Below the pieces are notes generated by a model that saw only the letters and a program-made list of their open reading frames with translations, was not told the origin of the DNA and made no database searches. The position numbers and the translations under genes are program-made. A stretch of DNA of 63,270 nucleotides, filler included, from Octopus bimaculoides (lineage: Eukaryota): NCBI RefSeq assembly GCF_001194135.2. It is 4 parts of 4 records of this genome, joined end to end, with 100 filler letters (N's around TTAATTAATTAA, not from the genome) between each part and the next. Parts side by side here need not be neighbours in the genome. Positions count along the whole stretch, not along the records: positions 22,682 to 52,306 come from NC_068983.1; 3 more parts are not named here. The stretch is one strand, 5' to 3'. Positions 1 through 63,270 of the stretch are shown in pieces (the first letter of the stretch is position 1; each line of letters starts with the position of its first letter).

Positions 1-103
1 CTATCTTTTATATCAACAATATACTGATGTAATGAGAGATTGTTTATAAAGCTTGAAACACGTGTACTGCGATATCCTTTGTGTTCTGTTTTCAATTTAT
101 GTT

Positions 104-139
<36 letters not shown>

Positions 140-170
140 GGTTTGTATGATAATGTATAGAGGAATATAT

Positions 171-680
171 TATTCAAAAGTGTTCCAACTCTGTCTGTTT
201 TTTGTGTTTCATTTATATTCATATAAAATTAATGTGGGATATGGAATACATAATATAAATAGTAAAATGAAATGAAGTATTGAATGTCTTATTGAATAAA
301 TGAAATATTGAGTATTAAATATATAAGGACTAGTATACTTCCCTGCTTTATAGCAGTCATCAAGGTCCCGTCTGACAGACGTGTTTTAACTGTCAATTCT
401 AATCCTTGCTTCCACACCTGAAACTTCTCCTCTAGTTCTGATAGTGAATCAGCAATTAGCACAAGGTCATCAGCAGTTAAAACACATCTGTCAAATGGGA
501 CCTTGATGACTGTTAGAAAGCAGGAAAGTATACTTGTCCTTATATATTTAATACTCAATATTTCATTTATTCAATAAGACATTCAATACTTCATTTCATT
601 TTACTATTTATATTATATATTCCATATCCCACATTGATTTTATAAGAATATAAATAAATAAAAACAGAGTTGGAACTCTT

Positions 681-687
<7 letters not shown>
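171..687. mobile_element. Foldback/MITE-like element: ~220-bp inverted arms (171-392, 475-687) enclosing an 82-bp RTE reverse-transcriptase fragment
   Basis: The left arm TATTCAAAAGTGTTCCAACTCTG...CAAGGTCCCGTCTGACAGACGTGTTTTAACTG is the reverse complement of the right arm CAGTTAAAACACATCTGTCAAATGGGACCTTG...CAGAGTTGGAACTCTTTTGAATA. The spacer translates on minus as ADDLVLIADSLSELEEKFQVWKQGLE. TA-rich tracts flank it. Confidence 0.8.
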
Positions 688-748
<61 letters not shown>

Positions 749-795
749 TATGCATTATTGAAGATTTGTAGTACACTTATTCCAAGAACACATAC

Positions 796-851
796 TTAAA
801 TTTTATGTATCTTCCATGTAAAGTGGATGTATTTGCACTCTCAAAGGGGCT
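796..851 (-). CDS. Candidate exon 3 of the PEBP-family gene (SPFESANTSTLHGRYIKF, phase 0 to 2)
   Basis: Acceptor caacAG, donor AA|GTATGT, open in the frame required after exon 2. The polypyrimidine tract is weak and there is no diagnostic motif, so this is tentative. Confidence 0.3.
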
Positions 852-1076
852 CTGTTGCATGTTATAAACCCCATAAGGGGAATTAAATAATATTGTAAGA
901 TGGGGAAATTTTGGAAATCATCTTTATTTAGTACTTAGTAGTTATGTTGTTATTTCCATTGAAATTGGAGGTATTTGAAACAAGTACCAGTTGAGCACTG
1001 GGGTCGATGTAATCAACTTGCCCCGTCCCCTGAAATTTCAGAACTTGTGTCTCTAGTAGAAAAGATTATTACTTAC

Positions 1077-1175
1077 AGAAATATTTGTTTTCAACCAATG
1101 CAACCAATATAAATTGGGATTTGGACTGGCATCTGGATCAACCATAATCAGAATAAATAAATTATATGAACCCTC
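1077..1175 (-). CDS. PEBP (phosphatidylethanolamine-binding protein) family gene, coding exon 2: EGSYNLFILIMVDPDASPNPNLYWLHWLKTNIS
   Basis: 99 nt, phase 0/0. Acceptor ttttttttccaaAG, donor TCT|GTAAGT. Contains the PEBP hallmarks LIMVDPDA and WLHWLxxNI. Confidence 0.9.
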
Positions 1176-1296
1176 CTTTGGAAAAAAAAAAGAAAAGACA
1201 AAGGCATTAGATTTTTTCAGGGCAATTTTCAGACATGTCAGTAGTCTGAAGCTAAAGAATACAGAAAATAATACATGCATATATATGAGTGAAGGT

Positions 1297-1632
1297 ACAT
1301 GGCTCAGTGGTGAGAGTGTTGGGCTGACAATCATGAGGTTGTGAGTTTGATTCCTGGACTGGGCTGTGTGTAGGGCTCTTGAGCAAGATACTTTATTTCA
1401 TGTTGCTCCAGTTCACTCAGCTGTAGAGATGAGTTGCAACGTCACTGTTGCCAAATTGTATTGGCCTTATCCTTTTCCTTGGATAACATTGGTGGTGTAG
1501 AGAGGGGAGGCTGGTATGCATGGGTGAATGCTGGTCTTCTATAAACAACCTTGCACTGACTTGTGCCTCAGAAGGGAACTGTCTAGGTGCAATCCCATGG
1601 TCATTTATGACTGAAGAGGGTCTTTACCCTTT
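1297..1632 (+). mobile_element. tRNA-headed SINE, family 2
   Basis: Head ATGGCTCAGTGGTGAGAGTG...GAGTTTGATTCC (A/B-box-like), body GAGCAAGATACTTTATTTCATGTTGCTCCAGTTCACTCAGCTGTAGAGATGAGT. A second copy lies at about 58015-58325. Confidence 0.7.
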
Positions 1633-2004
1633 ATATATATTTAAAGTATTTTGGTAGAGTCAATCTCTTGCTATTCTGAGATTCACCTGTTCATATGCAG
1701 AGTCACATGTGAAACTCAGAGTAGTAAATGATTAACTCTTCCAAAATTTAAAAAAACACCCAAAACTGTTAATTTCTACTATGGGATTCTATATATATAT
1801 ACACTAGACATAAGTTTCATAAACTACTACAAAATATAAATATCCACACTACCACACTTGAAATGTAACTGTTATAAATCTTTATCTTGATTCAAATATG
1901 TGAAGGTATTTAGAACGCCCAAACTTATTTCTGCAAATATGCTAAGCACTGATGCTGATCATGGTTTAATTAATAAACATAGGAGTGAGGTAAATTAAAT
2001 CAAA

Positions 2005-2490
2005 ATCAAATCAAATTCGCAAATTCGATGACTAGCACCCGTACCAGTGGAGCACTAAGAGCACCATCCGAGCATGATCGCTGCCAGAGCAGCTGTCTGG
2101 CTTCTATGCCGGTGGCACGTAAAAAGCACCATTCGAACATGATCATTACCAGCGTTGCCTTACTGGCACTTGTGCCAGTGGCACGTGAAAAAACATTCGA
2201 GTGAGGTCGTTGCCAGTGCTGCTGGACTGGCTCCTGTGCAGGTGGCACGTATAAAACACCACTTGAGCATGGCCATTGCCAGTACCGCCTGACTGGCCTT
2301 CGTGCTGGTGGCACGTAAAAGCACCCACTACACTCTTGGAGTGGTTGGTGTTAGGAAGGGCATCCAGCTGTAGAAACTCTGCCAAATCAGATTGGAGCCT
2401 GGTGTAGCCATCTGGTTTCACCAGTCCTCAGTCAAATCGTCCAACCCATGCTAGCATGGAAAGCGGATGTTAAGTGATGATGATACATAC
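2005..2490 (+). mobile_element. Repeat sharing the 3' UTR/tail of the RTE LINE (GTGGCACGTAAAAGCACC subrepeats)
   Basis: The same sequence follows the RTE stop codon at 49791-50186 (minus) and 60841-61152 (plus). Other pieces lie at about 44495-44740 and 52407-52570. Confidence 0.75.
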
Positions 2491-2888
2491 ACACACACGC
2501 TCATACATATATACACACACACATATACATAAGACAGCTTACTCCAGCTGTTGCTTTATTTACATTAATGACTTTTGCGTTAAACTTAAAGATAAATTAT
2601 ATTGATCGTAACTGATCAATAAAAAAACAATTACAGTTGATATAGCTTTGTTTTAATGATGCAACTGCAGTTGTTATTTCCATTGTAACTTCCTTCAAAA
2701 TGTTTTGACAGTAGATATTTCCATAGGTCTCGTTTCAAATTTAGAGTGGATTGTTTTGACATTGCTTTTCAGTTGTGTTATTTATGTTTATATTTATGCT
2801 TTGTATTTGCTTGCTTTTACTATTTTGTTATGTTTGGGAATGTGTTTTAGTATGTGTGTGTGTGGCTGATGGTATTTATCATTTTAGC

Positions 2889-2925
<37 letters not shown>

Positions 2926-3029
2926 GCACACACACGTATATGTATGCCTGTGTCTGAGAAAGGCACAGATCAGTCTTTGTCCTGTGACCAGTGTAGTTGT
3001 GTCTGCTAGGAATGAGGAAAAATCTTTTA

Positions 3030-3390
3030 ATTGTTTCAGTCATTTTAATTGCTTCAGCTACAGCTATGCTAGGGCACCACCTTGAAGAAATTTTAGTCAA
3101 ATGAATCGACTCCAGTACTATTTTTTTAAGCCTGGTACTTTTCCTATAGATCTCTGTTTCTGGATTGTTAAGGATGTTAACACATATACATATGCATATA
3201 CATATACATATACACACACATATATATGATGGAATTCTTTCAGTTTCTGTCTGATAAATCCACTTACAAAGCTTTGGTTGGGCTGATGATATATCAGAAG
3301 ACACTTGCCCAAGGTGCCACACCGTGAGACTGACCCTGGAACCATGTGGTTAGGAAGCTAGCTTCTTACCACACAGCCACACCTGCACCT
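3030..3390 (-). mobile_element. tRNA-headed SINE, family 1 (diverged copy)
   Basis: Ends ...CTTGCCCAAGGTGCCACACCGTGAGACTGACCCTGGAACCATGTGGTTAGGAAGCTAGCTTCTTACCACACAGCC, homologous to 6369-6760 and 34583-34998. Confidence 0.75.
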
Positions 3391-3659
3391 AAGGATCAAG
3401 GCTTTAGGAATTTTGTAAAGCAAATGAATAGCCATCTTCAACACAAACTTTCACATGTCCTCTATCAAGTTCAATTCTTCTTTTACAATCAGCTTTCTAC
3501 CAAGCTACTCCTCCTTGCGGGCTTCTTTTTTTATATCAATTTCAACTTTTGCCATTACTAGTTCTCTTCCACACAGCAGCATATTAACCTCATCTCTCAA
3601 TTAAACTGTAACACTATTACACTTTATTCTCTCCTGAAGTCCATCCTTTTATCAAGGCT

Positions 3660-3875
3660 ACAGGGTAGGCTAAATTTGATAATTTTTTATGTTTCTGTTT
3701 TTCAGGAACAGCTTGATGTTTTGGTGAACAGTCAACAAGTGTTGGAAAGTATAAAGATTAAAGTTGTAATTAAGAAAAAGTGAGATGACATGGAGGACTG
3801 GAAGCCATCTGTATTATGATGATTCATGCTGGGTGTCAAAATGCTGACATCAAAACTGCAGCTTAATGCTCTAAG
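3660..3875 (+). mobile_element. Tc1-like element 5' end, degenerate transposase N-terminus
   Basis: TA-CAGGGT terminus. The peptide EAICIMMIHAGCQNADIKTAA*CS resembles a Tc1 first helix-turn-helix segment. Confidence 0.4.
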
Positions 3876-6368
3876 GTCAATGGGGTGGCCAAAAGGGGGC
3901 AATGGAAGTAAACAACAAAACAATGGGTTAATTAGGTTAAGCTTTATTTTTGAAATGTAATTATTTTGAATTTGCTGCAGAAAGTGGTCTATGCTTGTGG
4001 TGATGAGTGGAAATAGGAAGGCACTAGGAATGTGGCCCAGGTGCCAAGAGGATGGAAACTCAAAAAGTTTGGGAACCACTGGTTTAAAGTAAAAATACAA
4101 GAAAAAAAAATCTAGTTCATAAACTAAGTATACAAGAGCAATTTACATTAAGATTGAAAGACTAGTAGTTTGTCTATGGTATATATATGCAGGCAGAGTA
4201 TATTTGAATTGATAGGATGGTCCCAGACGACTAATACACACCATGTTATGTTTATGGCTAGAACACTTAATTCTTGACTGTCTTGTCTTTAAAACTTTAA
4301 GCATGCTTGACAAGATTGTTTATTTCATCACAGAGCAGAGACTACATTGTAAAATTGACGAACATCTCATTGACTTCCCATACTGAATTTATTTTCTGCT
4401 ATGAGAATGTTACTTAGGAGAGACTGGTACCCTATCCAGAGAGATCTTTGTCTTTCACATGCTGAAGTCTATAGAAACTGGGATTAAATACTATCTCAGA
4501 GGAATATTAATGTGTGTGTGTGTGTATGTGTATCTACATACATAAAGATATGTACCTACATCATTCATTAATTTTTGTTCTAAAGAATCAGTAAAAAATA
4601 GAGTGTGTTAGAAGTAATGCAACATCTCTGGTCATAATTATGGTAGATGCTATTTTCCTCGACTTGTGTAGGACTCCAGTTGTATCAACTGCTAATGGAA
4701 TTTGAATTTGACACATTCCTTAACTACCATAATATTTTAATCTGATAATTAGATCTAATTCATTTGTCCTTCAGCTTGCTCCTGCACAAAACTAATGCCA
4801 ATAATTAGCTTACTGCTGGCTCTTTCCATTATGAAGCTGATACCATGCTTATTATTTGCTATCTGGTGGCCAGTCTATATGCTAAAGTTCTGCGGCATTT
4901 TTGAATTACCATTTTCTAAGACTGATGGACATTCAGGGTCTTTTAACAGAATTAAAGAGCCCTGAAAAAGCAATGCATGAAGGCCCACTACATACACGAC
5001 AACATAGATTTGCATTGGAACCTCAAACTGGCAAGACCTACAATTAACTATCCATGTCTTCAGAATTGTTAGTGTCGAGAAAATGCCGTGCTGAATGGTA
5101 TTTATTCCAGCTCTTTATGTTCGGTGTTCAAATCTTATCAAGGTTAACTGTGCCTGACAATTGTTTCGGGGATATAACATTAAAAGTACCTGTCAAGTGT
5201 TGAGGTTGATGTATTCGACTAACCTTCCCTCCCCATAAAAAAATCTGCTGTTCTTGTGCCTGGATTAGAAATGATTATTACAATTATTGGCAATCTTTTG
5301 AAAGCCATACATGGGAAGTAAAAATATTTCCTCAGTAATTTGCGTAATTTAAAAAAAAATCTTCTTTATCTTTTTCAACAGAATCGTTCATGCTTGTGTA
5401 TTTTTGTGAATGTACATATTTATATGTGTATGCATGCATGTGTGTATATTTTTTGTATGTGTTTGCGTTTATGTGCAAGTATATATATTTCTGTATGTAT
5501 ATGTATTTATTTCTTCAAAAGTTCTTTTTAGCAGAATCGCTTATGCTTATGCATTCTGTGTGTATATATATGTATGTGTTTATGTGTGTGTATGTATATC
5601 AGTATTATTTGTTTTATTTATGTGTTTGTTTTTAAATCAACTATATTTATTTTCGCAATCAGTTTTGTACATAACAACTATTAGTAAAATCTTCCAATTT
5701 CCACTTCTTTAACCCATTTATCCACTATCCAAAAATAAAAATGGAAAAAAGAGGAGCAAGGAAAGAAAAATAGGGGGGGGGAACCACGGTATTCTTTCGG
5801 TATGACTCCACAAAATCAAAACTCTTCAATTCGGCTGTTTTCGTGAAAATCACGTGTCTGTGTCTTGTCAGCAGTCAGTTGACGAAATGGGAAAAGAAAG
5901 CTAATGGGTTGTACGTGCATGTGCTTGTTCCTCTGTGTATGTTTGTTCTTGTTTGTGTGTGCGCCTGTTTTGTTTTTATATATTTATGTGTTGTGGAATA
6001 TAGATGTAACGAAATTATGCTAGCAATGTCGCATTTTAAAGACACAGACACGTGCTTTTCACGGAAACAGCCAAATTGAAGTGTTTTGATTTTGTCGAGT
6101 CATATCGAAGGAATACCAACCCCACTTCAATTCAACACCAAGTGCCTCAATTGGTTGCAAACCACAAGATTCGAGGAAACCGACTGAAGCAAGCCAAAAC
6201 TTCCACGGTATTACCAAGGGTGGTGGCGAGGCTAGGGCATCCTCACAAGCCACCAACGATGACAAGAACTACGTCGTTAACATCCCAGCTCCTCTAAATG
6301 TCTCAAACGCCACAGACTGGAAGAGATAGTTTTACTACTGACAGATACCAATACTTAAGGATTTCATG

Positions 6369-6760
6369 TACTCTTTTACTGGTTTCAGTCATTTGACTGC
6401 GGCCATGCTGGAGCACTGCCTTTAGTCGAGCAAATCGACCCCATGACTTATTCTTTGTAAACTTAGTACTTATTCTATCGGTCTCTTTTTGCCGAACAGC
6501 TAAGTTACGGGGACGTAAACACACCAGCATCGGTTGTCAAGCGATAGTGGGGGACAAACACAGACACACATACATACATATATATATACATATATACGAC
6601 GGGCTTCTTTCAGTTTCCGTTTACCAAATCCACTCACAAGGCTTTGGTCGACCCGAGGCTATAGTAGAAGTCACTTGCCCAAGGTGCCACGCAGTGGGAC
6701 TGAACCCGGAACCATGTGGTTGGTAAGCAAGCTACTTACCACACAGCCACTCCTGCGCCT
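6369..6760 (-). mobile_element. tRNA-headed SINE, family 1 (near full length, internal CA/TA microsatellite)
   Basis: Minus-strand head GGCTGTGTGGTAAGTAGCTTGCTTACCAACCACATGGTTCCGGGTTCAGTCCC (A and B boxes). Near-identical to 34583-34998. Confidence 0.85.
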
Positions 6761-7078
6761 CATGTATTTATTTCTTAGATTATTTTTTTTCAGCTGAATC
6801 GCTTGTTTATGTATTTCTATATATATGTATGTATCTATGTGTGTGTATGTATATTTGTGTAAGCAAGTATATGTGTACCTGTGTATTTATTTGCATATAT
6901 GTTATAAATCAGCTGACTTGATCAATGATAGTTATGCGACGGTTAGCGAAAGAATGCTGTGATTCAACTGGAAAAAAATTGAAGAAATAAAATTTTTTTA
7001 ATGGAAATTGCCAAAGGAATACTTTCACCCCTCACGTACGGCTATTAAAAGATTGCCCGTTAATAAAGAGAAACGTAC

Positions 7079-7285
7079 CTCAACTTTTGGATAAGCCACT
7101 GTAGGCGCTTTCTGAGTTTCCACTTTCTCCAACGTAGCACCACAGGACGAGTACAGCTTCAATGGATGAAGAATTAGATGTTGCCCGGAACACATAGTGT
7201 CATTGCTACCGTTCTTTGCTAAACTGTGATAGACCATGTTGAAAAGCAACAGGATAAACACACCCCAAATATTCCGGAAGATCAT
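7079..7285 (-). CDS. PEBP-family gene, coding exon 1 with predicted signal peptide: MIFRNIWGVFILLLFNMVYHSLA|KNGSNDTMCSGQHLILHPLKLYSSCGATLEKVETQKAPTVAYPKVE
   Basis: Start context gcaaaATG, 207 nt, donor GAG|GTACGT in phase 0, joining exon 2 in frame across intron 1176-7078. Hydrophobic N-terminus; CG-x-L...APTV-x-YP matches the PEBP segment that precedes the DPD strand. Confidence 0.85.
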
Positions 7286-7286
7286 T

Positions 7287-7500
7287 TTGCTTTTTATGTT
7301 TCAGTTTTCTCTAACAAAATCGTTAACAATCTATTAACTGCGTCGTTCATGAAATGTAGGCTAAGACTGACGTTGCAGCTTCCGTGACAGCAGCTCTTAT
7401 TGCTGCGCAGATCAAACTGACTTCATTTATTACTTTTCTGCTTTAAATGAAACAACATTTGAATTACTTTGAATTCTGTCTTCCGTTTAATAATCATATT
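7287..7500. repeat. Left arm of an inverted duplication (PEBP 5' leader/proximal upstream DNA); partner at 8934-9149
   Basis: Colinear reverse-complement match over about 215 bp with scattered substitutions. Confidence 0.9.
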
Positions 7501-7702
7501 ATTTAGCGATTGGTTAATTTAACGCGCACGTGTCTTGCTTGTTTGGCGTGTTTACACATAGCGCGTGCGCGTGTTTGTGTGTGCAAATAAATACGAGAAT
7601 ATAGCGTTTGTACACAGTGTTTCTACTTAGTTTGTGCTAGATGTTTATTCAACTGCTTTACGCACGCACACACGCACAGACACGTATGTATGTATGTATG
7701 TA

Positions 7703-8016
7703 CGAGGGCTGTATGAAAAGTTTTGAGCCTAAACTAGAAACGGGGCTGCTATATAGCTGAAACAATTTTTTTCTGGTAAGTACAGTCTTTTCGGAGTATT
7801 CTTGCTCATTTTCATGATTCTGATATTTTTATTATTTTTTTTTTTTGCAGATTTTTGAATAAACAAGCTTCGAATTTACAAGGAAAATGGAGAAAACTGA
7901 GTATCGTGCTGTCATAAAGTAGCTTCATTTGAAAGGCATGGACTCCGTCAGAAATCCATGAAGATATGGTGAGAACCTTAACAGACAATGCTCCTTCATA
8001 TGCAGCAGTCAAACGC
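7703..8016 (+). mobile_element. Mariner element 5' end (TIR plus degenerate transposase N-terminus), runs into a gap
   Basis: TA-CGAGGGCTGTATGAAAAG terminus. ATG at 7887 gives MEKTEYRAVIK*LHLKGM, then after a frameshift PSEIHEDMVRTLTDNAPSYAAVKR, a typical mariner HTH. Confidence 0.85.
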
Positions 8017-8933
8017 NNNNNNNNNNNNNNNNNNNNNNNNNNNNNNNNNNNNNNNNNNNNNNNNNNNNNNNNNNNNNNNNNNNNNNNNNNNNNNNNNNNN
8101 NNNNNNNNNNNNNNNNNNNNNNNNNNNNNNNNNNNNNNNNNNNNNNNNNNNNNNNNNNNNNNNNNNNNNNNNNNNNNNNNNNNNNNNNNNNNNNNNNNNN
8201 NNNNNNNNNNNNNNNNNNNNNNNNNNNNNNNNNNNNNNNNNNNNNNNNNNNNNNNNNNNNNNNNNNNNNNNNNNNNNNNNNNNNNNNNNNNNNNNNNNNN
8301 NNNNNNNNNNNNNNNNNNNNNNNNNNNNNNNNNNNNNNNNNNNNNNNNNNNNNNNNNNNNNNNNNNNNNNNNNNNNNNNNNNNNNNNNNNNNNNNNNNNN
8401 NNNNNNNNNNNNNNNNNNNNNNNNNNNNNNNNNNNNNNNNNNNNNNNNNNNNNNNNNNNNNNNNNNNNNNNNNNNNNNNNNNNNNNNNNNNNNNNNNNNN
8501 NNNNNTTGACTAAAGGCAATGCTGCAGCAAATGACTGAAACAAGTAAAAGAATAAAAAAGAACAGCAATGACATCATCACTCAATACTGGTTCCCAGGCA
8601 AGTGTTTTTCATGCTGGGGAGCAGATGAAAAGGAAGGGTGATCGACCAGTTCAAAGCCACAGTCATGCATGGAAGCCATTGAAACCAAGGACTTAGTTGA
8701 CAGAATTAGTTGAAGAAATCGATCCCTGTACCGATTTTTAAAATTTGGTGCTTATTCTATCGGTTTCTTCGGCTGAATAACTAAGTAACAGGGACGTATA
8801 CAAACCAACATAAATTGTCAAGTGTTGGTGGTGGATAGACGCAACACAAACTCAACACAACACACACACACGCATACACACACACACATGTATAATGGGC
8901 ATTTTTCAGTTTGCATCTATTAGACTTTCTCAC

Positions 8934-9149
8934 AATATGATTATTAAACAGAAGACAGAATTCAAAGTAATTCAAATGTGGTTTCATTTAAAGCAGAAAA
9001 AGTAATAAATAAAGTCAGTTTGATCTACGCAGCAACAAGAGCAGCTGTCACGGAAGCTACAGCATCAGTCTTAGCCTACATTTCATGAACGACACAGTTA
9101 ATAGGTTGTTAACGACATTGTTAGAGAAAACTGAAACATAAAAAGCAAA
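8934..9149. repeat. Right arm of the inverted duplication, inserted inside a family-1 SINE (SINE parts at about 8690-8933 and 9150-9230)
   Basis: The SINE sequence stops at ...CTTTCTCACAA and resumes at TAGAAGATATTTGCCCAAAG. The intervening 215 bp is the reverse complement of 7287-7500. Confidence 0.85.
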
Positions 9150-9994
9150 TAGAAGATATTTGCCCAAAGAGCTGTGCAATGGGACTGAACCCAAAACCAC
9201 ACGGTTTATAAGCTACACAGGCACGCCTGTGCATATAGACACTTCTGAGCCCTTGGAAAAACCGATAGTATAATTAGGCAAAAATATATTCATCAAAATA
9301 ATTTCTAATAGTGGTCATTTTTGCAGTGCGAAAACTTTCATAATTTGTGTGCATTCACATGCACGCACGCACACACACAGAAAGAAAGCAGTTTCTTGAT
9401 TTGTACATATGTACAACTTCTTTCATTTTGGGAATCTGTGTGTGTATGTATCTTGTATTTTTTCTTCTACTATAGGCACAAGGCCTGAAATTTGGGGGAA
9501 AGGGCAATTCGATTACTTCGACCCCAGTGTGCAACTGGTACTTAANNNNNNNNNNNNNNNNNNNNNNNNNNNNNNNNNNNNNNNNNNNNNNNNNNNNNNN
9601 NNNNNNNNNNNNNNNNNNNNNNNNNNNNNNNNNNNNNNNNNNNNNNNNNNNNNNNNNNNNNNNNNNNNNNNNNNNNNNNNNNNNNNNNNNNNNNNNNNNN
9701 NNNNNNNNNNNNNNNNNNNNNNNNNNNNNNNNNNNNNNNNNNNNNNNNNNNNNNNNNNNNNNNNNNNNNNNNNNNNNNNNNNNNNNNNNNNNNNNNNNNN
9801 NNNNNNNNNNNNNNNNNNNNNNNNNNNNNNNNNNNNNNNNNNNNNNNNNNNNNNNNNNNNNNNNNNNNNNNNNNNNNNNNNNNNNNNNNNNNNNNNNNNN
9901 NNNNNNAGAAAGAAAGCAGTTTCTTGATTTGTACATATGTACAACTTCTTTCATTTTGGGAATCTGTGTGTGTATGTATCTTGTATTTTTTCTT

Positions 9995-10200
9995 CTACTA
10001 TAGGCACAAGGCCTGAAATTTGGGGGAAAGGGCAATTCGATTACTTCGACCCCAGTGTGCAACTGGTACTTAAATTATCGACCCGAAAGGATAAAAGGCA
10101 AAGTTGACCTCAGTGGAATTTGAACTCAGAATGTAGCGGCAGATGAAATACCGCTAAGCATTTCGCCCAGCGTGCTAACGTTTCTGCCAGCTTACCGCCG
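9995..10200 (-). mobile_element. tRNA-headed SINE, family 3 (core GTCAACTTTGCCTTTTATCCTTTCGGGTCGATAA, resembling the MetaSINE-type central domain)
   Basis: Homologous copies at about 960-1055, 19270-19450, 19478-19690, 32865-33055 and 33640-33870. The superfamily label is from recollection of the motif, not a search. Confidence 0.65.
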
Positions 10201-10859
10201 TGTGTATGTGTTTTTTTTTTACCTTATATTGTTTACTTGCTTCTGTCATTGGAGTATAGCTATGTGTGTGTGTGTGTGTGTGAAGACTTTATATGCCGTG
10301 TCTACTGGGTGGAGTGTAGTTTGACAGTCAAGGCACATGCCTGCTGAATGGACTTCATGACAGTCCAATTAGCAGACAAGTAACAAGTTTAATGTATTTT
10401 GCTACCTCAGAATGCAATGCTAATACCTAACACCTAACTTGGATCTATAACTCAAAAACCACAACATTCATAACAATCATGTTTAACCTAGATTCATTCC
10501 AATATTTACACCACATAACTCAATTGACATTAATTATTTCATACTTGCCATTTCTTACTTCTATAAACAGACAATTATGCTTTCCTATTTTCCTCTGCTT
10601 TGCTCTGTGACACTCAAATAAAATAATGCAGCTGTCCCACTCTGAGTATTCCTGGACCTAGCGGTTCGGCAAAAGAGACCGATAGAATAAATACTAGGCT
10701 TTCAAAGAATAAGTCCCGGGGTCGATTTGCTCGACGAAAGGCGGTGCTCCAGCATGGCCGCAGTCAAATGACTGAAACAATTAAAAGAGTAAAGAGTAAT
10801 ATATCCATACATATATGTACATACCTACATCTATATGTATACATACATGCATATATCGG

Positions 10860-11310
10860 TACAGGACATCGAAAAAACGTTGAACACAATGAGAAACGAA
10901 AACGGAAAACGAACTTTTTTCGAACAATNNNNNNNNNNNNNNNNNNNNNNNNNNNNNNNNNNNNNNNNNNNNNNNNNNNNNNNNNNNNNNNNNNNNNNNN
11001 NNNNNNNNNNNNNNNNNNNNNNNNNNNNNNNNNNNNNNNNNNNNNNNNNNNNNNNNNNNNNNNNNNNNNNNNNNNNNNNNNNNNNNNNNNNNNNNNNNNN
11101 NNAAACAGAGAAACGAGACATGCAACATAAAGAGTATAACCCTTCGTCAGTTGTCCCTGTACCATCTACTCCGCGTTTTCTAAGGCAAGGACAATACGCG
11201 ACTTCGTTGGAACAGTCCTTCCCGCAAAGCAAATTAAATCAAATTTGGAAATTTTTGCGGTGGGTGAAAGTGTTAACAAGAACAGGACAGTGAGAACAAG
11301 ACAGCAAAAA
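10860..11310 (-). mobile_element. Dispersed repeat, probably Penelope-like derived; homologues at about 14870-15360 and 55865-56345
   Basis: Shared blocks GACAACTGA(C/T)GAAGGG...ATGTT and CCTGT...CATA in three gapped copies. The Penelope assignment is inferred. Confidence 0.5.
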
Positions 11311-11696
11311 TAAAGTGCTACTATTACTATCACTTCCCTGTCTATCTCTCTCCCTCTCTTGTTCTTCATCCTTTGTTTTTCTCTCCCACCCTTTCCCTAT
11401 TCTTCTCTCCTTTTCACCGTTCCCTCACTCTCTCTCTCACTCTTCCTCCTTGATCCTCTCGTCGCTGACACGTAACGAAAGGGGATCTCTCTTTCTGCTC
11501 ACTGCCTTCTTATAGAAAAGACGTATTTTTTCCGTCTCTTCTCTCATGCACATCTATCTTAGCATTCATAATAGTTTTTCTGTCATCTTGGCTTAGCAGC
11601 CCTCACTGTTTGTTTTTAAAAACTGTCCGATGAACGGGAACGTGAAACTCTGAGTAACAGCTTTTTGTTATATTTCTGCTGATTTTAAATAAAGTA

Positions 11697-11746
<50 letters not shown>

Positions 11747-12802
11747 ACCAAGGTGCCACATAAAAAGCATTGGTGTGGGTACTGGTGCCTTGTTAAAAGC
11801 ACCCAATACATTCTGTAAAGTGGTTATCATTCGGACGAACATCTAACTGTAGAAAAGCCAAAACAAACTATAGAACCTGTTGAGGCCCCTGGACTGGCCT
11901 ATTCCTGTCAAGCTATCCAGTCTATGCCGGCATGGAAATGGACATTAAATGATGCTTGATGATGACATACATACATACATACACATACGTATGTATATAT
12001 GTATGAAAAAGCACTGAATACATGCTGTAAAGTGGCTGGCATTAAGAATGGTATGCTGACTGTGGAACCATACCAAAGCGGATATCGGAGTACTATGTGG
12101 TCTTTGGACCCATCACATCCTGTCAAACTGTCCAACCCATGCAAGCATGGAACGCAGGCGTTCAATGAAATGATGATGATGATGATGACTTACATTCTTA
12201 TGCTACTACATTATGGCATCTATTTATATCATTGTACCTTATTTATGGTTTATATCAGTTAATATCGCTATGCAACCGTCTTATATAAAAGGGAATAGAT
12301 CAATAAATGATAATCTAGAAATGAAGCTAAAAGTTCAATCAATTCCAAATGCCATTTGGTCATATTAATCTAAAATACCACTATGTTAGGTCAATGTGAA
12401 ATACCAGAGGTCAGGTCAGACTGAATAAACAATAATAGGAAGAAAATTAATCAATATTCACTTGATAATGCCTTTTTCTATTATCAACAATGAGATTAAA
12501 ATGCTGCAAATTAATGCCAACTTTCTTTAAATACTGTACCAAAGTTATTATGTAATAAATTTCATATTTATTATTGAAAACACCCTACCCTCACTGTTCA
12601 AAGTTGCTGACAGCCAAGTTGATTGTTGCATTAAGCTGCTGGCCAATCCATTTATTCCTCCCTCACTGCTCTCTCCACCCATATATATATATACATATAT
12701 ATATCTATATATATATAAGCAATGTTAATTCTCTAAATGAAGTATTAACAGTAACTGCACGATAAAGTGAAGTATATTGCCACACTTAAGTGGCAATATA
12801 CT

Positions 12803-12840
<38 letters not shown>

Positions 12841-12847
<7 letters not shown>

Positions 12848-13220
12848 GTCTCGGGAGAGTCATTCTGTTTTAATGCCTTGTTAATTAACACACTCACCGG
12901 TTAAATTTTCACCCATTTAATATTTTCTTTCCTAAAATTTTCGTTGCTTTTTGCAACCTCTTCAATAGTTATTGACTCTGTCTGTCATCAGAGTTCTGTT
13001 CTTTTTGCTTTTTTGTTTGTGCACATGTGTGTACGTCAGTGTGCATGTGCTTACACATATGCATGTATGGATGGATGTATGTATGTATACATGCATGCAT
13101 GTATGTATATATGTATGCATGTATGCATATATATATGTATGCATATGTGCACGTTTGTATGTACTCTGCATGTTCATGTGTTTGTGTGTGCATATTTGTA
13201 TTTGTATGCATGTGTGTAGA
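12841..13220 (+). repeat. Dispersed repeat with (TG/TATG)-rich tail; inverted homologue at about 25080-25370
   Basis: TTGTGTCTCGGGAGAGTCAT...CACCGGTT...AAAATTTTCGTTG..TTTTGCAACC matches the reverse complement of 25240-25370. Confidence 0.6.
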
Positions 13221-13485
13221 GGGGGAATTTAAGGGAGAAGGGGAGAAAGTGGAAGAATGGAAGTTCTTTATTCCAGAAAGGGGTATTTGAGGGGGGAAGG
13301 GGAGGACTGATCGTTCAACATTGCAGAGAGTGTAAATTTAGGGGGTAAGGGGAGGAAGGAACATTCAACATTCGAGATAAGGGGAATTTAGTGGGGAAGA
13401 GGAGGAAGGATCTTCAACATTTCGTAGAGGGGAAATTTAGGGGGGAAAAGGGGATGAAGTGGAGAAAGGATCGTTCAACATTCCA

Positions 13486-13617
13486 GAGGCTCTGGTATGA
13501 AAACGAGGCTCTGGAATGAAAACGAGGCTCTGGATTGAAAACGAGGCTCTGGAATGAAAACGAGGCTTAGGATTGAAAACTAGGCTCTGGATTGAAAACG
13601 AGGCTCTGGAATGAAAA
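13486..13617. repeat. 19-bp minisatellite (GAGGCTCTGGA(A/T)TGAAAAC)n, at least 7 units, running into a gap
   Basis: Seven units read directly. It is preceded at about 13220-13485 by degenerate ~45-50-bp G-rich units ending in TTCAACATT. Confidence 0.9.
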
Positions 13618-14189
13618 NNNNNNNNNNNNNNNNNNNNNNNNNNNNNNNNNNNNNNNNNNNNNNNNNNNNNNNNNNNNNNNNNNNNNNNNNNNNNNNNNNN
13701 NNNNNNNNNNNNNNNNNNNNNNNNNNNNNNNNNNNNNNNNNNNNNNNNNNNNNNNNNNNNNNNNNNNNNNNNNNNNNNNNNNNNNNNNNNNNNNNNNNNN
13801 NNNNNNNNNNNNNNNNNNNNNNNNNNNNNNNNNNNNNNNNNNNNNNNNNNNNNNNNNNNNNNNNNNNNNNNNNNNNNNNNNNNNNNNNNNNNNNNNNNNN
13901 NNNNNNNNNNNNNNNNNNNNNNNNNNNNNNNNNNNNNNNNNNNNNNNNNNNNNNNNNNNNNNNNNNNNNNNNNNNNNNNNNNNNNNNNNNNNNNNNNNNN
14001 NNNNNNNNNNNNNNNNNNNNNNNNNNNNNNNNNNNNNNNNNNNNNNNNNNNNNNNNNNNNNNNNNNNNNNNNNNNNNNNNNNNNNNNNNNNNNNNNNNNN
14101 NNNNNNNNNNNNNNNNNNNNNNNNNNNNNNNNNNNNNNNNNNNNNNNNNNNNNNNNNNNNNTTCATAGAATGACATCTTGCCTCTTCTC

Positions 14190-14700
14190 CAAGCCTTAAG
14201 AATTTCAAGAGCCAGAAATCAACACGGAAAGTCATGGTGGTTACTTTTTAAGATGACGAAGGTGTCATTATTCTTGATTTTTTGGAACGTAGCAGAACCG
14301 TGAACAGCGGGAGGTGCAATAAAACGCTCAAAAACTTAAGAGAAGCTATTAGGAAGTAGTGACAAGAGTCTGAAAATGATTCACATTCACCTTGACAGTC
14401 ATCAACCATAAACACCTTTGGCAAAAATCAGACCTTCATTAAATTAGGCAGGTCAGTGCCACCCCCACCCCCATCCCTGCTGCACAGCTCGGATCTGGAG
14501 CTCAGCGATTTTCATCTGTGAGGTCCAATGAAAAACAGTCTTCGAAGACAATGATAATAAAGAAGCAGTGAAAGTGGGCTGTGAAGAAGTGGCTACAACA
14601 GTGAACACCTGAATTTTTTTCAAAGAGGATCTGAGAGTTAGGTTCAGCGAGGGAGCAAACGAATAATCATTTGTGATGGAAGCTATGTTGAGCACCATCT
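14190..14700 (+). mobile_element. Mariner transposase catalytic-domain relic
   Basis: Peptide KNFKSQKSTRKVMVVTF*DDEGVIILDFLERSRTVNS, plus a degenerate P-x-SPDL-x-x-SDFHL region (CACAGCTCGGATCTGGAGCTCAGCGATTTTCATCTG). Confidence 0.75.
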
Positions 14701-14812
14701 TTATAAAGAGGAAGAGTTACTATTCGAACGAACACGCGCAATTTGAACTACCCATGTCAATTAACACCCACTTTTGCATTACTTTCGATAGAATCCACAT
14801 GTATATGTGTGA

Positions 14813-14849
<37 letters not shown>

Positions 14850-17800
14850 CATATACATGCATATATGGGTACAGGACGCAAATAACATGAAATACGTAAA
14901 CAACGAGAAACAATGGAAAACAGGACAAGTAAANNNNNNNNNNNNNNNNNNNNNNNNNNNNNNNNNNNNNNNNNNNNNNNNNNNNNNNNNNNNNNNNNNN
15001 NNNNNNNNNNNNNNNNNNNNNNNNNNNNNNNNNNNNNNNNNNNNNNNNNNNNNNNNNNNNNNNNNNNNNNNNNNNNNNNNNNNNNNNNNNNNNNNNNNNN
15101 NNNNNNNNNNNNNNNNNNNNNNNNNNNNNNNNNNNNNNNNNNNNNNNNNNNNNNNNNNNNNNNNNNNNNNNNGCAGAGAAAGGACCTTTCATCAGTTGTC
15201 GGCTGTCTGTCTACTCCCCATTTCGAGCATTCAACGGCAATATGAGTGTTCAAAGGCATATAAAGGAAACCGAATGAAAACAAACATGGAGGGTCATTAG
15301 ACCAGAACGAGAGGAAAATAGTGAACGCTTTTTGAAAAGAGGAAAGATAGAAGAGAGAATATATAAAAAGTGGTTGTGTGGTAAGAAGCTTGCTTCCCAA
15401 CCACTTGATTCTGGGTTCAAAATTTTTAATAGTTTCTCAGTAGAATTTTAAGAAAACATCCTCGTTTCGAAGAAAAACCAGTTTCTATGTATGTTATACC
15501 TTGTTTTTCATAAGCTGTTTTATAGAAGAAAATTAAAGAAATTCTATGGATCCAGTATCTTAAAATCTTGATGTGATTGTAATAAATCGATGTCATTTTC
15601 GAATTTTATGCACCTCAAATGTTTTGACAAGAGACAAAATCTTTTGTTGGCCTGTGTTATCTTATCCTAAGCGTTAAAGACAATGACTGTCGGCAATGCT
15701 TGTACTGAAATTTTAAATCATTAACAACTTGTCCTACACAGCTAAGATTCTCACCTACACAGCCATGTAGTCTAGAAATAGGCAAAAGGAAGATCTTTGA
15801 TTTCGCAATGAGGCGGATGTTATTTCGGAATTTCCTTCTCCTCTAGGAGAAGTGTAAACAATTTCCTTCTCCTCTAGGAGATGTGTAAACAAAGACTAGA
15901 AGTTTCTCACTCCCAACTGTTGGATGATGGCTGATTCTATTGAGTTCATCTGTTCTTTGACAGGTTATTCTTTTACATGACCTACGAAATCCCATCCCAC
16001 CTTTCAAAGCAGGCTTTGTAAGGTTGCCGGTTTAGTCGCCGATAGTTTGATCATGGAACAGGTTGTACTGAGTTGCATGTTACCCTAGTAATGAAAGTAC
16101 ACCTACCTACCTACCTATCTACCTACCAACCTACATACCTACCTCCCTCCCTCCCTCCCTACCTACCTATCCACATACATACATACACATACATATGCAT
16201 ACGCGTGCACATATATATGTACATATATACACATACGTACGAGATGTTATTGAAAAGTTCCTGGCCTTAAGGGTGTCACGAAGGGCACAGAAAAATGAAG
16301 AATCCCTGCAATAAGTGTGTGAATCTGAGAGGGGGATATGTTGAATAAAATCATAATTGATTCATCTTCCTGTATTTTTTAAACCAAAGCCAGGATCCCA
16401 TCGTATGTGTGTTTGTTTCCTACAAATTTGCTTTCTACAAATAATTTTTCTTTTTTCCCTCGACCAGCTTTTGAAGCCCCTGAGGTCAGTTCAACTAGTC
16501 ATCGAATTCAGCTCTTTCTGTATCGACAATTAAAGTCACCCCTTAGATTTTCATCTTCTCAGAAGAGATCACGCAAGATGGATGTAGAAGACTGGAATGT
16601 AGATAACTCCTTAAGCGAAAGAGTGATGCCTTTTCAGTATTATATTCTTCCCAAACCCACTTCTTGTCATATTAGCGATGCAATATCCGCCACCCAAAAT
16701 GAAGCTACAACAGATTCCGCACCATCTAATTTGAAAAACTGGAGAATTGATTTTCTGCCGAAGATGATCATAATATATCTTGTGATATGGTTGTAATAAT
16801 AATAATAATAATAATAATAATCCTTTAAACCAATAAACAATAAAAAGAACTATAAGTGTTTTCAGCATTCTTGTTTCCATTGCGTTTCTTCAGTACCGAC
16901 CCGACGCAGCTACGTGTGTGATAAATTAATAGACTGGTCACAGGTTTAGTAACAAGAATTAGTTATATATATGATTCTTTTTTCGTTTTATTTTCTATAT
17001 GCCAATAAAAATAGACCCCTTCCAAACTTGTTGGCAGAATATGAAAATAATATTGATACCAAAGTTTTTCTTCTGGGATTTCGGGGACCCTGAAATCCCT
17101 GGAAATTTGGCTAAAAATGCACCCGGGAAATATCGGTGATCCCGACCGAATTATTTAAAAAGGAAGTATAAATTACAAGATTTCCTTTAAGTTCTTGCCC
17201 AATTAAAAAAGCAGTCTTTTGTGCCAATTAAAGATCGTTTACAAAGACATCATCATCATCATCATCATCTTTTAACGTCNNNNNNNNNNNNNNNNNNNNN
17301 NNNNNNNNNNNNNNNNNNNNNNNNNNNNNNNNNNNNNNNNNNNNNNNNNNNNNNNNNNNNNNNNNNNNNNNNNNNNNNNNNNNNNNNNNNNNNNNNNNNN
17401 NNNNNNNNNNNNNNNNNNNNNNNNNNNNNNNNNNNNNNNNNNNNNNNNNNNNNNNNNNNNNNNNNNNNNNNNNNNNNNNNNNNNNNNNNNNNNNNNNNNN
17501 NNNNNNNNNNNNNNNNNNNNNNNNNNNNNNNNNNNNNNNNNNNNNNNNNNNNNNNNNNNNNNNNNNNNNNNNNNNNNNNNNNNNNNNNNNNNNNNNNNNN
17601 NNNNNNNNNNNNNNNNNNNNNNNNNNNNNNNNNNNNNNNNNNNNNNNNNNNNNNNNNNNNNNNNNNNNNNNNNNNNNNNNNNNNNNNNNNNNNNNNNNNN
17701 NNNNNNNNNNNNNNNNNNNNNNNNNNNNNNNNNNNNNNNNNNNNNNNNNNNNNNNNNNNNNNNNNNNNNNNNNNNNNNNNNNNNNNNNNNNNNNNNNNNN

Positions 17801-18066
17801 NNNNNNNNNNNNNNNNNNNNNNNNNNNNNNNNNNNNNNNNATAGTATCTATATTAATTGTTATTGATGTATTTTCTAGGAATTCAATAGTTAAAAACTTT
17901 TATTAGGAAAGCTATTACAAATAAAGGTATTTAACACAGAAGTTGAATGCAACATCAATATAATTTGAAAAGAAAAATATAGTTTGTAAAATAATGAAAT
18001 GAAAGACAGTGCCTGGTATGCATTATTTACAATTGACGGATAGTTGTCCTCATCTTGTTTGTTGTT

Positions 18067-18112
18067 AATACAACGTTTCGGCTGATATACCCTCCAGCCT
18101 TTATCAGGTGTC
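18067..18112 (-). ncRNA. Minimal type-I hammerhead-ribozyme-like motif (Penelope type), core mutated
   Basis: Minus strand: GACAC-CUGAUAA-A-GGCUG(gagggtatat)CAGCC-GAAA-CGU-U-GUAUU. Stem II has 5 perfect bp, stem III is the palindrome ACGU, and G8 is changed to A. Confidence 0.55.
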
Positions 18113-18384
18113 TTGGGGAAATTTCGAACAACAGATAAGATGAGGATAAATATCCACCAATTGTAAATAATGTACATAATTCCTCATCTCTTAAATATAG
18201 AACAGTGTCTGGTATATTAAGTATTTCTTTAGATGAATATAAGTTTCAGAATCGCAAATATTTGAATAAAAATTTGCATTCATTTAGTAAATTCCAGAAT
18301 TTAAGAATGACAAAAATTTGTGAAGGTTTCTGGAGGTTTTAGAAACAAAACTTCAGAATTTAGTCGGGAGTTAAAAAAAAAAAA

Positions 18385-19090
18385 TTAGCGACATTCGTAA
18401 CTGATGAAGCATGTATCGTGGTTAAATTCGGTTATGTCGTTATGATTGAAAGTATCAAGTATATTAAGCACATGGACTTCTTTTGGCTGTTTGTGATGTT
18501 CATTACAACAAAGCTAATTTATCTAATGATTCTTGCAACGATGACGATGAGTTTCAAGATACATTTGAGGCTGATTATCAAAATGTAGATTCTGCAGTAA
18601 TGAATATGGTTAATAATTGTGATTTGCTGCAAGCTAAACATAGTGAAATAGATCCTACCGCAAAACTTTCCACTTAAGAAAATTTAAATATTGATAATGT
18701 CATTAAAAAAGTGAGCACATTGTCAGTTCATTTCTGCAGTCTCCCCCCCCCCCAAAAAAAAAAGAATAAAAGATATACTTTAGAGATATATTAAAGATCT
18801 TCATCATCACTTACAGTTAACCAGTGATACAATAATTTATTTGCCATGCTTGAACTATTTTTGATTTTTAAAAGCTGCATTGCAAAAGTTGTCCAATACG
18901 CAGTAAAAACCTACCACTTTTTAGACAATGAACTTATTGCTGCTCATAATATTGTTTCAGCACCGGAACCAATTACTATTGGACTTTTTAAAACAAAGTA
19001 ATCTACATCTACCGGAAGTAAATTGATATCTGCTGATATCAAGGTTTTATTCGAGAACTGAATCGAGAAAATATTCCAAAGTTTCTCTAT
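18385..19090 (+). mobile_element. hAT transposase relic (frameshifts and stops)
   Basis: Peptides VTDEACIVVKFG, YQVY*AHGLLLAVCDVHYNK (CxxH-region homologue), NVIKKV, NNLFAMLELFL and IVSAPEPI occur in the canonical hAT order. Confidence 0.7.
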
Positions 19091-19477
19091 CTGAGAGAAT
19101 GTGTTTAGAAAAGCTAATTTATCTAATGATTCTTGCAAAGATGACGATGATTTTGAAGATTCATTTGAGGCTAAACTACAAAGGAATAAAAATCTGATAG
19201 ATTTGATGAAGTATTTCGATAATTATTTAAAAAATTTTTGCTTCATTTGACTAATTTCATATATTAGTTTCAAATTTTGGCACAAGGCCAGTAATTTTAG
19301 GGGAGAAGGGAAGTCGACATCGCCCCCAGTGTTCAAAAGGTACTCATTTAATCGACCTCGGTAGCATTTGAACTCAAAACGTAATGATTTGAAAGAAATC
19401 CCGTCTAGTATTTTTTGTTTTGCGATCTAACATTTCTGCAAGCTCGTCGACTTTGACTCATTTCTAATATTGATATT

Positions 19478-19690
19478 GGTTTCAAATTTTGGCACAAGGC
19501 CAGCAAGTTCGGCAGAGGGGGTCGATTATATTGACCTCAGTGCTCGACTGGTACTTATTTTATCGACCACGAAAGGATGAAAGGCAATGTCAACCTCGGC
19601 GGAATTTGATCTTAGAACGTAACGATGGACGAAATGCCGCTATACATTTTACCCAGCGTGCTAACGGTTCTGCCAGTTCACCGTCCTTTA
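19478..19690 (-). mobile_element. SINE family 3 copy, tandem with a more diverged copy at about 19270-19450
   Basis: TTTCAAATTTTGGCACAAGGCCAG...GAAAGGATGAAAGGC..GTCAACCTCGG in this copy; the diverged copy shares the 5' block. Confidence 0.7.
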
Positions 19691-20693
19691 ACTCATTTCT
19701 GATATTTCTAATATTCTACTATTTGATTTCACTGCAAATATCGCAAAGAAATCAAATGAAAGAATTATATTACTTTTGTCAATAGAATACACTACTACTT
19801 ATTTCGAATTCGATCGGCCTTGCGTGAGCACGCTTGTGAGATTAACAGTAAGTCGGTGATAAAGACAAGGCTCGGAGCTTACCTGTTTTGAACACCTCAT
19901 CTTGTAATTTATTGTTTGTAATTTATTGTGTTGTAATTCATTCGATTTCATTATACACGTAAAATTTTATTATATCATCCGTTTGTATGTGACCTCGATC
20001 ATGTTGTATTGTCCCCTCTGCGTTGGCCCGCATGGGTAATAAAAAAAACCCCAGATCCTATAAAAATTCAGAACTTTCTCTATAAAAGGAAACGTGTTTA
20101 CTACAGAGAGTAAAGGTTGCCATTAAAAACAAATCTCTCGGAACGGTTGGAAACAGCTCCAGAGAACATTTGTAGGAAAATGTGATTTGCACTTGCTGGG
20201 TGCTTCACAATTCCATACATAGTTTATGGAAGGAAAAAGCGAGGACAAGATCTCTCTGAACAAATAACAATGATAATTTATTTCGTCTGAATAAACATCT
20301 CATCTCTGGATATCGATAGCCTGAACGCCTTGGTGTGGAAGCAGCAGGGTTGATAGTTAGACACGGAAATACGAATGTATTTTCACAGACTCACAACGTC
20401 GCTCGCCATCAGAATTCCAGCTCCACAGAGCTGGTCTTAGCTGCGTCCTGCCTGGTCAACAGCCGAGGCCGAAAAGAGTGAATGGCAGTCAAGCCTAGCT
20501 GCTGTTGATGATTTGCGCATGCGTAGAAGGGCCTTCCGTCAGATCTCTAGAAAGCTCTAATCCTATGCGCATGCGTGGATGAATGTTCCAAAATGGCGTC
20601 TAGAACCAGGCGTCACTACTCGTTCCAACATTTATGATGCAAAAGTTATAATCAAAGAAATGAAAGTGTGTAAAATTATTGGAAGCAGAAATA

Positions 20694-22440
20694 TTGGATC
20701 TTTATGATTTGACGGCCAACACTTGTTTTCTTAACGAAACACTTTCAAACTTGGGATACTGGTAGAACGTGTCATATAAAACATCTTTTTCTCTTAGCCT
20801 TCTTAACAAAAANNNNNNNNNNNNNNNNNNNNNNNNNNNNNNNNNNNNNNNNNNNNNNNNNNNNNNNNNNNNNNNNNNNNNNNNNNNNNNNNNNNNNNNN
20901 NNNNNNNNNNNNNNNNNNNNNNNNNNNNNNNNNNNNNNNNNNNNNNNNNNNNNNNNNNNNNNNNNNNNNNNNNNNNNNNNNNNNNNNNNNNNNNNNNNNN
21001 NNNNNNNNNNNNNNNNNNNNNNNNNNNNNNNNNNNNNNNNNNNNNNNNNNNNNNNNNNNNNNNNNNNNNNNNNNNNNNNNNNNNNNNNNNNNNNNNNNNN
21101 NNNNNNNNNNNNNNNNNNNNNNNNNNNNNNNNNNNNNNNNNNNNNNNNNNNNNNNNNNNNNNNNNNNNNNNNNNNNNNNNNNNNNNNNNNNNNNNNNNNN
21201 NNNNNNNNNNNNNNNNNNNNNNNNNNNNNNNNNNNNNNNNNNNNNNNNNNNNNNNNNNNNNNNNNNNNNNNNNNNNNNNNNNNNNNNNNNNNNNNNNNNN
21301 NNNNNNNNNNNNNNNNNNNNNNNNNNNNNNNNNNNNNNNNNNNNNNNNNNNNNNNNNNNNNNNNNNNNNNNNNNNNNNNNNNNNNNNNNNNNNNNNNNNN
21401 NNNNNNNNNNNNNNNNNNNNNNNNNNNNNNNNNNNNNNNNNNNNNNNNNNNNNNNNNNNNNNNNNNNNNNNNNNNNNNNNNNNNNNNNNNNNNNNNNNNN
21501 NNNNNNNNNNNNNNNNNNNNNNNNNNNNNNNNNNNNNNNNNNNNNNNNNNNNNNNNNNNNNNNNNNNNNNNNNNNNNNNNNNNNNNNNNNNNNNNNNNNN
21601 NNNNNNNNNNNNNNNNNNNNNNNNNNNNNNNNNNNNNNNNNNNNNNNNNNNNNNNNNNNNNNNNNNNNNNNNNNNNNNNNNNNNNNNNNNNNNNNNNNNN
21701 NNNNNNNNNNNNNNNNNNNNNNNNNNNNNNNNNNNNNNNNNNNNNNNNNNNNNNNNNNNNNNNNNNNNNNNNNNNNNNNNNNNNNNNNNNNNNNNNNNNN
21801 NNNNNNNNTGTATATTTTGTGTTATAGAACAGTTAAAATATTTTGTATTCGAAGTTATTTCATGCAAAAAATTGTCGTATTTCGGTAATTTCAACCAATC
21901 ACTGACGTCTATTGAGGTAAAAACAATTACTGCTATGAAGTATAAACAACATATTCTAGCGGTGTAATGATATCTTAGTGCCGTTGTTTGTCAACAAAAA
22001 CTATCGGCCTTACTGTTATTTATAACATCGTTCGTGCGTTTGTACGGGTTTTAGGGTTAGGGTTATGATTATTTTTGCCATAACCTCACTCATAACCCTA
22101 ACCCTAAAACCCTAGAACTCATAACCCTTACCCTAAAACCCTAGAACTCATAACCCTAACTCTAAAACCCGAACCCTTACTAAGGAATAACGATCTTGAC
22201 ACCGGCAAAATTATTGTTTACAAAAACAGCGGTAACTGTATTCAGCTGAATAGACGTCAGTGATTGGTTGAAATTACAGAAATACGACAACTTTAACATG
22301 AAATTACTTGTGATGTACAATTTTTTGTTAAGAAGGTTAAGAGAAAAAGATGTTTTATATGACACTTTCTATCAGTATTCCAAGTTTGAAAGTGTTTCGT
22401 TCAGAAAACAAGTGGTGCCCGTCAATTCAGAAAGATCCCA
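20694..22440. mobile_element. Palindromic non-autonomous element (long TIRs, TA-flanked) with a telomere-like (TAACCC/TTAGGG) interior; interrupted by a ~1-kb gap
   Basis: The left end TA|TTGGATCTTTATGATTTGACGGCC..AAACACTTTCAAACTTGG is inverse to the right end CCAAGTTTGAAAGTGTTT..GTCAATTCAGAAAGATCCCA|TA. Inner arms 21862-21915 and about 22245-22310 are also inverted. A half copy lies at about 51285-51552. It may be two copies joined across the gap. Confidence 0.7.
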
Positions 22441-22581
22441 TACTTCATTTATTTTGGATATATTTCCCAATTTCATAAAAAAAATAAAAAAAATTAGGCG
22501 TCATTTTCTTGGAGAGGTGCGTTTCTAAAGGAACGCCGACAATTGAAAATTCTTCAAGTGGTTGGAAGAAAACGAAAAAGA

Positions 22582-22681
22582 NNNNNNNNNNNNNNNNNNN
22601 NNNNNNNNNNNNNNNNNNNNNNNNNTTAATTAATTAANNNNNNNNNNNNNNNNNNNNNNNNNNNNNNNNNNNNNNNNNNNN
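22582..22681. other. Assembly linker: 44 N + TTAATTAATTAA + 44 N (similar linkers at about 52307-52406 and 61153-61252)
   Basis: An identical 12-mer is centred in a gap of about 100 nt three times; it gives stop codons in all six frames. Confidence 0.95.
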
Positions 22682-23239
22682 GAATATAAAATTGAAAAAT
22701 AATCATTGAATACTGAAAAAACATTCATCTCCCCTAACTTTAAACCCTAACTCTAAACCTAACCCCTAACCCTAATCATAATCCCTAACCCTTAATAAAA
22801 TATGGGAAAAGCTGGAGATAAATGTTTTGAAAACATTCTGAACTATCTTTCAGAATGGTTTACTTTTCAATGAAATATCATTTTGTTATTTTTCATGTTT
22901 TTATTCAATTTATCTGCAATTTTCTTCTTGTATTAGATGGATAACCCACCCTCCATTTACAGCAAGTAGCGAGCGTCTCGTTTTTTACCTGAGTGCTAAA
23001 TTCGACTACTTACGAATAACGCGTGCGCATGCGCAAATTTGTGACATGCACACTCCCAGAACTTGGACCCACACTTCTCCAGTAGTGCCAAATTTTGGAA
23101 CTGTGTTTGCACCCCCTAAGCAAATTTTGTTCCCGGGCCACTGTATATAAGTTCAAAAAAAGGAAAAAGACAAAGAACAACAACGTGAGGACATGATACA
23201 GATAGTGTTACTAGACGCTCGGGAAAGGAAAGAGAGAGA

Positions 23240-23274
23240 GTATGACGTTTCGAGCGGAGCTCTTCGTCGGAAAC
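23240..23274 (-). ncRNA. Second minimal hammerhead-like motif (Penelope type)
   Basis: Minus strand: GUUU-CCGACGA-A-GAGC(ucc)GCUC-GAAA-CGU-C-AUAC. G5, A6, G8, A9 and GAAA are intact, U4 is C, stem II has 4 bp, and stem III is ACGU. Confidence 0.55.
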
Positions 23275-23559
23275 ATGGAAAGTTCAAAGAAGGGGAAAAC
23301 GGAGGAAGAAAAAATCACCACCGATGTCCACGAGGTTACATTGTGGAAGGACCGGAAGGGGAAGTGGTGGAGGAAAAGTTCTTTCTAAGACAGGAGAGTG
23401 AAAGAGGGAGGTAAATATGTGTGCGTGCGCGGGGGTCCGTGTGTGTGTGTTATAATAACAGAACGTGTGTGTACGTATGTATGTATGTGTGTGTGACGTA
23501 GTGGAAGGAATTAGTAGCAGGAATAGTTTGGGAGTGGTTGTGGACAATACACACACACA

Positions 23560-24700
23560 TGTCAATGTAAAAAGGAAAAACAGATTAGGTTTATCCGTGA
23601 AAAGAAAAGCCTACGGAAAAGACCACGGGAACCTTGGGCAATAGTGTCATGCAAAAAAAACACATTACAGTAAGTGGCTCTCTTTTTCCTTTCTTTTTTT
23701 TTTTTTTTGGTCCATAGGATTATGCTCAAGGCGGCTCCGTCATTCATGCGTGCCATCCTTGCTACATTCACCCATCTTTTTTTAAACATTCACTAGACAA
23801 AACTTCCCTCTCTACTCTCACCTTCCTCTTCAAGTGATATTTTAAGAAGTTGATGAGAGATTGACCAGAGAGGAAAGTGTTTGTCTCCGGACCTNNNNNN
23901 NNNNNNNNNNNNNNNNNNNNNNNNNNNNNNNNNNNNNNNNNNNNNNNNNNNNNNNNNNNNNNNNNNNNNNNNNNNNNNNNNNNNNNNNNNNNNNNNNNNN
24001 NNNNNNNNNNNNNNNNNNNNNNNNNNNNNNNNNNNNNNNNNNNNNNNNNNNNNNNNNNNNNNNNNNNNNNNNNNNNNNNNNNNNNNNNNNNNNNNNNNNN
24101 NNNNNNNNNNNNNNNNNNNNNNNNNNNNNNNNNNNNNNNNNNNNNNNNNNNNNNNNNNNNNNNNNNNNNNNNNNNNNNNNNNNNNNNNNNNNNNNNNNNN
24201 NNNNNNNNNNNNNNNNNNNNNNNNNNNNNNNNNNNNNNNNNNNNNNNNNNNNNNNNNNNNNNNNNNNNNNNNNNNNNNNNNNNNNNNNNNNNNNNNNNNN
24301 NNNNNNNNNNNNNNNNNNNNNNNNAGGTCCCGGCCCGAAAGTCGTCTTGAACAGACGGGTCAGGTATTTCTCGTCAACGCCCAGGTTCGCCCCGAGATCG
24401 CCGTTGTACCTCCCCTCCACTAATCCCCTATAGAATGCTTTGGTTGTGTTGAAGTCGCTCAAAGTCGACCCGGGACGGTATAGTTGCTTGGGAGCAACGC
24501 GACACTGGCGGTGCCATCCGCCCTTCCTCGGCCTCTTTTTGATCCACGACTGCAGTTCGGTCATAGAGACACGAGCTGCGGGAAAGCGCGCTTCACAAAC
24601 GGCGACCTCACTTGTTCACCGTCGTCTACGCAGAGCCGGAGATGCCGCAGTCTCAGCAACAAATACAACGTGTGATAATGTACAAACGAAAGAAAAATAC
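23560..24700 (-). mobile_element. L1/Tx1-like non-LTR retrotransposon, 3' end of ORF2 plus 3' UTR (gap inside)
   Basis: Open peptide ...DFNTTKAFYRGLVEGRYNGDLGANLGVDEKYLTRLFKTTFGPGP before the gap and LSGQSLINFLKYHLKRKVRVERE..FKKRWVNVARM after it, followed by an A-rich tail. The clade call is from motif resemblance. Confidence 0.6.
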
Positions 24701-25519
24701 TAAATACAAGTAATAGACTTTATAACTTCTCTATATTGCTTCCACAAAAGAAAAACTCAATTTCGCACGTGCGTGTGTGTGAACTTCACATCTACAGTAT
24801 GAAAATCAATTGTTGTCAAGAGCTAGCAAATATTTCTCATTTAATCCAGCGAAGACAGGTTTGTGATGCACGGGACATGACTCAGTAAAAACTAATACTA
24901 AAGGGAAATAACTCTTCCACTTTTAGCACGAAAGTTCATATAAATATATTATTTACGTTCCCACCCAAGTCATCTCTTTCTTTCGTCCATTTGGTATCGG
25001 CAAAATAAGTAACAATACATCCTTTATTGTCTACTGTCATAACAATAGAAATAATAATGCGAAATATTTGCTGAAACCCATAAGTTTTGAGGGAAGAATA
25101 ATTCATGCCTGCATACACACACACGCACAAAGACATACATATGTGCATACACAAGCACACATGCATGCTGACGCACACACATGCGCACAAACAGACAAAA
25201 AAGAATATAATACCAATAACGGACAGAGTCAACATTCATTGACAAGGTTGCAAAAGACAACGAAAATTTTGGAAGAAAAAATTTGAATAATAAATTAGTA
25301 GAAATCGAACCGGTGTGTGTGTGTGTTAGATAATAAGGCATTTAAACAATATGACTCTTCCCAGACACAATATGATTCATTGTTTATACCACTTCTCCGA
25401 ATTTTATTTGCGCAGAAATTAAACTAAAATGAAACTAGTACGTTAGAAAATCTCTGTTCGGGATAGAAGCAATATACGAATCAAAAAGTATTGCTTAAAG
25501 TGGTCAAAAGCAATATTTT

Positions 25520-28500
25520 AAATTACAACATCGCAGAACTATCCACACCTCCTCGAACTGTTGCACGAGTAGCACCGCCGAAGGAACTTGCAAGATGTTG
25601 TTCTTGTTCTTATCCTTCTTCTTCTTCCTCTTTCTTCTGTTTCTTCAGATTCTTCATCTTCTGTGAGCTATGAATTAGCGGCCCTCCAAGCTCAATTCGT
25701 GGACAGTGCTGGATAGATAAGTACGTTATTGGTACAGATGCAAATCCAGTCATGCCTTAGCAGAGTGTGGACATCCGGCGATCGCACAGTCCAAGTGTCA
25801 CTTAGGCGAATGTTCGTCTATGTTGGTACCGCCACAAATTCGGTAAGAGGGCTCGTAAATGTATTCACCCTGTTCATTTACAGTTTCTCTTTCGGGGAAT
25901 GACATGGCCAAGGACTAGTGGCGGCATCTGTATTTGACTCATCCCCGACACCGATCGGCCGGTATCCGTTTTCTTGTGGACACTGGGGCAGAAGTTAGTA
26001 TCCTGTCACCTACCCTGGTTCTAAGTAACAAGAAACTTTCGCCTATTGTTCTCCAGGCTGTTAATCACTCTTTGATTGCGACCTTCGGAGAGAAATCAAT
26101 TACCTTGGATTTTGGTCTCAGGCGAATTTTTCAGTAGGTTTTTGTAATCTCTTTTTTTTTATTTTTTACATCATTTCGGTTTGTTGACATCAAACACAAT
26201 AGAAAAGTGAATTCCACCACTGGTCTCAATGTTAGAGGTGTTATTACCAGGATCCCTTTTCTGAACCCTGTTTCTTTAAACCCTTCTTGTTCAAACAGGT
26301 ACGATGCTCTTTTGCGCAAGTATCCTGAATTATAACAATATCATTCAGTCAATCTATATATAAAACAAAGGATGTCTATGTGTGTCTGTTTGTATAATAT
26401 GTATGCATTTCTACAGTTTTCTACCAATTTTTATCAAACTTTACACACATATTACCTATGTGCCAAAGATGGTCATGCACTATAATTTTTTGCTCAGAGC
26501 TCCCGCGTAAAGCGAGAAATCGGGGGAAAGGGTGTTTTACACAGGTTTTTCTCTATAAACTGCAATTTCCAACCGATTCTCTCTCTCATTTTCTGCTTCT
26601 CTTGCTTACATATATTCTCTCTCACCCTCTGTAATAGTTCCTCTCTTTTAGTCAGTATTCTTTCCTTCCTTCTTTCCTGCCTTCTTTCTTTCCTTCCTTT
26701 CTTCCATCCTTTCTTTGTTTCGTTCTTTCCTTCTTTCTCCCTCCCTCTTTCTTTATTTCGCTCTTTCCCTCTTTCCTTCTTTATTTCTCCCTCTTCCTTT
26801 CTTTCTCCTTCCTCTTTTTTTTTCTCCCTCCCTCTTTCTCTCTGTCTTTCTTTCTGTTCGACCAAAGGCGGTGCTCCAGCATGACCACAGTCAAATGACT
26901 GAAACAAGTAAAAGAATTTTTAAAAAACTATGCCATTTTAATCCCTAACAAATAACTCTTTATTTTTCGTGCCATGCGTTGCAAGTAACATGTTAATGTT
27001 GATTTGAGCAAGAGCAAAGTACTCACAGTATTCCGGTTGGAATAAGGTAGGTATGTAAAGGTTGCTGCAGTAAAAACATGCTTGAAATATGAAACAAAAA
27101 ACATAGGTTAGTTAAGCTCTGGTTCTCGAAGTGACTTATCACTAACCAGCTAGCTTATCAACTGACACTTGGTCAAAGCATTTCAATTCAGCCCTGTGCT
27201 CTTTGACATCCTAGCAGTCAGAGAGAGAGTGTATGTGTGAGCGAGAGAGACAGAGCGCATTCACATGGCCACCAGAATATATAGGTATGCAGTCACGCCA
27301 CTTAGTGGGACCTGTAAATCGAATGTTGACACAAGAATCCGGTTCTCCGCAGAAACTAGACAAGGGGCGAAATTCAGCTATCTCGTTTACTACTACAATC
27401 CTATAACTTGCCCTATATTTAAGAATCGTCCAGTCGCCCACTCTGTGACCCACCATATTGTTACTGATGGACCACCGGTATTTTTTAAACCATATCGACT
27501 TGCTTTTGATCGTGCGAAGATTGCATTGGCTGAGTTTGAGCACATACTGGAACAAAGTATTGTTTGTCCATTCAGCAGCCGTTTGATCTCACCCCTTCAT
27601 ATGGTCCCAAAAAAATCTTTCGGTGACTTGCAGTCCTATGGTGACAATAGCCTGTTGAATGCTCGAACGAGGCCTAATAAATGCCTTGTTCCTCATTTAC
27701 AGGACTTTTCTTCCGCTCTACATGGTGCCAGGGTGTTTTCAAAGATTGATCTTTTTCGGGCATACAATCAGATACCCATCGAGACGGATGATATTTCGAA
27801 GACAGCTATCACTATTGCCTTCGGGTTTTTCGAAATCCTCAAAATGCCATTTGGTTTGCGCAATGCTTCTTCAACTTTCCAACGTATCATTGATGCTGTA
27901 ATCCAAAGTTTACTCTATATTTATGTGTATATAGATGACTTGTTCGTTGCCAGCGCAAACGAAGACATGCACGAAAAACATCTGCAGTTACTTTTAAATC
28001 GTCTTTCTCACAACGGCGTAGTTATGACCCCAATAAATGCCTTTTCGGATCTTTTTCTTTATTCTTTCTGGGCAACCGTATTGATGAAAAAGGTATTCAC
28101 CCTCACGACGAGAACGTTAAATCAGTTTTGTATTTTCCTTCTCCTACTTCCTTGAGACAGCTGAGAGGTTTATTGACCTGATCAATTTTTATCGTCGGTT
28201 TATTCCTCGTTGTGCAGAACTTATACACCTCCTCCCGGATATTCTTCGACATCGCACGAAAAAAAACCCAGCATATCACTCTTGATGATACAGTCTGCAG
28301 CCTTTAATGAAATTGAGAATACCTTAGCTGACGTTGGTTCATCTGAAGTCTGGTGCACCACTCTGTTAGTTGATGCATCAGATACTGGTGTTGGTGGCAT
28401 TCTTCAAAAGAATATAAATGGAACTTAGCAGCCACTTTCCTTTTTCGCCGAGCAATTCAAAGTGACTGAGACGAAATATAGTACTTTTGGCCGAAAATTG

Positions 28501-29290
28501 TTAGCAGCGAACCTTAGTATTAAACACTTCCGGCACATGCTGGAGGGTTCTGTGTTTTCTATCATAAGCCTCTAACATACGCTCTGCGCTCCAATTCCGA
28601 TCGTCACTCACCAAGGGAAATTTGGCACCTTGATTTTATATCACAATACACCACGGATATTTGGCTCGGATAATTCTTCCTCTACCCTTTTCTCTTGGTA
28701 ATATTTGGTGTGACATTTCTACGGAGCACGAACGTTTCTTTGTTCCAAAGAAGTATAGGTATTTGGATTTTTTCTGCTCTTCACAATTTATCACATCCTG
28801 GAGTAAATTCCACCCTGAAGTTGATTGCTGCCCGATTTGTATGTTGCTGGTATCAACAAATATACCAGGGAATCAGCCAAGAGTTGCGTCCCTTGTCAGA
28901 AAGCGAAACTTCATTGCCTTGTCAAATCACCTCTGGGAATTTTCTCAATACCAGATGCACGTTTCAAACACGTGCATATTGATATCATTGGACCACTGCC
29001 ACCATTTCAATATTACACACCTTTTGACCTGTGTGGATTGTTTTTATCCATGGCCCGAAATCATCCCTCTTCGAGATACCACAGCAGAAACAATAGCTAA
29101 AGCTCTCCTTCAACATTGGATTGCAAGTTTTGGTACATTTACTTCCATTACAACAGACAGACGACGTCAGTTTGAGTTCAATGTCTTCTCGGAATTGAAA
29201 CGTCTTTTACGTTGAAAAGGTCTCCTGCAACTGCTTACCATCCTGCAGCCAATGATACGGTGGGACGGTTCCACTGACAACTGAAATCAG
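25520..29290 (+). mobile_element. Ty3/Gypsy LTR-retrotransposon internal region, degenerate (gag-PR-RT-RH-IN); no LTRs identified
   Basis: gag motif CWYRHKFGKRARKC at 25821; protease FLVDTGAEVS (ORF 25934-26137); RT SKIDLFRAYNQI, MPFGLRNASSTFQ and YIDD (ORF 27265-28155); RNase H LVDASDTGVGGIL and KYSTFGRKLLA; integrase HNLSHPG..C..CQK, VHIDIIGPLP, ITTDRRRQF and AYHPAAN. Multiple stops and frameshifts. Confidence 0.95.
26331..27407. mobile_element. ~1.07-kb composite insertion nested in the Gypsy pol between PR and RT
   Basis: The Gypsy peptide stops at LLRKYPEL and resumes at TCPIFKNRPVAHSVTHHIVT. TATAAC occurs at both junctions (26331-26336, 27402-27407). It contains a TCTATATATAAAA-type start, a CT-rich tract and a SINE tail. 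Confidence 0.6.
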
Positions 29291-31709
29291 AGAAAGCATC
29301 TACTTCTATCGAGTTCTTCACTCTTTCCTTCTCCTCAAGGGTCTATTCCAGTCTCTGCAAACATGATACTGTTTGACTATTTTTTTTTCAGAGCAGTCAT
29401 TTACCAACCTCCAATGCATTGCCTTCACTTACATATCATTTAGCCATGGATAACCACTTTCTTAATTACTCTAAGTCTCTTTATCTCTGTGTATGTGTTT
29501 GTGTGTGTGTGTGTAAAAAGTCAGTTATCAAGTAGTGAGCAATAAATATAAACACACATACACGTACATATATATGATAGACATCCGCAACAGTTCCTAC
29601 CTACCAAATTCATTCTTAAGACATTAGTTAGCCCAGAGCTACAGTAGAAGACACTGGCCAAAAGTGTTGCACAGTTGGGAGCTGTTTGCATAGCAAATTT
29701 ATTTGTTATTCATGCATATATACCTCACATATACATAATAGCCATATCTGTACCTATGCGTAAATGAGTTGTAAAACCAAATGCTGAACATCTGGATTTT
29801 GAGTGACTTATATCCATCATAGTCAGAGAAATAGCAACAATCAGCTTTGTAATGTAAATATTCTGAATAAGCAGTGGGTTTTTCAGTTGGAGATCCTACA
29901 GTCACCACTCCACAACACTCAACTTTTGTTGATTCCTAAATCAGGAACAGGGTCATACATACGTAGGGAAGAAATATGTTAGACAGAATTTACTCCAGTA
30001 CATTACTGATATTTACTTTATTGAAGCCTGGCTCCCAAGATCTTTACAAGTGAAAGTGTGTGGCCTAGTGATTAGGCATTGAGCTGCTGATCATATTTGA
30101 TTCTCAACCTTGGTGGCATGTTGTGTTCTTAAGCAAAGCACTTAATTTCATTGTTTCAGTCTACTCAGCATTGCATTCATGTAGGAAACTTGTTCACTTG
30201 GTTATCTAAGCATATTGCAAGCCCAGTTTAAGTGATCTTTACAAATTTGAGCATTGGTTAATCTTAACATTTCAGTCACATAAAATATAAAATAAACACA
30301 CATACATATAAGGGTCTTTTTCTTCTTTTTTTTTTAACGAAAATATTACAACTATAATGCACCAAAAATTTTTTAATGATAATTTTGGGCTATTTGTAAC
30401 TATTGAGTTTCTTGAAATCAACATGTATTTCAATTTTCAAAGCAATTTTAATGTAAGTAAAAAGAAAATAGATGCATAAATATAAAACATGATATAACAA
30501 TTAGAAACAGAACCATGATGTAGGACTTAGATGTTGTTTACTTTTGTATTATTCTTTTAACAAAATGAAAATGTTAGAAAAATTTGAAGCAGACCTTTTT
30601 TTTTTTTATAGTCATCAAACTCTTGGCAATGGAAAATAGCAACAATGAAGGCATCAACAATACTGAAATAGTTGACTCCTACTGGTAAGAATTCCAGAAA
30701 ATTTCAATTTTTTTTTCCTTTTTCCTGGTTTCATTCATTGAAATACATTCATGCTATAACATAACCTGTAAGGAATTTTGGTTGAATTATGTGGAAATTA
30801 TGTGAATTATGAAAAAACTATTATATTTACTTTGTTAATCAGTTCACATCATTAAAAAAAATCCATAGAATAATATATATATATAAATACACACACACGT
30901 GTATATATCCAATGGCCTTCCATACATTTTCTGTCTATAAAACTTTATTCACAAAGCTTTAGTCCATCCAAGACTATAGTAAAGACACTTGTCCAAGCTG
31001 CCTAACAGTGAAACTGAAACTACGTGATTGCAAGGTAAAGTTTTTAACCCTACATACATGCCTTGTTAAAGAATGGTAAAAACAGTCCAAAATTTTTTTA
31101 CATGTTTGTTTTTTAATGTTTCTAGTTTCATAAAACTTCTGGCAGTTTCTTTTTATTCTTTTCATCTGAACAGAAATATCATTATATGCTATGTAAAACA
31201 TCCATCCATTTACAATGGTTAATCATTTCTCAAATTAAAAGGTTTCATATTATCAGTATTTACCTCTGGTTTCAGTTGTCATGAAGGATGAGATACAGAC
31301 TGCCTCATGTTGTTAGCTTTCCTTGCTAGAGATATTGAACTCTAGGTTCAAATCACTGGAAAACTTGCAAATTATACAGAGTAACAACTTCTACTTGTCA
31401 TCATGAACTATACCATCCTGCAATACTCATTAACAGGTAAATGGACTCCACTGTTGAAAGCACAGTGTCTTGGAGCCATGGATATGAAATACCTGCATTT
31501 CAGTTGGTTGCCAGTTATTCTGTGCACCATAAGTGCAGTCTGTTTCCAACGCATACACACACAAACAGACAAATATATGCTGTCCTAAATATTTCATACA
31601 ACATGAACAGTTTGGTAAATATTTATTAAAAATAAAACATATAGTTAACAAGAATATTTAATTAATATGCATTATATAGATGTTAGCAACACACACATAT
31701 AATACAAAC

Positions 31710-31803
<94 letters not shown>

Positions 31804-31873
31804 GCACACACACAGTAATATCAAACAATGAGAATGTGTGCTCAACACTGCATTAGTGGATAAAAATTAAGGT

Positions 31874-32014
31874 TACCATTGGTTTCATGTTAAGGGAAGT
31901 CCCTCAGCAATTATGAAGCCTGTCACATGGAACATCAGTGTTTGTCTCCATTTTGGATTAGACAAACACTGCTGTTCCATGTGACAGGCATCCCTTAACA
32001 TGAAACCAATGGTA
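31874..32014. repeat. Near-perfect 141-nt foldback (24-bp outer stem, 20-nt bulge, 30-bp inner stem, 12-nt loop)
   Basis: TACCATTGGTTTCATGTTAAGGGA pairs with TCCCTTAACATGAAACCAATGGTA. GCCTGTCACATGGAACATCAGTGTTTGTCT pairs with AGACAAACACTGCTGTTCCATGTGACAGGC with one mismatch. Confidence 0.9.
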
Positions 32015-34266
32015 GATTTAACCTATAAATAAAAGTTAACAGGGACTTCCAAATTTCACCTATTGGCTTATTCAACCAGATTGGTTGAATAAGTTGATAA
32101 ATGAAACCTCAAATTCAAATCAACTCAACTTTTACAATAAATTTCAATCTATTCACATCCCATAAGTAAATATTCCATTGGTATTCTTAAATTAGTTTTT
32201 AAACTTAAACTTTAACACACACACACAATGTATAGTGTATATGTGTATACATAGAAAATGAGCCAAGCATTTAATTTCAAAAATTAAAACTTACTAGAAA
32301 TTGCCCAAATTCTTCACCAGACTAAGGCAGAAAGCATGAAAAACCATTTGTTTTGTAGATTTTTTTTTTTACCCTTTTAATGCTAAACGATCTTAATCAA
32401 CTCATTCATATTTAAATTAAAATTTCAATAATCTCACTAGATGAGATTTCAGTTGGCCAAATCCAGGATTAATATGTATCAATGTATAAAGTTGCAGATA
32501 TTTTATTAAACACCCGCAAAATGTATTTTTTTACTGGAAATTAATTCAAACATTTAGACACAATCTACTAATTAGACAACAGAGTCAAATGATGTTTACA
32601 TAAAATACATGAGTTCCTAACTTTAGATTCAGCAGCGCCAAATAGGTGAGAGATCAAAATATCCCCTGGGTACACAATCAGACTATCACTCTCAGAAGAT
32701 ACATTATTTATATTCAACCAACTGAACACCTAGAAATATCAAAATGTCTATCACAGATATGAATTTGTGATACACTAGTTGTTAATCTAATTTATTATGT
32801 CGATGAGTATTGCACATTTAAGATATGAAACTGACAATACCAAGTAATAATAATTGTTTCTTATTTAGGTACAGAGAGAAGGAGTTAATTGATACCATCA
32901 ACCTCAACACTTGACTAGTACTTTATTTTTTTTTATGAAAGGATGAAGAGCAAAGTTGACTCCAGTGGGATTTAAACTCAGAACATAAAGAAGTGCAACA
33001 AAAACACAAGGTATTTTTCCAATGCTCTGATGATTTTGCCAGCTCACCACCTTATAAAGCTCATAAAAATGAAAATGAACCAGAAATTATCCAAATTAGT
33101 AATTTGAAACTATTTGTAATTAATAGTTATCCAAATTAATAACTAGAATAATTTCATTGAACCATACTAGAAATTATCCAGATTTCTACACTGGTTCAAT
33201 GTTTTTTTTTTTTGTTTTTCATGTTTTAGGAAAAAGAGAAAGTTTATGCATCTTTAATCTGGTGAAGGAGTTGGATAATTTCTAGTCAGTTTTAGAACCA
33301 CACTAGAAATTATCCAAATTTCTATAATGGTTCAATGAGCATCAAATCTCTGGAACTCTCTCTTCACACATGGTTCCTGCAGACATTGAGGTACAGATGT
33401 CCAATCTGGACAAATAGCATTAATCTCATCAGCTACAAATGGTTTATGTAGGTTATGGACACTGCTCACTGCTATTGAGCAAACCATTAAAAAATGCCAA
33501 AGAGACTAATCTTGTCACGTTAAAAGAAGGGTGAAGATGACAGACAAAGGAAGTGTGCAAATTATATGAAAGAAGGTAGGATAATTGTCATAGGAAATCT
33601 GTCTTTAACAATAACAATTACTAACAAAAGCAAAAGGCCACAAATTTTGGAGGAAGGAGTTCAGTCTTTTAAATCAATTCTTCTGAGGTGAAGAAAATAA
33701 GTAGCAGTCAAATCCTAAACTTGACTGGTACTTATTTTCTTGAATCCAGGAGGATGAAAAGCAAAGTTGACCTTGGTAGGCTTTGAACTCAGAATGTAAA
33801 GAGATGTAACTAAACATCACAAAGCATATTGTTCATTGTTCAATCAATTTTGTCAATTTAATGCGCTTGTTTTTACAAGATGTGAAGCATGATTACAAAG
33901 TATTAAAAGAGGCCAAAATAACCAATAAAGATAAATATGTTCATAATATAATTTTGATTATCATATTTAATCAAATTTCAACTTTATTTATCATGAATAC
34001 ATGCTGAATTCCTGATTTAAAATATTGAATTAAAAATATAATTAAACTAGTGACAAGTTATTCATAATTTCTTTTACTGTTATTTATTGTGTGTTTGTGT
34101 GTGTCTGTGTACAATGATGCAGTCATATTTATGAATATTTATAAAATTTTACAAAATAAACAGAAAGAGCAAAAGAGATTGATCAGATTGTTCAAAAGTA
34201 GTTAATATCACTAGCTAAAATTGATAATGAATGTGGCGTAATATAAGGAGACGACATAAATCCATT

Positions 34267-34308
34267 TCACATTTGTCGCAATCGAGCTAACCGTTGGCTA
34301 AGTTCATC
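34267..34308 (-). CDS. CHMP1B: CHMP1B exon 7 (last coding): DELSQRLARLRQM*
   Basis: Acceptor cttttctacttttcacAG, 42 nt, TGA stop. Encodes the C-terminal MIT-interacting MIM1 motif. Confidence 0.95.
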   Translation of the reverse strand, partial: DELSQRLARLRQM

Positions 34309-34582
34309 CTGTGAAAAGTAGAAAAGAAGAACATTATTCATTATGTAATTTTATGCATGTAACTAAAAACATAACCCCCTTATGGCTTCTCAGTTTCTTT
34401 AAGCCCATGTCAGCGTTTAACCTTACATTTTATACATTTATTCTAGTAATTCACACATTTGTAATCAGTGACAATTACTTTTAAAATAATAACTATCTTT
34501 ACTGCTTTTCGACTAAAAATAATTACTATATCAGAAAGAAACAGAGCAGAGCTGACTACATTGACCCCAATATATAATTCTT

Positions 34583-34807
34583 TTACTCTTTTACTTGTTT
34601 CAGTCATTTGACTGTGGCCATGCTGGAGCACCGCCTTTAGTTGAGCAAATCGACCCCAGGACTTATTCTTTGTAAGCCTAGTACTTATTCTATCGGTCCC
34701 TTTTGCCGAACTGCTAAGTTACGGGGACATAAACACACCAGCATTGGTTGTCAAGTGATGTTGGAGGAACAAACACAGACACGCAAACATATACAGACAC
34801 ATACGTG

Positions 34808-34839
<32 letters not shown>

Positions 34840-34998
34840 TACGACGGGCTTCTTTCAGTTTCCGTCTACCAAATCCACTCACAAGGCTTTGGTCGGCCCG
34901 AGGCTATAGTAGAAGACACTTGCCCAAGGTGCCACGCAGTGGGACTGAACCCGGAACCGTGTGGTTGGTAAACAAGCTACTTACCACACAGCCAGTCC
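34583..34998 (-). mobile_element. SINE family 1, full-length copy in CHMP1B intron 6
   Basis: Near-identical to 6369-6760. Further partial copies at about 10663-10797, 26860-26918, 40375-40600, 50790-50880 and 59140-59460. Confidence 0.85.
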
Positions 34999-36345
34999 TT
35001 CGCCTTGGTAATTATTTTATCTATTCCAGTGGAATTGTGGAATTAGCTGATAAGAGGTCCTCTATGCAGTCACTTCACCTGCAACAAGTAGTTCATTATT
35101 ATCATATATTTTTCTTGCTGTTTGGCCCCAGGTCAGTCATGACAGAGCAGACTTATATTGAAAGGTGTTCCAACACTTATTGTCCTGTCTTTGTGCACAG
35201 CTAAGACAACATTGTCCAGTGTGTCCTTCAGTTTTTAAAGACATTATTATATGTTATTTGACTGCTGTTTCTAATAGTTAAGTACCTACATGAAGGCTTT
35301 CTCAATGGCTGTCTGTTTTATTAGCAACTAAAGCAGACAGTCTGTGTAAAGTTGCCTAACATTTTTTACAAATTTCTTACATAGCACAGAAAGAAAATTG
35401 ATGCCAAGTTTCTGGGCTGATTTCTTTCTTTATTTTATTAAAGAAGTAAAAACAATGTGGTGAACAGTTGAGAAAATTATACTAATAAAGACTAATCTAA
35501 ATATGTTCAGGTATATAAAAGGAGTGTTTGTTGCAACTAATTTCATATATATGAGTGTTATGTACACTTTAGAAAGGAGAAAAACAGTAAGCATGGGTTG
35601 TAAGAGTTGCAGTTTAGCTCCAGACCAGGTATGATTGAATAAACTTATGATCAAAGGCGTCAAACATGGCACAGTGCATCCACGATATTTCCCAATATCT
35701 CCTTCTTTTCTAAGAATGTATGATAGCAAGGGAATTTGGCTGTTATTTCTAGCAGGTTGAACAATCATGTAAAGATTGTTATTGGAGTGTGTTGTAATAC
35801 TATTTTGATCTGCTGTTTAGTTATTTTTATCTTATTAAACTGGCTCATAAATTGGTAGACAATATAAAATATATATTTCATAATTAACAACCTACTTTCA
35901 TCCAACTGCAATAATACAGTTATTTCATATATTAAGAAAATACACCAACATTGTCATATATTTCATTAAAAAAACATGTGGCTAAAATCTTTATATTTTC
36001 AAGAGATGTCAGGCTTTACACTCATTGATAATCTTTCATGATGACTAAACATTTATAATGTTGCAAGAATTGCCTTCCAGAGTCTGCATTTCGTCCTCTG
36101 AGCTATGATTTCAGCTGTAAATAGTTGATAAAATTTCATGCAAGTAGCTTTGCTAAACCTATTTATAGCAAGATACAAAAGGCTTAACAAATTCTAGAGA
36201 CTGCTTGAAGTCCTTGGCTGGTGAATCCACTATCTACTTCAAATGTACCAAATAAGAAGAAACAGGAAGAAATAGCATGGGGAACTATAAGGAGAAAAAG
36301 AATGACAAAATAAAAAGTGGATGAGCTGAAATGTCTTTTACAAAC

Positions 36346-36430
36346 CTGTTCCTGTGTTGAATTTGTGGCAGCTGTGGCAGAACTGAGAGCAGAGTCTCGG
36401 GCAGAGGGAAGATTCATATTTAATTCCAAT
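36346..36430 (-). CDS. CHMP1B: CHMP1B exon 6: (G)LELNMNLPSARDSALSSATAATNSTQEQ
   Basis: Acceptor ttacAG, 85 nt, phase 2 to 0, donor CAG|GTTTGT. Confidence 0.93.
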
Positions 36431-37839
36431 CTGTAACAAAAAGAAACATTTAGCACATTTAAATGCTTTCCAACTTTCTCTGTAGTGCAAATTCTTAATC
36501 TAAAAATATTTTATCATACTTTTTTTTTTTACATAAATGTAAACACACTTTCAAGAAATCAATAAATAATAACATCTTGCATTGAACAAAACACTAGCAT
36601 TTAGAAATGTAACAAATTACTGTCACCTATGTCTTACAAAGAAACATTACATCTTTCACCATCCCTGCTCCAACCCTAAACAGAAAAATAGATTCAAATT
36701 GGCAGCACATACAAAAATTCTTCCTCATGAACTTGAAGACTTTAAATGGCATATATATCATAGACACACTTGACAAAATGAAAGTGCCATTTAAATCATT
36801 TACTCATTATCCATCACTTCTCAAAGAACCAATGAGTACAGTGATCCAGAAGGATGAATGCACAAAACTCTTAGCTACAAGTTAAGGTAGAAAAAGTTCA
36901 AGGAGCTACTACTACTGGCAGCAAAAAGATTCTCTCATTCAGTGAAGAGCAGATTGTATGAAGTTTATACATTAAGAGTGATAGTGAATGACAGCAAAAC
37001 ACAAGTTTTGAACATGGGGAATGTTCCAAAGATAAAAAGAAATGAGGTAAGCACACTCAATATGCAATGTGAATATACATGAACAATGGAACACAACTGA
37101 GCTGAGAGAAAAACCTGGCTTAAGAGGAATCAACAGCAATGTACAAGCAAAGAGATTATAATGGTATGGACATGTGATGGTTATGAAGTATGACAGGTGA
37201 GAGAAGATATGCCAAGTGATCCAAATGAAAGGGATCAGAGGAAAACTGAGGAGGACAAAGAGTGAGGTGGTGAAGGCTGAACCTTGCAGAAGAACTGTCA
37301 AAAAACTGCAACAAGCAACTTGATACTCTCTCAAGACCTCTTCCAGCTACCCCCATACAAACCTTTCCTAATTCCCCATAATACTTTAAAATCTCAATGC
37401 CTTGCTTAAAGCATCCACCCACTTTCATATCCTCTTTCTCATTCAAGGGGACACTTCAGTCCTGCAAGTTAGTTTCAAGGTAATCTCATTAGTGCTGGTG
37501 CCATGAAAAAAGCACCCTGTACATTCTGTAAAGTGGTTGGCTTAGGAAGAGCATCCAGCTGTAGAAATCATGCCGAAACTGTGACACTGAAGCAAGATGT
37601 GATCCTCTAACTGGGATCTTCTCAAAACATCCAACTCATACCAGCAAAGAAAGCAAATGTAAAACAATGATGATTATTGCTTTCCTAAACAGATTGCCTA
37701 CACTGCAGCTTATGGAGTTCACATTTTCCTCATTTCATACATATATATATATAAGTATATATGTGGTTTGAAAGTAAGTGTGATGTTTTTATAATAGCAT
37801 GAATTTAGTGTTAAATAATTTGAAAGAGTATATATTTAC

Positions 37840-37991
37840 CCAGCTTCATCTGCAACCTGCATCATTAGTTGATCCACTTCATTTTGTGGTGCTGTTAAAG
37901 TTGATGTGTTGCTCATTGTACCTTCCATTACTTGAGACTGTACATCAAGGTTTTCAAATTCTTTCTCAAATCGATCCATTAATGTAGCAAC
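37840..37991 (-). CDS. CHMP1B: CHMP1B exon 5: VATLMDRFEKEFENLDVQSQVMEGTMSNTSTLTAPQNEVDQLMMQVADEA(G)
   Basis: Acceptor ctctcgcAG, 152 nt, donor GG|GTAAAT. Matches the CHMP1 MDxFExxFExLDVQ...EAG segment. Confidence 0.96.
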
Positions 37992-38605
37992 CTGCGAGAG
38001 TAAGCAAACCAAAAAAAAATCAAATTTTATCTACACACACAAACAAATACACATTATACACACACAAAATACACATACATGATAAATTAAATCTTGCAAT
38101 ATATACAAATTTTATCTCTAGCAAAATCTTGAACAGAAGAGAAGAAACCTTCATGTCATATTTCCATACAAAAAGACGCAAGGCTTTAAGCTTGTGTTCC
38201 TTAGCATAAAGACATAATTGAAAATGGCTACCAAGGTCACTGTATGATTTTATTTTTGCAAGACTAATCCTCTCTTTATCATGAATCTGCTTTCTCTTCT
38301 TTGGTATTCTTAGGAATACCTAATGAATGTGTGTGCCATGTATAACATACTTTAAAAATATTCTCGGTTAACCTGATGCATGTTTTTACTCTAAAATCTA
38401 TCAAGCTTTACATTTGCACTGTAATGATCATGTGCAACAACTGATTTCCTGTTAAATTTATCTTGCATATGCATTCATCAGATGAACTCCTTCCTTATAA
38501 ATATAGCTTCCATATTGGCACTGAGATTCAAAAACATTTTTTGTGTAACTATCCAATTTTCATAGATATTTTCAAACACACAAAACTCTGTAAACAATAA
38601 ATTAC

Positions 38606-38674
38606 CTTCTCCAAATTCATAGATTTCATAGCTGATTCCATAGATTTCACAACACCTCCCATAGACTGAGTGAC
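38606..38674 (-). CDS. CHMP1B: CHMP1B exon 4: VTQSMGGVVKSMESAMKSMNLEK
   Basis: Acceptor ccttccAG, 69 nt, phase 0/0, donor AAG|GTAATT. Confidence 0.96.
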
Positions 38675-40352
38675 CTGGAAGGAAAAAAGAAAACGACAAT
38701 ATAAGTTGATGGCAATTTCACATTTGAATGTGGTAGAAAAATAAAGCACATAGCAGGAACTGTTATATATATATTTTTAAATATAATAAATTCATTACAT
38801 TTATACAGACTGGATTACTTATGTGAAAGAACCTCATCAGTTATCTCTAATTTAGAGATTTTCAAAGATGGAATAAAAGTTAATGTTGATGCTTCTAATA
38901 TCTAATATCTAAACAACACAGAAATATGATACTTCATAATACAGTGAGTAATCAAGGAAAGATGCAAATCAATCAATAGTAGGTTATAATTGTAAGAAGG
39001 ATAATGTTATATTTTTAAATGGAAAGAGGGTAGTATTCAGTTATGCATCTACATATTCTGTGCTCAAAACTTGTTGAAGTTGAATTTGCCTTTTATCCCT
39101 CTGGGGTATATAAATAATCGCCAGCTTTTGTAGTTAAACAAACCTATTATCAAAGATGTTTTGATTTTGACTAATAACTCCATTTTCACAAATATTATTG
39201 TATCTAAGACTTCATTATCCAATGTGTCCTGCAATTTTTATAGTACAGTGTAATTTGAGGTAACTTTGGCTGCAATTTCTGGCAGAAAAATGTACTGTGT
39301 GATGCACAGCAGTCAATTCGTTTGATTACACTCCTCTCCACTACAAATCTGTAGACCTCTGCCTATGCTAGAAATCAGTAATTTTAGGTAGCAGTAAGGT
39401 GGCAAGAATGGGAAAGTGTAAAATAATCCTTTCTATAGGCACAATGCTTGAAACTTTGTGGGAGTTTTTTTTTATTAGTTAGTTAGTGACGAGACAGTAC
39501 CCATGATATTTCCAGGCCATCCCAGCAGTTCTAGGAAAAAATAATTGAGTGAAGTGTTTAGTGCAGGTCCAGGTCCTCCTGGTATAAGACAGAGTAAGAT
39601 TGACAGGAGAAATATAGACAGCTAAGTTGACAGTGGGTGGAAAGAGAACATAGTTAATGCATTCAGAGGAGCAAAAGCCACTATTGTAGCACTTAAAATA
39701 GCTAAGAGTGGAAATATTGTGCTGTTGAGGTTGTAACATGTTATTGTATAGGAGATTTTTGTAAGTCAATGAAATAAACTCTTTTTAGATGAGGTTCAAG
39801 ATGTTTAGATGCAGCAGCAGCCAACACTGTAATAGATAATTCAGGTAGATGGTCAGGTATTCAATGATGTATGCAAAAAACAGTTAAGAATCACTACCTA
39901 CTTGTATTATCTAAGTCCATGCAGTTGGCCAACTTGAGTTATTTCTCTTAGTTCACTTTTTGTACAAACACAAATTATACTAGCCAAAAATCTTTGTAAC
40001 TCTTTTCAAGTGTTTGCCTTGGTTGTCCAATGTTTTGAGATGGAATTTGGTAGATGGAAACTGTGCAAAAGTCCATCATATATCATCATCACCACCATCA
40101 TCAATTTAACATCCACTTTTCCATACTTACATGGGTCAAACAGAATTTGTTGAGTTAGATTTTCTATAGCTGGATGCCCTTCCTGTCACCAACCCATACT
40201 TGTTTCCAAGTAAGGTAATATTTCCCCAATGCCCAGACATGTTCTCACAGAATATCAGAAATGAATGACACAGGTTGTATGACAGTGGCAATCATTTTAG
40301 AACTATCATGCCATGTCAAGACAAAGAAACTCAAACATACACACACAGACAC

Positions 40353-40387
<35 letters not shown>

Positions 40388-40769
40388 TTCTTTTATATGT
40401 TTCAGCCTTGAGGCTGCAGCCATATATATATACAATGGGCTTCTTTCAATTTCTGATGATCAAATTCACTCTCAAGGCTTTGGTTGGTCCAGGGCTATAG
40501 TAGAAGACACTTGCCAAAGGTACCATGCAGTGGGACTGAACCCGGAGCCATGTGGATGGAAAACAAACAAGCAAATTTCTTACCATACAACTATGCCTGG
40601 CTCAAGGGCTGAGAGCTTCATGTATCAGCACTTATCAAAGTGATGTGTGAGAAGTGTTGAGTAGTGTCAATGCTCAAAACTCTCAGCCCTTAAGTCACTT
40701 TGTAACTTTTATCAATTAAATAAAAAAATACATACACTCATGTAGACTTCTATTTTCCTGTCTATATTA

Positions 40770-40807
<38 letters not shown>

Positions 40808-41258
40808 TTCAATGTCTGTTATTTCATGCTATCCTAAGTTGGACAGGGGTATATTTTTATTTGATGTGGTAGCATTTATCAATTTGATGCCCTTGCAGTC
40901 CCCAACCCCAAAATGCTCTTTTTTTTCTGTTTCAAATATGATTCCAATGTTCTTTGAAAGTATAGAGTGACTGGTCGTAATGTCAACAAGGATTGTAAAC
41001 ATCATGTCACCATTTCAGTCAGATAGTGACAAAGATACTTTTGTCGGATGGTGACAGACAACCAGTTGCTCTATACTTTTATAGACTAGTAGAAGTTAAC
41101 TTCATTCATACTGGACTTTCTATTGATATCAGAAACACTGCAAAAATATATTTCCTTGTAGAATGTTAAGTTGATCAAAGATATGAAAGTCAATAAAATA
41201 GCTGGCAGTAAAATAACAAAATACAGCAAATGAAAGAAAAAGAAAAAATTCTACAAAC

Positions 41259-41405
41259 CCTTTTGGTTGTTATTGCTGTTTGTACTCTAGCTGAAACTGC
41301 ATCTATCCGAGCACTCATTCTTCTGTAGTTCAAAGCTTGATTTTTCTCTCTGATAGCATTCTCAGCATGAATTTTTGCACCTTCAGAGTTCCCTTTCTGA
41401 ATTGC
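41259..41405 (-). CDS. CHMP1B: CHMP1B exon 3: AIQKGNSEGAKIHAENAIREKNQALNYRRMSARIDAVSARVQTAITTKR
   Basis: Acceptor ctgttttacAG, 147 nt, phase 0/0, donor AGG|GTTTGT. Contains the Snf7/ESCRT-III IHAENAIR motif. Absent from the ORF track. Confidence 0.96.
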
Positions 41406-44163
41406 CTGTAAAACAGTATTGGTTAAAATTTTACTCCAGTTATCCAGTGTAAATTCTATTTTGTGTGTATATGAAAGAATTCAATGTTGGTACAGTAAAG
41501 CATTAAGCATATACCAGTTTCTATTTAATTCAACCCATTTGATACTAACCCATCTGAGACTTCCTTTGTCTCCTATGATACAAACTTCCTGTTTTAAAGT
41601 TATCTACATTAAATTCTCTCATCAAAATTTTATGTCAGTTTATGTCCCATATACCACCTTAATAGGTTCAGTTATTTCGCAAAAATTCTTCATTATTTCC
41701 AAAATTAATTAAAACAAAAACAGTGTATTTCAACAGAAATATGGTAGCGAAATGGTTAAAACATCACACTCAAGTGGTTAGCTCTTTGTTCTTATCTGTT
41801 CTTCTGCTACCCATTGAGAGGAATTACAAAATGATTTGCTCTCTGGATCAGTGGTTCTCAAATGGTGTGCCATATGGAACATCTAGTTGCTACAGAGATT
41901 TTTAAAAACATGAATTAAGTCTTTAATAAATCCATATTAATGACTGGGTATTTCAGAAAATGTTACAAAATTATTCACAATATTAAATTCGAATTACGAC
42001 AAACGTAAACAAACAAACGAAGTTTGCTTTTAGAGGCGTTGAGATGTCTTAGAAAAGAAGTGATTGAGAATTTAAAATCACTTCTTTAACTTTCTTATTC
42101 ACAATATTTTTACACACAAGATGATTAATAAAGCAAAGTAGATAATAGTTTTCTATATGTTTTGTAAATTCTAACTATAAAAAAATTTTGTTTAATTTTA
42201 CAATAATTTTTATTTGATCTCCAGTGTGTGTGCCAGTGATTTTTTTTTTCTTATAGAACCTACAATGTGCTTCAAAGTCACAAATATTGAGAAGCACTGC
42301 TCCAAACAATACAAGCAATACCAGAGTATAAAGTTAAAATACAGTTGACAGTCCCTTATCCACCTAAACATTGACTTATCATCTATTGTAAATGAAATCC
42401 TGTAATAACATCCTACTAAATTGATCTGCAATACATCATCATCATGTAAACTTCCATTTTACAATGTGGACATGGTATGGATGGGCCTGCCATACAGTTT
42501 ATTATCTCTCCTTTCTCTCCTGAACCTTTATCATCTCAACCATGGGTCCAGAATCCTGAAATCTGACCTCGCCACCACAAAGGTACCTTCAACAGTCAGC
42601 TGGTAAGTAAAAATGAGCCAATCTTACTTCTGGATACTATTTTAATGGTTTTATGCAGTTAGTAATGATGTGACTGTTTTCAACTACAGTCAATCACCCA
42701 AACTGACGTCAGATAAACCCAAGCCAACGAAGAAGCCTTTACATGATCGTTCAACCTGCTGCAAAAAGTAGCCACATTTTCGAAAATTACACCCAACCAT
42801 TTTTGAGAAAAATAGGAAGAACACATCAGAGAATGTTACTCTTAAATACAAAGTTGAGACAGTCACGGTTAGAACATCTTTAATATAAGGTATAATCTGG
42901 GCTGACAGAGCAAAACAACTATAGGGGTTGCGTCCCTTTATATCAAGAGTTAACTTGGTCATTCAATTAAATTGAGATGGCAAAATAAATTCCAGACTAA
43001 AATATGTACTAAGGTTGATGTGATTAACTAAAACCCTAAGAGAAAAGCTCTAGAATCAATGCAGTCTAATGACTGAAACTTGTAAAAGAATCAAGAGTTA
43101 TGGTTATGAAAAAAACTATTTCTATATATCATCAAGATAGATATCACAACACCAAATGTTAATTGATATAGAAGAGGAAAGATGTAATTATTGTTTTAAG
43201 TATTCAAATTTGCTAAGCATTTGGTGGTGAAGTAAAAAAAAATGTGAAACACAAATGCCTCCAAAGCTCAAAGAGTGTATAAGGACTCAGTGTTTAACTC
43301 TAGTATAATGATGTTCAGTTGGTAAGTGATGCAAATACTTAACTACATGCATAGTCATACATGAACAAATATGTAACAGAAATCACATCCTTATTATCTA
43401 GGAAGTTATTTGAGATACTAGAGGCTAAGACAGTGTGTTAATAAAACCATTTAATTATTCTCAGACTATTAGCCCTTAAATACTTCAGCCTTCAATAGTC
43501 AGGGGAATTTACCCAGAAACAGTAGACTTGGATCCCATCACCAGTACTAAATTGTGCCTATGGCCAAGCAAATTTTCTTCTAAATAATTGTTATTTAACA
43601 ATTATTTGTTAAATATCCCCATCCCCAATCAAGCAGATCTATAATGAAAGGCATTCCAACTGTAACCATACCAACTTCTATATCTATGACCTCATTGGTT
43701 ATGTAATTTTATTTAAGATAGTGTTATTTAAAGGAGACTTAAGCACTATTTCTAACAGGTCAGATAACTCCTTGGGTCTACCTGTATAGTCTTCAGTTGC
43801 TCAATGTAGCAGCTGGATATCTATTCACAAATTCCTTGTTTTTAAAATAAGGACCACACATTTTAATTTCTAAACTATATGAAGACATGTCCAAAATGAG
43901 TTCAAGAGGGCTACAGCTGAAAATATCAAATTACTTCATTTAATAAACTAGCTCTTTATCATAAGTCTTCACAAGTAAAGCTGGACAGAGATAACCTACA
44001 ACAATAACACCAATACTTTATGTCCAGATTTTGAAGGTAAATAAAATTCACCAAAAGACAAACTTATCAATGAAGAAATATGAACAATTCTATAACAATA
44101 TTGCATCAGATAAAAGTCAGAGGCTTTCACTGACAAATAAACTTAATACCATTTCTTACTTAC

Positions 44164-44261
44164 TTTTTTTAACTTTAGTTTTTCTTCTTTTTCGGATTTT
44201 TCACTTTTCTTTGCTGACCTCTCCAAATTCTTGGCAGCAAATTTCAGGTTAAACAAATGCT
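44164..44261 (-). CDS. CHMP1B: CHMP1B exon 2: (K)HLFNLKFAAKNLERSAKKSEKSEKEEKLKLKK
   Basis: 98 nt, phase 1 to 0, donor AAA|GTAAGT. The acceptor is preceded by a U12 branch site. Confidence 0.95.
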
Positions 44262-45914
44262 CTTTCAAAATGTTAAGGAGTAATGAAGCAGAGTGTCTTT
44301 TTTTTTTTTTTTTTTTCATGCATATTGTGTATGGCAAGCAAATGAATGAATCAATCAATCAACATTAAAAAATGGAAACATTGTATCAAATGGCACTGTT
44401 ACTTTTTCTTTCTGCTCAATGTTATCAGGGTTTAAAAACCAAGCCCTTTCCTAATTTAATCATTATCTTCATCATCATTTAGCATCTATTTTTCATACTG
44501 GCACGGGTTAGACGGTTTCATTGAAACTGGTGAGCTGGAGAGCGGCACCAGGTTCCAATCTGATTTGGCATGGTTTCTATGGTTGAATGCCCTTCCTAAT
44601 GCCAACCATTCCAAGAGTGTAATGGATGCTTTTTACATGCCACCAGCACAGATGTCAGTTACATGACACCAGCGTCGGCCACAACTACAATTTCACTTGG
44701 CTGCACGAGTCTTCTCAAGCACAGCATATCATCAAAGGTCTGTGTCACAACAAAAAGAAAATGGAAACTACCAACCATATGATCTCTCTCAACAAAATTA
44801 ATCTTGTCGAACTGAGAGATCTCTTATGTGATTGCTTGACTTGCTAAAAATAGCAATCATATCTCCATCAAATCACACCCTACAGTATTCAAAAAGATAG
44901 AACACATTAGGTAATGTGGTCCCAGATGTGTAAAAAAGATGGTATGATCACAATTGGAATGCTTTTGATCATGGGCCTGAACTATTAGTGTTGATCTGGA
45001 CTTAAAGAACATATTAGTCTTATGCTTAATCAAATGATATCAATATAGATTTTGATATTATTCAGTCTGAATTCAGTATCATTTTCACTATCTACATTAC
45101 TGAAGTTTGGAAATCATAAATTTATTCATTGAATAAATGATTAGTGGGTGTAAAAATTCAGAATTCATCTTATTACATGTTTCTGCTGTTTATATTTATT
45201 CTATTCATTTTGACTTATATTACAGCATTCTATGAATACCTCAATGCAACCAGAAAAAAATCAAAATTCTAGACACAACCCAATAAGTGGTTTCAACATA
45301 GCCCCTTGACTTGCTAGAAATAATGTCAAAATGGCCCTCAAATTGCATTCTACTGTCTTATAAAAAGAACAGACACGTTGGATAATGTATTCTTAGATAC
45401 ATTATGACTGAAACAAAAGATATTTCAGGCTTATTGTGTCTCTAGTCAGGTTGAAGCTATTACAGTTGGTTATCACTAGTCAGCTTTACTTGTGAAGACC
45501 TTTTGCCATAGGCCTGTTCAATCAGGGTTAATATGTAGCTTAGCAATAACAATATTTTGGACAATGTTCAGACATATTACTTATCTGAGAATGTCAACAG
45601 TACATACACTATAATAAAGGATGAAGAACTAATTTGATTCTAACAGCGATTAAAAGAGTTACCTGCCTAGCATTCCTTTCTTAGTTGATGCCTGTTGATT
45701 GAAAATCAAGTCAATTGCTTGACCATTAATGATCAGAAGTATCTATCAAAAAGTGATCAGCTCTAGTGACTAATGAATGTTAAGTGAGACCAGTGGGCTA
45801 CAATTGTTTATTTTTAGCTACATCCACAGAAGGTGTTGTGCACTACAAGCTAACGAATCACTAGTTCAACTTTACAATGCTGCCACCACTTATCTTGGCT
45901 AGTTGCACCTACTA

Positions 45915-46805
45915 CAGGGTGTCCCAAAAGTCACTGATGGGTTTCAATTTTTAATAACTTCCTTAACTTTACAAATAAATGCATAAAATTTTGATACAAT
46001 ATAAAGGACATATTGAAAATTAATATGCACTAGTCAAATTTCGCAACACCACAATATCACAAATAAAAAATGCCATTGCTTAAATGGCAACCATTTTCGG
46101 CTTCACACACCCATGCACTTTCCAAAACTTGCACTTTCACACTCAAGAGTTTCAGACCCCACTTCTCTGATTTCTCTATTGATATTTTCCTTCAGTTGCA
46201 CCAAGGTCTCCAGTTTGTTGATGTAAACACTCTCTTTCAGATATCCACCCCCCCAAAAAATATCCAGGCTAGTCAAGTCTGGGGAATGTGAAGGCCAGTT
46301 GACATTGCCATAGCAGGTAATTATTCTCTCTCCAAAGTGCTGCCATAGCAACTACATTGTTTCTCCTGTGGTACGAACAGTTACCCTATCTTGTTGGAAC
46401 CATGCCTGAGGTCTACTTTGAATGGCCTTCACATTCTCCAGACTTGACTATCCTGGATTTTTTCTTCTGGGGATACCTGAAAGAGAGGGTTTACATCAAC
46501 AAACTGGAGACCCTGATGCAACTGAAGGAGAATATCAATAGAGAAATCAGAGAAGTGGGGTCTGAAACTCTTGAGTGTGTTATAGTGCAAGTTTTGGAAA
46601 GAGCATGGGCATGTGAAATCGAAAATGGCTACCATTTAAGCAATGTCATTTTTCATATGTGATATAGTGGTGTTGCAAAATTTGGCTTGTGCATATTAAT
46701 TTCCAATTATGCCCTTTATATTGTATCAAAATTTTATGCATTTATTTGTAAAGTTAAGGAAGTTATTAAAAATTGAAACCCATCAGTGACTTTTGGGACA
46801 CCCTG
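45915..46805. mobile_element. Palindromic Tc1/mariner-superfamily derivative: two 383-bp inverted arms, each holding the transposase 3' end and TIR; TA target duplication
   Basis: TA|CAGGGTGTCCCAAAAG...CTTTTGGGACACCCTG|TA. Arms are 45915-46297 and 46423-46805. Both translate as WPSHSPDLT..DFF.WGYLKE.VY. The spacer on minus gives QQDRVTVRT..HFGERII. Confidence 0.92.
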
Positions 46806-48663
46806 TATATGGTACTTATTTACAACTAAATGAAATGAGCCATTTGAAATTTGGTTTTGGTCACATTTATAATACAATGTCAGTGATAGGATATGAACAT
46901 TGTTGCCATTATTAAAATTACTATTGAACTTTACTATATGATTTTAGCCAGCACAGACTCCGATTTGGGTTTTAATTCCAAATTTATTCTTTAGCTATCT
47001 TGCATATGCACCAACAAATTTTCAGTTAGATTATGTTGTCCAAAAAATTATCGTTGGCACGTATTTAGACAGATACATGTTATAGGAGATATAAAACCAA
47101 AGACCTTTGGGAATCTTGGACTCGCCTTTGTAAAAAGTAGCAACAGCATAAAACCACTCAAGTGTGACTATAGAAACAGCAGTTCTATAGATTTAAGCGA
47201 TTTTTAAAACTCACCACTTAAGTCCATCTTTTTGAAGTAGACTATTTCTACTTCCAATTTTTTGACGAAAAAATGTGTTTATTTACAAAATACATTATGA
47301 CGTCATTAAAATCAATCTTTATAATAAGTCAACATATGACAGGTATTTATTTGTTATTTTATTATAATCCTTAACTGTAATGATTTTCAAAGCTCTGAGG
47401 TCTACATGCCACTTCTCAAATTGAGTTTGCTTTTTTTTATTATTATTTGTCTTTCTGTTACGTTTTCAATTGAGTAAAATAAACACACAAGGAATAATTT
47501 AATTTAGATATAAATACAATAGTGGCCTTATTAAATCAATGTTATCAATTTATTCAGAATAAAGTAATAAAGACAAACAACACTTTAACATATTATATAT
47601 TCGAAGTATTATACTATATAAATATTATATATTCGAAGTATTATTCCATAACAAGATTCTTTCGGCAATCTTATTAAAATTCTTAAGCAGCATTAAAAGT
47701 TCAACGATTTAGTAAGTTACTATTAATCTGAAATCAAATTTTATACTCCTGAAGTATAAACAGAAGTTCATGAATTTGTATAAGTTCTCTAATGCCGAGT
47801 GAAGAAGTGAAATTTGGCATTCCGGGCTTCACAACTACACAATTTTTTAAAGATTTTATTTCACACTGCGTACCCTTATAATTAACAAAATGATCTCGAA
47901 CTATTTGATTTCATTTGACTATATGTATTTAAAACTAGAAACTCGTCCTGTTAAAATTAAGTGTAAAAAATATTGGATATTCATTTCCATTTCAAGGGAA
48001 CCTTTAGGCACAATTCGCTGTAATTTTGCAGTCTGGTAGAAATAGCAGCCAAATTTTCCCCAAACTACAACTTACTGTCTCATAAAAGAAAAGCACATTA
48101 GATATTATAGTTTTATTCATACTATGCTTGAATAAAAGATGAGAGAATCAGATGCTAGAACACTTTTGATCATATTACACGATCATATGTCTATCGTGAA
48201 GTTAAACAACAACTCGTAGAACACTACCAGAACTAACAATGATTTTAAGTTTCACTTGGTTACAGGATAGAAAAAAATATTAACTGAGTCGAGTGTAGTA
48301 TAGAACTGGCATTTATATAAACGACCTTGGAATGATGAAAAGCAAAAAACTGAATCAGCCGATTCCCCTCATTTTGTCAAAACAAAAATTAAAAACTTAG
48401 ATAACTGGTCATGAGTAACATATTCAATTGCCACACCTTGATAATACAAATAGTGAAATGGCAATTTTCCCAGAAAGAATATTCGTATTTCGTCATCCTT
48501 GGAAAAAAAAATTTGGGGTCCGATTAAAACTATGAGAGAAAAGTTTGTTCGGTGCGAAATCTTGTCAAAAAAATAAAAATGGAAATAGAGAGAAAGAGAA
48601 AAAAAGAGAAGAGGCAAAACGAAAGAAATAGAAGTAGATGTTTTCGCTATTTCTTCGATTCAA

Positions 48664-48747
48664 ATAAAGTTTAAAATTTAGTAGCTCTATCATAAAGTTT
48701 AAAATTTAGTAGCTCTATCATAAAGTTTAAAATTTAGTAGCTCTATC
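48664..48747. repeat. Three tandem copies of a 28-bp unit (ATAAAGTTTAAAATTTAGTAGCTCTATC)
   Basis: Three identical units read directly. Confidence 0.9.
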
Positions 48748-49114
48748 ATTTATATATAGTAGCTCATTATAATTATTAACTTCTATAATTATTTAATGTT
48801 GATGTTCTTCCATAAATACGAAACATCAATGAAAAGTGAACTCGATGCGATTAAGATAATGTAAGCATTAAAAACAATAACAATAATAATAAATTAACAG
48901 TGACAAATTTCAAGCTAGAAGTAACAATAAATCTTTAACTAAAACTATACTAATTAAAGATATTAATTATCTAACTTACTTGATTAGAAGGAGTAAACAA
49001 ATACTGGTGAGACATTACATGTTTACAACTATCAGGTGCTTGTGTAAACAGAGTAAGACCCCAAACACAGACATGTCGGAAAGTCTGAGAACATAATCTC
49101 TAAGAAAAGGATAC

Positions 49115-49130
49115 TTTCCATGTTCGACAT
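49115..49130 (-). CDS. CHMP1B: CHMP1B coding exon 1 (16 nt): MSNME(K)
   Basis: ATGTCGAACATGGAAA|GTATCCTT. Spliced to exon 2 it gives MSNMEKHLFNLKFAAK, the CHMP1B N-terminus. Total CDS is 609 nt (202 aa plus stop). Confidence 0.93.
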
Positions 49131-49221
49131 CGTGAAAGGTAAAATATTATGGATCAAAAATAATATTTTCGAAGAGTATTAATGAACAACCTTTACTTCT
49201 TGACTAATCAACTCGAGTTAC

Positions 49222-49229
49222 TGACGTAA
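49222..49229. promoter_or_regulatory. CRE/ATF-like site TGACGTAA about 90 nt upstream of the CHMP1B ATG
   Basis: Motif match and position only; function untested. Confidence 0.2.
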
Positions 49230-49351
49230 TGGCAGAGCTAGAAAATTATTTTGAGCCACCCGCTTTCTGTCTTACACTGATGTGTGGGTGTGTGCTCACC
49301 TAAGTGTTTATACACACATACTAATCTATATGGGTGTGTGTGTGTGTGTGC

Positions 49352-49393
<42 letters not shown>

Positions 49394-49790
49394 NNNNNNN
49401 NNNNNNNNNNNNNNNNNNNNNNNNNNNNNNNNNNNNNNNNNNNNNNNNNNNNNNNNNNNNNNNNNNNNNNNNNNNNNNNNNNNNNNNNNNNNNNNNNNNN
49501 NNNNNNNNNNNNNNNNNNNNNNNNNNNNNNNNNNNNNNNNNNNNNNNNNNNNNNNNNNNNNNNNNNNNNNNNNNNNNNNNNNNNNNNNNNNNNNNNNNNN
49601 NNNNNNNNNNNNNNNNNNNNNNNNNNNNNNNNNNNNNNNNNNNNNNNNNNNNNNNNNNNNNNNNNNNNNNNNNNNNNNNNNNNNNNNNNNNNNNNNNNNN
49701 NNNNNNNNNNNNNNNNNNNNNNNNNNNNNNNNNNNNNNNNNNNNNNNNNNNNNNNNNNNNNNNNNNNNNNNNNNNNNNNNNNNNNNNNAG

Positions 49791-63270: not shown

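What the first reader, a model, noticed from the sequence alone, without database searches (positions are those of the whole stretch)
44262..49114. Minor-spliceosome (U12) intron controls joining of the 16-nt first coding exon of CHMP1B
The 5' splice site GTATCCTTTT and branch site TCCTTAAC 10 nt from an AAG acceptor with no polypyrimidine tract match the U12 consensus exactly, and the join restores MSNMEK|HLFNLK (seen plus established). U12 introns are rare and often rate-limiting (established). The intron is 4.85 kb, holds a 383-bp-arm palindrome, and has a second AG 2 nt downstream whose use would frameshift the mRNA. An ESCRT-III gene regulated through minor splicing in a cephalopod is an inference; I cannot say whether this intron is already catalogued.
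Basis: partly seen in the sequence, partly recalled or inferred. Interest (0 to 1): 0.75.

Follow-up and report, generated by a model that had tools for sequence, protein, structure and literature searches.

The report
Ancient U12 intron in octopod CHMP1B
The first intron of this octopus ESCRT-III gene (CHMP1B) is a textbook minor-spliceosome (U12-type) intron, but the same intron sits at the same spot in ten invertebrate species from five phyla plus a sea anemone, so it is old and ordinary, not a cephalopod novelty.

Summary
The coding part of exon 1 (ATGTCGAACATGGAAA, 49130-49115) is followed by GTATCCTTT. This 9-mer occurs only once in the window. TCCTTAAC (44279-44272) lies 10 nt before an AAG acceptor, and the join gives MSNMEK|HLFNLK of a 7-exon, 202-aa CHMP1B gene.

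The other five introns look U2-type. The same intron position and phase carries GTATCCTTT plus a TCCTTRAY-like branch site in Argonauta, limpet, scallop, annelid, brachiopod, hemichordate, scorpion, mayfly and Nematostella. The intron therefore predates the cnidarian-bilaterian split.

Vertebrate CHMP1A keeps the position but is U2-type, with a G at -1. Transcript contigs of a related species, probably another cephalopod, carry the predicted junction.

The 383-bp-arm palindrome is an 891-bp Tc1/mariner-derived foldback element with TA target duplications. It is absent from the Argonauta intron.

Using the +2 AG would give MSNMETFV-stop, and retaining the intron would give a 32-aa peptide.

No read data could be used. 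Usage in this species, intron retention and any regulation are therefore untested. Verdict: a real and ordinary U12 intron, a new member of a known kind, of low to moderate interest.

The parts
49115..49130 (-). Coding part of CHMP1B exon 1 (ATGTCGAACATGGAAA, encoding MSNME plus the first base of Lys6). The 5' UTR and transcription start were not determined.
   Evidence: The same sequence block ATGGA(N)A|GT ends exon 1 in all 10 invertebrate orthologues.
49106..49114 (-). U12-type 5' splice site GTATCCTTT (the element that pairs with U11 and later U6atac).
   Evidence: This is the only occurrence in the window. It is identical in 10 of 10 invertebrate orthologous introns.
44262..49114 (-). Intron 1: 4853 nt, phase 1, GT-AG, U12-type.
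44272..44279 (-). U12-type branch-site element TCCTTAAC. The presumed branch A is at 44273, 11 nt upstream of the junction.
44260..44264 (-). Acceptor AAG (44264-44262) followed by exonic AG (44261-44260), forming a tandem AG. Use of the second AG would read MSNMETFV-stop.
   Evidence: The translation was read directly from the sequence.
44164..44261 (-). Exon 2 (98 nt), followed by the U2-type donor GTAAGT.
34267..41405 (-). Exons 3-7 (41405-41259, 38674-38606, 37991-37840, 36430-36346, and 34308-34267 including the TGA stop). They are separated by four GT...YAG introns with pyrimidine tracts, and intron 2 upstream is of the same type.
45913..46807 (.). An 891-bp foldback element (45915-46805) flanked by TA/TA target-site duplications. 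It has 383-bp inverted arms, each ending in CAGGGTGTCCCAAAAGTC and each holding the 3' end of a Tc1/mariner-like transposase reading frame. The spacer is 125 bp.
   Evidence: The WPSHSPDL motif matches Sleeping Beauty transposase at E=0.029. The predicted RNA hairpin has an energy of -622 kcal/mol, z = -56. The element is absent from the Argonauta intron.
49200..49270 (-). Promoter-proximal block conserved with Argonauta. It includes a CRE-like TTACGTCA at 49229-49222.
   Evidence: The promoter function is inferred.

Best explanation
Intron 1 of the single CHMP1 (CHMP1B-like) gene of this octopod is a canonical GT-AG U12-type intron.

**Inferred mechanism, from the established U12 pathway.**
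- The U11/U12 di-snRNP binds GTATCCTTT through U11 and TCCTTAAC through U12 together.
- No U2AF-type pyrimidine tract is needed.
- The acceptor is chosen by its short distance from the branch A. Here the first AG lies 11 nt downstream.

**Consequences of removal.** Removing the intron is obligatory for any CHMP1B protein.
- Retention gives a 32-codon reading frame.
- Using the +2 AG gives a stop after 8 codons.

**Origin.**
- The intron was inherited from at least the cnidarian-bilaterian ancestor and has kept its U12 signals in every invertebrate lineage sampled.
- In vertebrate CHMP1A the same intron position has become U2-type. This goes with a change of the split codon from Lys (A at -1) to Asp (G at -1).
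- The 383-bp-arm palindrome is a later Tc1/mariner-derived foldback insertion and is not a splicing signal.

There is no evidence here that the intron is more than constitutively, if perhaps slowly, spliced.
For: **Signals in this gene.**
- The 5' splice site matches 9/9, the branch site 8/8, and the branch A lies 11 nt from the junction.
- The 9-mer is unique in the window.
- Introns 2-6 of the gene have GTAAGT-like donors, YAG acceptors and at best 5/8 branch-site matches.

**Orthologous introns.**
- Nine orthologous introns at the identical position and phase carry GTATCCTTT and a 7-8/8 TCCTTRAY element 10-17 nt from the junction. They come from Argonauta, Lottia, Argopecten, Owenia, Lingula, Glandiceps, Centruroides, Cloeon and Nematostella.
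- CHMP1A of Dipodomys and Scyliorhinus has an intron at the same position but with GTAAGC or GTATGG donors, pyrimidine tracts and a G at -1.

**Transcripts.** Transcript-like contigs from 6 sequencing runs of a relative (86% protein identity, same MSNMEK start) read ATGTCGAATATGGAAA|AGCATTT.

**Literature.**
- Octopus sinensis is among the species in a pan-eukaryotic minor-intron survey, which describes molluscs as relatively rich in minor introns (PMC10639083).
- Lottia has U6atac (PMC2396436).
- U12-to-U2 conversion is thought to be one-way and helped by a G at -1 (PMC7367187).
Against:
- The exact protein is not in the protein collection.
- No formal intronIC or position-weight-matrix score was computed.
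- Dependence on the minor spliceosome is inferred from sequence only.
- The Nematostella branch-site distance (17 nt) is longer than usual.
- The transcription start and any upstream non-coding exon are unseen because of the assembly gap at 49394-49788.
Confidence: 0.9

Rival explanations
1. The U12 intron acts as a regulated throttle on ESCRT-III CHMP1 dosage. Minor splicing would be rate-limiting, and retention or use of the +2 AG would tune output. In this octopod the 383-bp double-stranded RNA hairpin would modulate this further.
For: - A perfect consensus has been kept in ten species from seven phyla, even though conversion to U2-type is mutationally easy (PMC7367187).
- The intron lies 7-22 nt after the ATG, so any failure to splice abolishes the protein (read directly from the sequence).
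- U12 introns can be rate-limiting and can be switched through U6atac stability (Patel 2002 and Younis 2013, from my own knowledge).
- The hairpin is very stable.
Against: - No retention or isoform data are available.
- The -1 base is the first position of a conserved Lys codon. That keeps it A, disfavours U1 binding, and gives a neutral reason for the intron staying U12-type.
- The large survey argues that neutral processes explain most minor-intron evolution (PMC10639083).
- The +2 AG is not conserved. Five of the ten invertebrate orthologues have AA.
- The palindrome is absent in Argonauta.
Confidence: 0.15
2. The intron is removed by the major (U2-type) spliceosome despite its U12-like motifs.
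For: It has GT-AG termini. The stretch upstream of the branch site is moderately pyrimidine-rich (0.68).
Against: - The donor AAA|GTATCC pairs poorly with U1, mismatching at -1, +4, +5 and +6.
- The acceptor is AAG with a purine-rich last 6 nt.
- Conservation of intron positions +4 to +9 and of TCCTTRAY across phyla is unexplained by U1/U2 recognition.
Confidence: 0.03
3. The main transcript starts inside the intron and reads straight into exon 2. An open frame with an ATG at about 44322 (MKKKKKKRHSASLLLNILKEHLFNLK...) runs across the acceptor, so exon 1 and the U12 intron would be irrelevant.
For: ORF 44143-44358 on the minus strand is continuous across the 3' splice site.
Against: - The upstream part of this frame is an A-run and is not conserved in Argonauta.
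- Orthologous proteins and cDNA contigs begin M(SN)M(E/D)K, which is encoded by exon 1.
- Exon 1 and its flanks are conserved.
Confidence: 0.03

Closest known systems
Catalogued GT-AG U12-type introns (U12DB, IAOD, MIDB), for example the RNF121 and UFD1 introns listed in Moyer et al. 2020, Table 1
   Same: The donor |GTATCCTTT, the TCCTTAAC-type branch site close to the acceptor, a non-zero phase, and conservation of position over long evolutionary distances.
   Different: The host gene. No searchable paper links CHMP1, CHMP1A or CHMP1B to a minor intron. Human-centred lists cannot contain it. Mammalian CHMP1A is U2-type at this position, and human CHMP1B is intronless (my own knowledge).
Vertebrate CHMP1A intron 1
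   Same: The same position and phase: it splits the codon two residues before the conserved L-F, 7 nt after the ATG.
   Different: It is U2-type, with GTAAGC or GTATGG donors, long pyrimidine tracts, CAG acceptors and a G at -1. This fits the U12-to-U2 class-conversion model.
Intronic inverted-repeat transposons that form long double-stranded RNA (for example inverted Alu pairs, or MITE and foldback derivatives of Tc1/mariner)
   Same: TA target duplication, terminal inverted repeats, long complementary arms and a predicted hairpin of about 380 bp.
   Different: The arms are two inverted copies of the 3' coding end of one transposon. Copy number in the genome and any editing or splicing effect are unknown.

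Membership tests
U12-type (minor-spliceosome) intron, GT-AG subtype | 5' splice site |RTATCCTTT | tested here: met
   GTATCCTTT at 49114-49106, a 9/9 match, and the only occurrence in the window.
U12-type (minor-spliceosome) intron, GT-AG subtype | Branch-site element TCCTTRAY near the 3' end | tested here: met
   TCCTTAAC at 44279-44272, an 8/8 match. The other introns of the gene reach at most 5/8.
U12-type (minor-spliceosome) intron, GT-AG subtype | Short distance from branch A to the 3' splice site (about 10-15 nt; the range is from my own knowledge of Dietrich et al. 2001) | tested here: met
   11 nt here, 10-13 nt in 8 orthologues, and 17 nt in Nematostella.
U12-type (minor-spliceosome) intron, GT-AG subtype | No U2-type pyrimidine tract or YAG acceptor | tested here: inconclusive
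   The spacer is ATTTTGAAAG with A at -3. However, pyrimidine content at -25..-4 is 0.68, within the range of the gene's U2-type introns (0.59-0.91).
U12-type (minor-spliceosome) intron, GT-AG subtype | U12 signals conserved in orthologous introns | tested here: met
   The other 9 invertebrate orthologues all have GTATCCTTT and a 7-8/8 branch site at the same position and phase.
U12-type (minor-spliceosome) intron, GT-AG subtype | Predicted junction present in mRNA | tested here: inconclusive
   The junction ATGGAAA|AGCAT is present in transcript-like contigs of a relative from 6 runs.
U12-type (minor-spliceosome) intron, GT-AG subtype | Classifier score (intronIC or U12 position weight matrices) above threshold | not tested
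U12-type (minor-spliceosome) intron, GT-AG subtype | Organism has U11, U12, U4atac and U6atac, and splicing depends on them | not testable with these tools
   Only 30 kb of the genome is held, and Rfam finds no RNA gene in it. From the literature, Octopus sinensis is among the species of a minor-intron survey that describes molluscs as relatively enriched, and Lottia has U6atac.
CHMP1/Did2/Vps46 (ESCRT-III, Snf7 domain) | Full-length similarity to CHMP1 proteins with the Snf7 domain and the C-terminal MIT-interacting motif | tested here: met
   94% identity to Argonauta 'CHMP1b-2-like'. There are more than 2000 hits at E<=1e-20 and the 120 listed carry PF03357. The C-terminus DELSQRLARLR is identical to the human-like probe.
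Tc1/mariner-derived foldback or MITE-like element | TA target-site duplication and terminal inverted repeats | tested here: met
   TA at 45913-14 and 46806-07, and CAGGGTGTCCCAAAAGTC at both ends.
Tc1/mariner-derived foldback or MITE-like element | Transposase homology | tested here: inconclusive
   Only the WPSxSPDL block matches Sleeping Beauty transposase (E=0.029). Pfam finds nothing.
Regulated or rate-limiting minor intron ('molecular switch') | Retention above neighbouring introns that responds to minor-spliceosome activity | not testable with these tools
   No read data were available.

The most novel reading that the evidence does not exclude
CHMP1 output in invertebrate animals is gated by minor splicing of an intron placed immediately after the start codon, and this is why the perfect U12 consensus has survived since before the cnidarian-bilaterian split. 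Vertebrates escaped the gate by converting CHMP1A to U2-type and by using an intronless CHMP1B. In this octopod, the 383-bp intronic double-stranded RNA hairpin adds a link between RNA editing or dsRNA sensing and minor-intron removal.
Probability: 0.1. Interest if true: 0.55.

Novelty: new member of a known kind. Interest (0 to 1): 0.25.

Why it matters
**Practical value.** The result gives a correct gene model for octopod CHMP1B. The 16 coding nucleotides of exon 1 lie 4.85 kb upstream, behind a non-U2 intron, and are easy for gene finders to miss.

**Evolutionary value.** It adds a clean, deeply conserved example to the set of ancestral metazoan minor introns.
- It has a built-in natural experiment. 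The same position is U12-type wherever the split codon is Lys (A at -1). It is U2-type in vertebrate CHMP1A, where the codon is Asp (G at -1).
- This fits the published class-conversion model.

**Limits.** The result does not show regulation of ESCRT-III by minor splicing, and it reveals nothing new about how U12 introns work.

Tried and rejected
No runs could be named for read laying, so there are no junction, retention or +2 AG counts. I did not try to get round this.

**Negative results**
- Literature: no paper holds CHMP1 together with 'minor intron'. The CHMP1B/U12 and CHMP1A/U12 co-mentions are irrelevant. The supplements held for Moyer 2020 and Larue & Roy 2023 contain no gene lists.
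- Rfam on the piece finds no RNA families.
- Pfam on the palindrome's reading frames finds nothing. Only a weak match to the Sleeping Beauty structure was found.

**Ideas rejected**
- URB1/Npa1 lies head-to-head with CHMP1 in Lottia, Argopecten and Lingula, but not within the 2.5 kb upstream here.
- A second TCCTTAAC on the transcribed strand inside the palindrome (46760-46753) has no AG within about 35 nt, so I rejected it as a cryptic acceptor.
- Alternative start inside the intron: rejected (see the rival explanations).

**Not reached**
Full report
**Observation.** The gene lies on the minus strand.
- Direct reading and an exon model checked by translation give seven coding exons: 49130-49115, 44261-44164, 41405-41259, 38674-38606, 37991-37840, 36430-36346 and 34308-34267.
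- Together they encode a 202-aa protein, MSNMEKHLFNLKF...DELSQRLARLRQM.
- It is 94% identical to the 'charged multivesicular body protein 1b-2-like' of Argonauta hians and 70-82% identical to CHMP1B of other invertebrates.
- It begins with GTATCCTTTT.
- TCCTTAAC sits at 44279-44272, followed by ATTTTGAAAG and then exonic AG|CAT. The second AG 2 nt downstream is therefore real.
- GTATCCTTT occurs once in the whole window, at this boundary (expected 0.32). TCCTTAAC occurs four times (expected 1.28).

**Contrast within the gene.**
- Introns 2-6 have GTAAGT, GTTTGT, GTAATT, GTAAAT and GTTTGT donors.
- They have CAG acceptors, mostly clear pyrimidine tracts, and at best a 5/8 match to the U12 branch consensus.
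- Only intron 1 has U12 features.
- The 'no polypyrimidine tract' point is weaker than stated. The last 10 nt are purine-rich and -3 is A, but the -25..-4 window is 68% pyrimidine because of the branch element and the 14 nt before it.

**Comparative evidence (the main new result).** I fetched the genomic loci of CHMP1 orthologues and located the first intron by exact translation.
- In Argonauta hians, Lottia gigantea, Argopecten irradians, Owenia fusiformis, Lingula anatina, Glandiceps talaboti, Centruroides vittatus, Cloeon dipterum and Nematostella vectensis, the coding part of exon 1 is 7-22 nt long and always ends ATGGA(N)A.
- In all of them the intron splits the first base of the Lys codon that precedes H/N-L-F, and it begins with GTATCCTTT.
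- A TCCTTRAY-like element (7-8 of 8) lies with its branch A 10-13 nt from the junction (17 nt in Nematostella).
- Intron length varies from 225 nt to 15.9 kb. Between the two octopods only the exon-proximal parts align.
- The conserved features are therefore the U12 signals themselves. The intron is at least as old as the cnidarian-bilaterian ancestor.

**Vertebrates.**
- CHMP1A of a mammal (Dipodomys) and a shark (Scyliorhinus) has an intron at the same position and phase: ATGGACG|GT..., 7 nt after the ATG.
- It is U2-type, with GTAAGC or GTATGG donors, long pyrimidine tracts and CAG acceptors.
- The split codon is Asp instead of Lys, so -1 is G instead of A.
- This matches the class-conversion model of Moyer et al., in which a G at -1 strengthens U1 pairing and conversion runs from U12 to U2 (PMC7367187; see also PMC10639083).
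- Human CHMP1B is intronless (my own knowledge).
- Together these facts explain why no human-centred list, and no searchable paper, links CHMP1 to minor splicing.

**Transcript evidence.** Usage of the junction, retention and +2 AG use in this species are untested.
- Indirect evidence exists. Six transcript-like contigs from six sequencing runs encode a 202-aa protein that is 86% identical and starts with the same MSNMEK.
- These contigs read ATGTCGAATATGGAAA|AGCATTT, which is the predicted join at the first AG. I infer that the source is another cephalopod.
- The Argonauta annotation uses the same structure.

**Consequences read from the sequence.**
- Intron retention would give MSNMESILFLEIMFSDFPTCLCLGSYSVYTST-stop.
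- Use of the +2 AG would give MSNMETFV-stop.
- Correct removal is therefore obligatory for any protein.
- The +2 AG is not a conserved feature. Exon 2 starts with AG in five of the ten invertebrate orthologues and AA in the other five, which is a synonymous choice of Lys codon.

**The palindrome.**
- The arms are 45915-46297 and 46423-46805 (383 bp, 91% identical), with a 125-bp spacer.
- Both outer ends read CAGGGTGTCCCAAAAGTC and are flanked by TA.
- Each arm holds the C-terminal end of a transposase-like frame. Its WPSHSPDL...W..LK..V block matches Sleeping Beauty transposase (E=0.029). Pfam is silent.
- It is best read as a Tc1/mariner-derived foldback element inserted into the intron.
- It is absent from the Argonauta intron, so it is young and not part of the conserved splicing apparatus.
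- As RNA it would form a near-perfect hairpin of about 380 bp (-622 kcal/mol, z = -56). Whether this matters for editing or splicing is unknown.

**How it most likely works.**
- Shown: the sequence signals, their spacing and their conservation.
- Inferred from the established U12 pathway:
  - U11 and U12 cooperatively recognise the donor and branch site.
  - U4atac/U6atac.U5 then joins.
  - The acceptor is chosen by its distance from the branch point.
- The organism very likely has the machinery. Octopus sinensis appears in the pan-eukaryotic minor-intron survey, which describes molluscs as relatively enriched in minor introns, and a mollusc U6atac has been described.
- A regulatory role (a rate-limiting step or a switch) is possible but has no support here.
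- A neutral account fits equally well. The -1 base is fixed as A by a conserved Lys codon, which disfavours takeover by U1.

**Verdict.** This is a real, canonical and anciently conserved U12-type intron. It is a new named member of a well-known class, not a cephalopod innovation.
- Confidence in the U12 assignment is about 0.9.
- Confidence in any special regulation is about 0.15.
- Interest is low to moderate (0.25).

Noticed in passing
window 49200-49270 (minus strand); L001 2872-2960: A block about 70-140 nt upstream of the ATG is conserved between this octopod and Argonauta (GTGGCTCAAAATAAT..CTAGCTCT..CATTACGTCAGT..CTCGAGT). It includes a CRE/ATF-like TTACGTCA at 49229-49222 and is probably the core promoter.
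   Followed up: partly
window 48963-49060 (minus strand, inside intron 1): The first ~150 nt of the intron are also conserved with Argonauta. Examples are CACCTGATA..TGTAAACAT.TAAT, which contains an E-box CACCTG, and ATATTTGTTTAC. A strong U2-like donor CAA|GTAAGT lies at 48979-48974, 135 nt downstream of the U12 donor. The function is unknown.
   Followed up: partly
window 49331-49788: A (CA)n(TA)n microsatellite runs into an assembly gap (N run 49394-49788) only 264 nt upstream of the ATG. The transcription start and full 5' UTR of exon 1 cannot be read. A second gap lies at 23895-24324.
   Followed up: no
window 25934-29215 (+): A decayed LTR-retrotransposon pol region lies downstream of the gene. 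It has an aspartyl-protease DTGA motif (weak Pfam hits), reverse transcriptase RVT_1 (E=3e-19) and an integrase core (E=0.0016), broken by frameshifts.
   Followed up: partly
window 44546-44649 and 49798-49900; also 34840-34933: Copies of a short interspersed repeat (82% identical) lie in intron 1 and upstream of the gene. A related repeat near 34840-34933 also matches two places inside the Argonauta intron 1 (L001 4949-5036 and 7434-7488).
   Followed up: no
window 50187-50649 (-): Two overlapping reading frames resemble the C-terminal tail of a non-LTR retrotransposon reverse transcriptase (...LRWYGHV...). This rests on my recollection only. Pfam found nothing.
   Followed up: partly
L012 2010-2029 (Nematostella); L016 3828-3847 and L017 (vertebrate CHMP1A): Nematostella and vertebrate CHMP1A share a second intron right after ...LFxLK. 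This makes exon 2 a 20-nt micro-exon bounded by a U12-type and a U2-type intron in Nematostella. The octopod and the other bilaterian invertebrates sampled lack that intron.
   Followed up: partly
L008 1-504, L009 1-1243, L011 1-1074: URB1/Npa1 lies head-to-head immediately upstream of CHMP1 in limpet, scallop and brachiopod, which is conserved microsynteny. No trace of it is seen in the 2.5 kb upstream of the gap in the window.
   Followed up: yes
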